Source: Escherichia phage Andreotti. From it: a stretch of DNA of 64,000 bases. This document shows positions 1-64,000 of the stretch, one piece after another. The notes under the pieces are model-generated. The model ran no database searches. It had not been told where the DNA came from and saw only the letters and a program-made list of their open reading frames with translations. The translations under genes and the position numbers were made by a program. Positions within the stretch are counted from its first letter, which is position 1. Every line of letters starts with the position of its first letter. Location of the stretch: the sequence record MN850610.1; one strand, given 5' to 3'.

Positions 1-1851
1 CTCATTAGGCATGTAAGCTTCTAATACAGAGTTTCGGATTCCACCATTTTCTTTGATACGTTGTGCTAAGTCATCCCAATCATATCGTAGTTTTGCATCA
101 TGCTTCTCATCAATCTTCTTGTTGGCTGTCTTTGGAGGAACCCAGCCTTCAGGATACTTAGTGAACTTCATGTACTCTGGAACTCCACGCTCTTTAGCAA
201 GTCTCAGAGAGGCTTCATGTAGATAGTAAGAGTGCATCTCTGCAAGTTCATGAAGCTTCGTTTTACCTGCTCGTGAAGAGTAGTTCACGTAGTTCTTCGC
301 AAGGTAATGAGCCACATTTGTAAGGCCAATCCCAACAGAACGACGCTTCTGAACATGGTTACGCATCGACGGATACGGATAATCCATAAGGTCAATAACG
401 GAGTCAACCATTGCAAGAGCATAATAAGCAACGTCAGCGTATTCATCTTCTGAAATTCTCCCTGCAACCAAACTAGCTAGGAAGCAAAGAGCCACCTCAC
501 CATCCTCTTTCACAGCATCGTCTCTGTAAAGGTCTGTCTCTTTCTCAAAACCATACACTGGCAATACAATTTCCATACAAAGATTTGACATCTTCAATGG
601 TTCTTTAAATGGTGTATGTGTGTTTGCATTGTTGGTGAAGAATGGATACACACGACCTGTAGCATAACGCTGTTGAATAAACAGCTTAGCAATTTCACGA
701 GCCTTGACTCGTCTGTGCTTAACACCTGAATGTACTGCATGACCAACTGCCATAGCAAACTCATCAGCAGATGCTGTGTAGAACATGTCATAGAGTTTTG
801 GTGCATCTTTGTAAGAGAATAGCAACCAATCTGTATCATACTGAACACACTGCCAAAAATAATCGTTTGTGCCGAATGAATAGTCCATCTCATTAATACG
901 TTTAGAAGGAACCGTTGTAGGGTGCTTCAAACGCAGTAAATCTTCAATCTGCGGGTCTAGAGCAGTGTAGAAGTTATTAGCTGAACCGCCACGACTCTTC
1001 TGTTTGTTTGCCTCTACAGATGAACGTACAAGCTTGTAATAAGGTAGTTTACCCATGTGCTCAATCGTATTTTGACGGATACCATCACCAATAGTACGTG
1101 TCTCCATCAGCATACCAATACCAGCTTGCTTTGTGGTCATATCATAAGCAACCTTTGCAGCAATACCAAGAGACTCAGCAGTATCATTTGCCTTAATCAA
1201 ACAGCATGACGCATAACCTGATTTAGTTGCTCTTAACCCGTTTAAATAGGGCGTAGGAGCGTTAATCTTCAGGTCAGATAGGTAAGTGTACAGCTTGATA
1301 ACATCTTGCAGTCTACGGTGCTTTGGTTGCTTCTCAAAGGCTTTCATAGCCATACCCATGAACATAAATTGTGGTGACTCAAAAAGTCTTCCCGTTTTAA
1401 TATCACGGATACCATACTTGTCTCTGAACTGTTTCAAGACTGCATAACCGTAAGAGATATCTTTTGAGTGTACGATGTAACCTTGCAGGTATTCAAGCTC
1501 TTCCTGTGAATAGTCCATCTTCTCCCAAAGTCCCGCCCTCTCCATGTTTTTAACGAAGGTAACCAGCGTAGGAACCTTAGTAAAACCTCCAAAGGCTTCT
1601 TTGTAGATAATTCCTAGAAGTAGCCGTCCAGCCATATCTGAGTACTCTTGAGTTTGTTTATCAACACAAACATCAATCATGGCTTGGTGCATCTCTTTTG
1701 TAGTGCAACCTTCATAGACACGTTTCATGGCTTCCATAGTGACTTCTGACCAGATAATACCACGCTTATCTGCCCATGATGCCCACTTATTCAGTCTTTC
1801 TGGGTCAAAGTTTACTACTGTACCGTTTGATTTTTTAATTGTCTTAATCAT
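1..1851 (-). CDS. nrdA: ribonucleotide reductase class I large subunit (NrdA-like), partial; C-terminal part lies beyond window start
   Basis: ATG at 1851 (revcomp), open in frame to window edge; manual translation MIKTIKKSNG... contains SNLCMEIVLP, resembling the class I RNR active-site loop; hairpin just upstream. Confidence 0.8.
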   Translation of the reverse strand, partial: MIKTIKKSNGTVVNFDPERLNKWASWADKRGIIWSEVTMEAMKRVYEGCTTKEMHQAMIDVCVDKQTQEYSDMAGRLLLGIIYKEAFGGFTKVPTLVTFVKNMERAGLWEKMDYSQEELEYLQGYIVHSKDISYGYAVLKQFRDKYGIRDIKTGRLFESPQFMFMGMAMKAFEKQPKHRRLQDVIKLYTYLSDLKINAPTPYLNGLRATKSGYASCCLIKANDTAESLGIAAKVAYDMTTKQAGIGMLMETRTIGDGIRQNTIEHMGKLPYYKLVRSSVEANKQKSRGGSANNFYTALDPQIEDLLRLKHPTTVPSKRINEMDYSFGTNDYFWQCVQYDTDWLLFSYKDAPKLYDMFYTASADEFAMAVGHAVHSGVKHRRVKAREIAKLFIQQRYATGRVYPFFTNNANTHTPFKEPLKMSNLCMEIVLPVYGFEKETDLYRDDAVKEDGEVALCFLASLVAGRISEDEYADVAYYALAMVDSVIDLMDYPYPSMRNHVQKRRSVGIGLTNVAHYLAKNYVNYSSRAGKTKLHELAEMHSYYLHEASLRLAKERGVPEYMKFTKYPEGWVPPKTANKKIDEKHDAKLRYDWDDLAQRIKENGGIRNSVLEAYMPNE

Positions 1852-1874
1852 TTTTTGAATCCTACAGATGAAAA

Positions 1875-1892
1875 GAGCCTCCGAAGAGGCTC
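1875..1892 (-). terminator. hairpin GAGCCTC-CGAA-GAGGCTC between 111-aa ORF and nrdA; possible minus-strand terminator or attenuator
   Basis: perfect 7-bp stem, A-run on plus side before the stem (U-run after it on minus transcript). Confidence 0.35.
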
Positions 1893-1898
1893 CCTAGT

Positions 1899-2234
1899 TT
1901 AAATCTTGAAAATTTGCTCATTCTGCCACATATCGTAAAACTTATCACTTACCTTTGTGACTGAAGAAGTGTGCATACAGTTCAGGAACCACGATGGTGT
2001 ATTACCATTCATAATTGCTTCAAGCTCTTGTGCAGTGCTCTCATCCATGTCTGCAACAACGTAATTACCTCGTATCTTGCAAACAATTCTTCCAAACAAG
2101 ATTGCACTTCTGCCTCTTCGGTCATCACAGTACATAACTGTGTCCCCGTGCTTAACATCTTGTCCGATACTATCAACACCTAATTTAGCACCTGAGATAA
2201 TGTCATCATAAGATAGCTTTTTTGCTTTAGACAC
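1899..2234 (-). CDS. hypothetical protein (111 aa)
   Basis: ORF track; co-directional with neighbours, minimal gaps. Confidence 0.5.
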   Translation of the reverse strand: MSKAKKLSYDDIISGAKLGVDSIGQDVKHGDTVMYCDDRRGRSAILFGRIVCKIRGNYVVADMDESTAQELEAIMNGNTPSWFLNCMHTSSVTKVSDKFYDMWQNEQIFKI

Positions 2235-2559
2235 GGTATTTCTCCAAGTTTCTTTTTAGATACAACCAACCATAGTCAGTCCTTTCTACACCCATAAAGA
2301 GCGGAGCCATCACAACTTTACCGAAAGTATTCCTGTGTTGGCAGATTTCAAAGGAATACTCTTTCTCGATATCAATCCCATATTTGTACAGGACTGCTTT
2401 TAAAACTTGTTCATTATCCAGAAGTGTATCTGGAGTCTCACCATACTTCTCAAGTAACGGGTCATACATAAACACCGTCATAGAAATATTGTAGTTTGAG
2501 AAGTGGCTCTTCTGAGCCACACCTTCTTTATTAATGTTCTGTGAATCCATTATAACCAA
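2227..2559 (-). CDS. hypothetical protein (110 aa)
   Basis: ORF track; short overlaps with flanking ORFs typical of phage operons. Confidence 0.5.
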   Translation of the reverse strand: MVIMDSQNINKEGVAQKSHFSNYNISMTVFMYDPLLEKYGETPDTLLDNEQVLKAVLYKYGIDIEKEYSFEICQHRNTFGKVVMAPLFMGVERTDYGWLYLKRNLEKYRV

Positions 2560-3286
2560 CCCCTTTTAACCAGCACTTCAGGTTATTAGCATCATAATTC
2601 AGTTTCGGGTATGAGGTTACATGGAACTGCTCACCATCATAGTAGACAATATCTGCAATCCATAGTCCGTTCTCTTTACAGAAGTCTTTATCTGCTTTAG
2701 AGGTAATTGGATTAACTTCTACAAAACCATCTACACCCAAATCCTTTAAGCTACCTACAATACCTTTGCAGATAACGCATGTCTCAGATACTACCACAAA
2801 AAGTTCTTGGCTTTCAAGCTCTACAATGTATTCACCAAGCTGTACTTTAGGGAGATTTGATTGCTTCATAATCTTCCCATCGTCTGCACGGACAATCGCA
2901 TACCACTCTTTACCATCAACCACTGACATTCGAATAATACACTCTTGACCAGTACGCTTCTCAATATCTGCAAGACGTTTTAAAGCTTCTTCATAGTCAT
3001 CTGTGTACTTCAGGTCATTATTATGGCAAACAGCTTTCATAGCACCGTTATGGTCATGTTGTGACAGGTAAATCAAACCGTCAAGAACATATTGCAAATC
3101 TGCCTGAGCATCCAGTGTCTCAATGGGGTCTTTCTCTTCAATTGCTTTTACAAGCTCTTTTGCTTCTTCAAGCATACACAGAGATTGAGATTTTAAAGAT
3201 TCCCAATACTCATTACTGTAAGGTTGCTTTTGAGTGTTTCCACAACGAAGGTTCCAGTTTTTTACTGATTCTCTTGAGTTAAACAT
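2531..3286 (-). CDS. hypothetical protein (251 aa); N-terminal helical region weakly reminiscent of MazG-type NTP pyrophosphohydrolases
   Basis: ORF track; segment EEAKELVKAIEEKDPIETLDAQADLQYVLDGL resembles the EExxEL...DxL pattern; unverified. Confidence 0.5.
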   Translation of the reverse strand: MFNSRESVKNWNLRCGNTQKQPYSNEYWESLKSQSLCMLEEAKELVKAIEEKDPIETLDAQADLQYVLDGLIYLSQHDHNGAMKAVCHNNDLKYTDDYEEALKRLADIEKRTGQECIIRMSVVDGKEWYAIVRADDGKIMKQSNLPKVQLGEYIVELESQELFVVVSETCVICKGIVGSLKDLGVDGFVEVNPITSKADKDFCKENGLWIADIVYYDGEQFHVTSYPKLNYDANNLKCWLKGVGYNGFTEH

Positions 3287-3510
3287 TCGGACTCCTTAAA
3301 ATATCTGTTAACTTTTAGCTCTCGTGTTTCAATATATTCTAGATGCTCACGTAGCTCTTGACGTTTAAGCATTAGGTGCTGCATTTGTGATTCAACGGCT
3401 TCAACTTCTTTAATTATTGACTCTCTAGCATTTGCAAGAATGCGCTCAAGTTCTTCAATCTTACTGTCAACTTTTGCTACATGACTCACAGCTTTGCTTT
3501 TGTTAAACAT
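3262..3510 (-). CDS. hypothetical coiled-coil protein (82 aa)
   Basis: ORF track; heptad-like charged and hydrophobic pattern. Confidence 0.4.
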   Translation of the reverse strand: MFNKSKAVSHVAKVDSKIEELERILANARESIIKEVEAVESQMQHLMLKRQELREHLEYIETRELKVNRYFKESECLTQENQ

Positions 3511-3531
3511 TTTATTCTCTCTTAATAGTTA

Positions 3532-4032
3532 TCAAGCACAATTTGCTTTCATTACCTTATGGATTCTTTTTTCAGCATCTTCATAAGTTTCTTTAGTAAT
3601 AAACTTAATTGCTGCAATATTGGCATTGTAGAAGAGTCTGAGCTTCGAGTCAATCCTTTTTGTCATTACATCGAACTTATGCTGAAGGTTTGCTTCACCA
3701 TAAACTAGGCCACCTTTTGTGTAGTAGGTTTGGATAATGTAAAAATCAAAAGATTCCTTTCCAAAGCTCTCAATATCTTTTTTAATATACTCAGAAGAAG
3801 TTTCATAAGTCATCCAATCACTCTCCTTAGTGACTACCTTCTTCCGAGTCTTCCCAGCAACTTTTCTTTTGGTCACACTATTAAGCTGCTTCTTACCCAA
3901 ATAGTACTGTCCAGTCTTTTTGCAGTACACTAGGTAGACAAAACCAAAGTGCTTTGCTGGGTCAACTTCACCACATAGTGAAACCCAATGTCCATATTCA
4001 GGGCAATTGCCAAAACCTTTAACTTTAATCAT
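3532..4032 (-). CDS. GIY-YIG-like endonuclease (putative homing endonuclease)
   Basis: N-terminal GFVYLVYCKKTGQYYLGKK resembles the GIY...YIG motif; lies next to an HNH gene. Confidence 0.5.
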   Translation of the reverse strand: MIKVKGFGNCPEYGHWVSLCGEVDPAKHFGFVYLVYCKKTGQYYLGKKQLNSVTKRKVAGKTRKKVVTKESDWMTYETSSEYIKKDIESFGKESFDFYIIQTYYTKGGLVYGEANLQHKFDVMTKRIDSKLRLFYNANIAAIKFITKETYEDAEKRIHKVMKANCA

Positions 4033-4565
4033 TCATGAGCTTCTCCGTGATTTGTAAACTCTCTATGGAGTTCTTCTCTTTTCTTTTTGACAACTGATTC
4101 AGCCTCAGTGATAGAGTCAAATAAACCTAGATGGTAGCATACTTTATTATGCTTGACTTGTGCAGCCCACCTACCCCTTTGCTTGTGGTAATATACACCC
4201 TTCACACCAGACTTATTATCTTTTCTTTTGACTGCATTGCAGTTGTTGTCTGACCTGCTACACTCTCTCAAATTGTCGAACCAGTTGTCGTGCCTGATAC
4301 CATTCTTGTGGTCAACAAATTTTGGGAGGTATCCTTTCATATACAAGAATGCCAGTCTGTGTGCTGCATATCTTTTTCCGAAGAGTTTTATATAAATATA
4401 ACCACTATGATGTTTAAGACCTGCTACTGAGCCAGCTTTGGCCTTACCTTTTCTACCAACTAACCAAGTAAAGACCCCTGTTTCGGGGTCATAGTGCAGG
4501 TATTCTTTAAGAGTTTGTTGAGTTAACATTTGGTGTCCACCCATACTTATCAAAAGTGAAATCAT
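4029..4565 (-). CDS. HNH endonuclease with AP2-like C-terminal domain (putative homing endonuclease); true start may be internal (about 4529)
   Basis: YDPETGVFTW N-terminal motif; HNH-type region HRLAFLYMKGYLPKFVDHKNGIRHDNWFDNLRE; paralog of 14118-14633; 5' end overlaps the 3' end of the FEN gene. Confidence 0.75.
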   Translation of the reverse strand: MISLLISMGGHQMLTQQTLKEYLHYDPETGVFTWLVGRKGKAKAGSVAGLKHHSGYIYIKLFGKRYAAHRLAFLYMKGYLPKFVDHKNGIRHDNWFDNLRECSRSDNNCNAVKRKDNKSGVKGVYYHKQRGRWAAQVKHNKVCYHLGLFDSITEAESVVKKKREELHREFTNHGEAHE

Positions 4566-5553
4566 CTTTCTTGTTTCTTTCCTGATAAGCTAAGAAAAAG
4601 TGTTGCTGCATTAGCTCTAAGGGTGTTCTGGTAATTGTTTGACCATCCCACGAGACATAAGTGTATGACTCTTTCTTAGCATAAAGCTCATAAATTGCAT
4701 CAAGACACTCTTTGTAAGTGGTTTTACCTTCAAGGGCTTTCATTATAGTAACCTTACCAACACCCTTTAAACCAAAATAGTTATCCGCATTATCACCAGC
4801 CACAGCTTGGTAACAAAGAAATTTAAAACCTACCCCAACTGTCTTCTTAGCTTTTGGTGTCGATTTTATTGGGCAATCCCAAATTTCACCAACGTTGTTA
4901 TCAGCAATGAAAATCAAAGGTGACTTTTCATAGGTCATATCAATGCAGTAAGTCCCTTCAGCTTGGCGAAGGTCTTTATCAATACTCATTAAGGCAGCCT
5001 TTTTTCCCATCTTTTCAGCTTTAGCAATAACGATAGAGTCTGCTTCAAATCCATCAAGAATTAGTTTGAACTCTGGTCTTGACAGAAGATACTCACGACA
5101 AGCGACTAAGTGTGTTGGTGTGACAGCATCTTTACGGTTACCTTGATATTGGTGTTCAAGACCTTTAATGTCTTTATGTTTATGCACACCTTTCTCTGTT
5201 AAATAACCTACCCAAGTTCTTTCTTTACCCACAATCTTAAGCCATTCCTGAAGAACCTGTTGAGTAGCCATGATAGCTTCTTTTTCACTCTTAGCTTCTT
5301 TCCAAGTCTGTCTTTCCCATTCATCTTCATCAAATGTCAGGCCAAGTTCTTCCACAAGGATTCTCTGGTCTGCTAACCATCTTGCAGCGTCTTTCGCATT
5401 ATCAAATGGTTCAGATTCCTCTGCTGTGAGTTTATTGACATATTTATATTTTGCTTTCTCAACTACACAAGCACCTTTATAGGCAATACTGTCAGAGTCG
5501 ATAAAAACATGTGTAACTGAATCGGGAAGTTTTGGTAATGTGTACTTCTCCAT
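4507..5553 (-). CDS. 5'-3' exonuclease / flap endonuclease (FEN, T5 D15- or T7 gp6-like)
   Basis: motifs FIDSDSIAY, DGFEADSIVIA and GDNADNYFGLKGVGKVT match FEN-family acidic clusters and helix-hairpin-helix; RBS GGAGAG 5 nt upstream of ATG. Confidence 0.8.
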   Translation of the reverse strand: MEKYTLPKLPDSVTHVFIDSDSIAYKGACVVEKAKYKYVNKLTAEESEPFDNAKDAARWLADQRILVEELGLTFDEDEWERQTWKEAKSEKEAIMATQQVLQEWLKIVGKERTWVGYLTEKGVHKHKDIKGLEHQYQGNRKDAVTPTHLVACREYLLSRPEFKLILDGFEADSIVIAKAEKMGKKAALMSIDKDLRQAEGTYCIDMTYEKSPLIFIADNNVGEIWDCPIKSTPKAKKTVGVGFKFLCYQAVAGDNADNYFGLKGVGKVTIMKALEGKTTYKECLDAIYELYAKKESYTYVSWDGQTITRTPLELMQQHFFLAYQERNKKDDFTFDKYGWTPNVNSTNS

Positions 5554-5570
5554 TATGGCTCTCCATATGA

Positions 5571-5598
5571 AAAAGCCCCATACTAAGTACAGGGCTTT
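5571..5598 (-). terminator. candidate rho-independent terminator downstream of 5616-6473
   Basis: imperfect hairpin AGCCCC...GGGGCT with A-run on its plus side (U-run on minus transcript). Confidence 0.4.
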
Positions 5599-5615
5599 AA
5601 AGTAACTTTTAGAGA

Positions 5616-6473
5616 TTAGTCTTCTGTATCGAAGTCTTCATCTTCTTCGTCATCTGGGTCTGGCAAGTCTTCATCATCACCATCATCAGAATCGTTCGAA
5701 GGTTTGTGGTCTTTTGCGTCTTCTTCAGTGATTTCACCGTTATCTTCAACACCATCAAGACCAAGCATAGCCAGTTCATCTTCATCCAGTTCAGGTTCAC
5801 CATTAGCACCGTTACCACCAGTGTAAGGTACAAGAGTATCAATGATAAACTGTTCCTGAATAGGTTTTGTCAGAACATTGTTCTCAAAAGTGTAGAAGTG
5901 AGTAGAGAGAATCACACTACCGAAAGAACCGTTACCAACTGCAATATCTGGATGAATTACATCATAGTTCTTGTCATCTTCATGTTTATCAGATGCTTGA
6001 GCTTTGATTTTCTTCATCGGCTGTTTAACAGCTACACGCTTACCATTTACTTCTTCAATCAGCATTACAGGGAATGACTGTTTAGCTGTCCATACAGCAC
6101 CATCTTTATAAGCTGCTGCACGACTTACTTTCAAGATGTAGTAAGTGTCTGCTTCAAATGGTGGTTTGCAGCCAAACTTCTCTTCGAAGTCATCTGCATC
6201 AACTGCTTCAGTAGTAACTTTATCCCAACCTTCTGGGTTCTTCTTAGACTTAGTAAACTCTTTAAAGAGTTTGTTACCGTCTTCTGCCAGAATTGATACG
6301 CTGTAGTTACAGTCTTTGCCTGGGAATTTCTTATCAATAGACTTACCTTTTCCCGGACGTGGTGAAGTGTTCAGGTAATAAAACCAGACATCTTTCAGCA
6401 GGTAACGCAGAGTTTGACGTTCAGTACCATTGTACTTCTCTACCGGAGCTTTCATTTTAACAACTTTAGACAT
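5616..6473 (-). CDS. putative ssDNA-binding protein with acidic C-terminal tail
   Basis: strongly acidic C-terminus DDGDDEDLPDPDDEEDEDFDTED as in phage SSBs (T7 gp2.5, T4 gp32); sits between primase-helicase and FEN; inferred. Confidence 0.4.
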   Translation of the reverse strand: MSKVVKMKAPVEKYNGTERQTLRYLLKDVWFYYLNTSPRPGKGKSIDKKFPGKDCNYSVSILAEDGNKLFKEFTKSKKNPEGWDKVTTEAVDADDFEEKFGCKPPFEADTYYILKVSRAAAYKDGAVWTAKQSFPVMLIEEVNGKRVAVKQPMKKIKAQASDKHEDDKNYDVIHPDIAVGNGSFGSVILSTHFYTFENNVLTKPIQEQFIIDTLVPYTGGNGANGEPELDEDELAMLGLDGVEDNGEITEEDAKDHKPSNDSDDGDDEDLPDPDDEEDEDFDTED

Positions 6474-6545
6474 TATTTAAACCTCTATCTCAATTTATGA
6501 AGAGTACCAATTCTAGTTTGTTGATACTCTATTGTCAAATACTAA

Positions 6546-6694
6546 TTACTGGAAGTTGTGCTTATCTTTAGAAGCTGCTTTACGTGCAGTTTTTCCAGTT
6601 CTTACACGTTTTTCTTCATAGTATTTTGCTGGTTTTCCAGCAGTGGCTTTTAAGGAATCCCCAAAAACTTTTTCAAATGCTTTAGAGTGTTTCA
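6546..6694 (-). CDS. small basic protein (49 aa), not in ORF track (below length cut-off)
   Basis: manual translation MKHSKAFEKVFGDSLKATAGKPAKYYEEKRVRTGKTARKAASKDKHNFQ; GGAGA about 6 nt upstream of ATG. Confidence 0.3.
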
Positions 6695-6985
6695 TGATAT
6701 TCTCCGATATACTTGATATTCAAACACATTCTCTTTAATTATAAACAGCCAACTAATATTATGCTGAGGCAGCGCAATGATGACTGTAATCATGCTTTGG
6801 TGGAAATCTTCTTTTATCTCAACTTCCCCGTCGCATTTCATAAGGAGCATTCTATAGAACCTATCAATCTTTGTCAAACACTCTTCCTGAAATTTATTTA
6901 AACTTTTTTCTTCAAAGAAGGGTGTGAACCCCTCTCTTTTATAACTATCACTCAGTTTCGAATGGGCAGTCATCTGCATCCTCAC
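6692..6985 (-). CDS. hypothetical protein (97 aa)
   Basis: ORF track; 3' end of primase-helicase gene overlaps its 5' end. Confidence 0.45.
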   Translation of the reverse strand: MRMQMTAHSKLSDSYKREGFTPFFEEKSLNKFQEECLTKIDRFYRMLLMKCDGEVEIKEDFHQSMITVIIALPQHNISWLFIIKENVFEYQVYRRIS

Positions 6986-8933
6986 TTAATACAGGTGGAA
7001 TCGTTGAGCTTTGACGCTGCTCTTCAGTATAGACTTCACCAGTCTCACGGTCAAACACTTCATCCTCATAATGTGGCAAAGAGTCATCATAATGGTCTTC
7101 AGCTTCACCAATACCAAACTGTTGGCGAATATTTTCTGCTGCGCCATCAATGTCAACTCCACAACCAGATGCTTTGATAAGACGCCCTGTATCTGGATTG
7201 TACCAAGTATGACCAGCAATACCAGTTGACTTACCATGACGACGACATTTAGTTAGCTTGATTTTTGTCAAGTTTTTCTTAACAGGGTCTGGGTCAACCT
7301 TGTTACGCATTAACAGAATGTTGTTCATAGAAATCTGGAAATACGCACCAGAACCTTTAATATCCTCTTCAGAGATATCTCCACCTTCAGAGTTAGCCTT
7401 CTGACCACCTGCACTCTTACGAACGTGACAGACGTTCACCTGTGCATACTGGTAGCGTTTGCAACGACGCAATAGCTCAGATAAAACTTCCTCTTCATCC
7501 GTATCTGAACGTGACAGAGCCAACGTAATAGGGTCAAGAATAATAATCTTACAGTCTAAGCTGTTAACAAGATAGTCAACAAACTCCAGCAAGTTATCTT
7601 GGTCAATTGCCCCTTGATGGTCAACGATGTGGATACGACGACCTTTAGACAGTTCTGCGTGTGCCTTCTTCAATTCATCCCAATCACGTTCGTCATAAGG
7701 AATCTCAGAAATCTGCTTGCTAAGGTGGATTGCACAGAGCATCTCCATCAACTCTTCATAGGTATCTTCTACAGGAATTACACCAATATTGTAATCGGTA
7801 TCTTTCCAAGCAGTATAAATCATTTCACGGGTGTAAGCTGATTTACCTACTGAGGATGGTGCTGCCAGAGTTGTAATCTCACCTAAACCGTAACCACCAT
7901 AAGTCAGTCTGTTCAAATCCCCGAAAGATTCTGGGAAAGGAATCAATGGAATCTGACCACGATTCTTCATTGCCTCAAAACCATCTGCGAAGTTCTTGAT
8001 ACCAGCAGGACAGTAACGAGGTGCATTGTAGATACGCTGCTTAAATCCTTCCAGAACTGTATCTTTCTCTTTATAGAACTTTGTCCACCATTCGTTAAGG
8101 TCTTTTACACCCTCTGGATACTGGAATAAACGAACCTTCTCAATCGGAAGGATACCAGCAGCCTCTTTGGTAGCTTTAGCACCTGCTTCATCATTATCAA
8201 AGCACAAGTAAATCTCATCAAATGATGTGATGTACTGATAGTTGTCTTTGATAGACTTAATGTTTGCACCTGATGGGACAGATACGTGACAGTAATTCTT
8301 ACGACGAGACTTGTCCTTAATCGCAAGAGAAGTCATATAGATTGCTGTCGCACATTCCATCTCACCTTCCCAGATGAATAGGCGGTTACCACCTTCTGGA
8401 GCAATCCATGAACCGAACATTGCAAGTTCACCTTTAATATCTCCAACACCACCAGAAAAGTCTTTTAGCTTACCACGTAGGTGCTCTTTTGGATGGTCTT
8501 CTGGATAACGATGACGTACACGGTAACCGACGTGCTCTAGCTTACCATCTTCATTACGTTTGTAAGTTGGATAGAAATGCGCATCAATTTCACCGTCACT
8601 GTCAATGTCAACCTTGATACCCAAACGCTCAAGAACTTTTGCAGGAATCTTCCTATCCTTTAAGTCCATTGCTTCAAGGTTTTCTTTGACATCTTCTAAA
8701 TCCATTCCACGGAAAGTACGGTTTTTATTGTCTGAACCAGTAGAATAAGTGCTCACGATTTGTCCTTTATCAAAATCCCACTCTGGGAAACCTTTGTTAC
8801 AGCTAAAGCAAGTCATCGAATAAGAATCATCGTCATGATGATAGATTGAACCAGCATCTGATGAACCACAACGTGGACATGCACAATGACCAATAAACTG
8901 ACCAGCCTCTTTCAATTTACGACCTTTAGACAT
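6948..8933 (-). CDS. bifunctional DNA primase/helicase (T7 gp4-like)
   Basis: N-terminal Cys4 zinc ribbon (CPRCGSSD...CFSC), central TOPRIM-like region, C-terminal Walker A GLGEITTLAAPSSVGKS and Walker B IIILDPITLA; start moved to ATG at 8933 with GAAGAGG RBS. Confidence 0.85.
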   Translation of the reverse strand: MSKGRKLKEAGQFIGHCACPRCGSSDAGSIYHHDDDSYSMTCFSCNKGFPEWDFDKGQIVSTYSTGSDNKNRTFRGMDLEDVKENLEAMDLKDRKIPAKVLERLGIKVDIDSDGEIDAHFYPTYKRNEDGKLEHVGYRVRHRYPEDHPKEHLRGKLKDFSGGVGDIKGELAMFGSWIAPEGGNRLFIWEGEMECATAIYMTSLAIKDKSRRKNYCHVSVPSGANIKSIKDNYQYITSFDEIYLCFDNDEAGAKATKEAAGILPIEKVRLFQYPEGVKDLNEWWTKFYKEKDTVLEGFKQRIYNAPRYCPAGIKNFADGFEAMKNRGQIPLIPFPESFGDLNRLTYGGYGLGEITTLAAPSSVGKSAYTREMIYTAWKDTDYNIGVIPVEDTYEELMEMLCAIHLSKQISEIPYDERDWDELKKAHAELSKGRRIHIVDHQGAIDQDNLLEFVDYLVNSLDCKIIILDPITLALSRSDTDEEEVLSELLRRCKRYQYAQVNVCHVRKSAGGQKANSEGGDISEEDIKGSGAYFQISMNNILLMRNKVDPDPVKKNLTKIKLTKCRRHGKSTGIAGHTWYNPDTGRLIKASGCGVDIDGAAENIRQQFGIGEAEDHYDDSLPHYEDEVFDRETGEVYTEEQRQSSTIPPVLSEDADDCPFETE

Positions 8934-9126
8934 TAGCACCTCTTCGTTGTAGTTCTGCTTTTAATCCATTTTCAATCTTATCCAGTTCATGAATTTCATC
9001 TGCAATCTCTTTCCTTCGTGATTCAACTCTCTTAAGACGTTCAATCATTACCTCATTGGAAAGAGATGAGAGTTCCACTAAACGGTGGTCAATAACTTTA
9101 AAATTGTCTTTTACTCTCATCTTCAT
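8926..9126 (-). CDS. hypothetical protein (66 aa)
   Basis: ORF track; charged helical composition. Confidence 0.4.
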   Translation of the reverse strand: MKMRVKDNFKVIDHRLVELSSLSNEVMIERLKRVESRRKEIADEIHELDKIENGLKAELQRRGANV

Positions 9127-9134
9127 TCTCTCTT

Positions 9135-9878
9135 TTAAATCTTCAGGATAGCTCTTAGTTTGCTCTCAAGGTCTTCAAGAGTACCATTATTATGAATAAT
9201 GTCACGCTCATATTTTGTAGAAATGCCATTTTCTGAAACATGTGATGAAACTTTGTCCACATTGTCTCTTTTTACTTCAATAGTTTGGTGTGCAAATCTA
9301 CTCAGCCACTCAGCTTCAGAGTCAAATCTTAAATCACTGATTAAAACAACACCTTCTTGATTTCTAAGTGAGCAAACATCAAAGAAATTTACCATTCGTT
9401 TTTCGAGGTCTTTAGACCAGAACTTGTCACCCATAACTTTACGGATAACTTCAGTGCCCCAAATCTGTTGAATTTGTCTTGATGAGAATTTATACTTTTT
9501 ACTAAATCCCAGACGTGTTAATAGAGTCGGTTTAGCAACCTTCTTAAGCTCCATGATTAATCGTCCGGTTAACTCTGACATAAGCTTAAAATCCATATGG
9601 TAACGTTCGCCTTTGAAGGTGAACTCCATAGCTTCAGTAACTTTGAACATTAGCTCAGGATATGATAAGTCAAATACCTGTGGAGTCTCTTTAGTTTCAC
9701 CATACAGGTCATTCCAAGTCAGGTCAAATATCTTTGATGCAGATAGCTTAAGGTTGTCTGCATAAGCCATTACAGCAACATTATAGCCATATTCATCCTC
9801 TAAGATGTTCTTCACAATAGAACATGAGGTGTCTTTTCCAGAACGTGCCTTTCCAGTAAATGCGATAATATTACTCAT
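9135..9878 (-). CDS. deoxynucleoside monophosphate kinase (T4 gp1-like)
   Basis: N-terminal P-loop IAFTGKARSGKDT similar to T4 dNMP kinase FLSGVKRSGKDT; about 240 aa. Confidence 0.7.
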   Translation of the reverse strand: MSNIIAFTGKARSGKDTSCSIVKNILEDEYGYNVAVMAYADNLKLSASKIFDLTWNDLYGETKETPQVFDLSYPELMFKVTEAMEFTFKGERYHMDFKLMSELTGRLIMELKKVAKPTLLTRLGFSKKYKFSSRQIQQIWGTEVIRKVMGDKFWSKDLEKRMVNFFDVCSLRNQEGVVLISDLRFDSEAEWLSRFAHQTIEVKRDNVDKVSSHVSENGISTKYERDIIHNNGTLEDLESKLRAILKI

Positions 9879-9901
9879 TTTATCTCCCTTAATTACTAAA
9901 A

Positions 9902-9922
9902 AGCCCCCAACTAAGGAGGCTT
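9902..9922 (-). terminator. candidate terminator hairpin downstream of 9940-10740
   Basis: AGCCCCC...GGAGGCT stem with A-run on plus side. Confidence 0.35.
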
Positions 9923-9939
9923 GTAAGATTTATAAAGAC

Positions 9940-10740
9940 TTAGTGCAGTTGCTCAGCAGACTCTTTTTCAGCCATAGCTGAGATTTGCTTCACAAAATCA
10001 TCACCGAAGTTAATGCGTAGTTTCTCTTCAATGATTGAAGCACCAATGTTCACCAAAACATCATTGATTGCTTGCATACTAACGCCACCAGTCATCTCCT
10101 CAATGAACTCAATACTCACACCCATCATCTGTGAAAGTTGGATTAGTGCAACGATATTCATCATCGTGGAGATAGCTGGAATCATCAGTGCAACTTTCAC
10201 CTGAAGTGGTTCTATATCAGCTACAGAGTCATTTTCAACAGCTTCTTCCAAAGACTCTTTAGTTTGCTGGATAATCTCTTTGATTCGTGGGTTTAATTCT
10301 TCTACGCCCCAATCAAGTTTTTCATATCGTGAAAGTTTCTCTTCCATACGCTTCTCAAGAACAGCCATAACAGCACTCGTTGATGAGATAAGCGTATCAA
10401 TAATGAAATCAGTGTCCTTAGTCAGCAACAGTTCCTTATCTTCGTCTGACATCCTGATATAGTCATTCTTTTGCATTTCATAAAAAATGAACTCAGCAAG
10501 TGCATCAACACCAACCGCAATAGATGCCAGAGCAAGTGTAGTGTCTGTTAACATCATGTTGACCTGTTCTGCAAAAGCACCGTTATCAGACTTGTCTTCA
10601 GGCAAGTTATAGCTTGCAGGCATAAACTGTTCTGTGTAGTTGTTACCACGAAGAATCATAGCCATGCTTTCTACGGCATTGATTAAGAATGCTTCATCAA
10701 CACCTTTCTCTTCAAGCATCTTTTCTACATCGATATTCAT
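9940..10740 (-). CDS. hypothetical acidic protein (266 aa)
   Basis: ORF track; Asp/Glu-rich. Confidence 0.55.
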   Translation of the reverse strand: MNIDVEKMLEEKGVDEAFLINAVESMAMILRGNNYTEQFMPASYNLPEDKSDNGAFAEQVNMMLTDTTLALASIAVGVDALAEFIFYEMQKNDYIRMSDEDKELLLTKDTDFIIDTLISSTSAVMAVLEKRMEEKLSRYEKLDWGVEELNPRIKEIIQQTKESLEEAVENDSVADIEPLQVKVALMIPAISTMMNIVALIQLSQMMGVSIEFIEEMTGGVSMQAINDVLVNIGASIIEEKLRINFGDDFVKQISAMAEKESAEQLH

Positions 10741-10741
10741 A

Positions 10742-11164
10742 TTATTTCTCTCTCAGTTGGTTAAGTTTCTTTCTAGAACATTTTAAGTTTTCGGATGAAG
10801 AAAAGTCAAGTGTCTTTTCAGAACGTGGATAATAGTGCCTATCCCAAGAAGTTTCAACATCGTTAATCAGTGACGCTAGATTACACAGGTCTGTACCACT
10901 TTGCAACCTCTTTTTAAGAGAATCTAGTAAAGCAACTGTGTCTTTAGCTTTACGTCTCGCTGTAGCAACATCTTTCATATGCTCAAACACAGAGCATTTT
11001 AAGTCATCTTCATAGTTTTCAGATAACTCTATTTCATGTTGTATATCAACCATTCTCCTGTGATGGTGAGCATATTCCCGTTGAGCAGCAATGTCAAGTT
11101 CTTCCAACTTCTGCAAAGCTCTAACAAAGTCAGCTATGTCTGGGTGAACAAACATTTTCTGCAT
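10742..11164 (-). CDS. hypothetical protein (140 aa); first gene of a minus-strand operon
   Basis: ORF track; divergent from the DNA polymerase operon. Confidence 0.5.
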   Translation of the reverse strand: MQKMFVHPDIADFVRALQKLEELDIAAQREYAHHHRRMVDIQHEIELSENYEDDLKCSVFEHMKDVATARRKAKDTVALLDSLKKRLQSGTDLCNLASLINDVETSWDRHYYPRSEKTLDFSSSENLKCSRKKLNQLREK

Positions 11165-11340
11165 GTAAGCCTCTTTTAAGTAACTATTAAGTTTTAATCT
11201 TTTATCTTAACGTATTCTATACGTTATACTTTAAAGCTTTTTAAAAGCTATTAAATAATCTTTTAAGAGTTTTAAAGTATCTGTATAGTTAAACTGTTAA
11301 GTAACCTTTTAAGTAAAAACCCACTTCGCAAAGATTAACA

Positions 11341-11362
11341 CCTTGTCAAGTGCATTGTCAAC
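11341..11362. promoter_or_regulatory. conserved control element CCTTGTCAAGTGCATTGTCAAC in divergent intergenic region
   Basis: near-identical 22-mer recurs at 53989-54010 in the other divergent region; contains palindromic CTTGTCAAG core and second TTGTCAA; TATAAT at 11371-11376. Confidence 0.4.
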
Positions 11363-11421
11363 TTGCTTTTTATAATTTTTTGCAGTAATGTATGAGGTTA
11401 ATGATTTTAGAGGGAGTAAAA

Positions 11422-14121
11422 ATGGAAAACGTAGATTTTAAAAACTTACATTTAGTTGGTGATACAGAAACTGATGGTTTACTCCTTGAGTTCACTAAAG
11501 TGCACGTAATGGCTTTCGCAGACTATAAATCTGACGATGAAGAGCCGCCTGTATGGGTCTTTACAGATGAGCCTATCCTCGGTCACAAGTATACCAAGTA
11601 TATTAAGGGTGGCTTACGTGAAGGTATTGAGTTTGCGTTAAAGGCAAAACGTCTTTGCATCCATAACGGTCTCGGTTATGACTGGTGGGTTTTCAATCAC
11701 ATTGCACCTGATTTATGGAACTTTGATAATCCAAAGTGTAAACCGTGGAGTAATTTCTTTCAGGATTCTCTTATCCAGTCTCGTGTTCAGTGGATGGATA
11801 GACCAACTCCAAAGGGTTATAAAGGTGCTCATGGTTTGGCTGCATGGGGTGCTCGTGTCGGTGTTCGTAAACCAGAGATTGAACATTGGGGTGTGTGGAA
11901 TGCAGAAATCTTCACTCGTGTTGTAGAAGATATCCGTATTAACGCCAAAACTAAACGGGCACTTGATAACGAGTATCTCAAGCTTAAGAAGTGTGGTATA
12001 GACACTTATGAAACTTACATGCGAGCTAAAGAAACATCTTTCTGGATGAGTCAACAGGCTATCAATGGTTGGAAAGCTGATAAAGAGCTTATGGAGTTCC
12101 ATGTAAAGGAACTTGACAAGTTGACTAATGAACTTGCTTCAGAAGTTGAACCGCATCTACCTCCAACTATTAAGACCAAAGGTAAAGTCACTGGAGAAGA
12201 GTTTGCAAAAGCTTGGAATGAGTATGTTGAAGCATTTGGTCATGCAGATGGACTGAAAAGAATTACCAAGTACCCTAAGACGAAGTATCGTCAGCAGGTG
12301 CGTAATGGTGAGATGCAGACTTATGAAATCAAACCATTTGGTAAGCCAACTACAAAGATTTTTAACATTGAAAAAAGGAATTGCTATACACCAACCAACT
12401 CTGTAACTGGTGAAGAGTACAAGGAAGGTTTTGTAGCAATGAAGGATGCTCGTGCAATTTGCAATGAGTTGAATGCAAAGATTGGTAAGAAATGCAAAGA
12501 CTGGAAGCCAGTAAAAACAGTCAAAACTGTGAAGTACTATAACAGCCACGTTGTTAACCACTTTGAACTTGAGTCAAGTCGCTACACAGGTTTGATTGAT
12601 GCACCATATACACCAATTGAGTTTGAAGTTTCTCGTATGACTCAGGTAGCAGTTGTTAAAGACTACTTGAAATCGGTTGGTTGGATTCCAGATGACTGGA
12701 ACTACAAGAAAGACTCAGACGGTCGCCCTGTCAAAGTTTGTCGTTTCAAAGACAATAAAAAGATGATTACAAAACATCCTAAGTGGCAGGAAATGGTTGA
12801 GCGGTGTGGTTTGAGCTATGTTGAGCACGAAGGTGTACAGTACATTGAGCATAATTGGTCTGTGAAGAAATACACAGATTTGCTTGAACCTTGCTTAATC
12901 CGTACTTCACCAAAACTTACTGAATCATCTTATGATACGATTGAAGGTGAGCTTGGGCAGAAGATTGCTAAATACTACACTTTGATGCACCGACGCAGAA
13001 CTATTGAGAACTCAAAGGATGACGAGAAAGGTTGGCTGAACCAGATTCGTCCAGATGGTCGCCTTAGTGCTGGTGCAATGGTATTTGGTACTTCAACTGG
13101 ACGTATGACCCAGTATGGTATTGTAAACGTACCGTCTGGTGCTGCTGTCTATGGAGAACCAATGAGGGCAGTGTGGATTTGTGAAGAGGGAACCAACGTA
13201 GTCTCTGTTGATATGAACTCAGCCCAGCTAGTTCTACTTTGTAACTTTATGGGTGATAAAGAGTTCACCAAAGCGGTAACGCAAGGTAAAGAAGAGATTG
13301 AGTTTATTCGTCAAGAAGATGGACGCTATTACTGCAAACATTTTGATGAGTACCTAAACCCAGAGATTGATAAGTACCTTCGCTATGACTCTGAGAATGA
13401 CCTGTACGTTGTCTATTCAGGGACTGATGCACATACACTGAACAGTATTTACTTTAGCTTGAATGATGAGCAGGATATCTTGACTTGTCGAGCTACTCAG
13501 GATGAGAATCTTCTTCATGAGATTAGCAAAGGTCGTAAGAAAGCTAAGAATGGTATCTATGCACTACTGTTTGGTGCAGGTGATGAAAAGTTTGCTAAAA
13601 CTATTAAGGCAGCCACTACTCAGGAAGGTGCATTAACTAAACAGACTTACTTTGTGCGTTTGCCAAAGATTAAGAAACTATTAGATGACTTGGAAGATGA
13701 CTACAAAGCAACTAAAAAGGCACTTGAAGAGGTGTTTGGTAAGACTGCTGCAATCTCTAAAGGGGGCTTTGTAAAGGTTGCTGGAGCTTGGTTGTGGTGT
13801 AAATCTCCACATAAGTTATTGAATTATTTGCTCATGGGTTCGGAGGCTCAGATTCAGAATGAGGCAATTAACCTTGCTTGTAGAAGAGCATGTGAAGAAG
13901 GGTTGACAAAATTAAATGGACGAAAACCAGCAATTGGTGCTAGGCTTTTGCTGGCATACCACGATGAAAACAGTTGGGAGTGCCCAGAAAGTATGACTCA
14001 AGAAGTTAAAGCCATAACTGACTGGATGTATGGTCAGGCATCTAAGAATTTAGGTTTGAAGAGTGAGACGCTTGTAACTGGCACAGGAAAGGTTGGTAAG
14101 AGCTGGTATGAGGTACATTGA
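11422..14121 (+). CDS. DNA polymerase, family A (T7-like), with 3'-5' exonuclease domain
   Basis: Exo I motif DTETDGL; pol motif A-like VDMNSAQL, motif B KKAKNGIYALLFGAG, motif C HDE; start placed at ATG 11422 with GAGGGAG RBS rather than track start 11392. Confidence 0.9.
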   Translation: MENVDFKNLHLVGDTETDGLLLEFTKVHVMAFADYKSDDEEPPVWVFTDEPILGHKYTKYIKGGLREGIEFALKAKRLCIHNGLGYDWWVFNHIAPDLWNFDNPKCKPWSNFFQDSLIQSRVQWMDRPTPKGYKGAHGLAAWGARVGVRKPEIEHWGVWNAEIFTRVVEDIRINAKTKRALDNEYLKLKKCGIDTYETYMRAKETSFWMSQQAINGWKADKELMEFHVKELDKLTNELASEVEPHLPPTIKTKGKVTGEEFAKAWNEYVEAFGHADGLKRITKYPKTKYRQQVRNGEMQTYEIKPFGKPTTKIFNIEKRNCYTPTNSVTGEEYKEGFVAMKDARAICNELNAKIGKKCKDWKPVKTVKTVKYYNSHVVNHFELESSRYTGLIDAPYTPIEFEVSRMTQVAVVKDYLKSVGWIPDDWNYKKDSDGRPVKVCRFKDNKKMITKHPKWQEMVERCGLSYVEHEGVQYIEHNWSVKKYTDLLEPCLIRTSPKLTESSYDTIEGELGQKIAKYYTLMHRRRTIENSKDDEKGWLNQIRPDGRLSAGAMVFGTSTGRMTQYGIVNVPSGAAVYGEPMRAVWICEEGTNVVSVDMNSAQLVLLCNFMGDKEFTKAVTQGKEEIEFIRQEDGRYYCKHFDEYLNPEIDKYLRYDSENDLYVVYSGTDAHTLNSIYFSLNDEQDILTCRATQDENLLHEISKGRKKAKNGIYALLFGAGDEKFAKTIKAATTQEGALTKQTYFVRLPKIKKLLDDLEDDYKATKKALEEVFGKTAAISKGGFVKVAGAWLWCKSPHKLLNYLLMGSEAQIQNEAINLACRRACEEGLTKLNGRKPAIGARLLLAYHDENSWECPESMTQEVKAITDWMYGQASKNLGLKSETLVTGTGKVGKSWYEVH

Positions 14122-14633
14122 TGAGAGATTGTGGATTCACACATGAACAGTTAAAGTCTTGGTTAGATTATGACCCCGAAACAGGGGTCTTAACATGGAT
14201 TGGCAGACCCCCACATAGTAGTAGGGTGGTTATTGGAAGCCAAGCCGGAGCAATTAAGCGCACAAGGTCTGGTGTGTATATGCACACACAGATTTTAGGA
14301 TACAGGACAGGTAATCACCGAATTGCTTGGTTCTGGATGACAGGTAAGTGGCCTGATAAACACATTGACCACAAAGATGGAGATGGTTTGAATAACGCTT
14401 GGGACAATCTAAGAGAGGCCACAAAAGAACAGAATATGTCTAATAGGAGACAACCTAGAACATCAAAAAACTTAAAAGGTACAAGTAGAAGCAAGTCTGG
14501 TAAGTGGATAGCCCAGATTAACCATAATGGCAAGACTATACATATAGGAACATACACAACAGAAGAAGAAGCCCATAAAGCTTACTGTGAAGCTGCTGTG
14601 AAACTCCACGGAGAGTTTGCAAAACTATCTTGA
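14118..14633 (+). CDS. HNH endonuclease with AP2-like domain (putative homing endonuclease)
   Basis: YDPETGVLTW motif; HNH region HRIAWFWMTGKWPDKHIDHKDGDGLNNAWDNLRE; start overlaps polymerase stop (ATGA); paralog of 4029-4565. Confidence 0.75.
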   Translation: MMRDCGFTHEQLKSWLDYDPETGVLTWIGRPPHSSRVVIGSQAGAIKRTRSGVYMHTQILGYRTGNHRIAWFWMTGKWPDKHIDHKDGDGLNNAWDNLREATKEQNMSNRRQPRTSKNLKGTSRSKSGKWIAQINHNGKTIHIGTYTTEEEAHKAYCEAAVKLHGEFAKLS

Positions 14634-14684
14634 CAAGGTGCTCATGGAAGAGTACCTTATACAATATCTTATATAGGAGGGCTT

Positions 14685-14894
14685 ATGAGCCACCGTGGAA
14701 GAACCCATGCAGCGATGATGAAAGGTGCTTCAAAGGAAACTATCAAGAACCGTAAGCAGAAGTTGTTTGAGAGAATGAATAGACTCATTGATAACACTTC
14801 CCTGTCTGGTGGTGAGAAAGTTTTCCTTAAAAGTAACCTTAAAAGTATTGCACAAGAACTTGTAGATATTGAATATTGGAGACATCAAAAATGA
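14685..14894 (+). CDS. hypothetical protein (69 aa)
   Basis: ORF track; AGGAGG upstream of ATG. Confidence 0.45.
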   Translation: MSHRGRTHAAMMKGASKETIKNRKQKLFERMNRLIDNTSLSGGEKVFLKSNLKSIAQELVDIEYWRHQK

Positions 14895-15109
14895 CACTTG
14901 CAGACGTTATTCAGCAACTTCATGATAACTGCTACACTCCAGAGTTAATTCAGGAGATGTCCATTGTAGTCATGCCTAGCAAGTTCGTAAAAACCTTTAA
15001 CAACGACGCTTTAAGGTCTACACACATCCTTATCGTTGATGGTAAGATTGCAAAAGACCGTACTGGAGTACTCAAAGGCGAACGTATTGATATTCTGGAG
15101 TTGCTATGA
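14876..15109 (+). CDS. hypothetical protein (77 aa)
   Basis: ORF track; overlaps previous ORF by a few codons. Confidence 0.45.
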   Translation: METSKMTLADVIQQLHDNCYTPELIQEMSIVVMPSKFVKTFNNDALRSTHILIVDGKIAKDRTGVLKGERIDILELL

Positions 15110-15241
15110 AGAAAATGTACAGTCTATGGGGAAGGGTTGGTAAGGGTTTTGACTGGACACTTCTTCGTTCAAACGTTAAACGTAGTGAATTACCAGAACT
15201 CATCACTCACTATTTAAAAACATACAGAGAGGTAGACTATC

Positions 15242-15499
15242 GTGAACAATAAGGTTAAGAGTTGTGTGAAAGCAATGGTTGCACTTGGAGTAATTTTTCT
15301 GGCTGGCTGCAACCCATCTTATGAAAACAAAGATGCTTCTTACAGCCTCCCTCCAGAGATGCAAGACTGCAAAATCTACAAACTCAATGGTGATGCTATA
15401 AGCAGAGATATTGTTGTTGTCAGATGCCCAAACTCTCAAACAACAACATCTTATAGCTATGGCAAAAATGGTCAATCACATACTACGGTTATTGAGTGA
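15242..15499 (+). CDS. small lipoprotein (85-aa precursor), GTG start
   Basis: signal peptide MNNKVKSCVKAMVALGVIFLAGC with lipobox LAGC; two further Cys in mature part; GAGAGG RBS. Confidence 0.5.
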   Translation: MNNKVKSCVKAMVALGVIFLAGCNPSYENKDASYSLPPEMQDCKIYKLNGDAISRDIVVVRCPNSQTTTSYSYGKNGQSHTTVIE

Positions 15500-15509
15500 G
15501 GTTTTCACG

Positions 15510-15716
15510 ATGGAAGTATTAGTAAACTATATCTATCGTTATGATGTTGTTCACTCCACTACAACCATAGCTCAACGTAACCCAATAGTCCCACGAGAAG
15601 GTGAATTGGTTCGCATTGATGGTTGGACTTACACTGTTGAGAGCATCATTCATAAGTTTGATGTTGCTGGTGATGTTCAAGTTATCGACGTAGAGATTGG
15701 TGGTAAGAGAAAATGA
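15510..15716 (+). CDS. hypothetical protein (68 aa); internal start of track ORF 15411-15716
   Basis: ATG at 15510 (MEVLVNYIYRYD...) avoids overlap with lipoprotein ORF. Confidence 0.4.
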   Translation: MEVLVNYIYRYDVVHSTTTIAQRNPIVPREGELVRIDGWTYTVESIIHKFDVAGDVQVIDVEIGGKRK

Positions 15717-15931
15717 CTGTAGAAGATAAATTTAAGAACGCAGTTCTTACAGAAGATGGTGAGCTTGAAACATTCATTCTTCGTGTTGATGGTAAGCTAT
15801 TCCGGTGTCGTTGTGGGTCAAACTGTTTCCATAAACCAGATAAAAATGACTTAGAGCTTTACGCATGTAATGCTTGCAATACTTGGTATCACTCAGAGGT
15901 TAAAAATGACAATCCTATACAAACAAAATAA
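15713..15931 (+). CDS. hypothetical zinc-ribbon-like protein (72 aa)
   Basis: CRCGSNC...CNACN cysteine pairs. Confidence 0.45.
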   Translation: MTVEDKFKNAVLTEDGELETFILRVDGKLFRCRCGSNCFHKPDKNDLELYACNACNTWYHSEVKNDNPIQTK

Positions 15932-17009
15932 AGATGGTTCCTTCAACGTCTGGTCATGCGTTGCTGTAGGTGACAAAGTTATCACAACCTACGGTAAAGA
16001 AAATGGCAAGATGATGTTTGAAGAGTACACAGCAGAGCCTAAGAACATCGGTAAAAAGAATGAGCGTAACGCTGAACAGCAAGCTCTCTTTGAAGTTGCT
16101 GCTAAGTATAAAAAGCAAGTTGACCGTAAAGGCTACGCTTACACAAAAGAGTCTGCAAAGAATACTGAGAAAGTAGGTGTACAACTTGCTCATGATGCTG
16201 CAAAGGTTAGTCATGCAAAGTATCTGAAGTTCCCTGCTGATGCTCAACCAAAACTTGATGGTGTACGTTGTAGAATTTCAAGACACTTAAGTATTGGCAG
16301 TGTATTTACAGCATATTCTCGTGAGAATACTGTTTACAAAATCCCTACTGAACTAATACCTGACATTATGGCAATGTTAAGGCTCCACAAAGATGTTGAT
16401 GAATTTGATGGAGAGATTTATGCTCATGGGTGGGACTTAGAAGATATTGTCTCCATGATTAAAAATGAAGACAATCCTGACAGACACTTACTTAAGTTCT
16501 ACTGGTATGATATCTGTGACAGTACTAAAACGTGGCCTGAGCGTAGAGATATTATTGAGACTTCACCATTGAATGACTTTAGAGACGGCTGTAAAGTTGT
16601 CCCTGTTAAATCTCGTCGTGTAAATTCTTGGGAAGAGTTTGATGAAGCTCATGATAAGTGGGTTGAAGCTAAGTTTGAAGGTGCAATGTACCGTTCAATC
16701 TCTGAAGAATCTTTCTACGAGTGTGGTCACCGTTCATACTTCTTGATTAAACACAAGAAGATGCACACTGAAGAGTTTAAAGTGACTGGTGTAAAGACCG
16801 ATAAGCGTGGTCATGGCAAGTTCGTTGTAGAGACTCTTCCTAATGTCTTTGTAGATGTTTCATGGAAAACTACCCATGAGAAGAAGAAGTATCTTGCTGA
16901 ACATCCTGAAGAGTTTATCGGGAAACCTTTAACGGTTCAGTTCCAGAAGATGACTCGTAAGGGGTCTTTACAGTTCCCTGTAGGGCTAGTTATTAGGGAT
17001 TATGAATAA
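15906..17009 (+). CDS. ATP-dependent DNA ligase
   Basis: ligase motif I KLDGVR; size about 367 aa; start set to ATG 15906 (MTILYKQNKDG). Confidence 0.8.
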   Translation: MTILYKQNKDGSFNVWSCVAVGDKVITTYGKENGKMMFEEYTAEPKNIGKKNERNAEQQALFEVAAKYKKQVDRKGYAYTKESAKNTEKVGVQLAHDAAKVSHAKYLKFPADAQPKLDGVRCRISRHLSIGSVFTAYSRENTVYKIPTELIPDIMAMLRLHKDVDEFDGEIYAHGWDLEDIVSMIKNEDNPDRHLLKFYWYDICDSTKTWPERRDIIETSPLNDFRDGCKVVPVKSRRVNSWEEFDEAHDKWVEAKFEGAMYRSISEESFYECGHRSYFLIKHKKMHTEEFKVTGVKTDKRGHGKFVVETLPNVFVDVSWKTTHEKKKYLAEHPEEFIGKPLTVQFQKMTRKGSLQFPVGLVIRDYE

Positions 17010-17012
17010 ACT

Positions 17013-17171
17013 ATGTTCAGTACAGTCATTCTGTTTATACTGGTTGTCTTTGTATTGTCATACGTTGCAAGTAAGCTTTTGGACACATCTTTTGCAATGG
17101 GTGTCTTGTTTACAATCTTTTGTTTCGTGACACATATAGCTATCAGAACTTTTTTTATAAAAAGTTGTTGA
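17013..17171 (+). CDS. possible small hydrophobic protein (52 aa)
   Basis: manual ORF MFSTVILFILVVFVLSYVASKLL...; weak RBS; overlaps predicted promoter, so doubtful. Confidence 0.2.
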   Translation: MFSTVILFILVVFVLSYVASKLLDTSFAMGVLFTIFCFVTHIAIRTFFIKSC

Positions 17172-17195
17172 CATAGAAAATTTGGTGAGTATACT
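17168..17195 (+). promoter_or_regulatory. sigma70-like promoter TTGACA-N16-TATACT
   Basis: consensus -35 TTGACA at 17168-17173, 16-nt spacer, -10 TATACT at 17190-17195; upstream of repeat region and gene 17577. Confidence 0.5.
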
Positions 17196-17225
17196 GAGCA
17201 GCATAAACCAACGGGTACTCACCAA

Positions 17226-17500
17226 CATCACTTAAGAGTCTTTGAAAAGGGTTTTTTAAGTGATGTGGGGCGAGGCTCGGTGAGGTGGGGTAAGGCATAG
17301 TGCGGTGCTGTTTGGTATGGGTAGTTAGTCTCAGCTACATTAAAATGAGACTTACCTTTTTAAAAGGTCTTTAAACAGGGTCTTTTAATAAGGTTGTGTG
17401 ATGTGATGTATGGTGCTGTGGAGTTTGGTTAGGTCCGGTCAGGTATGGTATGGTGATGTGAGGTATGGGTGGATGGTAGTAGCCACGTTAAAAATCTACC
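17226..17500 (+). repeat. GT-rich composite repeat region 1: hairpin c (17226-17265), GT-rich block, hairpin e (17327-17352), conserved 37-mer f (17357-17393), GT-rich block, hairpin h (17475-17500)
   Basis: elements recur in same order at 18637-19029; blocks built from GGTNN pentamers. Confidence 0.75.
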
Positions 17501-17558
17501 AAGTTTCTAAAGAGTCTTCTGTTGAGGGTTCTTTACAAACAACTTAACAATCAACTAA

Positions 17559-18164
<606 letters not shown>

Positions 18165-18166
18165 TT

Positions 18167-18607
18167 ATGAATACAAAAGCATTAGCAGCAAAGTTTAGTT
18201 ACGGTGACACTGTATCACACTCTGAGATGGATACCTTCTTAGGTATTGTGAAGCCAACTTATCAAGGTGACATTGTTAAGTACGAAGATGAAATGAAGGC
18301 TTATGCGCTTACACGTCTAAACCGACTTGAGAAGTTTATTGAGAAGCTTCTTAAAGAAGAGAAGATTTATCTGGTTGCTTCAATGGGTGTTGGTTATCGT
18401 GTGGTTGAGCCTAAGCATCAAGCAACTATTGCAAAACGCAAAATGTCTGGTAAGATTGGTCGTGCTTTAAAGCAAGCCACTCAAGCGATTGAGAATGTGA
18501 ACACTATGGCACTTAGCCATCAAGAACGTTCACGACTAATTGAACAGCAAAACCACTTAGCTGCTATGAAAGCTAACATTAACAAGCAACGTAGAAAACC
18601 TTTCTAA
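18167..18607 (+). CDS. hypothetical protein (146 aa)
   Basis: ORF track; followed by terminator. Confidence 0.6.
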   Translation: MNTKALAAKFSYGDTVSHSEMDTFLGIVKPTYQGDIVKYEDEMKAYALTRLNRLEKFIEKLLKEEKIYLVASMGVGYRVVEPKHQATIAKRKMSGKIGRALKQATQAIENVNTMALSHQERSRLIEQQNHLAAMKANINKQRRKPF

Positions 18608-18616
18608 GTTGACTAG

Positions 18617-18641
18617 GTAGCCTCTTCGGAGGCTCCTTTTT
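18617..18641 (+). terminator. rho-independent terminator
   Basis: AGCCTC-TTCG-GAGGCT hairpin followed by CCTTTTT. Confidence 0.6.
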
Positions 18642-19029
18642 AAAAGGTCTTTAAACAGGGTCTTTTAATAAGGTATTGTTCGGTGTTGTATGGTAGGGTC
18701 TGGTCCGGCAGGGTCTGGTTCGGTCCGGTAGGGTCTGGTATGGGTAGTTAATCGGAGCTACATAAAAATTCGATTACATCACTTAAGAGTCTTTTAAGAG
18801 GGTTTTTAAGTGAGGTGTGGCACGGTAATGCTAGGTAGGGTCAGGTCAGGTCAGGTGAGGTAAGGTGTGGGTAGTTAGTCTCAGCTACATTAAAATGAGA
18901 CTTACCTTTTTAAAAGGTCTTTAAGAGGGTCTTTTAATAAGGTATTGTATGGTGTAGTTTGGTTAGGTATGGTTGGGTGTGGTAAGGTAGGGTATGGAAG
19001 GATGGCAGTAGCCTTATAAAAAATCTGCC
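18637..19029 (+). repeat. GT-rich composite repeat region 2: f (18637-18673), GT block, hairpin e' (18751-18774), hairpin c' (18777-18815), GT block, hairpin e (18877-18902), f (18906-18943), GT block, hairpin h' (19004-19029)
   Basis: direct repeats of region 1 elements; e/e' and h/h' differ by stem-preserving substitutions. Confidence 0.75.
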
Positions 19030-19048
19030 AAATAAGCTATAAAATCTG

Positions 19049-19077
19049 TTGACAAGTCAGGTGTTATAGCTTATTTT
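19049..19077 (+). promoter_or_regulatory. candidate sigma70-like promoter TTGACA-N17-TATTTT
   Basis: consensus -35 TTGACA; weak -10; 45 nt upstream of secreted-protein gene. Confidence 0.3.
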
Positions 19078-19121
19078 TATACTCAATGTAATACAAAATT
19101 TAATATAACTTTGAGGTCATT

Positions 19122-19505
19122 ATGAAAAAGGTTTTATTAGCTGCTGCAATGGTTATGGCAATGAATTTACCAGTTAATGCAACAGAACTTCCAAATGTGG
19201 ACTTATCAGGTGTTCCAGAAGACACTTGCCAGATTGTTAAAGGTGTTGCTCTAGCTAATGGTGAGTTACTTAAACCAATCTCTGAAGAGTCTTTAACAGA
19301 GATGACTGATAAGGTAACTGACTATCAGTATCGTGTTCTTGCAGAGTATTTCCTACAATCTGCAAATATTAAAGAGAAGCACCCTGATGATATTGATGTA
19401 CAGGCTATGCTCAATCATCGTATTCAGTTTAAAGAAGACTTGATGCAAAAAGCTATGTATGGTGTTGAGTATTTCTTAGAAAACAGAAGCTGCACAGGTA
19501 TTTGA
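19122..19505 (+). CDS. secreted/periplasmic protein (127 aa) with Sec-type signal peptide
   Basis: N-terminus MKKVLLAAAMVMAMNLPVNA-TE (positive n-region, hydrophobic core, AxA-like cleavage site). Confidence 0.55.
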   Translation: MKKVLLAAAMVMAMNLPVNATELPNVDLSGVPEDTCQIVKGVALANGELLKPISEESLTEMTDKVTDYQYRVLAEYFLQSANIKEKHPDDIDVQAMLNHRIQFKEDLMQKAMYGVEYFLENRSCTGI

Positions 19506-19506
19506 T

Positions 19507-19719
19507 ATGGCTCTTAAAAAGTTACATCCCAGAAGCGGTTATGGTAAGATAATTGACGATACAGACGGCTTTACAGTCTTTACAGTCATCTGTCAAGATG
19601 ATTCACAGATTGAAAAGGTTCTTGATGATTATCTTAATGATGAACGTGAAAAGGTTAGAGCTACAAACATAGATTCATTGCTTGACACTTCACGCAAACG
19701 GAAGAAGAAAGATGAATGA
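19507..19719 (+). CDS. hypothetical protein (70 aa)
   Basis: ORF track; tightly coupled to flanking ORFs. Confidence 0.4.
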   Translation: MALKKLHPRSGYGKIIDDTDGFTVFTVICQDDSQIEKVLDDYLNDEREKVRATNIDSLLDTSRKRKKKDE

Positions 19720-20011
19720 GGTTTTTGACCCTTATGCCCCACAAGATGATTGGGAGGCTGATAGAGAGGCTGAAATGGAGAGTTATATTTGTCCAATGGA
19801 TGTAGACGAAATGAGAGACTTCGTTGCACATCGTTTTAAGAGAGAGATTAAATCCAGAGGTCTTTCTCAAGAGCAAGTTGCTAAAATTTGTGGTATCTCT
19901 CAGGCTCGTGTATCCAACATAATCCATCTCACTGGTAACGTCTCCCTTGAGTATATGTTGGAAGTATGTGAAAAATTTGGTGTTAATTTCAATTTAAGGT
20001 TGGCAGATTAA
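19712..20011 (+). CDS. helix-turn-helix DNA-binding protein (about 99 aa)
   Basis: HTH-like segment LSQEQVAKICGISQARVSNI; start set to MNEV at 19712. Confidence 0.5.
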   Translation: MNEVFDPYAPQDDWEADREAEMESYICPMDVDEMRDFVAHRFKREIKSRGLSQEQVAKICGISQARVSNIIHLTGNVSLEYMLEVCEKFGVNFNLRLAD

Positions 20012-20012
20012 T

Positions 20013-20372
20013 ATGAAACGTGAAAACATTATCCACTCTGAAAACTTCGCATTAGGCTTTTATGGCGTACCAACTCACCTTGAAAAGTATTATGGTGTGA
20101 AGATTCTCTCCAATCTCATTATGGCTTACAAAGATGGTAAGATTAAGCACACTGAGAAGAAACGTGTCATGGGCTATATGGCTGTAGGTTCAGCAATCTC
20201 GAACATTAAGCTGGAAACCACTAGCAGTCAGATTGTAAAAGACCACTTCATCAAAGAGCTTTACCAGAATCTTGATGGTGTAGATGTTCAGGCTGTTTGG
20301 TTGGATGTTGATGGTCATAATTACACAAGTTTTGTTTTCAAAAACGATGACATTAAGTGTTTGTTCCCATAA
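20013..20372 (+). CDS. hypothetical protein (119 aa)
   Basis: ORF track. Confidence 0.5.
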   Translation: MKRENIIHSENFALGFYGVPTHLEKYYGVKILSNLIMAYKDGKIKHTEKKRVMGYMAVGSAISNIKLETTSSQIVKDHFIKELYQNLDGVDVQAVWLDVDGHNYTSFVFKNDDIKCLFP

Positions 20373-20385
20373 TAGGTGATTAACT

Positions 20386-20901
20386 ATGATTGATATCTTC
20401 TTACAAGATGCTCATGCAGACTTCCTTAAAGAGATGCTTAAAAAGTTTATGGCTTCACAGTATGAGAATGAAGCATCTTTTAAAATAGTTACATGTGGCG
20501 ACGAAGCTGGTTTTGTTGAGATTGAACATGAAGGTACTGGAAAGACTGTTTGTAAGCTACCTGATAGCATGTTCTCTAAAACGTTCTTAACAAAGACTAG
20601 TATAAATGTTAAGCTTGTTCCTCAGATTGAAACATACTCTGGTACAGATTACCCTAAAGGCTTCAAGTCACTGATGAAACACTTCTTAGATGACTTTGTG
20701 AGTAATCTTCTAAGTGAGGTAACAGAAAGCCGTACAATATTAACTGTAGAGAATCTAGGGAACACTATCAGGGTTACTTCTGACCGATATTCTATGAGTC
20801 TCTTCGACTTTGTACCTAAGAACTTTGATGGTATTCTGGATGAAGAAGATGACTGTGTAGACTTTATATTGGTTCTTGAACCAGTTTTTGAGGTTAAATA
20901 G
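20386..20901 (+). CDS. hypothetical acidic protein (171 aa)
   Basis: ORF track. Confidence 0.5.
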   Translation: MIDIFLQDAHADFLKEMLKKFMASQYENEASFKIVTCGDEAGFVEIEHEGTGKTVCKLPDSMFSKTFLTKTSINVKLVPQIETYSGTDYPKGFKSLMKHFLDDFVSNLLSEVTESRTILTVENLGNTIRVTSDRYSMSLFDFVPKNFDGILDEEDDCVDFILVLEPVFEVK

Positions 20902-21162
20902 ATGAAAATTGAACACTGCTATGAGTCTGATGGAACACCTATCCGTTGTCCACATTGTGGGTGTACAGACTTACAAGGCGAGGTAAGTGAAATAGTCAAC
21001 GGTCATATTGCTGAAGAAAGTACCCGATGCACAGTGTGTAATGAAATTATCGCTTTCTGGGCTTATGGTTCATACCAACCCTCTCCACATTTTATCTACC
21101 ATCGTAGTAAAGTTGTGAAGAGTGTCATCAACTGGTTCATTAAGAAAGGGTTTACAAAATGA
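20902..21162 (+). CDS. hypothetical zinc-ribbon-like protein (86 aa)
   Basis: CPHCGC...CTVCN cysteine pairs. Confidence 0.45.
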   Translation: MKIEHCYESDGTPIRCPHCGCTDLQGEVSEIVNGHIAEESTRCTVCNEIIAFWAYGSYQPSPHFIYHRSKVVKSVINWFIKKGFTK

Positions 21163-21704
21163 TTAAACTAATATTTGCAAGTGGTGAAAACGGTGAATTT
21201 GGTACTCCAACTGGTATGCCGTGGCCTCGACATAAACAGGACATGCAAGAGTTTAAGAGACTCACTAAAAATAACTTAGTAGTCATGGGTAATGAGACTT
21301 TTAAGACTCTGGGTAGTAAACCTTTACCAGAACGTTCAAACCTCATCTTAACAAATTCTGTACCATACTTAGGCATAGACTTTGGCAAAGATGATGTAAT
21401 GTATGCTAAAGCCAGTAAAGAGTCATTTGGAGCATTTTTGAAGTATCTTGATAGCTCTATTGATGAAGATGTCTTTGTAATTGGTGGTGCAGGTGTTCTT
21501 GTCGATGCTTTGCCGTATGCTGGTGTAGTTTTCCATACAGTTTTCCATAAAGTCACTGAAGAGGCCACTGTGTATTTACCTTTTGAAAACTTCTTCGATA
21601 AACTGTATGATAACCGTGTATTTGCAAAGGTGCAGTCAAGACCCTCAGATGATGGTAAAGCAACCTTTGAGATTTATGTTCCACAAGTAAAAGGACACTT
21701 TTGA
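21159..21704 (+). CDS. dihydrofolate reductase
   Basis: similar to T4 Frd pattern: MIKLIF..., GMPWPRHKQDMQEFKRLT, VVMGNETFKTLG, VIGGAGVLVDALPYAG; adjacent to thyA. Confidence 0.8.
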   Translation: MIKLIFASGENGEFGTPTGMPWPRHKQDMQEFKRLTKNNLVVMGNETFKTLGSKPLPERSNLILTNSVPYLGIDFGKDDVMYAKASKESFGAFLKYLDSSIDEDVFVIGGAGVLVDALPYAGVVFHTVFHKVTEEATVYLPFENFFDKLYDNRVFAKVQSRPSDDGKATFEIYVPQVKGHF

Positions 21705-21705
21705 T

Positions 21706-22605
21706 ATGTCACAAGCTGATTTGAGTTACAAAAATATCCTGAACCATGTTCTATCTGTTGGTGAACTGCGTACTACACGAACTGGGGATGTTATCTCTGC
21801 ATTTGCTCCACCACAGTTTCGTTTTGATATGCGTACTGGTTTCCCACTCTTAACATCTAAACAGGTGTTTACACGGCAAGTTATTGGGGAAGCTTTATGG
21901 TTCCTGAATGGTGAGAATAAACTTGGCGAACTCCGTTACCGTACTTGGGGTGAAAATGATGGGGAACGCTGGACTATCTGGTCAGATGATTTTAAACGCT
22001 GGTTAAGCTCTAACTATTCTTCTGAGCAAGACTGGTTAGAAGATGCAGGTGGGAGAATCTACGGGGTTCAGTGGAGAAACTTTGAAGGTCATAACGGTTG
22101 TGTTGTAGACCAGTTAGAGACCTTAGTAACGAAGATGAAAGGTGATATCACAGACCGTTACATGCTTGTTAATGCTTGGAATGCAGCAGATATTGCAGCT
22201 AACTCAATGGCTTTAGCACCTTGTCATGTTCTGTTTCAGATTTATATCACTAACGAAGGTGAGGTTGACTTACAATGGTATCAACGTTCTGTAGACACCT
22301 TTTTAGGTCTTCCATTTAACATTGCATCTTATGGTTTTATTCTGGAAGTACTTTGCAAGATGACTGGATATACTCCACGGTACTTGATAGGTGTCTTTGG
22401 GGATACTCAGATTTATCAGAACCATATGAAGCAGGTTTATGAACTGATGAACAATGAAGAGTTCCATGCACCAACTTTTGAGATTGGTCTACAACTTAAT
22501 ACTTTAAGTGACCTGAAACATCTTACTGCAAGTGACTTTATCGGTGGAATTAGTAACTACCAACATGCAGGAAAGATTGAAGCACCTTTGTCAGTAGGTA
22601 AGTAG
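21706..22605 (+). CDS. thyA: thymidylate synthase
   Basis: 299 aa; ThyA-like blocks (RTGDVISAFAPPQFRFDMRTGFPLLTSKQVF, LAPCHVLFQ active-site Cys context); coupled to DHFR. Confidence 0.9.
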   Translation: MSQADLSYKNILNHVLSVGELRTTRTGDVISAFAPPQFRFDMRTGFPLLTSKQVFTRQVIGEALWFLNGENKLGELRYRTWGENDGERWTIWSDDFKRWLSSNYSSEQDWLEDAGGRIYGVQWRNFEGHNGCVVDQLETLVTKMKGDITDRYMLVNAWNAADIAANSMALAPCHVLFQIYITNEGEVDLQWYQRSVDTFLGLPFNIASYGFILEVLCKMTGYTPRYLIGVFGDTQIYQNHMKQVYELMNNEEFHAPTFEIGLQLNTLSDLKHLTASDFIGGISNYQHAGKIEAPLSVGK

Positions 22606-22613
22606 AAACAAAA

Positions 22614-22637
22614 AAGGCTCCCGTAAAAAGGAGCCTT
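22614..22637. terminator. bidirectional rho-independent terminator between convergent thyA and tail-module genes
   Basis: perfect 8-bp stem AAGGCTCC / GGAGCCTT, loop CGTAAAAA, A-run before and T-run after. Confidence 0.65.
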
Positions 22638-22643
22638 AAAATT

Positions 22644-23015
22644 TTATTTTTCAGTATTCTTTGTGTTCTTCTCAGTAATAGCTTGGAGGGCTGATACTGA
22701 TTGAGCCAGATTATTTACACTGTCAGAGAATTTATCAAGAGTTTTGGTAAGTTTTGCGTTTTCACCCTTAACATTCTCTAACTGAACTTTCTGGTTCTCC
22801 ATCCCTAGCTGAATCAGTCTCATGTCAGACTGTAAATCACGAATAGCTGAATAGTTACTTTTGGAATAATTATCTAGCTGCTGTAACTTTGTTGTGACAG
22901 ACACTTCTTGCTTACCACTTGAAACTTGCATAGTGGTATACATCCCAATAACACTAAAAATACCAACAACAATTACACCAATATTGTTTTTAAAAGCTTC
23001 CTCTAGCCACTTCAT
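22644..23015 (-). CDS. membrane-anchored coiled-coil protein (123 aa)
   Basis: N-terminal hydrophobic helix IGVIVVGIFSVIGMYTT followed by coiled-coil-like sequence. Confidence 0.5.
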   Translation of the reverse strand: MKWLEEAFKNNIGVIVVGIFSVIGMYTTMQVSSGKQEVSVTTKLQQLDNYSKSNYSAIRDLQSDMRLIQLGMENQKVQLENVKGENAKLTKTLDKFSDSVNNLAQSVSALQAITEKNTKNTEK

Positions 23016-23209
23016 TTATTCTCCCCCTTAAAAGCTTTTTCTAAGTTATCTACGAACTCATCATCAATAGGTGTGTCTGTTTTACTCGCAAGATATCTTG
23101 CAAGCCTAAAGAACACTTTCTCAATCATGTATTCACTTAGAAGGGATAAAATGAGTTTCCAGAAGAAGCTACCTAGATTTTTTAGAAGAATTGCTAGGAT
23201 TGTAGGCAT
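23012..23209 (-). CDS. hypothetical small protein with hydrophobic N-terminal segment (65 aa)
   Basis: ORF track; downstream of tail fibre gene. Confidence 0.4.
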   Translation of the reverse strand: MPTILAILLKNLGSFFWKLILSLLSEYMIEKVFFRLARYLASKTDTPIDDEFVDNLEKAFKGENK

Positions 23210-23288
23210 TTAATCACCTCATCAGCCAAGATGGTGAGAATACCCATAAAGAATATTAACACCATCTTAACAATCAGTCAACAAGGGA

Positions 23289-25631
23289 TTAAGCAGTTCT
23301 CACCCAAGCCATTAACTTGTAGAACTGGTTAGTAACACTAAATGCTGAACCAGAACCTGTACCACCAGTGTTACCACTTACTGTATGACTGTGAGCACCA
23401 ATACCAACACTGTGAGCATGGTTACCAGCAGAAGCGGCAGTACCACTTACGGAGTGGGTGTGAGCACCGTTAGCATCGGTGTAACCCGGTCCTACACCAA
23501 TACTACCACCACCACCACCAGAGTAGTGTGTAGAGTTCTGACCAATCCACGAAATGGAATGGTTGTGGTTACCAGCAGATGAAGTAGAGCCACTTACAGA
23601 GTGAGTGTGAGCACCAGTCGTGTTAGTGTTTTTTGTTCCGTAGTCAAACGATGAGGTAGTCGCAGAAAAACTGTGCGTGTGCGAAGGTAAGTTACCAACA
23701 GCTAACGTTACAGAATCTGAACCACCAGTTGTAGCAACATCTGAACCATTTGCTGCTGCAATTCTAATAGTCCTACCAACACCATTCTTCAGATACGTCC
23801 AAGTTAGGCCAGGCAGTGCTGTATTAGGGTTAACATTACTGTTAAACCACGTCACAATACCTACTGGATAGATTTTATTCAGGTCTGTAGAGTCACTAAT
23901 TGCTTCTGCAATCTTCTGGTCAGTTTCAGCTTTAGTGTATGCACCAATCTCTGAAGGGGTAGGTTTCTGAGCTTCAGTGTAAACCTTAGACCATTCAACC
24001 TCAAAGCCAAGTGTGTCTCTGGCTGACCTGTACCACATCCCACCATTTTTCGATTCAAATCTTAATTGTGCAGATGGTGTTAGGGCTTTCGCATTAGAGG
24101 CCATGTGCAAGACTAAACGGTTTTGCCCACTAGATTTTGTCTCAAGATAGATTCCTGATGGTTGGTCCCAAGCCACACCACCAGCAGCCTCGGTCTTCGA
24201 AGCTCTGAATGCTGACCAGAAATACTTTGAATCGGCTTTGTCTTTACCGTAATACCTTGCATCAAAGTTTGTGAAGTTGCTAGGTTGTACTTGACCACCA
24301 ATTACTAAGTTTGCATTAATTGATACTTCGGAACCAATGCTTAGTCTTTTACCAGTTTTATAGTTATACAACCTAACAGTGTCACTGCCGTCGTCATCAT
24401 TGCCAACATACCACCTATTCGTTCCATCATAATCCTTACCCATAATGTAAAGTTCGGAGGTTGATTTTCCTTGTAACACGAGAGCTTCACCATTAGTGTT
24501 AATAACCTGCTTTGCAGTGAACGTGTTACTTCCATTAGTTCTTGCAATTGTACTTAATGTTGCTGCTGGAATGTATCTAGAGTCAATGTTAGCCCAATCT
24601 GAAGGCTGAACTTGACCAGTGATTTTCACAGTCTTAGTAGTGGTAATCACATTTGACAAAGAGATAGTTGTACTCGTGGTGTAGTTATGTAGGTTGACTA
24701 CAGAATCAGAGTTATCAGTCCCTAAGTAGAACTTGTTTGTCCCATCAGCCTTCTGCCCCAGCAAGTATAGTCCAGTTGCAGCAGTGGCATTCTTAATGAC
24801 TAGTACAGCGTTATCTCTGGTGATATTGAACTCTCCTACAAAATTGTTAATACCCCTGAAGGTGTTATTGCCAACTAGCTGTGCAAATCTCTGATTAGCT
24901 GCTGTCTGTGTGAAGTATCTTGCATCCAAGTTAGAGAAGTCAGAAGGTTGCACTTGACCATTGATTGATAAAGACCTATTAAAAGAAGCAGCCGTGCCTA
25001 GAGTGAGGATGGAACCTAGTTTACTCTCGATTTGAACATCAAGACTACCCCTAATCAGGTTCCCAATAGCCCAAGTTTTTTCATTACTTGCATCCCTACC
25101 TACAATAGCAGAGTATGCTCTATCCCCACTCACAGGAGACCTTAGTGTTAACTGTTCCCCATTTGCTACAATTGTCTGTCTAGAGTTAAATGTGTTTGTA
25201 ACAGCCAACCTTGCATATCTTGCGTCATTCTCTTCATTAGTTCTCATCCCAAGTTCATTAGGGCTTGGCTTATTCAGAGTATGATAAACAGTTGCAGACC
25301 TTGAAGCATCTGCAATAGTTAGTTTAAGACCGTTTGCATTGATTTTAAAAGCCTTTAAAACATCCCCCATAGTAATCTCAGAAGAGTCTGTAGGGTCAAA
25401 TACTGCCTTACCACCATAAAGTAACTTGACAATTCCTAAGTCACCCGTCATAGTGCTACCAGCAATCTGAACAAATCTTTCTAGTTTAAAAGACGCTAAG
25501 AAGTCTTGATAGGTCATTCGACGGTCTTCATCACCTAACATTTCAGGTCTCTTTTTAACCCTGACATGGAGAAGGTCGTCTGAACGGATTGTGTCGATTG
25601 AGTTTAATTCACTCAACTTGTAATCTGCCAT
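23289..25631 (-). CDS. tail fibre protein (780 aa) with His-rich HxH repeats near C-terminus
   Basis: Ser/Thr/Gly/Asn-rich repeats; C-terminal AHTHSV, NHNHSI, AHSHTV, NHAHSV motifs; C-terminus paralogous to 25678-26826. Confidence 0.7.
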   Translation of the reverse strand: MADYKLSELNSIDTIRSDDLLHVRVKKRPEMLGDEDRRMTYQDFLASFKLERFVQIAGSTMTGDLGIVKLLYGGKAVFDPTDSSEITMGDVLKAFKINANGLKLTIADASRSATVYHTLNKPSPNELGMRTNEENDARYARLAVTNTFNSRQTIVANGEQLTLRSPVSGDRAYSAIVGRDASNEKTWAIGNLIRGSLDVQIESKLGSILTLGTAASFNRSLSINGQVQPSDFSNLDARYFTQTAANQRFAQLVGNNTFRGINNFVGEFNITRDNAVLVIKNATAATGLYLLGQKADGTNKFYLGTDNSDSVVNLHNYTTSTTISLSNVITTTKTVKITGQVQPSDWANIDSRYIPAATLSTIARTNGSNTFTAKQVINTNGEALVLQGKSTSELYIMGKDYDGTNRWYVGNDDDGSDTVRLYNYKTGKRLSIGSEVSINANLVIGGQVQPSNFTNFDARYYGKDKADSKYFWSAFRASKTEAAGGVAWDQPSGIYLETKSSGQNRLVLHMASNAKALTPSAQLRFESKNGGMWYRSARDTLGFEVEWSKVYTEAQKPTPSEIGAYTKAETDQKIAEAISDSTDLNKIYPVGIVTWFNSNVNPNTALPGLTWTYLKNGVGRTIRIAAANGSDVATTGGSDSVTLAVGNLPSHTHSFSATTSSFDYGTKNTNTTGAHTHSVSGSTSSAGNHNHSISWIGQNSTHYSGGGGGSIGVGPGYTDANGAHTHSVSGTAASAGNHAHSVGIGAHSHTVSGNTGGTGSGSAFSVTNQFYKLMAWVRTA

Positions 25632-25677
25632 TATAAATTTTCCTCTTAAAAGGGGCTATACAGCCCCTGTAAAGAAA

Positions 25678-26826
25678 TTAAGCTGTTCTCTGCCATACAT
25701 ACAATACGAAGGATGGCTGTTCAACACTAAATGCTTGACCAGAACCAGTTGGACCAGTTGTGCCAGAGTGCGAATGCTCACCTGCTCCGGTTACTGTTAC
25801 TGTTGCTGAGTGGCTGTGGGAACCAATTGCAACAGAATGGCTGTGAGCACCAATACCAACCGTATGATTATGCGCACCAATTGCTACAGAGTGAGTGTGG
25901 TTGTTAGCTGTTGTCAACGTAGCTCTTGGGTCATAGCTTGCCCCCTCAACCGATAAACCTCTCCAGCCACCATCAGCATAGCCACGGTTAATGAATGTTG
26001 TTTGTGTTAAGCCAGCGGCACTTGTTGTTCTGTTGCCATAGTCGTAAGTAGATACGGTCTTGGTTCCGTAGTCAAACGTTGTAGTCCCTTTAGTGCCATA
26101 ATCAAAAGCACTGATAGAGGACGTTGCACCATGAGTGTGACCGCCACCAGTGACATACACTGAGTGGGTATGTGCAGGGATGTTATTAACCGTCAATGCA
26201 GTAGTCTGTGAACCAAACGTTGAACCAACTGGCCTAGAAGCACTATCATAACCTACAAGTGCTCTTCCTTTTGAAACTAACTCCCAAGTGCCTCCACAAA
26301 TTAAATATGTAGAAGGGTTTGCAGGATTCATAGAGAGATGGATAGTACCTACTGGATAAGAAGCCTGAACAGCCTTGTACAAGTTATTTACTGCTCTTGC
26401 TGTAGCATACTTATCTGCATCCTCGTTATAAAGGTTAGATGTCACCCAGTTCTGAACATTACTTAACCCAACCTGTGCCTTAGTGGTATTGTGTGGGTTG
26501 CTCTTATCATCAATATGTTGTTGAATAAGATTATTAACCTCTTCTGAAGACATAATCTGTAGATTTGCTCTTGCCTCAGCTACATTAACAATGTCTGATA
26601 AGTTATTTTCAGCAACTAACTGGAGAGCATTAATAACGTTATCTAAACCAATTTGTGTCTTAGTAACACCATGAGGGTTATTTCTTAGGCTTGAGTGTGG
26701 AGCAAGTAATTGCTCAAGAGTGCATCTCTTATCCTCGATACCCTGTTTAAGATGGAAGATATCACTAAGGTCAATTGGTAAGGCTGCTTGAGGCAAGGCA
26801 CTAATTTGAATTTCACCTACTGCCAT
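25678..26826 (-). CDS. tail fibre protein (382 aa), paralogous C-terminal domain
   Basis: HTHSV / HNHTV / HSHSV repeats; C-terminal ...GSGQAFSVEQPSFVLYVWQRTA like ...GSGSAFSVTNQFYKLMAWVRTA. Confidence 0.65.
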   Translation of the reverse strand: MAVGEIQISALPQAALPIDLSDIFHLKQGIEDKRCTLEQLLAPHSSLRNNPHGVTKTQIGLDNVINALQLVAENNLSDIVNVAEARANLQIMSSEEVNNLIQQHIDDKSNPHNTTKAQVGLSNVQNWVTSNLYNEDADKYATARAVNNLYKAVQASYPVGTIHLSMNPANPSTYLICGGTWELVSKGRALVGYDSASRPVGSTFGSQTTALTVNNIPAHTHSVYVTGGGHTHGATSSISAFDYGTKGTTTFDYGTKTVSTYDYGNRTTSAAGLTQTTFINRGYADGGWRGLSVEGASYDPRATLTTANNHTHSVAIGAHNHTVGIGAHSHSVAIGSHSHSATVTVTGAGEHSHSGTTGPTGSGQAFSVEQPSFVLYVWQRTA

Positions 26827-26828
26827 TA

Positions 26829-34844
<8,016 letters not shown>

Positions 34845-34845
<1 letters not shown>

Positions 34846-35084
34846 TACATTTTTCCTGCTCTTCTAAGTTCGTTGTAAGCAATTTCCTCTTTATACGACC
34901 TCTGAATTTCAAGAAATTGTCTCAATGATAATAAATCAGAGAATGTCATAGCAAAGAGTTGGTCAAGTGTTTCTTTACACCCTTCCATACCATAAATAGC
35001 AAGCACAAATTTCATCTCGTCTGCTTCTTCATAGGTTGCCTCTACAGCAGCATCAGTTAGTGGTGTCTGTAGAGTGTTACCCAT
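34845..35084 (-). CDS. tail assembly chaperone-like small protein (79 aa)
   Basis: position between tube and tape measure genes. Confidence 0.4.
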
Positions 35085-35086
35085 GT

Positions 35087-35485
35087 TTACTGAGAAGTTA
35101 GGCTTTTGAAAATGCTTGCTTCGAAAAAACTTCCGAAGTTTGCCTCCAGCGCAAATGCTAAGTAATCAATGAACTCACCATAGTTTGCTTGGAAGTACGT
35201 ATCAATATTAAGTGGGAAGTCATCAACAGTTGCCCCTTGAAATAACAGGGTTGCCATCTCTTCAAGGTTAATTTCTTCAATTCTGTCAAAACAAGCTTCA
35301 ACAAGCTCTTTAAATGGAACCATTGGAGCTTCTTTCTTATCTTTATCCGTAAGACTTGACAGCATCTGTGCAAATGTTGGAACAACAATTTTACCCAACT
35401 TCATAGACATCTTAATACCATCTCTTGCCCCAAGCAGGATGATATTTACTTTCTTACCATTAATTACTCTAGATTCTGTTTTCAT
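35087..35485 (-). CDS. tail assembly chaperone-like protein (132 aa)
   Basis: position between tube and tape measure genes. Confidence 0.4.
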   Translation of the reverse strand: MKTESRVINGKKVNIILLGARDGIKMSMKLGKIVVPTFAQMLSSLTDKDKKEAPMVPFKELVEACFDRIEEINLEEMATLLFQGATVDDFPLNIDTYFQANYGEFIDYLAFALEANFGSFFEASIFKSLTSQ

Positions 35486-35520
35486 TGTGATTCCTTAATA
35501 CTTTTAAAAGAAACAAAAAA

Positions 35521-35550
35521 GGGGAAGACCTTTTAAAGTCTCCCCCTTAT
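35521..35550 (-). terminator. candidate terminator/attenuator after tail tube gene
   Basis: GGGGAAGAC...GTCTCCCC hairpin with A-run on plus side (U-run on minus transcript). Confidence 0.4.
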
Positions 35551-35558
35551 AGGATTTA

Positions 35559-36005
35559 TTAAACACTTGACGCTGGAATTGTAGAAGTGTAGTCTAACTT
35601 CTCACAACCAAAAATCCAAGTTTTAGAGTTCTGGTCACGACCAAGTTCAATCTGCGGTAACTCCTGCAACCAAGCGTTAATACCAGTTGCCAGAACAGAG
35701 CCTGATGGGTCGTAGATTACGAAGTTAGAAGAGATATCTTCTTCAAGTTCCATATTGTCTTGTTTAGCTTGAATTGCAGAAAGCATCTGGTTAGAGAGAG
35801 AAGTCTGCATTAACTCAATCTCAATAGTACCTGTCTTGTCTGCATTTCTTGTCAGAGCAACTTGACCACCTGCACCAACAACTGGTGTCACGAGTGGTGA
35901 TGTTCTCTGTAGACGCAAGAATGAGTCTGGGGCAAAGCCTTCAATGGCAATACCATTCCAGCTACATACAACGTCTTTAGGGGAATATTGCTGATACATA
36001 GCCAT
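35559..36005 (-). CDS. tail tube protein (by size and position)
   Basis: 148 aa directly downstream of the 450-aa sheath-like gene. Confidence 0.5.
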   Translation of the reverse strand: MAMYQQYSPKDVVCSWNGIAIEGFAPDSFLRLQRTSPLVTPVVGAGGQVALTRNADKTGTIEIELMQTSLSNQMLSAIQAKQDNMELEEDISSNFVIYDPSGSVLATGINAWLQELPQIELGRDQNSKTWIFGCEKLDYTSTIPASSV

Positions 36006-36020
36006 TCCAATTTACCTCTA

Positions 36021-37373
36021 TTATTCGTAAGCCACTGTACCTTTCAAGTCAACATCCAAGATAGCCCCTGCTAAGATACCTGCGAAGGTAACATCTTTCA
36101 GGATACGTGCTTTCTTGTCTGCTAAAGCAACTTGAGAGGCTTTAGGAACATTAACTGTGTAAGATGACAGGAAGTTTCTGTTGACTGCTCTTTGCAGAGA
36201 GGTTTCAATGACTTGACGAATACGGGTAATACCAGTATCATCATAAGTAATCTTACCACCCTTCTGGTTAATTAGCAAGTCTCTCAGAGAAGTTTTCAGG
36301 TCTGATTCTAACCAGTCAACACCACGGACGATATCAATCCATTCCCCACCAGAAGTAATCCCTCTACGAACCACTGGAACACCACCATCAAGGTCAATAA
36401 AGTTACAGTGACGTACATCTAAAGCAGACTTCTGAATACTTGTCAGAGGTCTCTGATTAGATGGTTGTAGAGAAGCTGCTACGCCAGTTAGCTGAGCATT
36501 ACCCCAAGCAATTGAGCCTGCATCATATGGAGCACCATAAGCAATGTATGCCATCTCTGGGTAATCTTCTGCTGCTGCGTGATGCCACAAGCAAACTGTA
36601 CGAGTGTACATATTCTTAGCAAGCTGTGCTGGAACATCATTTGCACTGGCTAATTCTGTACCTTGTAGGGCTGTTACATCAGAGTTAGCCGTAAAGAAGA
36701 TTTTCTTACGAGCCTGAATCTCAGAAGCCATTGCTAAGACAAACTGTTGAGTTCTGTCTTCTGCTGCAATGAAATACCAGTCAGTAGAGTAAGCTTCGAT
36801 AGCTGCCAGAGCAGTTGCTGCTGTATCAGCAGTTGTACTTGCAATATATACAGTCTGTGCTGTGGTTGTTACTTTCACAAAGTCATTATCACCAGCTTTG
36901 GTAATAATCATTGTGGCAGAGCCATTGCTACCAGTTACATTCACAGAAACCTTATCTTTGATTGTTGGGTCAGCTTCAATCTGTGTTTTAAACTGTTGCA
37001 ACACTACCTCAGCAGTGTCTGAATCTTGTGCTGTGTACTGGTATGGTTGAGAAATTCCACCGCCAACAGCTACAGTAATTGAGTAGTCTGTACTTTCGGT
37101 AACGGCATCAGGAATTGATACAGTGTACTGCATAGCACGTCTACCAATATAAAGCTGAGTTACTTTAGGAGTCTGACTCCAAAGTTGTTTAGCAGCCTTA
37201 TATGCAGCAGACCTCTCATCGAAATCTTCAGCAACTTCAGTTAAGGAAGTGTAACCACGTACTCTTTCTTCAAAGTTATCTGTTGAAGCTAAGAATAGTG
37301 GCAAACCAAAACCTTCTCTTGTAGTTCCTGCGGTGTTCAATGTAATATCTACATTAACAATTGGATTCCACAT
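36021..37373 (-). CDS. tail sheath protein (by size and position)
   Basis: 450 aa, precedes tube gene; contractile-tail gene order. Confidence 0.5.
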   Translation of the reverse strand: MWNPIVNVDITLNTAGTTREGFGLPLFLASTDNFEERVRGYTSLTEVAEDFDERSAAYKAAKQLWSQTPKVTQLYIGRRAMQYTVSIPDAVTESTDYSITVAVGGGISQPYQYTAQDSDTAEVVLQQFKTQIEADPTIKDKVSVNVTGSNGSATMIITKAGDNDFVKVTTTAQTVYIASTTADTAATALAAIEAYSTDWYFIAAEDRTQQFVLAMASEIQARKKIFFTANSDVTALQGTELASANDVPAQLAKNMYTRTVCLWHHAAAEDYPEMAYIAYGAPYDAGSIAWGNAQLTGVAASLQPSNQRPLTSIQKSALDVRHCNFIDLDGGVPVVRRGITSGGEWIDIVRGVDWLESDLKTSLRDLLINQKGGKITYDDTGITRIRQVIETSLQRAVNRNFLSSYTVNVPKASQVALADKKARILKDVTFAGILAGAILDVDLKGTVAYE

Positions 37374-37973
37374 TTATTTTACCCCTTTGGAGTCTACATC
37401 TAGATGGATAGTATATTCTGGTGGCTCTTGTCCTTCTTCATAAACCAACTCACCATCAACAATGACACGCTCAATAATACTTCCACGTTCATCCTTCAGG
37501 ACTGAGTTTTTTACAAGAGTTACAACAAGAGGTGCAGAATTTTCGAAATCTGTATTGAGATAAGTATAGTCATTCGGGATAGCTCCAGTGTCTAGTACTG
37601 TAGCTCCTGTTTCTTCAAGGATTAAATCTCTGACTGAACTCATCTCTAATCGTTGTTTAAGCTCAAGCATAATACTGTGAGCACCTTTACCATTCACCGT
37701 AATTAATACTGGAATCTGAAAAGCAATTCTGTAGCAAACTACATCATCCTCAACAAACTTATCAAGAACCCAACCATAAGGTGTTGCAGCATCTTGACAA
37801 TATACGGTAATAAATGGCTGGTCAGGTTTTAAACCTTTGTCATTTGAGTTATCAGAAGGGTAAGCTCTAATTACATTTGGTCTATTATTTTTATCACGAG
37901 CTAGTCTGTGACCAATAACACCCACTAAGGTTCTAACTAGACCTTTTTCAAGTTCTGCTGTTTCTAACTGCAT
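37374..37973 (-). CDS. hypothetical head-tail joining/completion protein (199 aa)
   Basis: position between capsid and sheath genes. Confidence 0.4.
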   Translation of the reverse strand: MQLETAELEKGLVRTLVGVIGHRLARDKNNRPNVIRAYPSDNSNDKGLKPDQPFITVYCQDAATPYGWVLDKFVEDDVVCYRIAFQIPVLITVNGKGAHSIMLELKQRLEMSSVRDLILEETGATVLDTGAIPNDYTYLNTDFENSAPLVVTLVKNSVLKDERGSIIERVIVDGELVYEEGQEPPEYTIHLDVDSKGVK

Positions 37974-38349
37974 TCATTTTATCCCTTCTAATAATGATAT
38001 ATTCATAATGGGATGTATGGGCTAATTGCTGTGACCAATCCATAGTCATAAATACTTCATACTCATGACCATCAATCATAACAATATCAGACTCATTCCA
38101 CTCTACATCATCTGAAGTTCTAAGTCTATATGTGGTATACAGGATTCTTGTATCGGTAAGCCTGATACCTTCCGGTAAAGCAATTTGTGTACCATTCTTT
38201 ACAGAACCTTTGATATATGGCTGGATATTACCTTTACAGTTAACCTCTACAATATCTTGTGAAGCTACCCAATCACCATCATCATTATAATAACCGTCTT
38301 CAGAGACTTTACGCTTTACTACAAAGCTGTGTCTGTTTAAGAGTCTCAT
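37948..38349 (-). CDS. hypothetical head-tail joining protein (133 aa)
   Basis: position. Confidence 0.4.
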   Translation of the reverse strand: MRLLNRHSFVVKRKVSEDGYYNDDGDWVASQDIVEVNCKGNIQPYIKGSVKNGTQIALPEGIRLTDTRILYTTYRLRTSDDVEWNESDIVMIDGHEYEVFMTMDWSQQLAHTSHYEYIIIRRDKMNAVRNSRT

Positions 38350-38828
38350 TTCTTAATACCCTTCTTAGTAGAAATTTTATAAGCAAGGTTATCTCTTAAG
38401 TCACCTGTCTCAACAAGAGGTGCGTTAAAGCCTTTTTTCTTGACTGTGGAAGGTGCGTTAGGAGGGAGGATAGCAGAATTACCAAAACCCCTTTTAATTG
38501 CCTTTTGAGCATTCTTTGCAAATGCTTCTAAGGTATCTGAAGGGTCTGTGTTGAGACTGCTAAGTTGCTTATATAGATTCTTCTTAGTCTGCTCTAACAA
38601 GGTCTGTTTGTTTAGCATCATAGTGATTTCAAACAACCTACGATATACTTTACCAGAAGCTGAAGGAACCCCAATAACTTCTTGCAAATACATTAAAGCA
38701 GGATAAGAAAAACCAGAGCTATGTTGACCTTGTTCTTGAAAATACCCAACTTGAGCATTAGCCGTTTGCAAGTTCTTCATAGCCCCGACTAATTTTGCTC
38801 TAGCGGGGTGAATAACCCTTTTAACCAT
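38346..38828 (-). CDS. hypothetical head-tail joining protein (160 aa)
   Basis: position. Confidence 0.4.
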   Translation of the reverse strand: MVKRVIHPARAKLVGAMKNLQTANAQVGYFQEQGQHSSGFSYPALMYLQEVIGVPSASGKVYRRLFEITMMLNKQTLLEQTKKNLYKQLSSLNTDPSDTLEAFAKNAQKAIKRGFGNSAILPPNAPSTVKKKGFNAPLVETGDLRDNLAYKISTKKGIKK

Positions 38829-39277
38829 TATTCATCTCGCTCGATAATAAATACGCCATTAACACGGTTGCAGTAATCTCTGCCTTCGTATCTGGCAGCA
38901 TCACCATATTCTGTGTATTTCTTGACAGAGCAAGGATTCTGACGACGCATGTCAATATCACACTGATTAATACCACCTGCATAGGGTAGTCCTGAAACAG
39001 AGCTTTTAACAAGGTCGTCATAAACAGCTTTCAGAGACTTGAATCTGGAAGAGTTACGTAAATAAACACCACCAACCTTCTCATCTCCCATCTTGGCTAC
39101 TTGAAAGAGTAAATATTTAAGAGCTTTGATGGCTGCTTTCTTTTCATCCTTTCCAGATTCTAGATAGAACCACTCTAGCACAGACTGCTCAATAAGAATT
39201 TCATCATTATTGGTGTCTGTGCAGAGGATTCTTACTCTATCAAGAGGGTTATTGGCTGGGTCGCCTGTATAACACAT
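38828..39277 (-). CDS. hypothetical head completion protein (149 aa)
   Basis: position. Confidence 0.4.
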   Translation of the reverse strand: MCYTGDPANNPLDRVRILCTDTNNDEILIEQSVLEWFYLESGKDEKKAAIKALKYLLFQVAKMGDEKVGGVYLRNSSRFKSLKAVYDDLVKSSVSGLPYAGGINQCDIDMRRQNPCSVKKYTEYGDAARYEGRDYCNRVNGVFIIERDE

Positions 39278-39298
39278 TCATAACCCTCCTTAAGAATA

Positions 39299-40408
39299 TT
39301 ATTCTTGAGCGTCAGAACGAACATCTACCAGCAACTGAGGACGTGTGCAGTATGGCAGCATGTAAGAGTGAGCTTCAAAGTCAATACCTTCGTCACGGTC
39401 TTTTTCGTATTCGAATACGTACAGTTCCTGACCCAAAGTATTTGCATAACCCATCTTAGGACATGGGCCATATGCCACTTCGAAGATGTTGTTTGCTTCA
39501 CCCAGCATAGAAACGTTAGGGAAAGCATGACCTACACCTACAGTTCCATCCTGAGTAACACCATCAATACTAACCAGAGTATGAACCTTACCACGCTTGT
39601 CTTTGAACTTACCGTTGTACTGGACAAACTTAACACCACCGTAGTAGAAAGTGTTCATATGAGCCTGAACGCCGTCAGCACCACCAGTTCTCAGAGAACC
39701 AGTAATCTGTTGCCAAGCCAGTGGAGTCTGCTGTGCAAGATAAGCGTCACGAATCTTAGGGTGCTTAACCAGTTTGCTGAAGAATACACGGTCAACAACT
39801 ACGTGAATTTCTTCACCGTTGATTACAGTGCCAGTCTTAGCTTCGTCTTCCATGTGCATACGCAGTTCTTCAATAGCAGCATCGATGTCAGCATTAGGGT
39901 TGTCAAGGTCGAAGTAAATAGTCTTCTTCTCAACGTCGAACTGCTTGTACAGGTCAGCATACAGAGTACCACGAGCATCAACAACTTTACCCTTCAGAGC
40001 TTGCATAAACAAGAACTCACGAGTAATATCGAACTTGGTACGAATCTTCATCAGCTTCTTAGCACGTACTACAGCTTCAGTAGTCAGTTCGTTTGCAGTG
40101 CCTGGCTGACGTACACCCTGAATCTCATCAGGAGTAATGCTTTCAACTTCTTTGAAGTACATCATTGGGAAGCTGATTTGACGAACACGCTCAGGTGCGC
40201 TAGTCTCTGCTTTACGGCTATCACGGTCTACCGCATCAAGCAAGCTAACATCCCAATCAGTCAAGTCCATAAGGAAAGTAGTTTGGGTGATTGGTGCTGA
40301 ACGGAACAGACCTAAGTTGGAAATATACCCATAAGTATTAGGGATAGACTGGACTTCACCAGTCAGGTCAGCAAGGAAAAATCTGCTTTTTTCAGAATTA
40401 GTCAACAT
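39299..40408 (-). CDS. major capsid protein (by size and position)
   Basis: 369 aa downstream of protease/scaffold and decoration-like genes; long antisense ORF 39305-40300 judged spurious. Confidence 0.6.
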   Translation of the reverse strand: MLTNSEKSRFFLADLTGEVQSIPNTYGYISNLGLFRSAPITQTTFLMDLTDWDVSLLDAVDRDSRKAETSAPERVRQISFPMMYFKEVESITPDEIQGVRQPGTANELTTEAVVRAKKLMKIRTKFDITREFLFMQALKGKVVDARGTLYADLYKQFDVEKKTIYFDLDNPNADIDAAIEELRMHMEDEAKTGTVINGEEIHVVVDRVFFSKLVKHPKIRDAYLAQQTPLAWQQITGSLRTGGADGVQAHMNTFYYGGVKFVQYNGKFKDKRGKVHTLVSIDGVTQDGTVGVGHAFPNVSMLGEANNIFEVAYGPCPKMGYANTLGQELYVFEYEKDRDEGIDFEAHSYMLPYCTRPQLLVDVRSDAQE

Positions 40409-40441
40409 TGTAAAATTCTCCAGAATGTCTTATTATTGTTA

Positions 40442-40819
40442 TTACAGGCCAGTTGGTACGAAATCAATACCTTTAGCAGCCAGAGCTTTCTTGACTTCAG
40501 TAGCATCAACGCTTGATTCAAGAGTTAGCAGGTCTTTCAGTTCTGCATCACGGTGGATACCTACCACTTTCAACTGACCATGATAAGACAGTTGCAGGTC
40601 TGCGTAGAAATTAACGATACATACAGAGTCTGCTTGGGCTTCTTCTCCAGCTTGTACCTTAGTACCATCTGCTTTCAGAACTTCACCTACGCGGTATTCT
40701 GTTGAAGCAACTGGAGTGTACTCTTTACGAGAGTGGCCTGTTGGTGTAATCTGTTCCCAAAGAATGATATCATTCAGAGGTTCTCTGTTACCTAACTTAG
40801 TAAAACCTTGATATGCCAT
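40442..40819 (-). CDS. putative head decoration protein (125 aa)
   Basis: small protein between protease and capsid genes. Confidence 0.4.
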   Translation of the reverse strand: MAYQGFTKLGNREPLNDIILWEQITPTGHSRKEYTPVASTEYRVGEVLKADGTKVQAGEEAQADSVCIVNFYADLQLSYHGQLKVVGIHRDAELKDLLTLESSVDATEVKKALAAKGIDFVPTGL

Positions 40820-40830
40820 TATTGTGTTCC

Positions 40831-42177
40831 TTATTTGATAAGAGATTTTAGAGCATTCTGGAGAGCCAGTTTGCGTTGTTCAGCGGTGTCTTCGGAAGCA
40901 TTCTTAGCTGGTTCTTTTTCTTCTTCAACCAAATCAGCTTCGCCGTCATTACCCATTTCTTCCATAGCATTAGAATGTTCAAGAACAGCACCAGCAGTTT
41001 CTTTCAGCTTGGTAATTTCTGATTCTTTTTCTTCCATTGCAGAAGCATGGGACGCGATAGTTTCATTAAGTTTCTGGTTAGCACCTTCCATAGCATTCAT
41101 AAACAGAACACTCAGAGGGTTGTCAAGACCAGCACCTAAAATAGTCGTTGCAGCTTCTTTTGCATCAAATCCAAAAGCTTCAGCAGAAGCAGAAATCTTA
41201 TTAGTCAAATCTGACAAAGCAGCTTCCTGTTCTTTAGCTTTCATTTGAGCAACCTGAAGACGCAAAGCTTCTAGTTCTTGCTTTTCTTGTTCAGTCATTT
41301 CTTCACCTGAATTGTTAACGTTTAAACTTACAGGAGCCTCTTCAGAACCTTGTAAGTAATTTAAGAAATCATCTTGAGACATGATTGAGTTAATTAAACC
41401 AAGTTCAAGAGCTTCCTGAGCAGAATAAACATTCGCCTCAGTATTCTTTACAGCTTCTTCAGAGAGATTACGAGATTCGGCTACAAAACCTGTAAAGGTT
41501 GCGTAGGTATCATTAATTCTCTTTTGAAGTCTTTCTTTGCTTTCTTCTGAGAGTGCTTGGAATGGTGAACCCATACCTTTAAACTCACCAGCTTTGATGA
41601 CGTTAATTGTTACGCCATTCTTTTCAAATGCCTTAGTTAATTCCTGATGAACCATAATTACACCAATAGAACCAACATCTGCATCTGGTGATGCAATAAT
41701 TTCTTCAGCAGAAGATGCAAGAGCGTATGCAGCGGAACAAGCGAACTCATCTACATAAGCAATAATTTTCTTTTGGCCTCTTGAAGCCATAATGTGACGT
41801 GCTAATTCAAAGCAACCTGAAGCTTCACCACCACCGGAATCAATATGCAGAACAATAGTCTTGATTGACTCATCTGCTAAAGCTTCGTCAAAGCCTCTAC
41901 GCAAACCTTCATAAGAGCTTAATCCACCAGTACACATTGCATCAATGAATGTCATACGATGGGTTAAACCACCCATAATAGGAATAATAGCAATGTCATC
42001 TTTTACTTTTAAAAGACTTCTTGCTTCACCTTTGGGTTTATCAAAGTTTACTGCTGCTTGGACATCACCCAGCAATCTGTTATTCACATAAGTTGCTGCT
42101 GAGTGAGCTAATGATTCAGTGGCTAGTAAAGGTTGGTTGAATAATCTATCAGCAAGTCTGAAGATATTCGAACTCAT
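40831..42177 (-). CDS. prohead protease (S49/ClpP-like) fused to scaffold-like C-terminal region
   Basis: N-terminal half has ClpP/S49-like blocks (IPIMGGL..., HIDSGGGEASG, GSIGVIMVHQ); C-terminal half Ala/Glu-rich coiled coil. Confidence 0.65.
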   Translation of the reverse strand: MSSNIFRLADRLFNQPLLATESLAHSAATYVNNRLLGDVQAAVNFDKPKGEARSLLKVKDDIAIIPIMGGLTHRMTFIDAMCTGGLSSYEGLRRGFDEALADESIKTIVLHIDSGGGEASGCFELARHIMASRGQKKIIAYVDEFACSAAYALASSAEEIIASPDADVGSIGVIMVHQELTKAFEKNGVTINVIKAGEFKGMGSPFQALSEESKERLQKRINDTYATFTGFVAESRNLSEEAVKNTEANVYSAQEALELGLINSIMSQDDFLNYLQGSEEAPVSLNVNNSGEEMTEQEKQELEALRLQVAQMKAKEQEAALSDLTNKISASAEAFGFDAKEAATTILGAGLDNPLSVLFMNAMEGANQKLNETIASHASAMEEKESEITKLKETAGAVLEHSNAMEEMGNDGEADLVEEEKEPAKNASEDTAEQRKLALQNALKSLIK

Positions 42178-42188
42178 TTTTACTCACC

Positions 42189-42521
42189 CTATTTGTTTAA
42201 ATCTACAGAGACTGAAGAGATAACATAGATACCTTCTTCAGCAAAGAATTGAGGTTTGCTAAGAGCACCAGTTGCCACGCATTTATCGTTAGCATCCCAC
42301 AAGCTATAGTGTGAGACCGTTGCAGAAGCTGGAACAGTAATATTAACTGTATCTTCTGAGGCAATTAAGCCATTATCCGGTTCAGAAAAATAAATAGCCA
42401 CTGGCTGAGTAACCTTATTTGCTGTAGGGTCTGCCGTTGGGTCTACATTGTGTAAAATAATAGTCGTTGGGGTTAGCGTGGCGAGGATTTTATTCTTACC
42501 ATCAATAGTTAATGTTCCCAT
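42189..42521 (-). CDS. hypothetical virion-module protein (110 aa)
   Basis: ORF track. Confidence 0.4.
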   Translation of the reverse strand: MGTLTIDGKNKILATLTPTTIILHNVDPTADPTANKVTQPVAIYFSEPDNGLIASEDTVNITVPASATVSHYSLWDANDKCVATGALSKPQFFAEEGIYVISSVSVDLNK

Positions 42522-43021
42522 TAATTAAACCTTACTTTTTGTTTAAGGACTGTTGAATGGTTACCAGATTCATCTACCACATTTACAATCATATCATATA
42601 CTTTACCTTTGACAAGTACTTTGTAATCATTTTGTGAAAAAATGTATTCAAGTCTGTTTGTTTCTTTATTAACTGTCATTGGAGATTGAAATGCAGTGTC
42701 GAGGGTAATGAAAGCGGCTTCAATGCTATTAACATTGATACGTTTATTCTCGCAGTTATATAACTTTACACCCAAAAGGCATGAACTGTCAAATGGAATT
42801 TTAACAATTTCACTACAATTTCCTGAAATAAACGGTTTTCCACTCATTGGTGCATCAAGTAACCTGCAAATAGTGAAAACGTCAGAGGTTCCACCATCAC
42901 TTACATAACCTGAAAGGCTGACCCTTGAGCCAGCCCCTACAGATAATTTGTCAGTGATAATAAGAACACCTCTATACGAATGCACTCGTGTAGCATTTGA
43001 AATAGAGATAACTTCAGCCAT
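42521..43021 (-). CDS. hypothetical virion-module protein (166 aa)
   Basis: ORF track. Confidence 0.4.
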   Translation of the reverse strand: MAEVISISNATRVHSYRGVLIITDKLSVGAGSRVSLSGYVSDGGTSDVFTICRLLDAPMSGKPFISGNCSEIVKIPFDSSCLLGVKLYNCENKRINVNSIEAAFITLDTAFQSPMTVNKETNRLEYIFSQNDYKVLVKGKVYDMIVNVVDESGNHSTVLKQKVRFN

Positions 43022-44487
43022 TATTTATTTGCCTTATTTGCTGTGCTTGGGTCTTTCGCTGAAGGTGTCTTTGCAGTACCTTCTCCAGCGGTCTTATAAC
43101 CATCTCCTGAGCGGCTTTGACTATTTGGAGAAAGCTTTTCAGATACTGGTTGAGACTCATCAGCAGGAGGAAGACCAATATGCTCTCTAAGCTTGTTAGA
43201 TAGCTCTTTGTCAACTTCCAAAGCACCTACTGCAACAGTCTTCTGGATATAAGAGCCAATTGCTTCAAGGTCTGGAGTTTCGATATCATCATATGTGATT
43301 TGTACATGTTCTTCATCGTCCCACATATTAAGAGCATAAGTCTGTGCAACTAAATCACGGTTAATTACGTTCTTAATTTGCTTCAGCAGAATATCTACCG
43401 ACATTGCTAGTAAGCTTGTCTTAGAATCTGCAAGAGAGAATGAACCGTATTTTGACTGACCCATAGCAAGAACATCTGACATAAATGCCATCATAATCTG
43501 CTTGGAATATCTGTCAATAATAGAACCTGTGTCGTATGCTTTAGCACCCTGTCTAGAAACTAATGAGAACTCGAAAATATCCTCTTTAGTATCTGGGTCG
43601 ATATATCTAGGCCAGATTAAACCTGCTCTGTCATTTGCAATCATATCATTAACAACAGTTTTGCAGTATTGTACGAAAGCTTTCTTTTCAGGTTCTGCAT
43701 TTTCATCCAGATAGTCCGGTGGTAAACCAATCTTTGGCATACCTACCAAGTCTCTTGAAACACCAACAGCTTCATACTCTTCAATCTGTACTTTATATTT
43801 CCACGGTACATAAGCATTAAGTAATGGTGAACGACCTTCTGGGTTTCCATATTCATCGTCATACTTAAACAGCATGAATTTAGCTCGTGGAAGTTTTCTT
43901 GTCAGTGGTCTTTCTCCGAGATTAATTGCTCCAGCAATATGTGAAACATTTCTCAGATTCTGTCTAACACCAGTAACTTTTCTAAAGTCTTCGTCAAAGT
44001 ACCACTTATCAAGCGTTGACTGGTTTCTGATTGGCAATTTAGCCCATCCGATTAAACCATCATCGAATTTCGATTGGTACTTCCCTTTCTTACCCTGACG
44101 CTTCTTATAAACTTTTTCATTAACACAGAACCCATAAGTGCAGAATGACATTACAGAATTAATAAAATCTGCCCAATCATGCTCCATGTCATCCATTAAA
44201 GAATTAAAGAAGTCTGCTCTTTCAAGCATTTTAGGGTCTTGCTCTTTTCCCTTTGGAGGTACGAATCTCCAGTTGACTTTTCTGACAAACATCTTAATAA
44301 TATTTACAGATGCTGCTACAGCAGGGTCACGCATCATTAATTGGAAAGTTTTAATACTTTCAGGGAACCTTAGTGCCTGACGAGGTTCTTCATAGATTCT
44401 TCCATTCTTAACCTTCAGACCCAAAGAACCTACTTCACCCATTCTAAATGGTGGTAAGCTTTCTTGTGTTTCTGTAATATCTGCCAT
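43021..44487 (-). CDS. portal protein (by size and position)
   Basis: 488 aa immediately downstream of large terminase. Confidence 0.65.
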   Translation of the reverse strand: MADITETQESLPPFRMGEVGSLGLKVKNGRIYEEPRQALRFPESIKTFQLMMRDPAVAASVNIIKMFVRKVNWRFVPPKGKEQDPKMLERADFFNSLMDDMEHDWADFINSVMSFCTYGFCVNEKVYKKRQGKKGKYQSKFDDGLIGWAKLPIRNQSTLDKWYFDEDFRKVTGVRQNLRNVSHIAGAINLGERPLTRKLPRAKFMLFKYDDEYGNPEGRSPLLNAYVPWKYKVQIEEYEAVGVSRDLVGMPKIGLPPDYLDENAEPEKKAFVQYCKTVVNDMIANDRAGLIWPRYIDPDTKEDIFEFSLVSRQGAKAYDTGSIIDRYSKQIMMAFMSDVLAMGQSKYGSFSLADSKTSLLAMSVDILLKQIKNVINRDLVAQTYALNMWDDEEHVQITYDDIETPDLEAIGSYIQKTVAVGALEVDKELSNKLREHIGLPPADESQPVSEKLSPNSQSRSGDGYKTAGEGTAKTPSAKDPSTANKANK

Positions 44488-44504
44488 TCTTCTTCACCTA
44501 GCTA

Positions 44505-46121
44505 TCAACGTCTAAGCCCCTCATATGGGTTTCCTCTCACTAAGTCTGTGTGAGCACCCATTGATGGTGGCTTGAATAATTTAACTTCGTTAAGACTGTT
44601 GAAAGCATCACTGGTAGCATCCACTTGGTCATCTTTAGTTTTACCATCACCACAAAAACCTTCAAGTTCTTGAAAGTAAGCTTCATTCCAACTACCTCTC
44701 AAGACTTTTACAAGTCCAGCTTCAGAAGCAGCAGAAAATCCCGCAAATCGGGTAACTTTATCTTTATTTGTTGGTTTGGCTCTTGCACGATAGCCTTTCT
44801 CGGCAAGTTTCCTGATGAGGGATGTTGCGTAGGATTTACCAGCAGCGCCTGGGTCTTGAGGGATAAAAATACCAGTTCGCTTACCGTCACTTTCAGCAGT
44901 CAAATTAATTTGTGTTTCGACTCCAGAGGGTCTATCTCTAAATCTTACTACATCAATGATATAATAGCAACCGTCTTTTTTAGATTTACCCATCTTAACA
45001 CCTGCTGTCCAGTCTGGATTAGGGTTAACCTCAGATGGTAAAGTTGCTGCTAAGTCCCATGCTCTAACATCAAATACATCTTCTGGGAGTGAATCAACAA
45101 TTTCACACCATTGTCTTTGCCAATAGTTTGAACCTTCTGCACGAGCCTTCCAGTTACCGAAACGAAGTCTTGCAACGTTTACAGGAGTGTTGTTTTCAAG
45201 CTTACCGCGATACTTTGGTTCTAAGAAGTCAAGAATTGGGTTATCATCAATCGTACCAGAGATGAAGGTGTATGTTTGAGGAATCTCAAGAGGGAACATT
45301 TCAAGAATCTTGTCTCTCTCCCAATCAGAAACCATCACACCATCGTTCATTACATACCAACGAATACGACCACACTTTTCAGGGTCTGGATAACCTTCTT
45401 CATCTAAGAATGGTTCTACCCAATCATAAATAAAATGGTCTCTGTCTGGGTTCATGGAAATCTTCATGTATGAATCGCCTTCAGCACCAGAACGTAGACG
45501 GGTTTGTAGGTATGAAATCTGTGAAGCAGAGAAGTGTGTACCTTCGTCAAAGTAAATAGCTGAGTATTCAATACCCTGATGACCTTCAGCGTGCTTTTCA
45601 AGTTCTAGGTAGGTAAACTTGATAGTTGCCCCAGAAGGGAATGTAATAGTCATCTTCTGCTCGTGAGGAACCCCACCAAACTTACCAAATAGTTTCTTTG
45701 CAGCAGGCCATAAACCACCTTGTAACTGTGTTGTATTTCGACGGAAATATACAGCATTATAGTTAGGGTCTTCAATAAACCTTAAAGAGTCCATTAACAA
45801 TGCGGCAGTTTTACCAGCACCAGCAGCACCACCATAGAGAACCAAGTCAGCATTAGTATTTAAAAAGACCTCTTGAGAACCCGGTTGAGGGGCTACATAG
45901 TTCTTATCAGTCATCAATTTAAAGATGAGGCGAACTTGGTCTGGTGTGTATCTTAATAAAGTCAGAATTTGAGTTGGAAGGAATTTAGAGGGGTCTTTAC
46001 CGAATGATTTAATAATTTCTTTTACTTCATCAGAAAGCCCCAACTCTCCAGCTAGGACTTTCCTAACATCTTCCACTCGCTTCTGCTTAACAGCATTTAA
46101 GTCCATTAAGCACCTCCGCAA
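44505..46121 (-). CDS. terminase large subunit
   Basis: Walker A LYGGAAGAGKTAAL near N-terminus, C-terminal nuclease-like acidic residues; 538 aa; first large gene of virion operon. Confidence 0.85.
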   Translation of the reverse strand: MRRCLMDLNAVKQKRVEDVRKVLAGELGLSDEVKEIIKSFGKDPSKFLPTQILTLLRYTPDQVRLIFKLMTDKNYVAPQPGSQEVFLNTNADLVLYGGAAGAGKTAALLMDSLRFIEDPNYNAVYFRRNTTQLQGGLWPAAKKLFGKFGGVPHEQKMTITFPSGATIKFTYLELEKHAEGHQGIEYSAIYFDEGTHFSASQISYLQTRLRSGAEGDSYMKISMNPDRDHFIYDWVEPFLDEEGYPDPEKCGRIRWYVMNDGVMVSDWERDKILEMFPLEIPQTYTFISGTIDDNPILDFLEPKYRGKLENNTPVNVARLRFGNWKARAEGSNYWQRQWCEIVDSLPEDVFDVRAWDLAATLPSEVNPNPDWTAGVKMGKSKKDGCYYIIDVVRFRDRPSGVETQINLTAESDGKRTGIFIPQDPGAAGKSYATSLIRKLAEKGYRARAKPTNKDKVTRFAGFSAASEAGLVKVLRGSWNEAYFQELEGFCGDGKTKDDQVDATSDAFNSLNEVKLFKPPSMGAHTDLVRGNPYEGLRR

Positions 46122-46127
46122 ATAGAA

Positions 46128-46328
46128 TTATTCAGAGTCTGTAGCAGTCTCTTCTTTCTTAACTTCGAACTTTGCATCAACAGCATCAAGAAGTGCATCC
46201 ATAGATGCTTCTTTAATATCAATACCTGTTGCTACAGACAATCTGTCTGCAATTGCCATGATAGTATTCTGCATAAATTCTAGCTTTTTGTTAGCTTCAT
46301 AAAGTTCTTTATAAACGGTCTCACTCAT
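46128..46328 (-). CDS. hypothetical small protein upstream of terminase (66 aa)
   Basis: ORF track; too small to call small terminase confidently. Confidence 0.4.
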   Translation of the reverse strand: MSETVYKELYEANKKLEFMQNTIMAIADRLSVATGIDIKEASMDALLDAVDAKFEVKKEETATDSE

Positions 46329-46453
46329 TATGTTTTCTCCAAATAATTAACCATGTTTCTCCTTAAAAAAGACGGCACGGAGACCGTCAAGGAGAAACCA
46401 CAATGTACGTCAGAGACATACTGTATAAGTCTTCTTATAAAGTATAACTCTGT

Positions 46454-46514
46454 AAAAAAGCCCTGTCTAAAAATACTCTTCGGTAGCGAAAGGAAGAATA
46501 CTTATAGCAGGGCA
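46454..46514 (-). terminator. extended imperfect hairpin after tRNA array (candidate terminator)
   Basis: GCCCTG...CAGGGC long stem with A-run on plus side. Confidence 0.3.
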
Positions 46515-46540
46515 TTATTATTATTTTAATTGAGAGAGAG

Positions 46541-46616
46541 TAAAATAACTTGGAGAATCCGAAGGGACTCGAACCCTTATAAACCTGTTTTGCAGACAGG
46601 CACATATCCATTTCTG
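46541..46616 (-). tRNA. tRNA-Cys (anticodon GCA)
   Basis: manual cloverleaf: 7-bp acceptor GAATCCG/CGGATTC, T-arm AAGGG-TTCGAGT-CCCTT, anticodon loop CUGCAAA, CCA encoded. Confidence 0.75.
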
Positions 46617-46620
46617 TCAC

Positions 46621-46713
46621 GGATTCAAATTGGAGGAAGATACCAGACTTGAACTGGTACACCGATTTCTCAGCTACTGGCAGTTTAGCAAACTGCTCCC
46701 TTACCTTTTAGGG
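46621..46713 (-). tRNA. tRNA-Ser (anticodon GCU), class II with long variable arm
   Basis: 93 nt; acceptor GGAAGAT/ATCTTCC, anticodon stem GCAGT/ACTGC, loop UUGCUAA, T-loop TTCAAGT. Confidence 0.7.
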
Positions 46714-46724
46714 TTAATCTTCCA

Positions 46725-47459
46725 TTATTTCTGTAATGCGCTCTTCATTTCTGGTGTTGCAATAGTGTCAATCACACCAGTTTTACAAGCATCGTCAAAC
46801 CAGTCTGGTAAGATACCTGCTAAGAACCCATTGATATTCGTTTTAAGGTACTCTGCAATAAGGGCAGCTTCTTCTTCAATCATCTGCACAACTTCATCTG
46901 CATAAGCTGTAATCTTTGAAATACCTTCATTAATCTTACTGACAGCTTGGTTAGCTAAATCAGAAACAGTATCAAGACCCTTATCAATAGCATCTTGTAA
47001 GTCACTTAACACACCATTAACACTATCTAGTGTACTGTTCATCATGTCAATAGCTTTTTGACCATACTCTGTAGCAACACCCATGATACCACTGAATGGT
47101 GTACAACCAACTTGTTCTCCTGCTGCACCCATAACATTGGAATACCCCTTTGCTACCTGCATACGTGATGAAAACTCATCAATAGATTTTTGACCGTAGT
47201 CTGTCAGAGTTTTAGTAGTTGCTGTAGTGCTTGTAAGGCTTGTTGTAAAGCTGTTTAGAAGGACTGTTGTAAGTCCAGCAGCAACAAGTTTCTCCTTCAT
47301 TGTAGGGTCTGTTACAGAACTAATAGAGCTTACAAGTGATGTAGAAGCAGCTACGGTTCCACCGAGAACTGCTGCACCAGTAATAAGCGGGTTAGAGAAC
47401 CCTTTACCAGTTTTTAAGAGATTAAAAATCTCCTTACCTTGTTCTGTCATCTCTTTCAT
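46725..47459 (-). CDS. hypothetical protein (244 aa) embedded in tRNA array
   Basis: track ORF 46725-47522 trimmed to ATG 47459 (MKEMTEQ...) so it does not overlap tRNA-Phe; Ser/Thr/Ala-rich. Confidence 0.55.
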   Translation of the reverse strand: MKEMTEQGKEIFNLLKTGKGFSNPLITGAAVLGGTVAASTSLVSSISSVTDPTMKEKLVAAGLTTVLLNSFTTSLTSTTATTKTLTDYGQKSIDEFSSRMQVAKGYSNVMGAAGEQVGCTPFSGIMGVATEYGQKAIDMMNSTLDSVNGVLSDLQDAIDKGLDTVSDLANQAVSKINEGISKITAYADEVVQMIEEEAALIAEYLKTNINGFLAGILPDWFDDACKTGVIDTIATPEMKSALQK

Positions 47460-47475
47460 TAAGCACCTTTGAAAT

Positions 47476-47552
47476 TGGTAGTCCAGTGGGATTTGAACCC
47501 TCTTCTCATGTTTTTCAGACACGCGCTTTAACCATATAAGCTACTTGGACTA
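47476..47552 (-). tRNA. tRNA-Phe (anticodon GAA), tentative
   Basis: anticodon arm CGTGT-CUGAAAA-ACATG; T-loop TTCAAAT with one stem mismatch; ends approximate. Confidence 0.55.
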
Positions 47553-47557
47553 TAAAT

Positions 47558-47633
47558 TGGGGTGACCTACGGGATTTGAACCCGTATAGACCATGTTCAC
47601 AGCATGGGTCATTACCGTTTATGATAAGGCCAC
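47558..47633 (-). tRNA. tRNA-His (anticodon GUG)
   Basis: acceptor with one G-U, T-arm ACGGG-TTCAAAT-CCCGT, anticodon stem CCATG/CATGG, CCA encoded. Confidence 0.7.
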
Positions 47634-47664
47634 ATTTAAGGACTCTCGCAAGAATCCTTAGAAG

Positions 47665-47740
47665 TGGCAGCGGCATAAGGATTTGAACCTTAATAGGACA
47701 GCTTCAGAGGCTGCTGCATTGCCAGTTATGCTATACCGCT
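47665..47740 (-). tRNA. tRNA-Gln (anticodon CUG)
   Basis: T-arm TAAGG-TTCAAAT-CCTTA; anticodon loop CUCUGAA; CCA encoded. Confidence 0.65.
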
Positions 47741-47745
47741 AAATT

Positions 47746-47824
47746 TGGTACTCCATATCGGATTCGAACCGATACATAACACAGATTTTAAGTCTGGCCT
47801 CTCTGCCAATTGGAGTAATGGAGC
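47746..47824 (-). tRNA. tRNA with Leu anticodon UAA, short variable region (atypical)
   Basis: T-arm ATCGG-TTCGAAT-CCGAT, anticodon loop CUUAAAA, D-loop AAUUGGCAG, A73, CCA encoded, 79 nt. Confidence 0.55.
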
Positions 47825-47826
47825 AT

Positions 47827-47902
47827 TGGCGGGGGATGTTGGAATTGAACCAACTTCTTCGATTTCAAAGACCGAGGTTTTAACCTTGTAAACTAATCCC
47901 CT
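47827..47902 (-). tRNA. tRNA-Gln (anticodon UUG)
   Basis: T-arm GTTGG-TTCAATT-CCAAC, anticodon loop CUUUGAA; 1-72 mismatch. Confidence 0.6.
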
Positions 47903-47910
47903 TTAAATCT

Positions 47911-48468
47911 TTACTTTCTCAGTGGATGAATAAAGAATGCCAACATAACTCTTTCCCTTGAGAATGCTCTTTCTTCTGGGACAACACTTTTTAGTTTCCA
48001 TCCAACATAAATTCTCCAGTAAAACTGTTTACCAAAGATTTTAATTGACGGAATAAAAGCGAATAATCCCCAAGCATTGTTGTTCCACATTAGGAGATAA
48101 CCTGTCTGATTATCTTCAGGGTCAGAACTTACGTTGATATTACCTTTCCACTTAGTAACATCTTTTACATCTCTTCCTAATACATGGTAAGAGAAGTTAT
48201 AAGCTTTGTTTCTCCAGAGCCATCCAACTCTCTGCATATAAACACCGAGCTTGCCAATCTTTCTAATCTTAGCCCATCTCTCAACGTGGCCTTTATCACC
48301 ATCAATCGGGTTGTCATAGGTCTCCATCCATCTGAATCCAAAAGGTAGATGCCCTTTCTTCTCACTGTAGAATGGAACTACGAAAGGTGCTAAGATGACT
48401 GCTAGGGTTGCTGCAAATGGTTCTAGTAAAGCTAGGAAAATCCATGAAGCATACTTCAAATATCTCAT
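47911..48468 (-). CDS. hypothetical membrane protein (185 aa) within tRNA array
   Basis: N-terminal hydrophobic segment WIFLALLEPFAATLAVILAPFVVPF; AAGAGG RBS. Confidence 0.55.
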   Translation of the reverse strand: MRYLKYASWIFLALLEPFAATLAVILAPFVVPFYSEKKGHLPFGFRWMETYDNPIDGDKGHVERWAKIRKIGKLGVYMQRVGWLWRNKAYNFSYHVLGRDVKDVTKWKGNINVSSDPEDNQTGYLLMWNNNAWGLFAFIPSIKIFGKQFYWRIYVGWKLKSVVPEERAFSRERVMLAFFIHPLRK

Positions 48469-48486
48469 CTAAATAGCCTCTTAAAA

Positions 48487-48564
48487 TTGGTGTTCCAAGA
48501 CGGATTCGAACCGTCACTAATACAAGGTTTGAGCTTGCATCCTCTGCCAATTGGGATACTGGAA
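48487..48564 (-). tRNA. tRNA with Leu anticodon CAA, short variable region (atypical)
   Basis: T-arm GACGG-TTCGAAT-CCGTC, anticodon arm GCAAG-CUCAAAC-CUUGU, D-loop AAUUGGCAG, A73. Confidence 0.55.
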
Positions 48565-48565
48565 C

Positions 48566-48640
48566 ATGGTACTCACTAAAGGACTTGAACCTTTTTCTTC
48601 ATCTTGTAAGGGTGATGTTTTACCATATAAACTAAGCGAG
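48566..48640 (-). tRNA. tRNA-Val (anticodon UAC)
   Basis: T-arm AAAGG-TTCAAGT-CCTTT; anticodon stem 5 bp incl. G-U, loop CUUACAA. Confidence 0.7.
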
Positions 48641-48736
48641 TGTGAAAGAGGTCTGAAGTTGTGCCGCTAACTCAACTCCGTGGAATTTGTTACGGTCTTC
48701 AGTTGACACCAGCGGTCTTTCACTTGACCTCTGAAT

Positions 48737-48813
48737 TGGTGCTGCTCACAGGACTCGAACCTGCATTTCCATCCTTACAAGGGATGTGTAATAGCCAATT
48801 ATACGAAAGCAGC
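48737..48813 (-). tRNA. tRNA-Thr (anticodon UGU)
   Basis: T-loop TTCGAGT; anticodon stem 5 bp, loop CUUGUAA. Confidence 0.7.
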
Positions 48814-48819
48814 ATTGTT

Positions 48820-48894
48820 TGGAGCATCCAGAGGGAATCGAACCCTCAACCTCAGTTTGGAAGACTGTAATTTTCCCGTTTAAACTATGGATGC
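48820..48894 (-). tRNA. tRNA-Gly (anticodon UCC)
   Basis: perfect acceptor, T-arm GAGGG-TTCGATT-CCCTC, anticodon loop CUUCCAA. Confidence 0.7.
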
Positions 48895-48900
48895 ACTAAT

Positions 48901-48976
48901 TGGTGGAGTCACTGAGAATTGAACTCAGTTCCCAAGTTTGCAAAACTCGAATTTTAACCATATAAACTATGACCCC
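48901..48976 (-). tRNA. tRNA-Ala (anticodon UGC)
   Basis: G3-U70 pair in acceptor (Ala identity element); T-arm CTGAG-TTCAATT-CTCAG; anticodon loop UUUGCAA. Confidence 0.7.
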
Positions 48977-48982
48977 ATTGTT

Positions 48983-49058
48983 TGGTACAGGTGGAGGGAA
49001 TTGAACCCATCGTCTTACTGATTAAGAGTCAGCCGCATAACCATTTTGCTACACCTGC
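48983..49058 (-). tRNA. tRNA-Lys (anticodon CUU), tentative
   Basis: T-loop TTCAATT with one stem mismatch; anticodon loop CUCUUAA. Confidence 0.55.
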
Positions 49059-49065
49059 ATTAATT

Positions 49066-49143
49066 TGGTAGGAGACAAGGGATTCGAACCCTCAAACATC
49101 TCGTTCTAAGCGAGATAGGTTTACCAATTACCGTCAATCTCCC
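49066..49143 (-). tRNA. tRNA with Leu anticodon UAG, short variable region (atypical)
   Basis: anticodon arm TCTCG-CUUAGAA-CGAGA perfect; T-loop TTCGAAT; D-loop AAUUGGUAA; A73. Confidence 0.55.
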
Positions 49144-49400
49144 ATTAAATCTTTTTAGAGAACTCCTAAGAACCTAAGCAACAAGGTTCCACAACAAGCT
49201 GTAATAACCTTAGAAGCCCTCTAAAAAGACCTAAAAAGGTCTTTGCATAGTCTTGTTTAATCCGGTGACTAGAACCTTTGGAGAGCTTGATATTATCTCT
49301 TCTCCGTGACACCTACTAGGTGTTTTATCAGTGTGTACGACAATACACGAGGGATACCAAAGCAACATCCGAATGAAGCTTGGCTTTAAATCTTATTAGG

Positions 49401-49488
49401 CGGTAAGTAAAGGAGTCGAACCCTCACCGTATCTCTACAGTGGCAACTGTTTTCAAGACAGTTTGGCTACCATTAGCCGCTACCTACC
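49401..49488 (-). tRNA. tRNA-Ser (anticodon UGA), class II
   Basis: 88 nt; 6-bp anticodon stem AACTGT/ACAGTT, loop CUUGAAA; 19-nt variable arm; T-loop TTCGACT; CCA not encoded. Confidence 0.65.
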
Positions 49489-49501
49489 CCTAATAAGATT
49501 T

Positions 49502-49584
49502 TGGCATGGGACGGAGGAGTTGAACCCCTTTGAAACGGTGTTGGAAGCCGTTGCTCATGCCTTAGAGTCTTAACATCGTCCCAT
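49502..49584 (-). tRNA. tRNA-Trp (anticodon CCA) with enlarged D region
   Basis: perfect acceptor ATGGGAC/GTCCCAT, anticodon arm ACGGC-UUCCAAC-ACCGU; about 7 extra nt between acceptor and anticodon stem. Confidence 0.5.
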
Positions 49585-49724
49585 ACTATAATTCGAAGCT
49601 TACCGTATTATCTCAACACTGTAAAGCCCCTTCTCAGATTATTTACATGTTCTGGAAAACATGAGATACAGACCACCTCCCTACAGGAAGACCCGCTAAG
49701 GTCGTCTAAGTAATCTGCTAACTA

Positions 49725-49801
49725 ATTGGCACACCCTACAGGATTCGAACCTGTAACTAACGATTTAGAAGACCGTTGCTCTATCCAATTGAACTAAGGG
49801 T
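49725..49801 (-). tRNA. tRNA-Arg (anticodon UCU)
   Basis: T-arm ACAGG-TTCGAAT-CCTGT; anticodon loop CUUCUAA. Confidence 0.65.
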
Positions 49802-50049
49802 GCATTAATCTTTAAAGACTCTCTTAGAAAGCCCTTAAAGATGCCCACCTTATTAATCATACCGTGGGCGAGTACGCCAAATTCTTTGATGAGGGATTGG
49901 AAGACCTCACTGGTGTTTAGCCTATCAAGCTACTGCCAGAAAAACATTGTCGTTTGCATTTATTTTAAATTTGCAAAATAGACGCTACGCAACGAAAACT
50001 AAGGGTACTATAAAGTAGTCACATCTCAATGTCAACAACTTTATTGAAT

Positions 50050-50124
50050 TTGGTTGTAGGTGAGGGTATCGAACCCTCTTCTAACGGTTATCAGCCGTTT
50101 GCATTACCATTTATGCTAACCCAC
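50050..50124 (-). tRNA. tRNA-Ile (anticodon GAU)
   Basis: T-arm GAGGG-TTCGATA-CCCTC; perfect 5-bp anticodon stem, loop CUGAUAA. Confidence 0.75.
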
Positions 50125-50126
50125 AA

Positions 50127-50203
50127 TTGGAGGTTCAGATGGGATTCGAACCCACATTCATAGGGCTTATGAGACCCTTGCATTACCTTATCTGCGACTG
50201 AAC
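50127..50203 (-). tRNA. tRNA-Met (anticodon CAU), elongator-type
   Basis: perfect acceptor GGTTCAG/CTGAACC; T-loop TTCGAAT; anticodon loop CUCAUAA. Confidence 0.65.
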
Positions 50204-50207
50204 CATT

Positions 50208-50283
50208 TTGGTAGAAGTGGAGGGATTCGAACCCATCGCCTGTCAGATTAAAAGTCTGCCGCATCACCATTCTGCTACACTTC
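50208..50283 (-). tRNA. tRNA-Lys (anticodon UUU)
   Basis: T-loop TTCGAAT; anticodon loop CUUUUAA. Confidence 0.6.
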
Positions 50284-50293
50284 CATTAAATTA

Positions 50294-50440
50294 TCTTTGT
50301 AGATAAGCTACCCAGACTTGCTTAAGGTCTGTAGCGATGTGCCTTTATGGGTTTAAAATCTAGAATTTACCCTTTCACCCTTTGTGGTCGCATACTCACA
50401 GGTAAGCTTAATAACTTATCTACAAAGATAATTACCAGAC
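50294..50440 (-). repeat. structured non-coding element bounded by a perfect 17-bp inverted repeat
   Basis: TTATCTTTGTAGATAAG (50294-50310) and its exact reverse complement (50424-50440) enclose 113 nt containing nested inverted repeat GCTACCCAGAC / GTCTGTAGC. Confidence 0.6.
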
Positions 50441-50713
50441 CGTTATTTATCATCTTAAGTGCTACCATTACACCAACTCGACATCTGCCGAGTGAAGGAA
50501 TCGAACCTTCGCCTTTTCTTTACCGAGAAATAGATTGTTTAAGTTTTGCTGTAAACGGTCTTCTGTAAATTTGTTGAGCCAGACCAAGTTTTAAATTTTT
50601 CAAAATTGAATTGGCTTGAAATTTTAAGTAACTTGCTGAATTTGGTCTTCTGCTCCTTTAAAGGATACTCGTAAGAACCCTTTAAGGGAGGGGCTAAATA
50701 GCCCTCTCAAAAT

Positions 50714-50789
50714 TGGCGAGGTATGCGAGAATCGAACTCGCGGCTCAGGAGAGACAGTCCCGTATTTTGCCCATCTAAACTAATACCCC
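50714..50789 (-). tRNA. tRNA-Asp (anticodon GUC), tentative
   Basis: acceptor GGGGTAT/ATACCTC, T-arm GCGAG-TTCGATT-CTCGC; anticodon loop CUGUCUC has U at position 37. Confidence 0.55.
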
Positions 50790-50795
50790 AAAAAT

Positions 50796-51224
50796 CTATG
50801 TACCATTTCTTAGGTACTTCTCTTTACGCCTTGCTGGATTGTAGTGCTTGCGTCCTTCTGCGTTTTTAGCAAGTCTGCAAGGTTCACACCTACAACCTCT
50901 TCTATAACCAGACACTGTGCCATGTTTAATTGGTGTGTATTTCCTATCACCAATCTGGGCTGGCCTAGTTGCTTTTGAATTACATTGTATGTGGCTGTAA
51001 GATATATTGTCAAGTGAGAAGAAAAGCTCTTTTGCATTCTCTTCATGTCTCCAAGGAACTTTATGTTCTATAGAGAAATCAACTCTGGACATTTCTTTTC
51101 CACAATGGTGACACTTATTCTGTCCAGTTTTACAAACCAAATCAAAGAGTAAATCTTTAACAAGCCTGTTCTGGGCTGTTCCTAAGCTCATACCAAGTTG
51201 TGACTTGTAAACTTCATTCTTCAT
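50796..51224 (-). CDS. HNH endonuclease (putative homing endonuclease) inside tRNA array
   Basis: CHHCGKEMSRVDFSIEHKVPWRHEEN...H (HNH-type His/Asn spacing); C-terminal GYRRGCRCEPCR. Confidence 0.7.
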   Translation of the reverse strand: MKNEVYKSQLGMSLGTAQNRLVKDLLFDLVCKTGQNKCHHCGKEMSRVDFSIEHKVPWRHEENAKELFFSLDNISYSHIQCNSKATRPAQIGDRKYTPIKHGTVSGYRRGCRCEPCRLAKNAEGRKHYNPARRKEKYLRNGT

Positions 51225-51246
51225 AGTATCAACATCTTATTAAAAT

Positions 51247-51331
51247 TGGTGCGCCCATCTGGACTCGAACCAGAAACCTTGAAAGGGACAGTTTTACAGA
51301 CTGCTGCATTGACCATCTCTGCCATGAACGC
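51247..51331 (-). tRNA. tRNA-Tyr (anticodon GUA), class II
   Basis: 85 nt; T-arm TCTGG-TTCGAGT-CCAGA; anticodon loop CUGUAAA; hairpin variable arm; CCA encoded. Confidence 0.65.
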
Positions 51332-51341
51332 ATTTAAATTT

Positions 51342-51418
51342 TGGCGGTTAGTCAGGGATTCGAACCCTGTGCCATTCGCTTAACAGGCGACCGCACATAC
51401 CTTATGTGCTTCCTAACC
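51342..51418 (-). tRNA. tRNA-Asn (anticodon GUU)
   Basis: T-arm CAGGG-TTCGAAT-CCCTG; anticodon loop CUGUUAA. Confidence 0.65.
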
Positions 51419-51495
51419 TTAATACATTGCCAGACCGTGTTTTTTCTTTTATCCGCAAAAAGTATTTTGTTGCTGTAAACGGTCTTCTGTAAATT

Positions 51496-51571
51496 TGGAG
51501 GCGGGTGCAGGAGTCGAACCTGCCGATACCATGCTAATGAGACATGTGAGACGCCCTTTCTCTATACCCGC
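51496..51571 (-). tRNA. second CAU-anticodon tRNA (Met, or Ile2 via lysidine), irregular acceptor
   Basis: T-arm GCAGG-TTCGACT-CCTGC; anticodon loop CUCAUUA; acceptor pairs only with a 1-nt register shift. Confidence 0.45.
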
Positions 51572-51663
51572 AATTCTTAATGACCAGACCAAATCTCTTC
51601 TTTGTCCGATTTACCTTCAGATGAATAAGATTAAGTTTGCTGTAATTGGTCTTCTGTCAAAAC

Positions 51664-51741
51664 TGGCGTTCCAGAAGGGATTTGAACCCTCAGATATCCA
51701 CTTTGAAAGAGTGGTGACTATACCATTTTGTCTACTGGAAC
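51664..51741 (-). tRNA. tRNA-Glu (anticodon UUC)
   Basis: perfect acceptor; T-loop TTCAAAT; perfect 5-bp anticodon stem, loop CUUUCAA. Confidence 0.7.
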
Positions 51742-51748
51742 ATTAATT

Positions 51749-51825
51749 TGGTCTCTGTTGGAGGATTTGAACCTCCGGCCTTACCGCCCCAAACGGAACG
51801 CTCTACCAAGCTGAGCTAAACAGAG
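51749..51825 (-). tRNA. tRNA-Pro (anticodon UGG)
   Basis: perfect acceptor CTCTGTT/AACAGAG, T-arm GGAGG-TTCAAAT-CCTCC, anticodon loop UUUGGGG (G37). Confidence 0.7.
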
Positions 51826-51990
51826 ATAAACTTTTCAAACTCTATGTAACCACTTTAACATTATTTTTTAGTGGTTGTCAAGAACTTTTTTAAAATATTT
51901 TTCAGTATCTTAGAAAAGCTCTCGTTTCGTCTCTATGTAGAACATATTAAAGGGTATCAAACACATTGTCAATACCCTTTTTAAAACTTT

Positions 51991-53406
51991 TTACCAGATA
52001 TAACGGTCAATCATTACTGCTTTGAGCATTACACTGATTGGGTCAAACTTCTCACCACCAAGCAGAGCTTTTAAAGTGGCTGGAGAGAACCCTGATACCA
52101 TTGCTACACCGTTATCCTTAACAGATACTTCGCAAGTACCATTACGGTTTGCTAAGTACCAGAATACCAGTTGTGGCATCTCATATCCAGCTTTTTTGTA
52201 CTTACTCTGAATTGCTTCAAAGTTTGTACGTCCGTTAGCTCCATCAACCTGATTGAACTCCATATCGGAGAAGATGATAAGCTTACTTGGCATATCTTTC
52301 TGAGTCAAGTTGTTTCTTTTACCTGTTTCAAGAATGCGGTCAAAAGCTGCTTGTAAGTTAGTTGAGCCATATTCAACGTGTCGCATCACCTGACGATGAC
52401 GGTTTCGTAAATCACCACTCAGTTCGATGAAGTGAGGGTTTGTTGAATAAACCATCAACTCATTCTTAAAGCAACCTGTATTGCGTTCTGCTACATACAA
52501 GGCAAGTGATACACCAATATCAAGAGCAGTAATGGAGCCAAAATTCACCCAAGACATTGAGCTTGAAACATCAGACATACATAGAATGTTTTCACCCTCT
52601 GCCATCCAGTTTGGTAGTGCTTTCCACTGCTCATTAGCAACATCTGCATTACCATACTTAACAGATTTAATCACATCGTATGGGTAAACAGCACCAGCGT
52701 TAATCTTAGTCTCACCTTTTGATAAGGACTCGATGTAAGCTTTGTAACGTTCCCCATCTTTACGGTTAAAGAGTTTTTGGTAACGTGCAGCAGCAAGTGA
52801 AGGAATCTTACTGTAGTCAATCTTACCAAACTCATTAGCAGAGATTTTTTGCTCAACTGTATCAGAGAGTGCAGACAACAGTGTGCGGTACTCTTTCTCA
52901 CTCAAGTTGGCAAATTTGCAGAAACGTTTTACAAACTGCTTGTGACGTGGTTTGACTCGTGGTAACCACTTAGCTGCCAAACCTGCTGTTGCAGGGTCTA
53001 GTAATGCTGCTTCTAAATGTTTGAAGGCATCTGTCTCGAAACGAGTACCTACGAAGATTTTGAAGTCATCAAAACGACCAAGTTCTGCAATCTTATCCAT
53101 AATGCGAAGAACCTGTGCAGGCTCTAAAACTTTGTCTTCAATCGCTTGAAGCAAAACAGTTCTGAAGGCTTTACGCTCACCCATACCTTCTCGTACATCT
53201 CGCATATGCAGTAAAATACGAACTGAAACATCAACATCCTCACGCAAAGCTTTGTAGAACAGGTCTGGTAAGATTTCTACATTGCTACGACTTGAACCAG
53301 CAGCTTTGTAAAAGTCTACAAGAGCAGACATTGATGAAGTATGGTTTACAGCACCATTTTCAGTTCGACCTGCATGAAGGTGCGCATGTTTAAATAACTC
53401 GCTCAT
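51991..53406 (-). CDS. von Willebrand factor A (vWA) domain protein with N-terminal helical domain (471 aa)
   Basis: MIDAS-type DxSxS motif in LCMSDVSSSM followed by alternating hydrophobic strands; about 250-aa helical N-terminal region; directly upstream of tRNA array. Confidence 0.6.
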   Translation of the reverse strand: MSELFKHAHLHAGRTENGAVNHTSSMSALVDFYKAAGSSRSNVEILPDLFYKALREDVDVSVRILLHMRDVREGMGERKAFRTVLLQAIEDKVLEPAQVLRIMDKIAELGRFDDFKIFVGTRFETDAFKHLEAALLDPATAGLAAKWLPRVKPRHKQFVKRFCKFANLSEKEYRTLLSALSDTVEQKISANEFGKIDYSKIPSLAAARYQKLFNRKDGERYKAYIESLSKGETKINAGAVYPYDVIKSVKYGNADVANEQWKALPNWMAEGENILCMSDVSSSMSWVNFGSITALDIGVSLALYVAERNTGCFKNELMVYSTNPHFIELSGDLRNRHRQVMRHVEYGSTNLQAAFDRILETGKRNNLTQKDMPSKLIIFSDMEFNQVDGANGRTNFEAIQSKYKKAGYEMPQLVFWYLANRNGTCEVSVKDNGVAMVSGFSPATLKALLGGEKFDPISVMLKAVMIDRYIW

Positions 53407-53487
53407 ATTTTACTCTCTTCTCTCATTTGTTGTTTGATGTGACAGACTTTAGAGCAACTTTGTAGAGTCTGTCAACATCTTTTAAAA

Positions 53488-53859
53488 TTATTTTTTGAGG
53501 GTTGCAACAGCAGAGAACGTTGGTTTGTTATCTGTCTGAGACTGACCACCGTTATCAGGAGTCTTCTTAGTGTCTGCTGCAAGTGCTTTCATCTCACCTG
53601 CTGAGTGAGTAAAGATGGTTTTACCGACCTCAATCATGCTCTTGATGGTTACGTCATCTGTGTTTAACCCGAACTCTGCAAGCTTAGCAGCGTCCCTTGT
53701 AACAATCGCCTCAAACAACTTTGCAGCAAACTCAGCAGAATTATCAATGGTTAGTTGAGCTTTTACGAGTGAACTTTTGTTACGTGAGCCTTTCGGTCTT
53801 CCAGATGGGTTTCCAGACTGGCCTTTTTTAAACTGGCCTTTGTTTGTTCTGTTTTTCAT
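53488..53859 (-). CDS. hypothetical basic protein with N-terminal GNPSGRPKG motif (123 aa)
   Basis: N-terminus KKGQSGNPSGRPKGSRNK; Ala/Lys-rich. Confidence 0.5.
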   Translation of the reverse strand: MKNRTNKGQFKKGQSGNPSGRPKGSRNKSSLVKAQLTIDNSAEFAAKLFEAIVTRDAAKLAEFGLNTDDVTIKSMIEVGKTIFTHSAGEMKALAADTKKTPDNGGQSQTDNKPTFSAVATLKK

Positions 53860-53988
53860 TGGTATGCCTCTTATAAGACCTCTTAAAAGGCTTTTAAGAT
53901 AAAAGATAGATATCCAGAAAGATATCTGTTTAAATAGCCTTTTTAGAGGAACCTTTTAAGTTATCTTCTAAGTATTTATAAGCCTACA

Positions 53989-54010
53989 CCTTGTCAAGTA
54001 CTTTGTCAAC
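53989..54010. promoter_or_regulatory. conserved control element CCTTGTCAAGTACTTTGTCAAC in divergent intergenic region
   Basis: 20 of 22 nt identical to 11341-11362; lies between divergent operons. Confidence 0.4.
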
Positions 54011-54108
54011 AACTTTTTTAACTTGCAATAGTTCTTGACTTGTTGTATGGATTACTGTACCATCTTACTTAAAGCTGTAGGTCTGCCTTGTTCTACAAAG
54101 GAGACTTA

Positions 54109-54270
54109 ATGAGAAAATCAAATAAACCGAAGAAAGGTAAGAATACCAATCACTGTAAGGAATCAAAAAGGGTAGAGTTAATCTACTATTCATCCTCTGA
54201 AATTGGTCTGTACCTGTTCTTTCAAAATTACAGAAGACAAGAGGATTATCTATGTGTAGTTCCCAATTAG
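54109..54270 (+). CDS. hypothetical small basic protein (53 aa)
   Basis: track ORF 54088-54270 trimmed to ATG 54109 with AAAGGAGA RBS. Confidence 0.35.
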   Translation: MRKSNKPKKGKNTNHCKESKRVELIYYSSSEIGLYLFFQNYRRQEDYLCVVPN

Positions 54271-54485
54271 AAATCGCAGATATTATAGATTTATATCAAA
54301 CTGCAAAGAGTCATGGCTATATAACCTCAATTGGAAAGAATAGTCACTATGATGCTTTGACTGGAATGTATTTCAGGGCAATGGCTCAATCTAGTGAACA
54401 ACACTTAATGGTTTCTTCCAGTGAGTTTACTTCGTTTCTCTATTGCAGCAAAATTATAAATCGCAGGAGAACTGAAAAATGTTAA
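54252..54485 (+). CDS. hypothetical protein (77 aa)
   Basis: ORF track. Confidence 0.35.
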   Translation: MCSSQLEIADIIDLYQTAKSHGYITSIGKNSHYDALTGMYFRAMAQSSEQHLMVSSSEFTSFLYCSKIINRRRTEKC

Positions 54486-55069
54486 CAGTAAGTTTTAATT
54501 ACAATAGTGATGGCTCTGTATCAATTAATTCACCATATGCAAATGACCTACTTAAAGAGCTAGTCAATCAGTGTGATAGAGGTCTTCACTATGTTCAAAA
54601 TTCTTTTAAACAGAAGACTATTGCTAATAACTTGATGCGTGTAACAGTGACGGCATCGAATCCAAATTATGACTTTGATAGTGAAAGTCCGTACTCATTA
54701 GTTGCGCTTGGAGAGAGCAGCCAATTCAAACTTGTTTGCCACGACTCAGAAACATTCCTTAAGGTATTTTCAAACCTTATCCATAATAATAAGTACAGCT
54801 ACGTTGATGGTAGTGTAAACTTCTATCCAGCAAACTATACATGTTTGTTGGTTGACAATATGAGAAAAAGTAAGCAAGAACCTACAGAAATTTCATTTGA
54901 TGTGAACTCTAGTCCAGACGCAGAAACAAGTAAGAACTTTGATATGAGTTACGCATTGTCACTCAGTAAGAAATCCGAGTTCATTGATTATGTCAATGGA
55001 TTTGGTTTTAAGTTTGATGAGAGTATGAATCTTAAAAAACTTAAGAACCTACTTAAGACCAAAGCTTAA
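54479..55069 (+). CDS. hypothetical protein (196 aa)
   Basis: ORF track. Confidence 0.55.
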   Translation: MLTVSFNYNSDGSVSINSPYANDLLKELVNQCDRGLHYVQNSFKQKTIANNLMRVTVTASNPNYDFDSESPYSLVALGESSQFKLVCHDSETFLKVFSNLIHNNKYSYVDGSVNFYPANYTCLLVDNMRKSKQEPTEISFDVNSSPDAETSKNFDMSYALSLSKKSEFIDYVNGFGFKFDESMNLKKLKNLLKTKA

Positions 55070-55116
55070 GTGTGAATAGGGGCTGATGCCCCTTTAACTA
55101 TTTATAAGGATATTTA

Positions 55117-55488
55117 ATGAAAGCTAAGAGTGCAAAAGACTTTTATTACTTCCTACAATCCTATATCAATTCCGTGCAAAATGGTGAAAGGTACAACCTT
55201 AATGATGTTATCCCAACACCTTTGACATGGAGACTCAGCAAATGGCCTGAAGAAGATATTACACCAACAAGCGAACAGCGTACCTACAAACCTGAAATCA
55301 ATATTCCAGATTCTGAGAACCTATTATATCCAATGTTCCATATTGTTGGACTTGGAAGATTCCTTATGGATATCCAGTATGTAATTGGTAAAGGTTATAA
55401 GGTTAAAGGTATTGTTGTTGGTGATGTATCTCCGCATCACAAAGGTTATTTTAGACTAAACGCACATTTAGAGGCTAAAAAGAAATGA
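55117..55488 (+). CDS. hypothetical protein (123 aa), paralog of N-terminal domain of next gene
   Basis: shares pattern with N-terminus of 55485-56618 (F..F...I..V..G.RY..., YKP...P.S..LLY, FFMDLQY). Confidence 0.55.
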   Translation: MKAKSAKDFYYFLQSYINSVQNGERYNLNDVIPTPLTWRLSKWPEEDITPTSEQRTYKPEINIPDSENLLYPMFHIVGLGRFLMDIQYVIGKGYKVKGIVVGDVSPHHKGYFRLNAHLEAKKK

Positions 55489-56618
55489 TTAAAGCAAAGA
55501 CTTACCCAGACTTCAAAGAGTTTGTGAAGGGTTTCATTGCAAATGTAAAGGCTGGTAAGAGATATGATTTTAGAACATATCAAGAGGCTATTTTACCACT
55601 TACCTATAGTTCATATTGGCCTGAAGCTGATATTGCAGAAGCTGAGAAGTTTGACTACAAACCAGACTACAAAGTTCCATTTAGTGATGAATTGCTTTAC
55701 AGTGTTGGTGCACAGATGAGAACTGCTGATTTCTTCATGGATTTGCAGTATGCAATCATCAATGGTAAAGATGTTGACACAATTTACTGTGAATGGTTGG
55801 CAAGAGTTAAACCGTTCTCAATGTTGAATGCTAAGTTGAAGGATGCTATTAAGCCACCAGCAATTACTCAGCAACCAACAGGTCAAACAGTCAATGAGGG
55901 TGGCACACTTACTCTAAGCATTCTAGCAACTAACGCCACTGGATATCAGTGGAAGAAGGATGGTGAGGATATCCCTAGTGCCAATTCTGCAACTTACACA
56001 AAACAGTCAGTAGCACCTTCTGACGCTGGTTCATACACTTGTGTTGTATCTGGAGAGGGTGGAACAAGTGTTACCTCAGATGCAGCAACAGTGACTGTGA
56101 ACGCACTACCTGTGATTACCAAGCAACCTTCTAACCAGACTATTAATGAAGGTGGAAACATCAACTTAGCAGTTACTGCAACTGGTGCAACTGGTTACCA
56201 ATGGAAGAAAGATGGCTCTGACATTCCTTCAGCGACAAATGCTACCTATAGCAAGTCTGGTGCTCTGCCAGCAGATGCAGGTTCATACACTTGCGTTGTA
56301 ACAGGTGCAGGTGGTTCTGTCACTTCTAGCCCTGCAACGGTTATTGTTAACGCACTTCCGGTAATCACTCAACAGCCAACCAATCAAGAAATCACTGAAG
56401 GTGAGACTTTAATACTGAATGTTGTGGCAACAGGTGCAACAGGTTACCAGTGGAAGAAAGGTGAGGAAGACATCCTCGATGCAACTGCTGCAACTTACAC
56501 CAAAGAAGGTGCAACCACTGCTGATGCAGGAAGCTACACTTGTGTAGTTACTGGTGCAGGTGGCTCTGTAACATCTAATGCAGTAACAGTTACAGTTAAC
56601 CCAGCAGGGGAGGCATAA
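55485..56618 (+). CDS. protein with three tandem Ig-like repeats (377 aa)
   Basis: three about 80-aa repeats with conserved ATGYQWKKDG...ATYTK...ADAGSYTCVV pattern (Ig-like, Hoc-like); N-terminal domain paralogous to 55117-55488. Confidence 0.65.
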   Translation: MIKAKTYPDFKEFVKGFIANVKAGKRYDFRTYQEAILPLTYSSYWPEADIAEAEKFDYKPDYKVPFSDELLYSVGAQMRTADFFMDLQYAIINGKDVDTIYCEWLARVKPFSMLNAKLKDAIKPPAITQQPTGQTVNEGGTLTLSILATNATGYQWKKDGEDIPSANSATYTKQSVAPSDAGSYTCVVSGEGGTSVTSDAATVTVNALPVITKQPSNQTINEGGNINLAVTATGATGYQWKKDGSDIPSATNATYSKSGALPADAGSYTCVVTGAGGSVTSSPATVIVNALPVITQQPTNQEITEGETLILNVVATGATGYQWKKGEEDILDATAATYTKEGATTADAGSYTCVVTGAGGSVTSNAVTVTVNPAGEA

Positions 56619-57082
56619 TGCAACTCTCAAGAAAAGGTTTAGAAGCTATTAAGTTCTTTGAAGGTCTTAAGCTTGAGGCTTACGAAGATTCTGCTGGAAT
56701 CCCCACAATTGGGTATGGGACAATTCGTATTGGTGGGAAGCCTGTTAAGATGGGTATGAAGATTACCGCTGAACAAGCTGAACAGTATCTTCTCGCAGAT
56801 GTTGAAAAGTTCGTTGCAGCAGTGAACAAAGCTATCAAGATTCCAACTTCTCAGAACGAGTTTGATGCACTTGTAAGTGAAACATACAACATTGGTATCA
56901 CAGCTATGCAGGACTCTACATTTATCAAGCGCCACAACGCTGGTAATAAGGTAGGTTGTGCAGAAGCTATGCAGTGGTGGAACAAGGTTACAGTCAAAGG
57001 TCAGAAGGTCACTTCAAACGGCCTGAAAAACAGACGTAGAATGGAAGCTGACATTTATCTTGACAGTGTATACCCAAAGTAA
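56618..57082 (+). CDS. endolysin, lysozyme-like (GH24-type)
   Basis: N-terminal LEAIKFFEGLKLEAYEDSAGIPTIGYG resembles the catalytic Glu/Asp region of phage lysozymes; 154 aa; followed by terminator. Confidence 0.75.
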   Translation: MQLSRKGLEAIKFFEGLKLEAYEDSAGIPTIGYGTIRIGGKPVKMGMKITAEQAEQYLLADVEKFVAAVNKAIKIPTSQNEFDALVSETYNIGITAMQDSTFIKRHNAGNKVGCAEAMQWWNKVTVKGQKVTSNGLKNRRRMEADIYLDSVYPK

Positions 57083-57092
57083 TATCTTCATA

Positions 57093-57117
57093 GGCTCCTT
57101 CGGGAGCCTTTTTTTAT
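57093..57117 (+). terminator. rho-independent terminator
   Basis: AGGCTCC-TTCG-GGAGCCT hairpin followed by TTTTTTT. Confidence 0.65.
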
Positions 57118-57134
57118 TTTCTAAGGAGAAAACT

Positions 57135-57533
57135 ATGAAGCTTTGGGCTAGTGACTTTGGAACTTTTAAGTACACTCGTAACGGCTCGCTTGTACGTATC
57201 ATTGGAAGTAACGTTGTTACAGTTGGAGATAGGGTACATACAAGGTTTACTGTTGAGTTGGTTGAACTATCGCCTATTGAGTCTGCTAATAATGGTTTAT
57301 TCAAGTTTGAAACTTACCATGTAAATGAGCATGGACAGTTTAATACTCTAGGTGAAAGTGGTCTCGATATTATTTCAGAGAACCCATTGACAAGAGAGCA
57401 ACTTGCAGGTTACTATAAAACCATTCTTGAAAGAACTTTGGCGACACATGAGCATGAAGCCAGATATCACATTGAACGGTGTGAAGTTCTAAAAGCAAAA
57501 ATCGAACAAGCAGAGAGAGGTTTTTATGAATAA
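57135..57533 (+). CDS. hypothetical protein (132 aa)
   Basis: track ORF 57060-57533 trimmed to ATG 57135 with AAGGAG RBS. Confidence 0.55.
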   Translation: MKLWASDFGTFKYTRNGSLVRIIGSNVVTVGDRVHTRFTVELVELSPIESANNGLFKFETYHVNEHGQFNTLGESGLDIISENPLTREQLAGYYKTILERTLATHEHEARYHIERCEVLKAKIEQAERGFYE

Positions 57534-57924
57534 AGATGTTAGAGATATCCAAGTAAAGGTGGACACATTTGGTCATGATGGTCGAGAAGACATTGGTTTT
57601 GCCGACGCAGTAATATACAAGTGCAACGGAGATTTATTCCTTCAGTTTACAGGGTCTGGAAGCACACTTCATCGAGTACGAGATGATGAAGACGGTTGTC
57701 CTGTATTTGGTTGGTTTGATTTAGAGTTCCCTCTTTACGCAATCCACTATCCAGATGGTGGAGAAGACTGGACAACTCAATCAATCTTTGATGAGCTTAA
57801 CGGTGTTCCAGTTGAGCAAGAAGAGCAAGAGCCTGTTGAACTCACCTTCACTTTTATCAAAGAAGAGAAAGTGGGTGATTTGTCAGTAACTGAAGCAATT
57901 CAAGTCTCACAGGTTATTCGTTAA
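57526..57924 (+). CDS. hypothetical acidic protein (132 aa)
   Basis: ORF track. Confidence 0.5.
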   Translation: MNKDVRDIQVKVDTFGHDGREDIGFADAVIYKCNGDLFLQFTGSGSTLHRVRDDEDGCPVFGWFDLEFPLYAIHYPDGGEDWTTQSIFDELNGVPVEQEEQEPVELTFTFIKEEKVGDLSVTEAIQVSQVIR

Positions 57925-58217
57925 TGAGTAAAGTACAGGTTGTTTTCCCTATTTGTGACTTCTCACTAGAGCGTGAACTTGACCTGTACGAAGAAATTAC
58001 TGACGAAATCATCTGGTCTGTTGTAGAAGAGGCTATCAAGAAACTGTATGGTGGCCTCTTAAATCCATCAAGTAAAAAGCTCAACACTAAACAAGTAGCT
58101 GATACGTATACTTCATATGATGCCTACAACAAACCTTTTGAGAATACCTGCTTTGACCTTATGGTAGGTAATAATAAAGTCAACTACTTCTTCGTCAGAG
58201 AGTTTAACGATGAGTAA
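57924..58217 (+). CDS. hypothetical protein (97 aa)
   Basis: ORF track. Confidence 0.5.
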   Translation: MSKVQVVFPICDFSLERELDLYEEITDEIIWSVVEEAIKKLYGGLLNPSSKKLNTKQVADTYTSYDAYNKPFENTCFDLMVGNNKVNYFFVREFNDE

Positions 58218-58554
58218 GCTCCACGTCATAGTGTATAAAAACTTCTCAGACATCAAAGAGTCTTTAACCAATAAGCTTGATATGCAACGGAAAAGACTCT
58301 TTTTAATGTACGACATCGACAACTACAACCATCCTAAAGAGTTTAACTACAAAGATGGTACAAAGGTTGTTGAATTTGAAGATTCTGTAACGGTGTATGT
58401 CAAACATGACTTACCAGCAAAGTATATAGGGATGTTAGAGTACTATATATTCAAACACACAGGTATGCGTGGTGAATCTGTCAAGATATCTTCTATAGAA
58501 GTTTTTGAGAAACCTAACACACAACTTAAAAAGTATTTAATGAGGAAACTGTAA
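58210..58554 (+). CDS. hypothetical protein (114 aa)
   Basis: ORF track. Confidence 0.5.
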   Translation: MSKLHVIVYKNFSDIKESLTNKLDMQRKRLFLMYDIDNYNHPKEFNYKDGTKVVEFEDSVTVYVKHDLPAKYIGMLEYYIFKHTGMRGESVKISSIEVFEKPNTQLKKYLMRKL

Positions 58555-59135
58555 TGTCCGAAGAGCAACAGAATATCACTCCACAAGTAACACTGGTACA
58601 ACATTTTGGAAATATTGAAGGTTGTATTGCACTTTTTCAACCAAGTATCAACTCTCCTGCAAAAGTTTGCAAGTTGACTATGAATGTTAACAACATCAGT
58701 GTTTGCCTTGTTGAAGAAGTTCAATATTTCAAGTTCAATGACAGAGAGGTTGATGCTGCACTATTGAAGTATCGAGCAAACCTCGAAAAAGATATTGACC
58801 ACAAAGAACTTGTAACATTGTTTGGCGACCTTCACAAGCTTCTTGAAAAGGTTATGAAACGCACATACTACATGAACAATGGTTCAATTATCACCACTTT
58901 GATTTCACCATGTATTTCAGAGCCGATTTTAACTGATGACGGTGGGTACTACGTGGTAGCATCAGCAGACCCTGATTGGTGGATGAAGAACACAGCACTT
59001 AAGACGGTTATCGAGGCTATCCGTGAACATATCCCTTCATTCAGCCCGTGGAAAGGTAAAAGTGATGATTTTATCGCACTATTGAGTGAAGAGAGTAACA
59101 AGCGCAGTGCATTACTGCCTAAAAAATACTCTTGA
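58554..59135 (+). CDS. hypothetical protein (193 aa)
   Basis: ORF track. Confidence 0.55.
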   Translation: MSEEQQNITPQVTLVQHFGNIEGCIALFQPSINSPAKVCKLTMNVNNISVCLVEEVQYFKFNDREVDAALLKYRANLEKDIDHKELVTLFGDLHKLLEKVMKRTYYMNNGSIITTLISPCISEPILTDDGGYYVVASADPDWWMKNTALKTVIEAIREHIPSFSPWKGKSDDFIALLSEESNKRSALLPKKYS

Positions 59136-59218
59136 CCGAGTATACAAAACTGATTATGATGGGAGCTATCGAGAGGTAGTTCCCTTTTTAGTTTCTAGAT
59201 AAGAGACATGGTAAAAGA

Positions 59219-59437
59219 ATGAAAAAGTTAACTACAGTTGAAGATTACTACAAACTTTCCCTGTTAGAACAGTATCGTAGAAGCCAGAATATCAGAAAAT
59301 GCTATGGTAAGCACGCTGAAGGTGACTTTTACCGTTGCTATGATGCAGATTTAAAAGGCGTAACACCTAGAGGGAAAGTCCTGCAAAGACTTGTTGACCT
59401 TGAGTGGAACAAACGATTGAGAGGGGTTGGAAAATGA
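59219..59437 (+). CDS. hypothetical protein (72 aa)
   Basis: ORF track. Confidence 0.45.
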   Translation: MKKLTTVEDYYKLSLLEQYRRSQNIRKCYGKHAEGDFYRCYDADLKGVTPRGKVLQRLVDLEWNKRLRGVGK

Positions 59438-59937
59438 TTTACGAAGAAAGATACAAGATAGATTTTCAGGATACTTGCCATCATACTTCTTTAAGAGTGA
59501 CGAAACCAAATGGAGAGGTTGGTATCATAGCACATTTTGGTGGTGATTATTGGTATGGTACAGGTTGCTTTGAAGGCTACACTCAAGAATACCTGAAAGC
59601 TTTCTACAGAGACTTTGCAAATGACTACAACAGAGTTGTTGACGAAAAGAATAAGTGTATTAAGCATGAACACCATGCCAGAGGTTGCCTAAGTATTGTT
59701 ATGGTACTGGCGTTCTTCTTAGCAATGTTACTGGCAGTATCAGCAATTAGCTGCATAGCTCAAGATTTGACCATTACACAGATTACTGCAAAGATACACG
59801 ATATCTGGTACTTGTATGCTGTTCCTTTAGCTGGTATTATCATCTCACTAATAAGGTTCAGAGTTCATAAGAAACGACTTAAGGATTCTGAGGTTAAACT
59901 TGAAGAGGTAAGTAAAGAATGCAACCTACAATTATAG
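59404..59937 (+). CDS. hypothetical membrane protein (177 aa) with two C-terminal transmembrane helices
   Basis: hydrophobic segments LSIVMVLAFFLAMLLAVSAISCIA and YLYAVPLAGIIISLI. Confidence 0.5.
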   Translation: MEQTIERGWKMIYEERYKIDFQDTCHHTSLRVTKPNGEVGIIAHFGGDYWYGTGCFEGYTQEYLKAFYRDFANDYNRVVDEKNKCIKHEHHARGCLSIVMVLAFFLAMLLAVSAISCIAQDLTITQITAKIHDIWYLYAVPLAGIIISLIRFRVHKKRLKDSEVKLEEVSKECNLQL

Positions 59938-60013
59938 CTGTATGTGTTCGTTTTGCAATCGCTGAAATGATTAACAAGGCAATCTTAAAAGATGCCTATG
60001 GAGAGACTAAGTA

Positions 60014-60238
60014 ATGATTAAGACACCTGTACCAATTTTTGGATTTCCTTCTATAGAAGAGTTCAAAGTTTATCTTGACAAAAACTTCTACAACGAGCAG
60101 CCTGTTACTTTGCTGAAGAGTGACTTATCAGAGCTTCTTGATATGGTTATCAAGGCAACTTCTGAGAAGGGACCTGAGCAGAAAGCTGAGAAGAAGACTA
60201 GTAAGAAATCCGATAAGAAGACTGAAAAGTCTGAGTAA
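60014..60238 (+). CDS. hypothetical protein with lysine-rich C-terminal tail (74 aa)
   Basis: ORF track. Confidence 0.45.
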   Translation: MIKTPVPIFGFPSIEEFKVYLDKNFYNEQPVTLLKSDLSELLDMVIKATSEKGPEQKAEKKTSKKSDKKTEKSE

Positions 60239-60290
60239 TAACTTAGGGGTTACTTGATAGCCCCTTTGTAGAAACTTAGAAGGTAGCGAA

Positions 60291-60755
60291 ATGAAAATTA
60301 AAGAAGTCGTTCAAAAAGCAATGCTTGACAACTCAACTAAAGATGAAATGTACAAAGAGATTTGTGATAAGTTGAATTGTTCAAGACATGCTGCTAAGGC
60401 TCTTGTACATTGTTTTATCTGGGAATGCTCAGAGGCTTATATGCAATATGTAGCTTTTGAGAGTTCTCACTTGCTAGGTGATGTAGAAGCTGGTGATAAG
60501 CTAAAAGAGCCTGAGATGAAAACAGTCCCTAGAGTCGGTAATACATACCCTCTTAAAGATTTCAAGACTGGAAAGATTGTTGCAAAAGGTGTAGTAGAAT
60601 CTGTCTATCATGATGGTAAATACTTACTTAAAATATTTGAGTATGATAGCCGCTATACACACTTATGTGGTCTTACATTCTTAGTAACAGAAGAAGACCT
60701 CATTAAAAACAATGACAACAAGTTTGCAGTACCAGATTACCAAGTTTTACGATAA
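60291..60755 (+). CDS. hypothetical protein (154 aa)
   Basis: ORF track. Confidence 0.5.
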   Translation: MKIKEVVQKAMLDNSTKDEMYKEICDKLNCSRHAAKALVHCFIWECSEAYMQYVAFESSHLLGDVEAGDKLKEPEMKTVPRVGNTYPLKDFKTGKIVAKGVVESVYHDGKYLLKIFEYDSRYTHLCGLTFLVTEEDLIKNNDNKFAVPDYQVLR

Positions 60756-61317
60756 TGGTGTGATATCTATGGAAAAAGATAACTTAAAAGAAGTTGAAGG
60801 TAACTACCTAGTACTTGACTGGAGTGATGTTCGAGAAGCACTCTCCGAAGAAAATCTTGACTGGTTCGAACAAATTATCTTTGCAGTACGGCATAACAGA
60901 GAAGTTGAAAATGGTAAAGAGCCATTAGAAGGAATCTTTGTAGAGAAGTCTTATCCGTTCTATGAAGACACTTTACAGAAAGTTAAAATGTACTTTAAAC
61001 AGAAGAACCGTAAAGTGGTCACTATGGTATCTCTTGGTGGACAGAGTATGTCTATTATGGAAGATATCAACCCTAAGAGACCGAGTAAAGGCGTTTGTAT
61101 AAAAATCACAGGACATGAAGAGTATATCTCAGTTGATGACTTTAGTGCATTCTGTAATGGCTCTTGTGTCTTTAATGGTTTTCACTATGATATCCGAGTG
61201 TACCCAATCAAGGGAGATGATATCATGATGCAGGTATTTGATAACAACAATGGCTTTACTCATTTTTATCAGACAACCAAGTCATCACTAAAAACAGTTC
61301 TGGAAACACTGATTTAA
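60712..61317 (+). CDS. hypothetical protein (201 aa; start uncertain, alternative ATG at 60769)
   Basis: ORF track; last gene of plus operon, followed by terminator. Confidence 0.5.
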   Translation: MTTSLQYQITKFYDNGVISMEKDNLKEVEGNYLVLDWSDVREALSEENLDWFEQIIFAVRHNREVENGKEPLEGIFVEKSYPFYEDTLQKVKMYFKQKNRKVVTMVSLGGQSMSIMEDINPKRPSKGVCIKITGHEEYISVDDFSAFCNGSCVFNGFHYDIRVYPIKGDDIMMQVFDNNNGFTHFYQTTKSSLKTVLETLI

Positions 61318-61328
61318 AATATCTTAAG

Positions 61329-61356
61329 AGCCTCCTTAATTGGGGGCTTTTTATTT
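61329..61356 (+). terminator. rho-independent terminator ending plus-strand operon
   Basis: AGCCTCC-TTAATT-GGGGGCT hairpin followed by TTTTTATTTTTAT. Confidence 0.6.
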
Positions 61357-62904
61357 TTATAAAATTTTATCGGTTGTCCCAACCTCTGGGTCACCATCAT
61401 ATGTGAACAAAATATCTATCCTTCTTAACAACCCTCTTAATCTTACTCTCTATATAGTTATATAGTACTATATAGTATCTTAGTAACTATCTAGTGGTCT
61501 TAATAGCCCCTCTGTATAACCCTTCTAACAAGCCCTCTAACAAACCCTCTTAACAACCTATACAATCACCTTAACCATCCCTCTACACCTTCTTAGAAGC
61601 TCCTATACACCTCTTAATCTCTATGTCACATAGATGGCTCTCTATAGGTGTTCACTAGGTATTACTAAGCCTCTATATAGACTGTTTTAACAAACTTAAC
61701 AGGGATATCTTTACAGACCTTATCTCACAAGGTCTAACACGGTACTAACAAGGTATCTTATAAGCCTGTTATTACCTGTATTTTTAAAAGACTGTCTAGG
61801 TAATTATTCAGAATCTTAAAATTTTTATAAAATAGGACTATCAAGTCATTTTTTAGGGTCTTTGAAGGAACTGAAAAATATCTGTCTAGGATGTATATCT
61901 GCTTGGTAACCCTTAACAGCTCCCTTACAAGTACTTTGCAAAATTTTAAAATATCCTTAACAATCTCTTAACAATTCTCTCAAGCTCTTAACATCTCTTC
62001 AGAGGTCTTAACAGATTCTTAACAGAACTAACAAGGCTGTAACAAATTCTTAACAGTCGATACATGGTCTTTATAGTTTCTTAACAGATGACTAACAAGA
62101 GCTAACAAGTTAATTTTAAAGAGTTATTTTGTTAAGATAATTAACAAGTTCCTAACAAGTGTTTAATCTTTTTAACAAGCTATTAACATGGTCACTACTC
62201 TTTTCTTATCATTCCCTTTCCTTTCTTAATTGGTATTGTTACCAATCCCTAGTGATTCCTTAAACATGCCTCTTAAAAGCTCTCTATAGCCCCTTATAAG
62301 TTCTTTTAAGCCTCTTCCTAGTATTTACCCCTCAACTGTATGGATAGCTCTTTATAGGGCTTTTCAGGGGCTTTTAAGGCTATGCCAAAGGTTCTTACAA
62401 GGCTTTTACGTGGTCTTAACAGAGATTTAACAAGGGGCTAACAAGTTGCTAACAAGTGCCTTAAAAGCATAACTATGTAGGGATTGTTAAGAAATTGTTA
62501 AGAAAATGTTAAGGGGGCTAGCATTTACGTAACTTTTAAGCTACTTCAAAGTAACTTTAAAGCCCCTATAACATACTTTTAAGACACTAACAAGCCCTTT
62601 TTAGTTATTCACAAGATAGCTAACGAGATAATAAAGCTTATACCCTTATAAGATTCTTTTAAGGCTCTGGGAAGCTTTATAAAGGGCTTTTAAGGGTGAG
62701 GTAATGCAATCCCTTAAGTTAGGTTGATAAGGCTGTTATAGGGCGTTATAGAGCGTTTAAGGGGTTGCCCTTCCCTCTCGGGTTATGGGCTTATATTTAA
62801 GTTGATTTGATAAAAGGCTATAGAGTAGACTATAGAGTTATTGCTTTTTAAGGTCTGATAAGATTCTGGAAAGGAAAGGGAAAGGGATTGTATAAGGATT
62901 TGAT
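61357..62904. repeat. ORF-free iteron field: dozens of copies of CTAACAAG / CTTAACAG / TTAACAA and TATAGAG-type motifs
   Basis: no ORF of 60 aa or more in any frame across about 1.55 kb; runs with 10-11 bp phasing (TAACA starts at 62009, 62020, 62030, 62041, 62051, 62082, 62093, 62103); lies between convergent terminators. Confidence 0.8.
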
Positions 62905-62908
62905 AGAC

Positions 62909-62933
62909 GTAAAAAAGCCCCATTTAAGGGGCT
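62909..62933 (-). terminator. rho-independent terminator for minus-strand genes 62972-63830
   Basis: AGCCCC-ATTTAA-GGGGCT hairpin preceded on plus strand by GTAAAAA (U-run after hairpin on minus transcript). Confidence 0.55.
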
Positions 62934-62971
62934 GTAAAGGTATCTGGGGCTATTTAGCCCCGTTGCGGCGT

Positions 62972-63220
62972 TTAGTTAATGCCTTCTTTGTCGTAGTACA
63001 GGGATACAATTTTTTCACCCCAATAGTGATAAGTGTAACCCTCTTTGAGAACTTCCTCTTTTGTTTCTTTCCAGAATTCATCAGAGGGGTTGTAGTCACT
63101 GATGGTCTGGCTGATAAGGCCTTTCACCATTTCAAAGGCGTTATCAGTACCTACAAGGTCAAATTTAACGTCCAGAGAGTAGAAGCCAAATTCGTTAACA
63201 GTTGCGCGGATAGTAGCCAT
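62972..63220 (-). CDS. hypothetical protein (82 aa)
   Basis: RBS GGAGA 7 nt upstream of ATG; preferred over overlapping plus-strand ORF 62888-63247. Confidence 0.5.
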   Translation of the reverse strand: MATIRATVNEFGFYSLDVKFDLVGTDNAFEMVKGLISQTISDYNPSDEFWKETKEEVLKEGYTYHYWGEKIVSLYYDKEGIN

Positions 63221-63299
63221 TTTAGAATCTCCAGTTTAGGAAGTTGATTAAGGGTTTTGTTTAGCGGGGAAGGTCATCCCCTCCCCGTTGATTGACAAT

Positions 63300-63830
63300 T
63301 TACAGACTTTTGATTGTTTCGTCAATATCTTTTTCAATATCTTTTAAAGTTTTTTCTAAGTTCTTGATATTGAAAGATAAACCTTCTCCCAGTGTCTTAG
63401 AGTAACCGCTAGGTCGATGGTCGTAAAGCTCGATTTCTTCCACTTCGAAGAGGCTAACAGTCCAACCGCCTACGCCATAGGCTGAAGCAACAGAGTTTTC
63501 AGGGGCTTTATAGAACTTGTTAAGATTCTGGATAGAACGCTCATAAGCCATTTTATAGCCGTTTAAAAGGTTTTTAACGTGGTTACGAACGTTTTTACAC
63601 TCATCTAAGTAAATCTCTAAGAATAACGGCAATAATTCCGCTACAGCTTGCATAAAGTGAGAGACTACAACGGTTGCAACATTACGACGATGTACATAAT
63701 AAGCCCCGTTTTCTGACTTAGTGATGGTTGCAAAGTGTACCCCATTGCAGCGAAATTCGTAGGTATCTTTAACAGGCTTAGACATTACAGCATTTGAACG
63801 AATGTAGTTGATAGCTTGAAATTTGTTCAT
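63300..63830 (-). CDS. hypothetical protein (176 aa)
   Basis: track ORF 63300-63857 trimmed to ATG 63830 (MNKFQAINY...) with AGGAGA RBS; upstream codons of track ORF read through the palindrome centre. Confidence 0.55.
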   Translation of the reverse strand: MNKFQAINYIRSNAVMSKPVKDTYEFRCNGVHFATITKSENGAYYVHRRNVATVVVSHFMQAVAELLPLFLEIYLDECKNVRNHVKNLLNGYKMAYERSIQNLNKFYKAPENSVASAYGVGGWTVSLFEVEEIELYDHRPSGYSKTLGEGLSFNIKNLEKTLKDIEKDIDETIKSL

Positions 63831-64000
63831 TTTAGAATCTCCTAGTTTAAGGACCACTAAATAAAGTCCTTAAACTAGGAGATTCTAAAATGAACAAATT
63901 TCAAGCTATCAACTACATTCGTTCAAATGCTGTAATGTCTAAGCCTGTTAAAGATACCTACGAATTTCGCTGCAATGGGGTACACTTTGCAACCATCACT
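63712..64000. repeat. long perfect inverted repeat (palindrome) centred near 63862, truncated by window end
   Basis: plus 63879-64000 is the exact reverse complement of about 63721-63840; inner arms CCTAGTTTAAGGAC / GTCCTTAAACTAGG flank an 11-nt loop. Confidence 0.85.
63888..64000 (+). CDS. mirror copy of the 5' end of gene 63300-63830 (partial; continues past window)
   Basis: plus strand encodes MNKFQAINYIRSNAVMSKPVKDTYEFRCNGVHFATIT, identical to N-terminus of the minus-strand gene. Confidence 0.35.

Follow-up and report, generated by a model that had tools for sequence, protein, structure and literature searches.

Described fibres related to the locus

The closest described system is Bas63 (Escherichia phage JohannRWettstein), for which a 2025 cryo-EM study reported a collar, a needle bearing His-x-His (HxH) motifs and a head on both the short tail fibre (STF) and the long tail fibre (LTF) (PMC12609058). 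That study also found the tips to be hypervariable across the genus, with variable beta-helix repeats as well; its fibre density was too coarse for side-chain modelling (PMC12609058). Bas63 and Escherichia phage Andreotti, of which we analysed a 64,000-nucleotide stretch (MN850610.1, hereafter the window), belong to one genus and have a common gene order. Bas63 gp26 is 97% identical to the window STF (372/382; tips 98%), and gp27 is 70% identical to the window LTF (545/778; tips 92%), the overall LTF value of only ~70% resulting from differences in the beta-helix repeat domains. The HxH counts are the same in both phages, seven in the STF and six in the LTF (PMC12609058), and the two LTFs differ locally in that Bas63 has HHxH at residues 692–695 and the window protein NHNH at 688–691. 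The tip architecture that we describe on both window fibres is thus real but already known from near-identical Bas63 proteins (PMC12609058): because architecture, motif counts and variability have been published for proteins 92–98% identical in the tips, none of these is new for the window.

More distantly, Shigella phage Sf14, of the same subfamily (Ounavirinae), has two fibres, gp52 and gp53, with matching domain organisation (PMC11821841); its tips are only ~52% identical to the window LTF tip. The Sf14 fibres combine a T4 gp37-like distal tip with a domain like the Gp10 C terminus, and the authors reported no fibre chaperone genes (PMC11821841). The collar and HxH-needle module is also common to fibres of P2-like prophages (Erwinia, Serratia, Providencia and Photorhabdus), lambda Stf and the distal fibres of T-even phages, as captured by the Pfam families PF03335, PF21939, PF03406 and PF12571; the HxH repeat itself also occurs in lambda Stf and phage 9g. 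The P2-like prophage fibres differ from the window fibres in their N-terminal shafts, which are P2 gpH-like.

Fibre genes of the window

The window derives from a Felixounavirus whose DNA is 98.9% identical to that of phage humlepung, and it carries the following fibre and baseplate genes:

23289..25631, minus strand: LTF gene, 780 aa; open reading frame, orthologue of Bas63 gp27
25678..26826, minus strand: STF gene, 382 aa; open reading frame, orthologue of Bas63 gp26
26829..27131, minus strand: 100-aa protein, orthologue of Bas63 gp25; full-length phrog_4141 match, position as bas63_0025
27131-27988, minus strand: baseplate wedge 1, 285 aa; Pfam/PHROG matches, length agrees with Bas63 gp24
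27991-29460, minus strand: baseplate wedge 2, 489 aa, Baseplate_J; Pfam/PHROG matches, length agrees with Bas63 gp23

The order wedge 2, wedge 1, LTF platform, STF, LTF is identical in humlepung, Bas63, Felix O1 and 28 IMG/VR loci. In Bas63, gp25 is the 'LTF platform', a trimer resembling T4 gp9 on which the long fibre is mounted, and the two wedge proteins are where this platform and the STF attach (PMC12609058). The LTF runs from an N-terminal baseplate-binding part through variable beta-helix repeat domains and a gp37_C-like domain to a gp37-type tip; it matches the Pfam models gp37_trimer (three times), gp37_C and Phage_fiber, and over its full length the PHROG tail-fibre family phrog_4277. 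The STF matches Pfam Gp10_C (64.9 bits) and the tail-fibre family phrog_2097. Together with the orthology to Bas63 gp26 and gp27, these matches agree with the first-pass annotation of the window, which had called both genes tail fibres.

We consider it highly probable (about 88%) that both genes encode homotrimeric Felixounavirus baseplate fibres, each ending in a metal-riveted receptor-binding tip of the T4 gp37 type with a variable receptor-contact head.

A shared tip module with HxH motifs

Each fibre ends in a module in which a needle with HxH motifs and a head are inserted into a collar, with motifs on both an ascending and a descending strand:

23292..23870, minus strand: LTF receptor-binding tip module, aa 588-780; assigned by the 2XGF match, gp37 alignment and Bas63 gp27 tip
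23385..23681, minus strand: span of the HxH motifs of the LTF (six; first His at aa 651, 675, 689, 724, 738 and 747); motif count
23673-23681, 23601-23609, 23559-23567, minus strand: LTF ascending-strand HxH motifs
23454-23462, 23412-23420, 23385-23393, minus strand: LTF descending-strand HxH motifs
25681..26358, minus strand: STF receptor-binding tip module, aa 157-382; assigned by the 2XGF and 2FKK matches and Bas63 gp26 tip
25768..26172, minus strand: span of the HxH motifs of the STF (seven; first His at aa 219, 230, 310, 319, 328, 337 and 351)
26164-26172, 26131-26139, minus strand: STF ascending-strand HxH motifs
25891-25899, 25864-25872, 25837-25845, 25810-25818, 25768-25776, minus strand: STF descending-strand HxH motifs

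The LTF collar starts at YPVG and is closed by a C-terminal strand ending in AWVRTA. The STF tip comprises a collar, a needle with its seven HxH motifs and three FDYGTK-like repeats, a head, and a C-terminal strand ending in YVWQRTA. The motifs are split 3+3 between ascending and descending strands in the LTF and 2+5 in the STF, where four of the descending motifs are spaced 9 aa (27 nt) apart, a period also seen at the DNA level as repeat family D2.

The two modules (~195 and ~225 aa) align with 36% identity (LTF 588–780 versus STF 157–382; BLASTP with composition adjustment, E 7e-21), which bears out the homologous HxH-bearing C-terminal module proposed for these genes in the first-pass annotation; all six His-x-His motifs that it quoted are present in the window proteins. 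Its description of the C-terminal sequences as near-identical was too strong. They are only similar: the last 24 residues, GTGSGSAFSVTNQFYKLMAWVRTA in the LTF and PTGSGQAFSVEQPSFVLYVWQRTA in the STF, agree at 13/24 positions.

The HxH region is biased in composition, and the block could in principle be a chance low-complexity product of sequence rich in Gly, Ser, Thr and His. We reject this origin, which we regard as vanishingly improbable. Among 20,000 composition-preserving shuffles per protein, HxH counts averaged 0.35 for the LTF and 0.99 for the STF and never exceeded 4 and 6, respectively; the 6 and 7 motifs of the real proteins were reached in 0/20,000. The alignment of the two tips is significant despite composition adjustment, and the His columns are invariant across >100 homologues; all 14 motif His of the STF are invariant among 24 unique relatives.

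Homology to the T4 gp37 needle

The resemblance of the HxH block to T4 gp37, which the first-pass annotation had noted, reflects true homology, as judged from matches to the gp37 tip crystal structure (2XGF; phmmer E 1e-17 for the LTF tip and 9e-14 for the STF tip) and from the alignment of iron-binding His pairs. A profile search also recovered the gp37 tip (E 4e-16), and in a MAFFT alignment to gp37 ~785–1026 the LTF tip is 43% and the STF tip 34% identical (range for the LTF tip, 43–45%). Homology extends across collar, needle and C-terminal strand. The HxH motifs of the outgoing and returning strands align with gp37 iron-ligand pairs from H883/885 through H998/1000, the matching His pairs numbering six in the LTF and five in the STF; those of the LTF align with H883/885, 915/917, 929/931, 966/968, 980/982 and 989/991. 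T4 gp37 has seven HxH motifs, of which the LTF lacks the last (SHGHT in T4, GNTGG in the LTF). The STF departs further from gp37, with two ascending and five descending motifs, extra proximal motifs and the three FDYGTK-like repeats. The window fibres and gp37 nevertheless have in common HxH periodicities of 14 and 9 aa and a variable tip at the hairpin turn. The PF03335 Phage_fiber model, a 14-residue HxH repeat, matches the LTF marginally in three stretches (20.5 bits; threshold 20 bits) and has no match in the STF at E <= 0.1.

The collar of gp37 is likewise split by the needle insertion: its D10 collar consists of residues 811–881 plus 1010–1026 (domain boundaries from PMC6957217), the needle being domain D11, and a three-way alignment of LTF, STF and gp37 shows no variation in either the YP.G start or the terminal R-x-A. 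The window collars differ from that of gp37 in being of the Gp10_C type. For PF21939 Gp10_C (gathering threshold 27 bits), the STF scores above threshold and the LTF below it at 22.3 bits, although close LTF homologues carry a precomputed PF21939 match. The STF tip also matches the C-terminal domain of T4 gp10 (2FKK; phmmer E 5e-6). Collar domains occur in T4 gp10, gp11 and gp12, proteins without a long HxH needle; gp12 binds a single zinc ion through His residues.

These collar similarities raise the alternative that the 382-aa protein is a gp10-like baseplate structural protein and not a receptor-binding fibre. Gp10_C is indeed the best Pfam match of the STF (2e-17), the protein matches T4 gp10 structures, and many of its database homologues are labelled 'phage baseplate protein'. 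The Gp10_C match, however, is limited to the collar (aa 154–259), the remainder of the tip matches the gp37 needle, and the distal segment is hypervariable, as is typical of receptor binding. Moreover, Bas63 gp26, its 97% identical orthologue, is visible as a 430-angstrom fibre (PMC12609058). We therefore judge a purely structural baseplate role very unlikely.

For the window fibres, we infer the following about the geometry of the trimer, the identity and occupancy of the metal, and the receptor. Leaving the small collar domain, each chain would contribute an outgoing strand to a trimeric needle of six strands, fold into a small head at its distal tip and return, its last residues completing the collar. 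Each HxH motif is predicted to be directed at the three-fold axis, where three copies of one motif would present six His that together bind one metal ion, which is iron in T4 gp37. One ion per motif trimer leads us to expect six ions in the long fibre and seven in the short one. These ions would act as rivets that stiffen the needle. Head and distal needle would make the receptor contact, probably with the LPS core. This is also the region in which related phages vary, and the window phage has a different head on each fibre. In overall build, the window fibre is one polypeptide placed directly on the baseplate, whereas the T4 fibre consists of four proteins.

AlphaFold2 monomer models of both tips (alignments of 109 and 73 sequences) are of moderate confidence, with the heads below pLDDT 50–60; in the STF model, pLDDT falls below 50 at model residues 130–178 (STF aa 265–313). 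A Foldseek search of the PDB returned no significant match, the best being T4 gp10 and Bizionia C24 (E 0.02–0.3).

Variability is concentrated in the distal needle and head

Conservation among relatives delimits one variable stretch in each fibre:

23412..23591, minus strand: LTF hypervariable zone, aa 681-740, distal needle and head
23463-23558, minus strand: LTF head, ~aa 692-723; presumed receptor-contact site
25867..26046, minus strand: STF hypervariable zone, aa 261-320, distal needle and head

In 20-aa bins, the window residue at LTF aa 681–720 is matched by only 0.32–0.46 of 26 unique relatives, whereas the collar and proximal needle on either side reach 0.82–0.95. Values at STF aa 261–320 are similarly low (0.25–0.46). 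In both fibres, the hypervariable stretch lies at the hairpin turn, with conservation of 0.8–0.95 on either side; in T4, the LTF stretch corresponds to the gp37 tip subdomain 932–959 (PMC6957217). The suggestion in the first-pass annotation that these tips matter for host range fits this pattern, as variation among related phages sits where a host-range determinant would be expected to vary. Thirty-four phage records contain the window STF head allele at 95% identity or more, and nearly all of these phages were isolated on laboratory strains such as E. coli K-12. The tips are likely host-range determinants in a phage group that serves in Salmonella diagnostics and is under consideration for therapy, and the head plus distal needle between conserved HxH boxes would be the swappable unit for the design of fibre chimeras.

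Origin of the paired tips and possible exchange of heads

The first-pass annotation explained the paired tips by duplication and divergence. The tips are homologous, but a simple duplication inside the phage finds no support in the identities between tips, in the 28 loci in which the genes have already diverged, or in the short DNA matches. A recent tip duplication in the window phage lineage, followed by divergence, would account for two adjacent genes on the same strand with a common tip architecture, and some relatives do share a head segment between their fibres (81% nucleotide identity over 270 nt in Felix O1; 91% over 200 nt in L004). The window tips, however, are only 36–44% identical to each other, depending on the alignment, and T4 gp37 is about as near to the LTF tip as is the window STF. 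The LTF tip has greater identity to prophage tips from Erwinia, Serratia and Providencia (P2-like; mostly 43–59% over >85% of the LTF tip length) than to its own STF, and current identities speak against an LTF/STF sister pair that excludes the prophage and T-even tips. All 28 of 28 related loci already hold both genes in diverged form (tips 27–40% identical). We consider such a recent duplication unlikely. We also rejected recent gene conversion between the two window genes, since their longest DNA matches span only 22–36 nt.

Felix O1 and L004 carry nearly identical heads on their STF and LTF, and we found no description of such within-genome head sharing in the literature examined. We tentatively suggest that the distal needle and head, bounded by HxH boxes, may form a mobile cassette that moves between the fibres of one Felixounavirus and between Ounavirinae and T-even phages. 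If so, the window phage would be a two-head variant with two receptor specificities, and Felix O1 a one-head variant.

Another reading takes the HxH boxes chiefly as conserved DNA landing pads for head-cassette recombination, with metal binding secondary; Tetart et al. (1998) reportedly proposed such 'His boxes' as recombination sites in T-even adhesins. Near-invariant HxH-coding sequence does lie on both sides of the variable head, and in relatives cassettes have been exchanged at breakpoints that fall within the needle, both between T4 gene 37 and the L019 LTF (93% nucleotide identity over 287 nt) and between STF and LTF inside Felix O1 and L004. A landing-pad role is compatible with the structural one, however, and not an alternative to it. 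The His are kept at the protein level despite DNA divergence, the window genes sharing matches of at most 36 nt, and alanine in place of the iron-binding His is lethal in T4 (PMC6957217). A chiefly recombinational role for the boxes is possible but doubtful.

Fibre assembly genes

T4 gp37 depends on the chaperones gp38 and gp57A, which is a property of T4 gp37 and not of the fold, and fibre genes of P2-like prophages typically have a Tfa-type chaperone gene downstream. Within the window, which covers part of the genome, a tblastn search with T4 gp38 revealed no homologue (best E 0.2), and the two open reading frames downstream of the fibre genes have no chaperone family match. These two frames resemble small membrane or coiled-coil proteins, and one of them is annotated as a holin in humlepung.

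HxH motifs in two adjoining tail fibres

The two tail-fibre ORFs reported by the first-pass annotation were found exactly where it placed them, on the minus strand, and encode the long (LTF) and short (STF) fibres:

23289–25631, minus strand: LTF ORF, 780 aa
25678–26826, minus strand: STF ORF, 382 aa, adjoining the LTF ORF

Every His-x-His (HxH) motif quoted from the two C-terminal blocks is present, with six in LTF (starting at aa 651, 675, 689, 724, 738 and 747) and seven in STF (aa 219, 230, 310, 319, 328, 337 and 351). When each protein was shuffled 20,000 times, the mean HxH count was 0.35 for LTF and 0.99 for STF, and the observed counts were never attained. The two C-terminal modules align by BLASTP at 36% identity (LTF 588–780 versus STF 157–382; E = 7e-21). 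Their C-termini, described as near-identical, are only similar, with 13 of the last 24 residues matching; apart from this overstatement, the observation is confirmed.

The region shares 98.9% DNA identity with humlepung, an Escherichia phage of the genus Felixounavirus isolated on E. coli K-12, whose LTF and STF counterparts are annotated as tail fibre proteins. Gene order runs from baseplate wedge 2 (489 aa, Baseplate_J) through wedge 1 (285 aa), a 100-aa protein, STF and LTF to two small ORFs, followed by thymidylate synthase and DHFR on the opposite strand, and is kept in Bas63 (Escherichia phage JohannRWettstein), Felix O1 and 28 IMG/VR loci. The small ORFs are:

23012–23209, minus strand: 65 aa, directly downstream of LTF
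22644–23015, minus strand: 123 aa, with a start/stop overlap with the 65-aa ORF

Both have a hydrophobic N-terminus. The 123-aa ORF has a coiled-coil tail and only weak DivIC and Rz-like matches, and is annotated as a holin in humlepung; counterparts of the 65-aa ORF are annotated at only 37 aa in humlepung, but Bas63 and Felix O1 have them at 65 and 64 aa. An arrangement in which a fibre gene precedes a small ORF and a holin is reminiscent of T4 genes 37, 38 and t; a comparison of T4 gp38 with the window found no similarity.

Homology to the T4 gp37 tip

In phmmer searches, both C-terminal modules matched the crystal structure of the T4 gp37 receptor-binding tip (PDB 2XGF; E = 1e-17 for LTF and 9e-14 for STF), so the resemblance to gp37 first proposed from the motifs reflects homology. 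A profile of 109 LTF-tip homologues matched the gp37 tip at E = 4e-16. The collar start YPxG, the FDYGTK motif and the terminal R-x-A are kept in the three-way alignment, as are five His pairs common to LTF, STF and gp37. The seven HxH motifs of gp37 lie within residues 883–1000, and the protein holds the same number of iron ions (PMC6957217). In the alignment, the six pairs of LTF fall on gp37 H883/885, 915/917, 929/931, 966/968, 980/982 and 989/991, whereas GNTGG occupies the place of the seventh. Of the gp37 pairs, STF has the first and the four on the descending strand but not the two distal ascending ones; it carries two additional proximal pairs and three FDYGTK-like repeats. The collar corresponds to Pfam Gp10_C (64.9 bits in STF; 22.3 bits, sub-threshold, in LTF), and the 14-residue HxH repeat to Phage_fiber, matched marginally and by LTF only.

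The coordinates of the two tips are:

23292–23870, minus strand: LTF tip, aa 588–780
25681–26358, minus strand: STF tip, aa 157–382

In gp37, the collar (D10) comprises residues 811–881 plus 1010–1026, and the needle (D11, 882–1009) is inserted in it, with stem strands running out and back and a tip subdomain at 932–959; each iron is bound by three chains through the same His pair; these histidines are essential (PMC6957217). By homology, the LTF and STF tips should form trimeric needles with axial metal sites, six in LTF and seven in STF, and the distal head of each would be the receptor-binding part. We infer that the window tips bind metal, as first suggested. The structure predictions for the LTF and STF tips are of monomers (pLDDT 73.8 and 67.8).

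The two-tip feature is already published and is a known feature of a known phage genus. Bas63 gp26, the STF orthologue, is 97% identical to the window protein (tip 98%) and gp27, the LTF orthologue, 70% (tip 92%), with equal HxH counts in both fibres. The Bas63 cryo-EM study describes a gp37-like tip of collar, HxH needle and head on both fibres, places the variability across Felixounavirus in these tips and in the beta-helix repeats of LTF, and identifies gp25 as a gp9-like LTF platform (PMC12609058, Sci Adv 2025). Phage Sf14 shares this two-fibre organisation, and Mu-type fibre chaperones are absent from it (PMC11821841).

Duplication versus module exchange

The paired tips had been taken to suggest duplication and divergence. 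The LTF tip is mostly 43–59% identical, over >85% of its length, to P2-like prophage fibre tips (Erwinia, Serratia, Providencia and Photorhabdus), 43–45% identical to T4 gp37 and 36–44% to its own STF, varying with alignment. All related loci have both fibre genes, with tip-to-tip identities of 27–40%, and no DNA match >36 nt was found between the LTF and STF genes of the window. Together, these comparisons argue that LTF and STF carry separate versions of a widespread, exchangeable tip module, without recent in-phage duplication. Duplication thus holds in a deep sense only and fails as a recent event; the earlier interpretation was largely right, its duplication idea too simple.

Distal needle and head are common to STF and LTF in Felix O1 (1529–2695 versus 2746–5094 of locus L032; 81% DNA identity over 270 nt) and in the 87,603-bp phage of related locus L004 (91% over 200 nt; 65 of 76 residues identical). 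Nearly the same distal needle and head, G[RH]YGGDSIGGK.RV...SGT.QVSSVAGDHSHT, occurs in both fibres of Felix O1 and of several Salmonella-type relatives (L004, L007, L018 and L028), which points to exchange between the two genes inside one genome. The heads of the window phage differ (17/43). Long fibres of some Felixounavirus phages are almost identical to T4 gp37 in one segment; their genes match T4 gene 37 (L002, 8895–9623) over 287 nt, L019 (8813–11236) at 93% and L009 (8813–11245) at 88%, spanning about gp37 aa 898–993, the head and distal needle; this similarity indicates recent exchange of that segment between Ounavirinae and T-even phages. From these alignments, distal needle and head clearly appear to have been swapped as a cassette in some relatives, a possible small follow-up.

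Variation across relatives and hosts

Both fibre genes were compared across 28 loci, located through a wedge-1 protein 81–99% identical to that of the window; identity to the window proteins was 41–69% for LTF and 63–99% for STF. Conservation is 0.8–0.95 in the N-terminal baseplate-binding parts, collars and proximal needles, and falls to 0.25–0.46 in the distal needle and head (LTF aa 681–720 and STF aa 261–320). All 14 STF histidines are invariant among relatives. Of the six pairs in LTF, four show no variation and the two closest to the head are missing in 5 of 26 alleles. LTF alleles carry 4, 6 or 7 HxH motifs. Among the STF needles compared, the window/Bas63 design has seven (two ascending, five descending) and a third FDYGTK-like repeat, and the other, found in most relatives including Felix O1, has nine (4 + 5).

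The STF head allele of the window recurs at at least 95% identity in 34 phage records and the LTF head allele at at least 80% in 42, almost all from phages whose isolation host was E. coli K-12 or another laboratory strain. This distribution fits recognition of the LPS core, which Bas63 requires (PMC8594841).

LTF shaft

The beta-helix domains of LTF are separated by three copies of a 15-aa linker, GQVQPS-[DN]-[FW]-x-N-x-D-[AS]-RY:

24252–24296, minus strand: linker copy
24573–24617, minus strand: linker copy
24915–24959, minus strand: linker copy

The linker is conserved genus-wide (bin conservation 0.65–0.86, versus 0.27–0.47 for the intervening domains), and its copies are 70–75% identical in DNA (repeat families D4 and D6). 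In two relatives the long-fibre gene lies in two ORFs (L024, 8882–10507 and 10473–11252; L028, 8880–10241 and 10288–11223), which could reflect a frameshift or sequencing error, or the gene may be truly split. Shaft stretches aa 381–477 and 484–575 match other phage fibres, the similarity to Mu protein S, a fibre protein (PDB 8JU3; E = 1e-17, Pfam gp37_C), being clear and that to the T7 fibre gp17 (PDB 4A0T; E = 0.017) weak. By these matches, LTF is a mosaic of modules also found in Mu-like, T4-like and probably T7-like fibres.

Follow-up and report, generated by a model that had tools for sequence, protein, structure and literature searches.

Two-piece tmRNAs occur naturally, each piece supplying one strand of the acceptor stem, and lambdoid phages need host tmRNA for growth, as known from the lambda-immP22 literature. 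Phages of the FelixO1 type typically carry tRNA clusters and arrays with HNH insertions are routine in the genus Felixounavirus. Bacterial YrlA Y RNAs contain a permuted tRNA-like domain and it is a stated caveat that dimeric tRNAs can imitate their layout (PMC4201824). Here we analyse a Felixounavirus locus in a 64 kb stretch of DNA (the window). The explanation that we regard as rather probable combines a tRNA island, a Ro60-like protein with a set of Y-RNA-like RNAs, and a tag RNA template lacking a start codon. The region would accordingly represent a FelixO1-type 'translation/RNA island' that follows the Ro60-like gene and is read from the minus strand.

The window contains a genuine minus-strand tRNA cluster and every feature described below lies on this strand. 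ARAGORN at default settings called 25 tRNAs between positions 46551 and 51825, 24 of which reach the gathering score of the Rfam tRNA model. In the direction of reading, the array starts with tRNA-Pro(UGG) (51749-51825, 59 bits with Rfam) and tRNA-Glu(UUC) (51664-51741), followed by a tRNA with anticodon CAU that falls below the Rfam gathering score (51496-51572), tRNA-Asn(GUU) (51342-51418), tRNA-Tyr(GUA) (51247-51331), tRNA-Asp(GUC) (50714-50789), tRNA-Lys(UUU) (50209-50284), another CAU tRNA with three G-C pairs in its anticodon stem (50128-50204), tRNA-Ile(GAU) (50051-50125) and tRNA-Arg(UCU) (49727-49803). Further along lie tRNA-Ser(UGA) (49399-49488, only 33 bits with Rfam), tRNA-Leu(UAG) (49066-49143), tRNA-Lys(CUU) (48983-49058), tRNA-Ala(UGC) (48901-48976), tRNA-Gly(UCC) (48820-48894), tRNA-Thr(UGU) (48737-48813), tRNA-Val(UAC) (48567-48641), tRNA-Leu(CAA) (48488-48565), tRNA-Gln(UUG) (47827-47902), tRNA-Leu(UAA) (47746-47824), tRNA-Gln(CUG) (47665-47740), tRNA-His(GUG) (47558-47633), tRNA-Phe(GAA) (47476-47551), tRNA-Ser(GCU) (46631-46723) and tRNA-Cys(GCA) (46551-46626). 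A homologous tRNA block is found in 313 phage records, annotated relatives among them. The array is interrupted by genes encoding a DUF7217 protein (46725-47459; Pfam E = 2e-87, PHROG 2114), a DUF7338 membrane protein (47911-48468; Pfam E = 3e-61, PHROG 2143) and an HNH (homing) endonuclease (50796-51224; PHROG 23251, E = 6e-68), the relatives of which are annotated as HNH endonucleases. The preliminary description of the region, tRNAs in an array with ORFs and structured non-tRNA elements in between, was right. Its three interrupting genes belong to real families in Pfam and PHROGs, its anticodons are those assigned by ARAGORN for all 25 called tRNAs, and the irregularities it listed, a weak T stem in tRNA-Phe, U37 in tRNA-Asp and a U1.C72 mismatch in the second CAU tRNA (51496-51572), were all verified. 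It had counted 26 tRNAs, of which 25 stand as called by ARAGORN while the 26th ('Trp') is called by neither ARAGORN nor Rfam, even with relaxed settings.

Sequence, fold and comparison with relatives identify this 83-nt element (49502-49584) as a non-canonical tRNA-Trp-like gene. It is cloverleaf-like, with anticodon CCA at 49542-49544, A1-U72, G73 and an encoded 3' CCA, and possesses a six-pair anticodon stem with a C.A mismatch (or a 9-nt loop) and an enlarged D region. A canonical tRNA-Trp(CCA) called by ARAGORN occupies the matching locus in two Felixounavirus contigs and a promoter-like site preceding the gene (TTGAGA-17-AATTAT, 49588-49616, 9 of 12 consensus matches) is conserved ahead of canonical and aberrant Trp genes alike. 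Together with the 25 canonical tRNAs, this aberrant gene extends coverage to all 20 amino acids. The proposal that the array serves codon supply found partial support. Relative to an E. coli codon table, the codons most enriched in long phage ORFs are AGA (8x), AGG, ACA, AAG, UCA, CUA and GUA, every one of which is read by phage tRNAs, but no significant association between tRNAs and enrichment emerges over all codons (Mann-Whitney p = 0.11). The tRNAs may supply the A/U-rich codon usage of the phage, AGA above all.

Directly upstream of the tRNAs and on the same strand lies a gene (51991-53406) assigned to Pfam DUF2828 and DUF7788 and to PHROG 850 ('RNA-binding protein'). Its product has no PDB hit at the sequence level. 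An AlphaFold2 model built from a 45-sequence alignment (pLDDT 89, pTM 0.88) was compared with the PDB using Foldseek, and the top 11 hits are all Ro60, Rsr or phage Ro60 structures matched over the full length (probability 1.0, E 1e-8 to 1e-6). The protein is thus predicted to fold as Ro60. Two sigma70-like sites between this gene and the first tRNA (51944-51972 and 51852-51881, 10 of 12 consensus matches each) represent candidate promoters. An unrelated phage of ~153 kb shows the same order of DUF2828 gene, permuted tRNA-like element and 13 tRNAs, and in Vibrio phage phi-pp2 a DUF2828 gene is found beside 14 tRNAs.

Motif searches and covariation identify four array spacers as putative paralogous Y-RNA-like small RNAs (Y1-Y4) adjoining the Ro60-like gene. 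They share a scaffold of helix I, an AGA/G internal loop and helix II (AGACCG/CGGUCU). Y1 (51581-51659) consists of a bulged stem, UGAC-AGA-AGACCAA ... UUGGUCU-G-GUCA, around an insert of ~38 nt, Y2 (51427-51492) has a Y1-type scaffold with an insert of ~25 nt, and the scaffold of Y3 (50576-50655) is GAGC-AGA-AGACCAA ... UUGGUCU-G-GCUC. In Y4 (50432-50568), the scaffold stem encloses a V hairpin, a T arm (GAAGG-UUCGAUU-CCUUC, 50494-50510), a closed 7-bp 'acceptor' hairpin (ACUCGGC-AGAU-GUCGAGU, 50476-50493) and a D arm (GUGU-AAUGGUA-GCAC, 50459-50473). This permuted tRNA-like arrangement is like that of bacterial YrlA RNAs and fits their published layout (PMC4201824). T and D arms do not vary among Y4-type subtypes, while the acceptor hairpin covaries (ACUCGGC/GUCGAGU, ACACG/CGUGU, ACCCUUC/GAAGGGU); Y4 contains the YrlA motif GNCGAAN0-1G, which some subtypes lack. 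A scanner specific to the Y4-type permuted domain returned one match in the 64 kb window, and Rfam has no family matching the Y-like RNAs. The scaffold motif occurs four times in the window compared with 0.02 copies expected, 200-fold over chance, and the partner motif is also found. Scaffold pairing holds in 99.6% of cells versus 21-44% in slid controls, and compensatory cells number 77 versus 29 +/- 4 in shuffles, with double changes at 5 of 11 pairs; in these counts, as in those for the tag RNA below, paralogues and orthologues are mixed and cells are hence not independent events. By analogy with Ro60-Y RNA particles, Y1-Y4 probably bind the phage Ro60-like protein via the bulged stem, and their variable modules would probably engage host RNA-handling factors.

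The strong secondary structure previously attributed to the spacers applies to some of them. Dinucleotide-shuffle z-scores are -4.15 for 49804-50001, -3.12 for the spacer at 49144-49398, which is conserved within Felixounavirus only, and -2.96 for a long-hairpin spacer at 48642-48736, while other spacers are unremarkable by folding energy yet contain covarying stems. A further spacer (49617-49726, z = -1.1) carries a stem AGACGACC/GGUGGUCU related to the Y scaffold and is possibly a fifth Y-like RNA. The structured spacers include a Y-RNA-like family and a tmRNA-message-like module and are not generic hairpins.

This module, a ~190-nt 'tag RNA' (49808-50000) recognized by its folding, phage matches and covariation, starts with a conserved 5' AGUUUUCG (49993-50000) and continues with an A/U-rich leader, the tag frame, a hairpin, two pseudoknots and a tail hairpin (49808-49842). 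tRNA-Arg(UCU) begins 5 nt past the tail hairpin and is missing from some Felixounaviruses that retain the tag RNA. A predicted promoter (TTGACA-17-TATAGT, 50007-50035, 11 of 12 consensus matches) is conserved in Felixounavirus copies, and in other lineages a promoter of their own is found immediately 5' of the tag RNA's GUUUUCG. The tag frame (49922-49957), GCA AAC GAC AAU GUU UUU CUG GCA GUA GCU UGA UAG, encodes ANDNVFLAVA followed by two stops. Its end and stop codon are contained in a hairpin (49910-49939; CUGG...CCAG plus an inner helix, covariation helices 1 and 2). Pseudoknot A (49877-49909) combines UGAGG/CCUCA with a loop CCAA pairing with UUGG (helices 3 and 4), and compensatory changes are seen at 3 of 5 and 2 of 4 pairs, respectively. 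Pseudoknot B (49843-49876) is formed by CGUACU/GGUAUG and GCCCAC/GUGGGC with a near-invariant linker AUUAAUAA; helix 5 is paired in 100% of cells with two pairs showing compensatory changes, and the second helix was read from alignments, its counted columns being only 74% paired because indels misalign them. Overall, 93.7% of cells are paired compared with 30-44% in slid controls, and 109 cells are compensatory versus 31 +/- 4 in shuffles.

Ten tag peptide variants are found over 112 copies, all conforming to AN[DE]xx[FY]LAVA, with residue 6 being Phe or Tyr in every copy. Synonymous and non-synonymous steps number 18 and 18 in the tag frame versus 2 and 31 or 8 and 26 in the other two frames, and the stop codon varies between UAA, UAG and UGA. 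These substitution patterns suggest that the tag frame evolves like coding sequence and argue for its translation. An in-frame start codon is absent from the window and none is conserved across copies; about 85% of copies have an in-frame stop 7-11 codons upstream of GCA. Since the frame is coding-like yet without a start codon, the tag RNA would most likely be a template decoded without ordinary initiation.

The tag RNA core matches 595 phage records across families, over half of them non-Felixounavirus, is 72-87% identical in unrelated phages, and is present on 105 viral contigs and in 137 of 5426 complete E. coli genomes. Besides Felixounavirus and Ackermannviridae, carriers include further large phage contigs (~80-110 kb), Klebsiella/Aeromonas phages of ~47 kb and lambdoid prophages. 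Two E. coli prophages were inspected, and both have the core between the genes for the antiterminator Q and the holin, the position of lambdoid late leaders; phage lambda itself lacks it. The core is never annotated as tmRNA and the tag peptide strings are absent from the literature searched. Rfam tmRNA models align its resume and tag region with E about 1e-3, but scores of 12-31 bits all fall below the gathering score of 47, the best family for the window's copy being permuted-tmRNA (30.8 bits). ARAGORN at default settings makes no tmRNA call save one pseudo-flagged call that borrows neighbouring tRNAs. These scores and the lack of a tRNA-like domain led us to reject identification as a tmRNA; matches to a possible acceptor strand supplied in trans were looked for and did not exceed chance level.

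It is conceivable, if unlikely, that the tag RNA is an untranslated decoy that imitates the message and pseudoknots of host tmRNA and titrates the factors binding there (such as RNase R, ribosomal protein S1 or, in frame selection, SmpB), in which case host trans-translation would be damped or redirected during infection. The dependence of lambdoid phages on host tmRNA fits this idea, as do the missing tRNA-like domain and start codon and a leader with first codons (AUAAAUGCAAACGA) that are near-invariant as RNA and close to the Rfam permuted-tmRNA consensus. However, conservation of nucleotides rather than amino acids would be expected of a pure RNA mimic, whereas substitutions between close copies fall mostly on third positions of the tag frame (18 of 36 changes synonymous, compared with 2 of 33 for the overlapping frame), the stop is retained despite codon switching and residue 6 is always aromatic. 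We consider it quite improbable that the tag RNA provides the coding component of a tmRNA-like particle whose second, aminoacylatable component is a separate tRNA-like RNA from phage or host. Two-piece tmRNAs have natural precedent, permuted-tmRNA is the top Rfam family, and several other lineages do carry, immediately 3' of the module, a tRNA-like structure with or without a CCA end that combines a conserved acceptor pair (U)GUGGUG/CACCAC(A) with a D-like hairpin and T arms that vary. Yet natural two-piece tmRNAs split the acceptor stem between both pieces, whereas these structures are complete by themselves and arranged in tandem with the module; all of them lack G3:U70, the search for a strand that could pair with the conserved 5' end of the module was negative, and only ordinary tRNAs flank the module in the window. 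Normal initiation of a leader peptide or small ORF, in the tag frame or in an overlapping AUG...UAG frame (MQT....WQ and stop), is very unlikely: the AUG overlapping the GCA codon opens nine codons that stay open up to UAG in every copy, and AUA stands two codons 5' of GCA in most copies, but changes in the AUG frame are almost all non-synonymous, AUA is replaced by ACA in two variants, CUG or GUG start candidates are lineage-specific, no conserved Shine-Dalgarno sequence was found on reading the alignments, and an in-frame stop precedes GCA in most copies. That the locus is a mere tRNA cluster, with spacers acting as processing signals, decayed tRNA copies or insulating hairpins, an accidental Ro60-like neighbour and an SsrA-like relic of a decayed phage tmRNA, is highly improbable and largely refuted by the conservation data: routine HNH-interrupted arrays, unremarkable spacer energies and the dimeric-tRNA caveat speak for it, but the closed Y4 acceptor hairpin covaries and its 4-nt loop leaves no room for two tRNAs, the Y scaffold exceeds chance with compensatory changes, the gene order recurs in an unrelated phage, and a relic would not keep such identity, covarying pseudoknots and an intact frame across these phage groups.

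In the combined explanation that we favor, the tag RNA would be a self-contained, promoter-driven RNA that feeds into, or competes with, host trans-translation, and rescued proteins would then receive an altered tag. Its construction resembles the messenger half of tmRNA in the A/U-rich leader, the GCA 'resume' codon, the stop placed in a hairpin and the H-type pseudoknots, whereas the enclosing acceptor/T-arm domain of tmRNA with its G3:U70 pair is missing. The phage tag ANDNVFLAVA is similar to ANDENYALAA, the SsrA tag of the host, but terminates in LAVA.

The tRNA array is a known and ordinary feature of FelixO1-like phages. ARAGORN at default settings identifies 25 minus-strand tRNA genes between positions 46551 and 51825 of the window, with the same anticodons as listed in the preliminary description, and the Rfam tRNA model recovers 24 of the 25 at gathering score. 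All of the irregularities noted there are present: a weak T stem in tRNA-Phe, U37 in tRNA-Asp and a U1.C72 mismatch in the second CAU tRNA. The three open reading frames said to interrupt the array belong to recognised families, namely DUF7217, DUF7338 and HNH endonuclease. The HNH reading frame of the window (50796-51224) is ATG-initiated, encodes 142 amino acids and does not overlap tRNA-Tyr; in relatives (L001 5897-6418, L002 5905-6426) the gene is annotated 31 codons longer and the CDS overlaps tRNA-Tyr. The array block matches 313 phage records at 80-99% identity, 204 of which cover at least 80% of the query, and these phages, of the Felixounavirus/Ounavirinae type, come from Escherichia, Salmonella, Shigella, Citrobacter and Erwinia. 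The terminase large subunit gene (44505-46121, minus strand) and the gene for a small conserved protein (46128-46328, minus strand; PHROG 4397) adjoin the array directly downstream, so that the RNA island lies between a Ro60-like gene and the packaging genes. The proposal that the anticodon set reflects phage codon usage held in part: AGA, AGG, ACA, AAG, UCA, CUA and GUA are enriched and all are decoded by phage tRNAs, while the overall test, made against an E. coli host codon table, is not significant.

The 26th tRNA originally proposed, a Trp-type gene at 49502-49584 on the minus strand, is called by neither program. ARAGORN makes no call at default settings and yields only different, poor folds at thresholds of 70-80%, and no Rfam match is found at E <= 5. 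The 83-nt gene nevertheless possesses a 7-bp acceptor stem with A1-U72, G73, an encoded CCA end, a T arm and an anticodon arm carrying CCA. The D region is enlarged and the sixth pair of the anticodon stem is C.A, alternatively leaving a 9-nt loop. A promoter-like site precedes the gene, and in two contigs (L042 and L067) a canonical, ARAGORN-called tRNA-Trp(CCA) follows the same conserved promoter. In E. coli, Trp identity is defined by the anticodon CCA, G73 and A1-U72. Since the gene has the full identity set, an encoded CCA end and the position of a canonical tRNA-Trp, we accept it, judging by its sequence, as a Trp-type tRNA gene that has diverged and whose functionality is uncertain. With this gene included, the island covers all 20 amino acids.

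The structured non-tRNA spacers reported in the array are real and hold a family of Y-RNA-like units and a tmRNA-message-like module. The gaps at 50285-50713 and 49144-49726 are, with the exception of tRNA-Ser, conserved in Felixounavirus-like phages only. A 255-nt spacer between tRNA-Leu(UAG) and tRNA-Ser(UGA) (49144-49398, minus strand; z = -3.12 relative to shuffled sequences) ends in a long near-perfect terminal hairpin, shows the same Felixounavirus-only conservation and is annotated with short ORFs on both strands in relatives. The 95-nt spacer between tRNA-Val and tRNA-Thr (48642-48736, minus strand; z = -2.96) likewise forms a long hairpin and includes GAAGACCGU, similar to the 5' motif of the Y scaffold, the bulged closing stem of the Y-RNA-like units. 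Downstream of the fourth such unit, a domain at 50290-50431 (minus strand) is closed by a 10-bp long-range stem, UGUAGAUAAG...CUUAUCUACA, in place of which other subtypes carry UGCAGUGAC...GUUACUGCA; these sequences suggest that the closing stem covaries.

The gene heading the array (51991-53406, minus strand) encodes a 471-amino acid protein whose only Pfam matches are DUF2828 and DUF7788 and which PHROGs labels 'RNA-binding protein'. No signal of a Ro60 relationship is found by sequence: phmmer and profile searches of PDB sequences did not return Ro60, and there is no Pfam TROVE match. A structure model from the single sequence was unusable (pLDDT 42), and the likeness to Ro60 is seen solely by an AlphaFold2 model built from a 45-sequence alignment (pLDDT 89) combined with a fold search. 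In Foldseek, the 11 best hits of this model are all Ro60 structures, matched over the full length at a probability of 1.0, and comprise Xenopus and human Ro60, Deinococcus Rsr and the Ro60 of Thermus phage phiLo (including 2i91, 1yvr, 2nvo, 9l5y and 9nfa). The predicted fold contains a HEAT-repeat ring and a vWA domain with a MIDAS motif, and the DxSxS motif (D279, S281, S283) is invariant among the 45 homologues. The model thus identifies the gene as a predicted Ro60 homologue. We found nothing relevant to this question in the literature on DUF2828.

Four Y-RNA-like units, Y1 to Y4 (51581-51659, 51427-51492, 50576-50655 and 50432-50568), share the strand of the Ro60-like gene and follow it at distances of about 0.3-1.6 kb. 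Their scaffold motif, ACAGAAGACCNNTTACAGCAA, occurs four times in 64 kb where 0.02 occurrences are expected, with all copies on the minus strand within the array and each followed by GGUCUGG after 25-97 nt. The scaffold consists of helix I, an asymmetric loop with AGA opposite G, and helix II. Across paralogues and orthologues, helix I varies between UUAC/GUAA, UUGC/GCAA, UGAC/GUCA and GAGC/GCUC, and helix II between AGACCG/CGGUCU and AGACCAA/UUGGUCU. When the scaffold halves are joined, 99.6% of alignment cells are paired as opposed to 21-44% with the partner strand slid, and 77 compensatory cells are observed compared with 29 +/- 4 in shuffles, with double changes at 5 of 11 pairs. The conserved bulged end-stem that characterises Y RNAs is therefore present, with covariation, in all four paralogues and in several phage subtypes. 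No Rfam family matches these units.

The largest unit, Y4, carries inside its scaffold a V hairpin followed by a T arm, a closed acceptor-like hairpin of 7 bp and a D arm, and it alone among the four shows the order T arm, closed acceptor-like hairpin, D arm. YrlA RNAs have been described with a T arm, an acceptor-like hairpin and a D arm in that same order (PMC4201824). The T and D arms of Y4 are constant across subtypes while the acceptor hairpin is swapped for unrelated, complementary sequences, one of which encodes G-CCA in its loop. The motif GNCGAAN0-1G, which not every subtype keeps, is represented by GGCGAAG at the start of the T arm in the window; other subtypes have GGAGAAG or GAGAGAAG there. 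A purpose-built scanner for the Y4 arrangement gives one hit in the window and one in an unrelated phage of ~153 kb, where the arrangement lies ~330 nt downstream of a DUF2828 gene and just before a 13-tRNA array. Vibrio phage phi-pp2 also has a DUF2828 gene beside its tRNA array. By analogy with known particles, we infer that the tRNA island contains a phage Ro60-Y RNA system, in which the Y-RNA-like units would be a Ro60-associated family among the array spacers. Recruitment of a host nuclease has been shown for phage phiLo Ro60, in a study whose named phage cases do not include FelixO1-type phages (PMC12135203). If DUF2828 proteins are Ro60 homologues with their own Y-RNA-like partners, the Ro60-Y RNA system would extend to many enterobacterial and Vibrio phages and would be physically tied to phage tRNA arrays.

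The second kind of spacer RNA, here called the tag RNA, is a tmRNA-message-like module that is widespread and unannotated, has no tRNA-like domain and possibly represents a new class of RNA. In the window it spans ~190 nt (49808-50000, minus strand) of the 248-nt gap between tRNA-Ile and tRNA-Arg, which begins with a near-consensus promoter, TTGACA-17-TATAGT (50007-50035). It folds with z = -4.15 relative to shuffles. Relaxed ARAGORN settings proposed the tag peptide ANDNVFLAVA, closed by two stop codons, in this gap (tag frame at 49922-49957), and Rfam tmRNA models align weakly to the region (RF04321, 30.8 bits; RF00023, 15.9 bits; E ~2e-3). A sensitive BLAST search with the gap returned 595 phage records, more than half of them outside Felixounavirus. 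These latter matches cover only the central ~95-125 nt at 72-87% identity, almost always in unannotated sequence, and include Kuttervirus, Klebsiella and Aeromonas phages of ~47 kb, and Salmonella and Klebsiella phages of ~72 kb and ~110 kb. An exact-pattern scan of IMG/VR identified 105 contigs in several genome-size classes. Together, the IMG/VR contigs, the copies in previously fetched relatives and the window provide 112 copies encoding ten peptides, all of 10 residues and of the form AN[DE]xx[FY]LAVA; the SsrA tag of E. coli is ANDENYALAA. In a tag-independent viral scan for diverged modules, 82 new loci were checked and yielded nothing beyond chance hits. An association of the module with the Ro60-like gene is ruled out, the two being neighbours in Felixounavirus only.

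The module is also chromosomal, and unannotated, in 137 of 5426 complete E. coli genomes, with one hit only among species-representative bacterial genomes. The two E. coli copies inspected belong to lambdoid prophages, where the antiterminator Q and holin genes flank the module and pR' and a short terminator precede it. In the E. coli prophage L112 (4825-4900) the late promoter TTGACA-17-CATAAT is immediately followed by a short hairpin terminator, a pair resembling the short constitutive pR' RNA of Stx phages. The module lies beyond this terminator, so its transcription would need Q antitermination. In ~47 kb contigs, as in the two inspected prophages, the module is flanked by long GGUAAGRGCAUUG...CAGUGCUCUUUCC hairpins, which we rejected as part of the RNA: they represent a lambdoid late-leader scaffold, one hairpin copy of which is found in phage lambda, where there is no module. 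The mobile unit consequently comprises ~170-190 nt, beginning with AGUUUUCG and reaching as far as the second pseudoknot. In four probably lambdoid contigs of ~47-55 kb (L007, L016, L031 and L039) the GGUAAGRGCAUUG[insert]CAGUGCUCUUUCC hairpin carries interchangeable inserts, and one shared insert, which contains a T-arm-like hairpin (GAGGGUUCGAAUCCCUA), precedes the module in L016 and follows it in L007, so that the leader hairpin behaves as a cassette holder. Our literature search found no paper containing the tag peptide strings and no account of a tmRNA-like element in FelixO1 or lambdoid phages; one genome announcement that includes phages of the FelixO1 type reports finding no tmRNAs. 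Phage therapy, biocontrol and STEC research make heavy use of FelixO1-type, Kuttervirus and lambdoid phages, and the genomes of these phages are routinely reported with tRNAs and without a tmRNA.

The stop codon of the tag frame is located inside a hairpin, followed by two H-type pseudoknots. In a 72-sequence alignment 93.7% of cells in the proposed structure are paired compared with 30-44% in slid controls, and 109 compensatory cells are found compared with 31 +/- 4 in shuffles, with covariation concentrated in both pseudoknots. On the 5' side of the frame there are only small lineage-specific hairpins able to include the resume codon, with no established upstream pseudoknot. In the window, the resume codon can be masked by the small hairpin UUUGCA...UGCAAA (49955-49980, minus strand), and in other lineages UUUGC (in GACUUUGCGG) is likewise able to pair with GCAAA; this hairpin may be a structural switch governing access to the frame.

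The tag frame evolves like translated sequence. In a minimum-spanning network of 19 distinct nucleotide variants, the GCA frame shows 18 synonymous and 18 non-synonymous single steps, compared with 2 and 31 in the overlapping AUG frame and 8 and 26 in the remaining one. The GCA frame keeps its stop codon, which alternates between UAA, UAG and UGA. There is no conserved start codon in the tag frame, the sole recurrent near-start codon being AUA at position -2 (ACA in two variants), and about 85% of copies contain an in-frame stop 7-11 codons upstream; ordinary start codons are thereby ruled out. The combination of the synonymous pattern with the lack of a conserved start codon indicates a frame that resembles translated sequence and is unreachable by ordinary initiation, the hallmark of a tmRNA message. 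An overlapping AUG mini-ORF is rejected on account of its steps, almost all non-synonymous. The plus-strand 46-amino acid ORF at 49841-49981, annotated as a hypothetical protein in Salmonella phage SeKF_63, is probably spurious because conservation tracks the minus-strand RNA pairing and the tag frame. Several annotated 'hypothetical protein' ORFs in the spacers are probably spurious as well and should be replaced by ncRNA features.

The tag RNA is not a tmRNA. It does have a resume codon without a start, a short tag frame with a hydrophobic/Ala-rich C-terminus and a stop codon in a hairpin, as tmRNAs do. In the window, however, its own promoter borders it on one side and tRNA-Arg, beginning 5 nt past the tail hairpin, on the other, and no acceptor/T-arm domain enclosing the message is found between the two. 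Rfam thresholds are not reached in the window or in relatives, with 10.5-15.9 bits for RF00023 and 17-31 bits for RF04321 (gathering score 47 for both) and 15-18 bits for RF01850 (gathering score 84). With its default settings ARAGORN identifies not one genuine tmRNA among the 112 copies; the only call carries a pseudo flag and is assembled from neighbouring tRNAs. The 'permuted tmRNA' models of relaxed ARAGORN are artefacts that use parts of neighbouring tRNAs or, in L110, a strand within the predicted promoter. A nested tmRNA in Kuttervirus is rejected, the proposed 5' acceptor strand GCUGUUU sitting in a local 12-bp hairpin that covaries between Kuttervirus variants, as is a trans partner for the universally conserved 5' end GUUUUCG as acceptor strand, with 104 matches where ~124 are expected by chance. 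Neither G3:U70 nor a CCA end is present, the module having no acceptor stem, and tRNA-like structures beside it in other lineages have G3-C70, C3-G70 or U3-A70. In some of these lineages a complete tRNA-like structure, sometimes with encoded ACCA, follows the module in tandem without enclosing the message; its acceptor pair is (U)GUGGUG/CACCAC(A), and it has a D-like hairpin and T arms that differ in sequence. CCA-ending tRNA-like structures directly 3' of the module are found in Kuttervirus S115 and phage selz (L004 1635-1764, L005 1650-1730), one of them ~130 nt long with a T arm and ending ...AAACGGCUCCA. Phage selz has an additional ~68-nt structure with a GAAA tetraloop closing its 'anticodon' arm (...GAAGGUUCGAGUCCUUCCUCCAAUCCCA). 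Three Felixounavirus subtypes (L101, L109 and L060) carry, after tRNA-Arg and about 240-390 nt downstream of the tag, a tRNA-like element of ~115 nt that has a long internal insertion (GGUCAAG...GUAGGUUCGACUCCUACCUUGACUGCCA) and is absent from the window.

The tag RNA is conserved and structured, has a frame that evolves as coding sequence does, contains neither a start codon nor a tRNA-like domain and is preceded by promoter-like sites. As a tentative reading, we propose that it represents a new class of mobile phage RNA, in which the messenger module of a tmRNA lacks the tRNA-like domain and would be decoded start-independently on host ribosomes to give ...LAVA tags. The RNA would accumulate, in the window probably through RNase P cleavage at tRNA-Arg, and its frame would be decoded by a route related to trans-translation, adding an SsrA-like tag with an altered C-terminus to proteins. 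This route might hijack or partner the host SmpB/tmRNA system or use a phage tRNA-like RNA as partner, and rescued or selected proteins would receive the phage-specified ...LAVA tag in place of the host degradation tag. The module would have spread through Felixounavirus, Ackermannviridae, other large (~80-110 kb) phage contigs, ~47 kb Klebsiella/Aeromonas phages and lambdoid E. coli prophages. The main rival, which we consider unlikely, is a non-translated decoy for factors binding the tmRNA message; such a decoy accounts for the absent tRNA-like domain but leaves the synonymous substitution pattern unexplained. What probability remains beyond decoding and decoy falls to split-particle, conventional mini-ORF or relic explanations. 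Should the tag RNA be decoded, phages would be rewriting what the host's main pathway of ribosome rescue and protein tagging produces.

Compared with the tRNA cluster of FelixO1-like phages (Felixounavirus, Ounavirinae), the array of the window shares the position beside the terminase genes, the tRNA order and the HNH insertion at 88-98% nucleotide identity, and the tRNAs themselves do not differ. Public annotations of these phages leave the spacers blank or assign short 'hypothetical protein' ORFs on either strand, one of which, in a relative, runs antisense to the tag RNA. The predicted Ro60-Y RNA system resembles known Ro60-Y RNA particles, above all those whose Y RNAs are tRNA mimics of the YrlA kind (Salmonella, Mycobacterium and some phages, with Yrl1/2 in Thermus phage phiLo), in that a Ro60-fold gene lies beside several small RNAs and each RNA is closed by a stem-bulge-stem. 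With YrlA, one window RNA (Y4) additionally shares the order of T arm, acceptor hairpin and D arm and, in the window copy though not in all subtypes, a CGAA-containing motif. Unlike these systems, the window has four paralogues interleaved with tRNA genes and a scaffold, AGACC/GGUCU with an AGA/G loop, peculiar to the FelixO1-type group, and its protein has diverged so far from Ro60 (Rsr) that Pfam files it as DUF2828/DUF7788.

The tRNA region of phage T4 encodes the stable non-tRNA species 1 and 2 RNAs, which are also small, structured and co-transcribed among phage tRNA genes and provide a conceptual precedent only. In Stx phages, tRNA genes occupy the slot from antiterminator Q to the lysis genes, the same slot that holds the tag module in the two inspected E. 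coli prophages downstream of the pR' RNA region; in several ~47 kb phages tRNA-Arg(UCU) and a CAU tRNA come after the module, although the module itself is no tRNA. With one- and two-piece tmRNAs the tag RNA shares an A-rich leader and GCA resume codon in a context near the Rfam consensus, a short start-less frame with a product like ANDENYALAA, a stop codon in a hairpin and consecutive H-type pseudoknots after the frame. In contrast to tmRNA, whose tRNA-like domain surrounds the message, it has no such domain and therefore no aminoacylatable end, and it possesses only two pseudoknots after the frame. E. coli tmRNA is ~360 nt long; the tag RNA, at ~190 nt, is shorter and specifies a tag ending in LAVA instead of LAA. 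Also unlike tmRNA, the tag RNA is mobile between phage families and, in the inspected lambdoid prophages, lies within an mRNA leader.

Follow-up and report, generated by a model that had tools for sequence, protein, structure and literature searches.

Three Leu-anticodon tRNAs with short variable regions in the tRNA array of a Felix O1-like phage

The stretch of DNA analysed here, in the following called the window, comprises 64,000 nucleotides of Escherichia phage Andreotti (MN850610.1), which is a Felixounavirus, i.e. a Felix O1-like myovirus, with 98-99% identity to Felix O1. Felix O1-like phages infect Salmonella and E. coli. The minus strand of the window carries an array of 25 tRNA genes, which is interrupted by a few ORFs and includes the three tRNA-Leu genes under study as well as three tRNA genes that served as comparators:

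46551..51825, minus strand, array of 25 tRNA genes (ARAGORN, Rfam, synteny with the annotated Felix O1 genome NC_005282)
46631..46723, minus strand, comparator tRNA-Ser(GCU), 93 nt, long variable arm kept (ARAGORN)
47746..47824, minus strand, type I tRNA-Leu(UAA) (ARAGORN, Rfam RF00005 with 47.5 bits)
48488..48565, minus strand, type I tRNA-Leu(CAA) (ARAGORN, Rfam RF00005 with 44.0 bits)
49066..49143, minus strand, type I tRNA-Leu(UAG) (ARAGORN, Rfam RF00005 with 44.5 bits)
49399..49488, minus strand, comparator tRNA-Ser(UGA), 90 nt, long variable arm kept (ARAGORN)
51247..51331, minus strand, comparator tRNA-Tyr(GUA), 85 nt, long variable arm kept (ARAGORN)

An initial annotation had proposed three tRNAs with the Leu anticodons UAA, CAA and UAG at this locus, each of 78-79 nt with a variable region of 5-7 nt and A73. 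All three were recovered by ARAGORN and Rfam, and ARAGORN also reproduced their lengths, variable regions and discriminator base. The coordinates given for the UAA and UAG genes were correct, whereas those of the CAA gene (48487-48564) had been placed one base off. Likewise, the retention of the arms in Ser and Tyr and the 85 nt of tRNA-Tyr stood, but the 88-93 nt given for tRNA-Ser were approximate, since the two genes measure 93 and 90 nt. The Rfam scores of the three Leu tRNAs (44-47.5 bits) are among the lower ones in the array, and all exceed the RF00005 gathering score of 29 bits. Gaps of 1-7 nt separate the Leu genes from their ordinary class I neighbours in the arrangements Gln-Leu-Gln, Val-Leu and Lys-Leu, with 1 nt between tRNA-Leu(CAA) and tRNA-Val. 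Because of this narrow spacing, the Leu genes presumably share transcription and processing with these neighbours.

Including the genomically encoded CCA, the UAA, CAA and UAG tRNAs have lengths of 79, 78 and 78 nt (76, 75 and 75 nt if counted up to and including the discriminator) and variable regions of 7, 6 and 5 nt in the canonical 44-48 numbering, to which ARAGORN adds a 26-44 pair in two of the three. Each of them shows the RF00005 cloverleaf, in which the acceptor stem has 7 bp and the D-arm is followed by an anticodon stem of 5 bp, a 7-nt loop with U33, and a T-loop on a T-stem of 5 bp. None of the three has the stem-loop that characterizes class II tRNAs, a variable arm of some 10 nt or more. 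The initial annotation had mentioned an alternative fold with a canonical long arm as a possible objection. This fold was ruled out, as RNAfold, ARAGORN and Rfam all gave a short variable region, and with only 75-76 nt a long arm is impossible. Hence, the three molecules represent type I tRNA-Leu, which is defined by a Leu anticodon, a class I body and a variable loop that contains position 48 and is no shorter than 5 nt. tRNA-Leu(UAA) has a 3-bp D-stem with the D-loop C13-AAUUGGCAGA, the 7-nt variable loop GUUAUGU with U48 as last nucleotide, A73, G1·U72 and a C27·U43 mismatch. tRNA-Leu(CAA) has A73, the D-loop C13-AAUUGGCAGA and the 6-nt variable region AUUAGU (5 nt if U26-A44 is paired), again ending with U48. 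tRNA-Leu(UAG) has A73, G1·U72, the 5-nt variable loop UGUUU with U48 last, and a D-loop that reads AAUUGGUAAA. Its D-arm consists of the 3-nt linker UGA followed by G11-C24, G12-C23 and U13-A22, with unpaired C10·U25 and the D-loop AAUUGGUAA. The 3-nt-linker architecture was also found in IMG/VR relatives within the 120-sequence alignment described below. Position 37 of tRNA-Leu(UAG) is A, not G, and m1G37 is normal in CUN-reading tRNA-Leu. Irregularities that count against a function of the three tRNAs as Leu isoacceptors are this 3-nt 8-9 linker, C10·U25 and A37 in Leu(UAG), the C27·U43 in Leu(UAA) and the nucleotide 47n (see below), which is impossible in a type I molecule.

The identity set of the E. 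coli LeuRS comprises A73, U8-A14, A15-U48, G18G19/U55C56 and U54-A58 (PMC9976931; PMC6614811). All three phage Leu tRNAs possess A73, U8-A14 and A15 together with U48, and also G18G19 with U55C56 and U54-A58, the T-loop being UUCGAAU. The Leu-like D-loops noticed earlier proved to be so in register as well: AAUUGGYA(G/A)A is aligned as in the host genes leuZ, leuW, leuX and leuV, and the D-arm N13-AAUUGGYAGA of the UAA and CAA tRNAs shares both length and register with these four. The published E. coli element that is absent in all three is the arm-associated one, i.e. a long arm whose 3' base holds the unpaired nucleotide 47n. The sequence and fold of the arm are reported to be dispensable for leucylation (PMC9976931); hence, the long arm typifies the tRNA-Leu family but is inessential. 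Other anticodon-independent identity marks were searched for in the three tRNAs and none was detected, neither the G3·U70 of tRNA-Ala nor the G73 and long arm of tRNA-Ser nor the G-1 of tRNA-His. Their 3-70 pairs are U-A, U-A and G-C, and the 7-bp acceptor stems obtained with ARAGORN start at G1 with no paired extra 5' nucleotide. Synthetases that read the anticodon are excluded by the Leu anticodons. For the related Moogle-like phage Sf14, which has tRNAs with the same three anticodons, the isotype models of tRNAscan-SE rank Leu first with scores of 67.4, 49.1 and 60.2 (PMC12482277).

More than 250 Felixounavirus records in GenBank carry these genes, which are already annotated there as tRNA-Leu. 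Of the 263 records that match tRNA-Leu(UAA), 215 do so with an identity of 99% or more, and most Felixounavirus records are 100% identical to it, and tRNA-Leu(CAA) is identical in Felix O1 and Alf5. The Leu(UAG) ortholog of Alf5 differs at 8 positions, all of them within the anticodon stem and mostly compensatory: in three pairs both partners have been exchanged and still pair, and another is now a U·U mismatch. At the level of the sequence, the identity of Leu(UAA) among the records and the changes in the Alf5 Leu(UAG) indicate purifying selection. For a family-wide view, 120 distinct type I Leu tRNAs among the matches listed in the pattern scans were aligned. In this alignment 96.4% of the cells are paired compared to 34-50% with the partners slid, 947 double-sided changes were counted, and the covariation score amounts to 0.872 versus 0.12-0.16. 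A15-U48 is kept in 119 of the 120 sequences, with A15 fixed by the search pattern and U48 free, and U8-A14 in 112.

The codon usage of the phage matches the three anticodons. In the window, 43 long ORFs were counted, and among their Leu codons TTA makes up 27%, TTG 14% and CTA 12%, in sum approximately 53% (561 codons, 41 kb of ORFs), and the AT-rich phage uses UUA, UUG and CUA about two to three times as much as E. coli. Leu[TTA] is among the codons reported to be helped by a phage tRNA in the Felix O1 paper (PMC3185647). The same genome paper describes no aminoacyl-tRNA synthetase, LeuRS included, and therefore the host enzyme must charge the phage tRNAs. The initial annotation had left the choice between compact Leu isoacceptors and tRNA-like molecules that differ from them in identity or function. 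The identity set, the conservation, the covariation, the Sf14 isotype models and the codon use favour the first option, and we regard it as probable that the three genes encode functional elongator tRNA-Leu isoacceptors of type I that are charged by the host LeuRS.

The proposed mechanism starts with transcription together with the neighbouring tRNAs and processing by host enzymes, for which the CCA end is already encoded. Judged from their primary structure, the tRNAs should adopt the normal L-shape, with an elbow and core that copy host tRNA-Leu, and would be leucylated by the host LeuRS. The E. coli enzyme would ignore the anticodon and the long arm, and read the framework of A73, A14, A15-U48, G18G19-U55C56 and U54-A58. 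In decoding, the UAA tRNA is expected to serve UUA and UUG, the CAA tRNA UUG, and the UAG tRNA CUA and CUG; codons of the UUA, UUG and CUA type would otherwise depend on minor Leu tRNAs of the host. We propose that the arm was lost in tRNA-Leu because this is the only one of the three class II families that does not need it for charging. tRNA-Ser needs its long arm for charging, and the arms of both Ser and Tyr tRNAs are always retained in phage arrays. The literature searched contained no charging or expression data on the three phage tRNAs.

A natural precedent exists in Streptomyces coelicolor, the LeuRS of which charges a natural type I tRNA-Leu(CAA) (Fan et al., 2019, PMC6614811). Similar to the phage molecules, this tRNA has a 5-nt variable loop and occurs beside class II tRNAs in one cell; one bacterial LeuRS performs the charging, U8-A14 is important, and the variable loop must comprise at least 5 nucleotides, position 48 among them. 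The former statement that bacterial tRNA-Leu is class II is thus correct for E. coli but not for all bacteria, as the Actinobacteria demonstrate (PMC6614811). However, the Streptomyces tRNA is encoded by a chromosomal actinobacterial gene, features of the leucine-specific domain of its LeuRS permit type I charging, and it has C48, whereas in the phage tRNAs position 48 is U and the D-arm is E. coli-like. Moreover, S. coelicolor has one type I isoacceptor, while the phage brings three of them into Enterobacteria with type II Leu tRNAs (judged from the E. coli genes compared). In the same study, this S. coelicolor tRNA was not leucylated by the E. coli LeuRS, which is described as an enzyme for type II only, with a leucine-specific domain that reportedly prefers tRNAs with a large variable loop (PMC6614811). 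We infer that this failure may be due to C48, which leaves the Streptomyces tRNA without A15-U48. The failure apparently conflicts with the claim, hitherto based on engineered mutants, that the enterobacterial LeuRS ignores the long arm, and the phage tRNAs sharpen this conflict. As they are type I and yet keep all testable E. coli LeuRS elements (47n excepted), they represent a natural and direct test of this claim and of the LeuRS identity rules. Felix O1-like phages are widely used for typing and biocontrol of Salmonella and E. coli, which makes the respective experiments easy to set up.

Regarding the engineered molecules, arm-less variants of E. coli tRNA-Leu are quoted in PMC9976931 as remaining active (Asahara 1998; Larkin 2002). 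Methylation by E. coli TrmL was unaffected by arm deletion in the VLAD mutant and needs the anticodon loop and MiaA-dependent i6A37 (PMC4615657). The phage tRNAs look like natural counterparts of such variants; however, the latter are laboratory constructs made from host sequences, whereas the phage tRNAs are only 53-78% identical to host Leu tRNAs. The tRNA-Leu(UUR/CUN) of animal mitochondria also combine a class I body with a Leu anticodon, and their identity depends chiefly on A73 and A14 (PMC9976931). They differ in being organellar, charged by a dedicated LeuRS, often degenerate in the D and T loops, and unrelated to phage arrays.

The E. coli Leu tRNAs compared are all type II, with 87 nt for leuZ, 85 nt for leuW, 85 nt for leuX and 87 nt for leuV. 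A recent deletion of the arm from these host genes was considered as origin of the phage genes and rejected because of the low identity to all four, the top match being phage Leu(UAG) with leuZ (78%). Type I Leu tRNAs of 77 nt with the anticodons UAG and UAA are also encoded by the T5-like phage SP15, and its Leu(UAG) shares 75% identity with that of the window. The compact form occurs in two unrelated coliphage groups, the Felix O1-like phages and the T5-like SP15. The class II tRNA-Leu(UAG) of T5 resembles the phage tRNAs in its location in a coliphage array, A73, Leu-type D-arm and encoded CCA, but is longer (85 nt) and has a variable arm of 13 nt. The idea that the SP15 Leu(UAG) represents the T5 tRNA minus its arm found no support, since both are 68% identical over the aligned columns and thus no closer than unrelated Leu tRNAs.

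The rarity implied by the initial annotation was overstated. Besides S. coelicolor and these phages, type I tRNA-Leu was found in many actinobacterial chromosomes and in bacterial tRNA arrays among the matches listed. Its frequency was estimated from viral contig loci picked via tRNA-Arg(UCU), i.e. independently of Leu. In this sample 14 of the 45 Leu tRNAs are type I, all 14 with A73, versus no short form among 41 Ser and Tyr tRNAs (Fisher p = 4.5e-5), and type I Leu leans to the larger phage tRNA arrays with borderline significance (p = 0.05). In the literature searched, which covered few subscription journals, no earlier account of a type I tRNA-Leu from a phage was found. Altogether, the compact tRNA-Leu is only moderately surprising, as this form was already known from Streptomyces and mitochondria and is common in phage tRNA clusters. 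Nevertheless, bacterial and phage tRNA-Leu are class II according to textbooks and annotation habits, and a type I share of about one third of the sampled phage Leu tRNAs bears on tRNA annotation, tRNA-seq mapping and models of array evolution.

The loss of the arm could also be adaptive, which would be compatible with a function in Leu decoding. It might remove a structure that nucleases or toxins recognise or cut, and thereby the phage would keep its Leu-decoding supply when the host tRNA-Leu is attacked. Such nucleases exist for another tRNA: PtuAB, known from retron-Eco7 and Septu of E. coli, cuts tRNA-Tyr within the long variable loop, and phage tRNA-Tyr with an altered variable loop escapes or neutralises it (PMC13096335; PMC12673091). 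The phage Leu tRNAs resemble these escaping tRNA-Tyr as phage versions of a class II tRNA family with a non-host variable region in coliphage arrays (PMC12673091; PMC13096335). However, in tRNA-Tyr the arm is kept and even longer, and its role was shown experimentally, whereas the arm of the phage Leu tRNAs is deleted. The occurrence in two coliphage groups and the tendency towards larger arrays are in line with evasion, as are anticodon loops that are unlike those of host Leu tRNAs (PMC12482277). On the other hand, a nuclease aimed at the variable arm of tRNA-Leu is not documented in the literature searched, and the SP15/retron paper holds no Leu-related data. Moreover, the data fit equally well with genome economy or with an arm that was dispensable and disappeared by neutral loss, and type I Leu needs no defence rationale because it is an ordinary chromosomal gene in Actinobacteria. 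We consider an adaptive loss unlikely. The same low probability applies to the combined assumption that the enterobacterial LeuRS charges type I tRNAs and that repeated arm loss in phages hides the Leu supply from arm-recognising nucleases or toxins. If true, the type I Leu tRNAs of Felix O1 and SP15 would be anti-defence elements in addition to codon suppliers, and the published view of the E. coli LeuRS as type II only would be contradicted. Arm loss as evasion of variable-loop nucleases could nevertheless serve as a concrete defence hypothesis.

Slightly less plausible still is the assumption that the enterobacterial LeuRS charges the three tRNAs poorly or not at all, and that they act as tRNA-like decoys or sponges for nucleases or sensors, as regulators or as primers. 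It is consistent with the failure of the E. coli LeuRS on the natural type I tRNA-Leu (PMC6614811), with the neutralisation of effectors by titration that overexpressed phage tRNAs can achieve, and with the several non-canonical features of Leu(UAG). However, every testable LeuRS element is conserved, including the U48 that is absent from the Streptomyces tRNA; strict conservation extends to the anticodon loops and the Leu anticodons; and three Leu anticodons that fit the codon demand of the phage are maintained. A decoy would require none of these features, which disfavours this reading compared to leucylated isoacceptors.

Charging with an amino acid other than Leu, by which UUA, UUG and CUA would be recoded or mistranslated, is very improbable. 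Their architecture is atypical compared to host Leu tRNAs, and for the UAG tRNA of Sf14 the isotype scores of Ile2 (65.7) and Lys (63.4) come close to the 67.4 of Leu (PMC12482277). But Leu is the first-ranking model for all three Sf14 tRNAs (PMC12482277), and the phage tRNAs have no G3·U70, G73, long arm or anticodon that fits another synthetase. Furthermore, recoding of codons that make up more than half of all Leu codons would disrupt the whole proteome. It is equally improbable that the genes are pseudogenes in decay or false calls of the tRNA finder. The low-end Rfam scores and a stem mismatch in two of the tRNAs might point to this, but ARAGORN and Rfam concur as two independent methods, and hundreds of isolates carry nearly identical copies. 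Moreover, compensatory changes are seen both inside the genus and in the diverse wider family, and in all three tRNAs the CCA is encoded and the T- and D-loops are intact.

ARAGORN called 25 tRNA genes on the minus strand of the window (46551-51825), three of which carry leucine anticodons, and two protein genes lie inside the array:

47746-47824, minus strand, tRNA-Leu(UAA), 79 nt including CCA (ARAGORN)
48488-48565, minus strand, tRNA-Leu(CAA), 78 nt including CCA (ARAGORN)
49066-49143, minus strand, tRNA-Leu(UAG), 78 nt including CCA (ARAGORN)
47911-48468, minus strand, DUF7338 protein gene (E = 3e-61; function-unassigned family, labelled membrane protein or holin in relatives)
46725-47522, minus strand, DUF7217 protein gene (E = 3e-87; function-unassigned family)

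The CCA end is genomically encoded in all three Leu genes, leaving bodies of 75-76 nt, which are recognized by the general tRNA model of Rfam (47.5 bits for UAA, 44.0 for CAA and 44.5 for UAG; threshold 29). Counted in standard numbering, UAA has the variable region GUUAUGU (7 nt), CAA has AUUAGU (6 nt) and UAG has UGUUU (5 nt). A class II body with its long variable arm is ruled out, because a 75-nt molecule is too short for it in any fold, including the alternative fold that the initial annotation had considered. The Ser tRNAs (93 and 90 nt) and the Tyr tRNA (85 nt) of the same array each have a clear extra stem-loop, i.e. they kept their long arms as initially described. The short-armed Leu tRNAs are thus real and were correctly described with regard to length (78-79 nt), variable regions (5-7 nt) and anticodons; the coordinates of UAA and UAG were exact, while the CAA gene was correctly found but placed one base off.

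For comparison, the E. coli K-12 genes leuZ, leuW, leuX and leuV were fetched, all class II and 85-87 nt long. The D-arms of the phage UAA and CAA tRNAs correspond to the host D-arm position by position, comprising the 3-bp stem, an unpaired N13, AAUUGGYAGA and the 3' stem half; the host version reads G13-AAUYGGUAGA and the phage version C13-AAUUGGCAGA. The identity set of E. coli LeuRS consists of A73, A14 (with U8), the A15-U48 Levitt pair, G18G19 with U55/C56, U54-A58 and, furthermore, the position of the unpaired nucleotide at the arm base, whereas leucylation depends on neither the anticodon nor the long arm's sequence or fold (PMC9976931; PMC6614811). All three phage tRNAs possess U8, A14, A15, a U directly 5' of the T-stem and the T-loop UUCGAAU, as well as the A73 and the Leu-like D-loops noticed before, with G18G19 in the host register. 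The sole missing identity element is the arm-associated one, which is necessarily absent. None of the elements G3·U70 (Ala), G73 (Ser) and G-1 (His) was present when looked for in the three phage tRNAs, and their anticodons, as read from the sequence, rule out the anticodon-reading synthetases. Moreover, the 2025 report on the related Moogle-like phage Sf14 gives Leu as top tRNAscan-SE isotype model for UAG (67.4), CAA (49.1) and UAA (60.2) and is silent on the variable region (PMC12482277). The identity set and the Sf14 isotype scores favour the first of the two options in the initial annotation: the three genes are probably compact Leu isoacceptors, which is much likelier than the rival readings. 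The second option, another identity or function, keeps real room because of a reported failure of E. coli LeuRS on a type I, i.e. short-looped, tRNA-Leu.

In that report, E. coli LeuRS failed to charge the Streptomyces coelicolor type I tRNA-Leu(CAA), and the enzyme was described as type II-only with a leucine-specific domain favouring large variable loops (PMC6614811). Hence, there is real room for the assumption that the phage Leu tRNAs are weakly charged or uncharged and play a decoy-like role. However, the variable loop of the S. coelicolor tRNA ends with C48 and does not permit an A15-U48 pair, whereas the phage tRNAs have U48, and this difference likely explains the failure. Similarly, real room exists for a selective reason behind the arm loss. 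[quoted passage not shown]

For compact Leu isoacceptors, ordinary codon supplementation would be the best-supported mechanism, in which the host LeuRS would charge the phage tRNAs; the published description of the Felix O1 genome includes no aminoacyl-tRNA synthetase. Leu codons were counted in 43 long ORFs of the window.

Leu codon usage in 43 long window ORFs (13,661 codons), as share of Leu codons
TTA, 27%
CTT, 27%
TTG, 14%
CTG, 13%
CTA, 12%
CTC, 7%

TTA and CTA are used approximately two to three times as often as in E. coli, where CTG dominates, and the anticodons UAA, CAA and UAG are those of the minor Leu tRNAs of the host. Methylation by E. coli TrmL tolerates the complete deletion of the tRNA-Leu arm and needs the anticodon loop and the i6A37 made by MiaA (PMC4615657). 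Since TrmL is indifferent to the arm, host modification of the phage UAA and CAA tRNAs is plausible. Acceptance of the type I architecture by LeuRS of Enterobacteria is putative.

The three window tRNAs were aligned with 117 distinct viral type I Leu tRNAs using MAFFT and scored against a short-variable-loop cloverleaf. Standard pairs were found in 96.4% of the cells, compared to 34-50% when the 3' partners were slid by 1-3 columns, and both sides were changed in 947 cells, compared to 270 ± 17 in shuffles. The covariation score was 0.872 (0.12-0.16 when slid), and covariation occurred in 20/20 stem pairs. U48 stands opposite A15 in 119 of the 120 sequences, although U48 was not included in the search pattern. 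In 46/120, including the window UAA and UAG, the acceptor stem is closed by a G1·U72 wobble, which is also present in host leuZ. When the variable region was masked, type I Leu tRNAs had another type I as their nearest neighbour in 77% of cases at a pool share of 41%, and bacterial type I genes had a viral type I nearest in 79%. These shares indicate that type I Leu behaves as a heritable lineage with some exchange, and the clustering by type speaks against random decay.

When IMG/VR was scanned with a pattern combining D-loop and anticodon loop of Leu type with a T-loop at class I spacing, at least 120 loci were returned. Among the matches listed, 115 of 123 pattern-bearing tRNAs were called Leu by ARAGORN, nearly all with 75-79 nt, the median was 11 tRNAs per locus, and every Ser tRNA in these loci had 84-97 nt. 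The same pattern gave at least 120 matches in one genome per bacterial species. Among those listed, at least approximately 84 represent a conserved single-copy tRNA-Leu(UAA) of 74-77 nt on actinobacterial chromosomes (Arthrobacter/Pseudarthrobacter, Mycobacterium, Nocardia, Rhodococcus, Gordonia and Rothia included; an example is gcccccatagcccaattggcagaggcagcggacttaaaatccgccaagtgtcggttcgagtccgactgggggca), with CAA in the Bifidobacterium version; others are situated in dense arrays of 10-27 tRNAs per 8 kb in cyanobacteria, Acidobacteria, myxobacteria (Polyangia) and others, which connects the arrays of phages to the tRNA array units of bacteria. These findings agree with the S. coelicolor type I tRNA-Leu(CAA), which is charged by its own LeuRS (PMC6614811), and with Mycobacterium tuberculosis, where only three Leu tRNAs are named as long-looped (PMC11541572). 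As only the S. coelicolor CAA case is published, type I tRNA-Leu looks much more widespread than published accounts suggest. The initial statement that bacterial tRNA-Leu is class II is true for the fetched E. coli genes, but it is not general in view of Actinobacteria, Streptomyces and the arrays.

The frequency was estimated from 114 further viral loci collected via the unrelated anchor tRNA-Arg(UCU), which we regard as unbiased. A 5-nt variable loop occurred in 14/45 Leu tRNAs (31%) from 8 of the 30 Leu-bearing loci, all 14 with A73, compared to 0/41 short Ser/Tyr tRNAs in this sample (Fisher p = 4.5e-5). Leu is the sole class II family losing its arm in phages, and its synthetase is known not to need the arm. 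Type I tRNA-Leu as such was already established for mitochondria and Streptomyces; that it is frequent in phage tRNA arrays, phages of Enterobacteria included, appears to be newly recognized.

Position 37 in the anticodon loop of the window Leu(UAG), CUUAGAA, is an A, whereas host leuW carries G37 (the m1G37 site). In the Arg(UCU) sample, A37 was found in 5/6 type I and G37 in 8/12 type II Leu(NAG). A possible source of A37 in type I Leu(NAG) is a UAA-type ancestor whose anticodon shifted; in Leu(UAG), A37 implies that the tRNA does not depend on TrmD.

Salmonella phage Felix O1, Shigella phage JK55 and over 200 further Felixounavirus genomes share 98-99.4% identity with the 2-kb region, and among the 263 phage records matching Leu(UAA), 215 do so at 99% identity or more. 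The genes themselves are not new: the same three already bear tRNA-Leu annotations in the syntenic array of Felix O1, and the genome paper of 2010 gives them as Leu and does not comment on their structure (PMC3185647). Their architecture seems previously unremarked. Two Leu(UAG) forms exist within Felixounavirus. The Alf5 form (L480 stretch, 3001-3078) differs from that of the window at 8 positions, all in the anticodon stem, which amounts to a wholesale stem swap; three pairs differ in both partners and can still form, and another has turned into a U·U mismatch. In the window Leu(UAG), three nucleotides (UGA) link the acceptor and D stems, and two pyrimidines are mismatched at 10·25 (C·U; U·U in Felix O1). 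The C10 in the window and U10 in Felix O1 fit an unpaired 10·25 after a 3-nt 8-9 linker; several metagenomic type I Leu tRNAs from IMG/VR share the linker but pair A10-U25.

Outside Felixounavirus, BLAST found type I Leu also in an Acinetobacter phage. T5 has a normal 85-nt class II tRNA-Leu(UAG) adjoining tRNA-Ala (L360 stretch, 9625-9709), whereas the T5-like SP15 has two type I Leu tRNAs of 77 nt each (L479 stretch, 2600-2676 and 6997-7073), one with UAA and the other with UAG, the UAG gene adjoining tRNA-Ala; the tRNAs for Ser (89-90 nt) and Tyr (91 nt) of SP15 are long. SP15 Leu(UAG) is 75% identical to that of the window, with identical T-arm and acceptor 3' start, and resembles the T5 class II gene no more than it resembles unrelated Leu tRNAs. 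Its match to the window gene suggests shared ancestry of the SP15 and Felix O1-type genes or tRNA gene exchange between unrelated coliphages. The Alf5 Leu(UAG) anticodon stem resembles that of SP15.

Array content differs among close relatives. Felix O1, where HNH endonuclease genes sit within the array, carries a tRNA-Arg(ACG) flanked by the DUF7338 gene and Leu(CAA) (L001 stretch, 5088-5163); in the window this interval is 19 nt (48469-48487) and Arg(ACG) is absent, with Arg(UCU) instead at 49727-49803. A gap of approximately 250 nt without called gene separates tRNA-Arg(UCU) from tRNA-Ile, and weak Rfam hits there to tmRNA and permuted tmRNA (49804-50108, minus strand; 15.9 and 30.8 bits, below the gathering score of 47) are probably tRNA-like noise. 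The 95-nt spacer between tRNA-Thr and tRNA-Val (48642-48736, minus strand) folds into a single long imperfect hairpin (-30.7 kcal/mol, z = -2.96; 1/200 shuffles folds equally well). The syntenic Felix O1 spacer is equally long (95 nt). A processing element, a terminator and a small RNA are possible interpretations of the hairpin.

Follow-up and report, generated by a model that had tools for sequence, protein, structure and literature searches.

Introduction

The closest described relatives of the RNAs reported here are the YrlA RNAs of bacteria and some phages, which are circularly permuted tRNAs whose acceptor stem is closed, encoded on the same strand as the Ro60 gene and at most 4 kb from it (PMC4201824; bioRxiv 10.1101/312249). 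The criteria for this class include in vivo binding to Ro60/Rsr and modification of the T and D loops by TruB and DusA (PMC4201824). In Thermus phage phiLo, a phage Ro60 protein binds its own Y-like RNAs and forms complexes with the host PNPase (PMC12135203). A preprint describes gp130 of phage Bas63, a homologue of the protein considered below, as Ro60-like and as countering the 'ppl' defence system; Y RNAs were merely conjectured for it, and its RNA partners were guessed to be hidden among annotated tRNAs (PMC11482910). Outside phages and bacteria, the Class I RNAs of Dictyostelium (RF01414), reported as unique to dictyostelids, are about 60 nt long and combine a short covarying terminal stem with a conserved 3′ CUGU, the C of which has a conserved 5′ G as its pairing partner (Kjellin et al. 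2021, PMC7919456).

Results

The tRNA Array of Phage Andreotti

The window analysed comprises 64,000 nt of Escherichia phage Andreotti (record MN850610.1), a Felix O1-like phage (Felixounavirus). ARAGORN called 25 tRNA genes on the minus strand; they are densely packed in an array that also holds homing endonuclease genes. All features described below lie on the minus strand. At the head of the array two sigma-70-like promoters, TTGACA-17-TAATAT and TTGACA-18-TAAAGT, were recognized by consensus matches only (51852–51972), and no terminator-like site was found on this strand between them and the RNA named U4 below. Within the same array, a tmRNA-like tag frame at 49957–49925 encodes ANDNVFLAVA. 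A complete tmRNA at 49925–50108, as indicated by an Rfam tmRNA_permuted match, was considered and rejected, as the match relies on a T-arm that belongs to tRNA-Ile.

A Circularly Permuted tRNA-like Domain in U4

A sequence-only reading of this DNA had placed a perfect T-arm on the minus strand at 50488–50509. The T-arm is indeed present, a few bases off, at 50510–50494 (GAAGG-UUCGAUU-CCUUC), with the T-loop UUCGAUU, a G53-C61 pair and a partial Rfam tRNA match over model positions 43–63. Our results indicate that it likely belongs to a non-coding RNA, U4 (50432–50568, roughly 125–137 nt), which shares its layout with the bacterial YrlA Y RNAs and which we propose as the ligand of a Ro60-like protein. 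From 5′ to 3′, U4 comprises an outer stem, an internal loop, a closing stem, a conserved motif, a V hairpin, the T-arm, a closed acceptor hairpin and a D-arm, with a minimum free energy fold of −34 kcal/mol (z = −2.25). The outer stem UUAC/GUAA has 4 bp and is followed by the internal loop AGA/G, after which the ends of the RNA pair as a 7–8-bp closing stem, AGACCGUU/AACGGUCU, enclosing the tRNA-like domain. The 5′ strand of this stem leads into the conserved single-stranded motif UACAGCAA (50546–50561; motif counts at distant loci and alignment), the whole 5′ region reading AGACCGUUUACAGCAA, and the 3′ strand is followed by G-GUAA (50437–50444; fold and conservation). [quoted passage not shown]

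The V hairpin, UCU-A-UUUCU ... AGAAA-AGG (50512–50534), stands where a tRNA has its variable arm and is the least certain of the helices. Directly 3′ of the T-arm, ACUCGGC-A (50493–50486) enters a 7-bp closed acceptor-like hairpin, ACUCGGC-AGAU-GUCGAGU (50476–50493), which is supported by fold and covariation. The earlier statement that no 5′ acceptor strand exists within 100 nt was therefore wrong: the partner GUCGAGU lies 4 nt downstream and had been missed because it was sought upstream, as in a normal tRNA, while U4 is circularly permuted. The D-arm GUGU-AAUGGUA-GCAC (50459–50473; fold and conservation) has A14, G18, G19 and A21 and is preceded by U-G at tRNA positions 8–9; in the alignment of U4 and its relatives, positions 15 and 48 do not consistently form a canonical Levitt pair. 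U4 is not a canonical tRNA, as ARAGORN made no call and no full Rfam tRNA match was obtained; it has no anticodon arm, the closing stem standing in its place, and its acceptor is a closed hairpin instead of joined 5′ and 3′ ends. Rfam searches of the array and of the gap alone at permissive thresholds gave no family for U4, only the partial match to the T-arm.

U4 is conserved across Felixounavirus, Mooglevirus and Suspvirus. In 10 Ounavirinae phages, 95.3% of the cells in its helices are paired, vs. 39–48% in slid controls. All cells of the acceptor hairpin (100%) are paired in these 10 phages, with both sides changed at 3 of the 7 pairs; in relatives it reads ACACGU-UACG-GCGUGU or ACCCUUC-GCCAAACA-GAAGGGU, and in different phages it is closed off by one of the stable tetraloops UACG, GUAA, GCAA and GAAA. 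The V hairpin, the sequence of which differs in Moogle and HP1, is paired in 8 of the 10 relatives (87.5% of cells), and the T-arm and D-arm are invariant in all 10. A MAFFT alignment of 17 divergent units with a tRNA domain proved unreliable past the T-arm and was kept out of the pair counts, covariance models being used in its place.

U4 might also be read as a permuted or split gene that matures into a chargeable two-piece tRNA-like or tmRNA-like molecule, its acceptor hairpin being opened by RNase P and 3′ processing enzymes and CCA being added, perhaps in conjunction with the tag at 49957–49925. Its gene order is that of permuted tmRNAs, its acceptor stem has 7 bp counted from G1 with a discriminator A, and the tag-like frame lies in the same array. 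Moreover, the same geometry makes the YrlA of M. smegmatis a substrate of RNase P and of the CCA-adding enzyme (PMC4201824). We consider this maturation very improbable. The place of an anticodon arm is taken by the closing stem, CCA is not encoded, the G3-U70 alanine identity pair is lacking, and neither ARAGORN nor the Rfam tmRNA_permuted model recognizes U4. Relatives with 6-bp or stable-tetraloop-capped acceptor stems argue that the acceptor loop stays closed. The tag-like frame is a separate transcription unit with its own promoter, about 480 nt and three tRNAs away, and on the same evidence U4 was rejected as a tRNA-like domain serving that tag.

Simple Units in the Same Array

Three further units, U1–U3, show the stem and the motif of the YrlA-like U4 and do not have the tRNA-like domain. 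U3 (50576–50655, core 50648–50581; AGACCAA + AUUCAGCAA ... UUGGUCU-G) lies directly upstream of U4, in tandem; U2 (51427–51490, core 51485–51432; AGACCGU + UUACAGCAA ... ACGGUCU-G) occupies the gap between tRNA-Met and tRNA-Asn, and U1 (51579–51659, core 51652–51586; AGACCAA + UUACAGCAA ... UUGGUCU-G) that between tRNA-Glu and tRNA-Met. When covariance model R1, built only from 37 units of distant phages and none from the window, was run over the 64-kb window, E-values below 1e-5 were obtained only for U1 (39.2 bits, E = 3.5e-7), U2 (40.1 bits, E = 2.1e-7) and U3 (34.6 bits, E = 4.9e-6), and the 5′ half of U4 was partially matched. The stem of U3 shows no variation in 10 phages. Because the stems of U1–U4 are invariant within Ounavirinae, their covariation could be drawn only from distant units.

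The Neighbouring Protein Has a Predicted Ro60-like Fold

The proposed RNA partner of these units is a 471-AA protein encoded at 51991–53406; U4 lies 1.4 kb downstream of this gene and on the same minus strand. Pfam assigned only DUF2828 and DUF7788 to the protein, with no TROVE match, and PHROG 850 labels it 'RNA-binding protein'. Its AlphaFold2 model (pLDDT 83) shows helical repeats over residues 28–263 and an alpha/beta domain over residues 274–471. In Foldseek searches against the PDB, the best 11 matches were all Ro60, Rsr, TROVE or phage Ro60 structures (E 1e-7 to 6e-6), that of phiLo among them, and these matches extended over the full length (about 500 aligned columns, query-normalised TM-score up to 0.62). 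The HEAT-like helical-repeat ring and vWA domain that serve as the criterion of Ro60 are thus both seen in the predicted structure. With phmmer against PDB sequences no relevant match, and no solved Ro60, was found; tblastn returned mycobacteriophage genes annotated as 'Ro-like RNA binding protein' at E 1e-60 to 1e-76. The vWA protein is therefore Ro60-like by predicted fold, with no sequence-level membership of Ro60/TROVE.

At least 709 sequenced phage genomes encode a Ro-like protein of the DUF2828 type. Among the carriers are Felix O1-type phages used in typing and therapy, Listeria phage A511, myoviruses of staphylococci and enterococci, large vibriophages and mycobacteriophages.

An RNA Family beside DUF2828 Genes in Other Phages

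The association between units and protein was tested without circularity at 75 distant DUF2828 loci (974 kb). The motif AGR-N5-NN-C[AC]GCAA was found 100 times on the strand of the protein gene vs. 10 times on the opposite strand, and at 80 of the 100 sites a complementary 8-mer with a following G closes the stem, vs. 22.5% with shuffled stems. For the 7-bp closing stem in 37 distant units, some of which had been chosen for complementarity, 87 cells were changed on both sides and the score was 0.79 vs. 0.08–0.17 for slid stems. Model R3, made from the U4 of six Ounavirinae, detected 34 relatives in distant loci beside DUF2828 genes, all 34 on the strand of the gene (best E = 1e-10); several of these sites were matched also by Rfam YrlA (E from 1.4e-7 to 0.04). 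The signature of the family is a 7-bp stem beginning AGR, a CAGCAA motif and a 3′ CUG, and some of its copies carry the tRNA mimic. No annotation or description of it was found in the records, Rfam release and literature searched.

DUF2828 genes sit within tRNA arrays at nearly all loci examined, and only a few nucleotides separate the units from the tRNAs on either side. The stem-plus-CAGCAA units could thus be cis-acting signals in the tRNA precursor, acting in processing, in stability or as folding insulators for host RNases, and their proximity to DUF2828 would then reflect merely a common residence in tRNA arrays; binding of the units to the protein is, for its part, read from genomic linkage. 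This seems to us clearly unlikely. In Mycobacterium phage Krypton555 the Ro-like gene is directly adjoined by three units, and 9 kb of sequence there holds one tRNA; in Listeria phage A511 three units lie directly upstream of the DUF2828 gene, behind a promoter-like TTGACA. Conversely, the tRNA array of the Vequintavirinae phage TH18 (8 kb covered, no DUF2828 match found) contains no CAGCAA unit, and generally the units are concentrated within about 1 kb of the DUF2828 gene and are not spread array-wide. An unpaired conserved motif of 8–9 nt and a tRNA-shaped module are also more in keeping with a protein ligand than with an RNase site.

Elements A and C

The 85-nt element that had been described as bounded by the inverted repeat GAGGTC/GACCTC and devoid of a T-loop was confirmed as a conserved rod-shaped RNA (element A, 48647–48732), its ends being GAGGTC at 48648–48653 and GACCTC at 48726–48731. 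It folds at −30.7 kcal/mol (z = −2.96) into helices of 7 + 4 + 7 + 6 + 4 bp with a GAAGA bulge and a 10-nt loop. Element A is 96–98% identical across Felixounavirus, Mooglevirus and Suspvirus and 81% identical in phage TH18, where the apical 27-nt segment is invariant and one compensatory change, G-C to U-A, is seen. ARAGORN called no tRNA, no Rfam family was matched, and neither a T-loop nor another tRNA-like feature was found in it. Membership of the U family and partnership with DUF2828 were both rejected for it, since its model finds 0 copies in the 75 distant DUF2828 loci and the TH18 fragment bearing it shows neither a DUF2828 match nor a CAGCAA unit. The earlier suggestion of a non-coding RNA module tied to the vWA protein thus holds for the T-arm element, a YrlA-type mimic beside a Ro60-like protein, and does not extend to element A, for which no such link was found. 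The 9-mer GAAGACCGU is common to element A, U2 and U4.

Element A is a conserved, presumably stable RNA separate from the U family, in which the invariant apical loop and the bulge probably form a binding site. The tRNA cluster of phage T4 encodes stable RNAs known as 'species 1' and 'species 2' (rnaC, rnaD), which are small and matured by the tRNA-processing machinery. They are the nearest analogue of element A, likened to it by description only, and we know of no Ro-like partner for them.

Could U4 and element A be decayed tRNA genes or recombination scars that serve no function themselves, as when one tRNA contributes its T-arm and 3′ acceptor strand and the following tRNA its 5′ half? The setting, a dense tRNA array with homing endonuclease genes, would suit such an origin, and junctions of adjacent tRNAs can imitate the order T-arm then D-arm, a caveat raised by Chen et al. 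(PMC4201824). Neither ARAGORN nor the Rfam tRNA model calls these elements, so that the ordinary tRNAs which the sequence-only reading allowed it might have missed did not appear for either. Its proposal of decay is unsupported and now scarcely credible, being largely refuted by conservation and covariation. Both elements are conserved to a degree equal to or above that of the neighbouring sequence, between genera in the case of element A, and keep their helices via compensatory changes. The acceptor hairpin of U4 is retained in this way, with stable tetraloop caps in different phages, its T-arm and D-arm do not vary, and the same architecture, stem and motif recur in unrelated phages beside the same protein.

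Element C (49502–49584) is a tRNA-Trp(CCA) that had been overlooked; its D region holds about 6 additional nt, and its CCA end is encoded. Its cloverleaf is 100% paired, with both-side changes at 5 pairs vs. 0 in slid controls. After deletion of 6 nt, ARAGORN calls tRNA-Trp in element C and in two divergent homologues, and with this insertion removed the element has the features of a canonical tRNA. Among the 25 called tRNAs, Trp is the sole amino acid missing.

Discussion

We propose that U1–U4 are transcribed together with the tRNAs from the array promoters and would be freed as RNase P and 3′ processing enzymes excise the flanking tRNAs, their ends being shielded by the terminal stem. The Ro60-like ring-plus-vWA protein would then bind the stem and the motif, as suggested by genomic linkage, and the RNA may gate the protein ring or tether it to another factor, as in known Ro60/Y RNA particles. 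In U4, the tRNA-shaped module could in addition recruit a tRNA-recognising protein. The likeliest use in infection would be RNA surveillance or anti-defence, because Bas63 gp130 is reported to counter ppl, which means that one member of the DUF2828 family reportedly acts against a bacterial defence system (PMC11482910).

Candidate RNA partners of DUF2828 proteins can now be given exact coordinates in unannotated gaps. With these coordinates, the family signature and the copies bearing a tRNA mimic, binding, processing and knockout work can be designed directly, and seed alignments exist for a covariance model absent from Rfam. The seemingly 'empty' spacers of phage tRNA arrays carry several conserved structured RNAs overlooked by standard annotation, including, in the Andreotti array, the tRNA of the twentieth amino acid, Trp.

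Comparison with Known Systems

In genes for permuted tmRNAs the T-arm comes first and is followed by the 3′ acceptor strand, a loop and the 5′ acceptor strand. U4 resembles a two-piece tmRNA in this T-arm/acceptor order and in a long helix in place of the anticodon arm. It differs in its full D-arm, in a C-G third acceptor pair instead of G3-U70, and in having neither an encoded CCA nor an adjoining tag frame; as ARAGORN called no tmRNA and the Rfam tmRNA_permuted model gave no match, we do not assign it to this class.

The best, though weak, Rfam match of the simple units was to the Dictyostelium Class I RNAs: RF01414 gave 14–24 bits for U1–U3 and 28–31 bits for relatives (at most 30.8), all below the 41.5-bit threshold. 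The two kinds of RNA are similar in length, and both have a covarying terminal stem. In Class I RNAs an unpaired 11-nt CCUUACAGCAA follows right after the 5′ strand of the stem, and the phage motif occupies a like place; the phage consensus UUACAGCAA agrees with five near-universal Class I positions (U3, C6, C9, A10 and A11), and many phage units end CU-GU where Class I RNAs end CUGU. However, Class I RNAs are eukaryotic, have their own DUSE-dependent promoters and a known direct binder in the RRM protein Rnp1A, and in the literature compared they are not known to be tied to any Ro-like protein. The likeness may be convergent or due to chance, and it is unlikely that the phage stem + UUACAGCAA RNAs and the Class I RNAs form one class. 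If they did, a Ro-like DUF2828 protein would have the Class I RNAs as Y-RNA-like ligands, and the protein-RNA pair would be common to eukaryotes and to phages that infect Gram-negative, Gram-positive and actinobacterial hosts.

Thermus phage phiLo likewise pairs a phage Ro60-fold protein (PDB 9KOP, 9L5Y) with adjacent RNAs, Yrl1 and Yrl2 (PMC12135203). These RNAs were found via a CGAA motif and have a classical stem-bulge-stem form, and the passages compared make no mention of a tRNA-like domain; the phiLo system was shown experimentally, whereas the Felix O1-type system is known here from sequence and models.

A search with Y-RNA models, which the sequence-only reading had advised, was the right lead for U4 and missed U4 itself: the Rfam YrlA model (RF02553) gave no match to U4 even at E up to 10, its gathering threshold being 69 bits, and elsewhere matched the tRNA-like core of U4 relatives at 28.7–39.2 bits, below that threshold. 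In the sole full-length YrlA alignment of a relative, the model segment cggCgaAUGC has no counterpart. Because the YrlA motif GNCGAAN0-1G (related to GGUCCGA) is absent from U4 and the Rfam thresholds are not reached, we class U4 as a variant and not as a canonical YrlA. In the phage units, a 7-bp stem beginning AGR, a motif W-N-A/U-CAGCAA and a 3′ CUG replace the Ro-binding motif; the partner is a DUF2828+DUF7788 protein with no Pfam TROVE in place of a TROVE protein, and the units are housed inside a phage tRNA array, where one genome may have as many as four to six of them. In architecture the likeness is close. U4, as YrlA, is a modular RNA in which the 5′ and 3′ ends pair as a stem carrying the binding module (in U4, a proposed one), the V, T, closed-acceptor and D stem-loops follow in the same circularly permuted order, and a Ro60-type gene, here a DUF2828 gene Ro60-like by predicted fold, lies within 4 kb on the same strand. 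Both RNAs also have simpler siblings with a common binding module, YrlB in the one case and U1–U3 in the other.

The tRNA array and the Ro-like protein at its head

According to ARAGORN the minus strand carries 25 tRNA genes from position 46551 to 51825, and blastn analysis placed the array region among Felix O1-like phages (Ounavirinae, Felixounavirus), with 94-98% identity to many genomes. The inter-tRNA spacers in the records of these phages carry no annotation or short, dubious ORFs. The tRNA-Met(CAU) at 51496-51572 (minus strand) is the sole one of the 25 without an Rfam tRNA match at E-values up to 10. Between tRNA-Asp and tRNA-Tyr lies a 142-AA ORF (50796-51224, minus strand) with no match in Pfam; its relatives are annotated as HNH homing endonucleases and it is missing in some related phages, a pattern consistent with reshaping of the array by mobile endonuclease insertions.

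The gene at the array head (51991-53406, minus strand) encodes a 471-AA protein with Pfam domains DUF2828 and DUF7788, assigned to PHROG 850 ('RNA-binding protein'). The AlphaFold2 model obtained from a 37-sequence alignment (pLDDT 83, pTM 0.85) predicts helical repeats in the first domain and an alpha/beta fold in the second. The best 11 Foldseek matches of this model in the PDB were all Ro60 proteins, aligned at full length, including Xenopus Ro60, Deinococcus Rsr, human Ro60 and the Ro60 of Thermus phage phiLo; isolated vWA domains ranked directly after them. No match to the solved Ro60s was found at the sequence level. Homologues were detected by tblastn in 709 phage records, among them mycobacteriophage genes labelled 'Ro-like RNA binding protein'. 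As judged from the predicted fold, the candidate partner of U4, the Y-RNA-like RNA described below, is a divergent Ro-like protein.

A circularly permuted tRNA-like domain in U4

The sequence-only reading had pointed to a perfect T-arm lacking an acceptor partner. The T-arm, GAAGG-UUCGAUU-CCUUC, was indeed found at 50510-50494 (minus strand), with the acceptor-like strand ACUCGGC-A after it. The partner taken to be missing is on the other side: GUCGAGU, separated by four bases in the downstream direction, pairs with this strand into a 7-bp acceptor hairpin (50493-50476). Past the hairpin come U-G and GUGU-AAUGGUA-GCAC (50473-50459), which has the form of a standard D-arm; a further hairpin occupies the variable-arm position 5' of the T-arm, and the whole domain is framed by a AGACCGUU/AACGGUCU stem and an outer UUAC/GUAA stem. 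Because the acceptor partner lies downstream with the D-arm next, the variable-arm hairpin lies upstream and a stem encloses them all, we conclude that the U4 domain is a circularly permuted tRNA without the anticodon arm.

For analysis of conservation, U4 was aligned from ten Ounavirinae genomes of Felixounavirus, Mooglevirus and Suspvirus. Over the named structure 95.3% of the cells were paired vs. 39-48% with slid partners. The acceptor hairpin varies by phage (ACUCGGC/GUCGAGU, ACACGU-UACG-GCGUGU, ACCCUUC/GAAGGGU) with pairing kept at 100% and both-side changes in three of its seven pairs; the T-arm, D-arm and closing stems showed no variation among the ten.

U4 belongs to a family of stem-closed units

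Four minus-strand sites in the array combine the 5' sequence ACAGAAGACC-N3-U-N-CAGCAA with a 3' GGUCUGG: U1 (51652-51586), U2 (51485-51432), U3 (50648-50581) and U4 (50561-50437). The units share the unpaired motif UACAGCAA and AGR/YCU at the base of the closing stem. U1-U3 are stem-closed candidate RNAs of 54-68 nt, and U4 shares their frame, into which the tRNA-like domain is inserted. Since two promoter-like sites lie upstream of tRNA-Pro with no intervening terminators, U1-U4 would be transcribed together with the array tRNAs; the U RNAs may then be processed and bound by protein. At 49585-49726 (minus strand), AGACGACC ... GGUGGUCU-GUAU looks like a fifth stem unit in degenerate form: seven of eight pairs are present and the CAGCAA motif is missing; Mooglevirus relatives have a 23-nt insertion there.

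Related units beside DUF2828 genes of distant phages

We fetched 80 viral contigs, each encoding a DUF2828 homologue at 38-99% identity. A pattern scan of the distant contigs revealed modules composed of a T-arm, a closed hairpin and a D-arm, every one on the strand of the gene. Many of them are capped by GNRA or UNCG loops, and each is enclosed by a stem of phage-specific sequence. After the stem these distant units have (U/A)N(A/U)CAGCAA, and the stem ends in YCU-G. A non-circular association test covered 75 distant loci (974 kb). The 5' motif by itself was found 100 times on the gene's strand vs. 10 times on the other, with about 15 per strand expected by chance; for 80 of the 100 motifs a complementary 8-mer with a G after it, no more than 260 nt away, closed the unit, vs. 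22.5% with shuffled stems. The units are concentrated within approximately 1 kb of the DUF2828 gene. Listeria phage A511 has three directly upstream of gp57. In Mycobacterium phage Krypton555 the Ro-like gene has three immediately on its downstream side, the middle one with a tRNA-like domain. Among 37 simple units, which were selected for complementarity, the inner positions of the 7-bp stem show all four Watson-Crick pair types, 87 cells have changes on both sides, and the stem covariation score is 0.79 vs. 0.08-0.17 for slid controls.

Covariance models were built from the distant simple units only (R1) and from Ounavirinae U4 only (R3). Within the 64-kb window R1 detected U2 (E = 2.1e-7), U1 (3.5e-7) and U3 (4.9e-6), and matched the 5' half of U4 at E = 0.45; the sole further match at E up to 10 was at 17150-17184 (10.5 bits, E = 4.8). 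R3 identified 34 sites in the distant loci, with E-values down to 1e-10 and all on the gene's strand. Several of these are matched independently by the Rfam YrlA model (E from 1.4e-7 to 0.04), at 29-39 bits, below its 69-bit threshold, and mostly over the tRNA-like core only.

In two distant loci (L052:6734-6833 and L059:6758-6853) the stem and CAGCAA frame holds a tRNA-like insert in normal order, with D-arm, anticodon-like arm and T-arm and the acceptor stem missing; the tRNA-derived modules that the frame can hold are therefore of more than one kind. Another distant DUF2828-encoding contig (L030:8605-9054) has a complete tmRNA, which at 75 bits exceeds the threshold, adjoining its tRNA array and stem-CAGCAA units.

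Other structured elements of the array

The 85-nt element bounded by GAGGTC/GACCTC, also proposed from sequence inspection, proved real (element A, 48732-48647; rod fold, z = -2.96). It is the best-conserved spacer of the array, with 96-98% identity across three Ounavirinae genera, and a copy with 81% identity is present in Vequintavirinae phage TH18, again among tRNA genes of an array; its apical 27 nt are invariant, and a G-C to U-A change preserves the outer-stem pairing. We found no tRNA features in element A, a model of it detected no copy in the 75 distant DUF2828 loci, and the TH18 fragment showed neither a DUF2828 gene nor a CAGCAA unit. Element A is a separate conserved structured RNA; our best guess, held with low confidence, is a stable RNA freed by tRNA processing and acting via its invariant loop and bulge.

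Element C (49502-49584, minus strand) is an unannotated tRNA-Trp(CCA) that folds as a cloverleaf. Its first acceptor pair is A1-U72, position 73 is G, the CCA end is encoded, the anticodon loop reads Y-U-CCA-A-M, and the D region is longer than usual by approximately 6 nt. Intact, it is called by neither ARAGORN nor Rfam; upon a 6-nt deletion ARAGORN calls tRNA-Trp in the window element and in two divergent homologues. Its anticodon stem has four compensatory pairs between phage genera, and the 25 called tRNAs cover every amino acid except Trp.

The span 49804-50050 (minus strand) has a near-consensus promoter, TTGACA-17-TATAGT (50035-50007), and downstream of it a tmRNA-like tag region. The tag frame (49957-49925), AAAAUAAAU GCA AAC GAC AAU GUU UUU CUG GCA GUA GCU UGA, predicts the peptide ANDNVFLAVA followed by a stop, and its stop codons lie within a hairpin loop. 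Two Rfam models gave sub-threshold scores, tmRNA_permuted at 30.7 bits (E = 1e-4) and tmRNA at 15.9 bits; ARAGORN called no tmRNA in the region, and we found no tRNA-like domain of its own. Differences in the tag within Ounavirinae are synonymous or swap one stop codon for another. Homologues occur in 582 phage records, e.g., Kuttervirus FEC14 (tag ANDNTFLAVA, synonymous changes).

Two further spacers on the minus strand are conserved and structured. The one between U4 and tRNA-Lys(UUU) (50285-50432) has a closing stem of about 24 bp, AUUAUCUUUGUAGAUAAG/CUUAUCUACAAAGAUAAU, with several both-side pair changes between Felixounavirus and the Mooglevirus/Suspvirus group; six such pairs occur over the whole predicted structure, the interior of which differs between the groups. 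The other spacer (49144-49398, 255 nt), flanked by tRNA-Ser(UGA) and tRNA-Leu(UAG), contains several hairpins in a core of about 115 nt that hardly varies, and a long 3' hairpin shows two compensated pairs and many G-U changes.

Comparison with known RNAs

The best Rfam match of U1-U3 and of other phages' simple units is a weak one to Dictyostelium Class I RNA, at up to 30.8 bits vs. a threshold of 41.5 bits. Class I RNAs are described as molecules of about 60 nt whose ends form a covarying stem, with CCUUACAGCAA immediately behind its 5' strand and a conserved 3' CUGU (PMC7919456). The phage simple units resemble this description in each of these features, which might reflect common ancestry or a shared protein partner, or might be convergent or due to chance.

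By the definition of Chen et al. 2014 (PMC4201824), a YrlA is a Y RNA whose gene shares the strand of the Ro60 gene and lies within 4 kb of it; it contains the motif GNCGAAN0-1G together with tRNA-mimicking stem-loops named V, T, AS and D. Most YrlAs are described as circularly permuted tRNAs with closed acceptor stems (preprint 10.1101/312249). The phage phiLo Ro60 is reported to bind two Y-like RNAs and host PNPase (PMC12135203). In Felixounavirus Bas63, the DUF2828 protein gp130 is reported to be Ro60-like and to counter the ppl defence, and the same 2024 preprint offers only the speculation that Y RNAs might be present among the annotated tRNAs (PMC11482910); our literature search found no paper mapping Y-RNA-like RNAs in Felix O1-type phages. 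U4 is built like a YrlA Y RNA and, from its sequence, would work like one. It differs from YrlA in two defining tests, as the GNCGAA motif is missing from the window U4 and the Rfam YrlA model gives no match to it. Given these two differences and a predicted partner that is a divergent Ro-like protein, we therefore class U4 as a YrlA-like variant.
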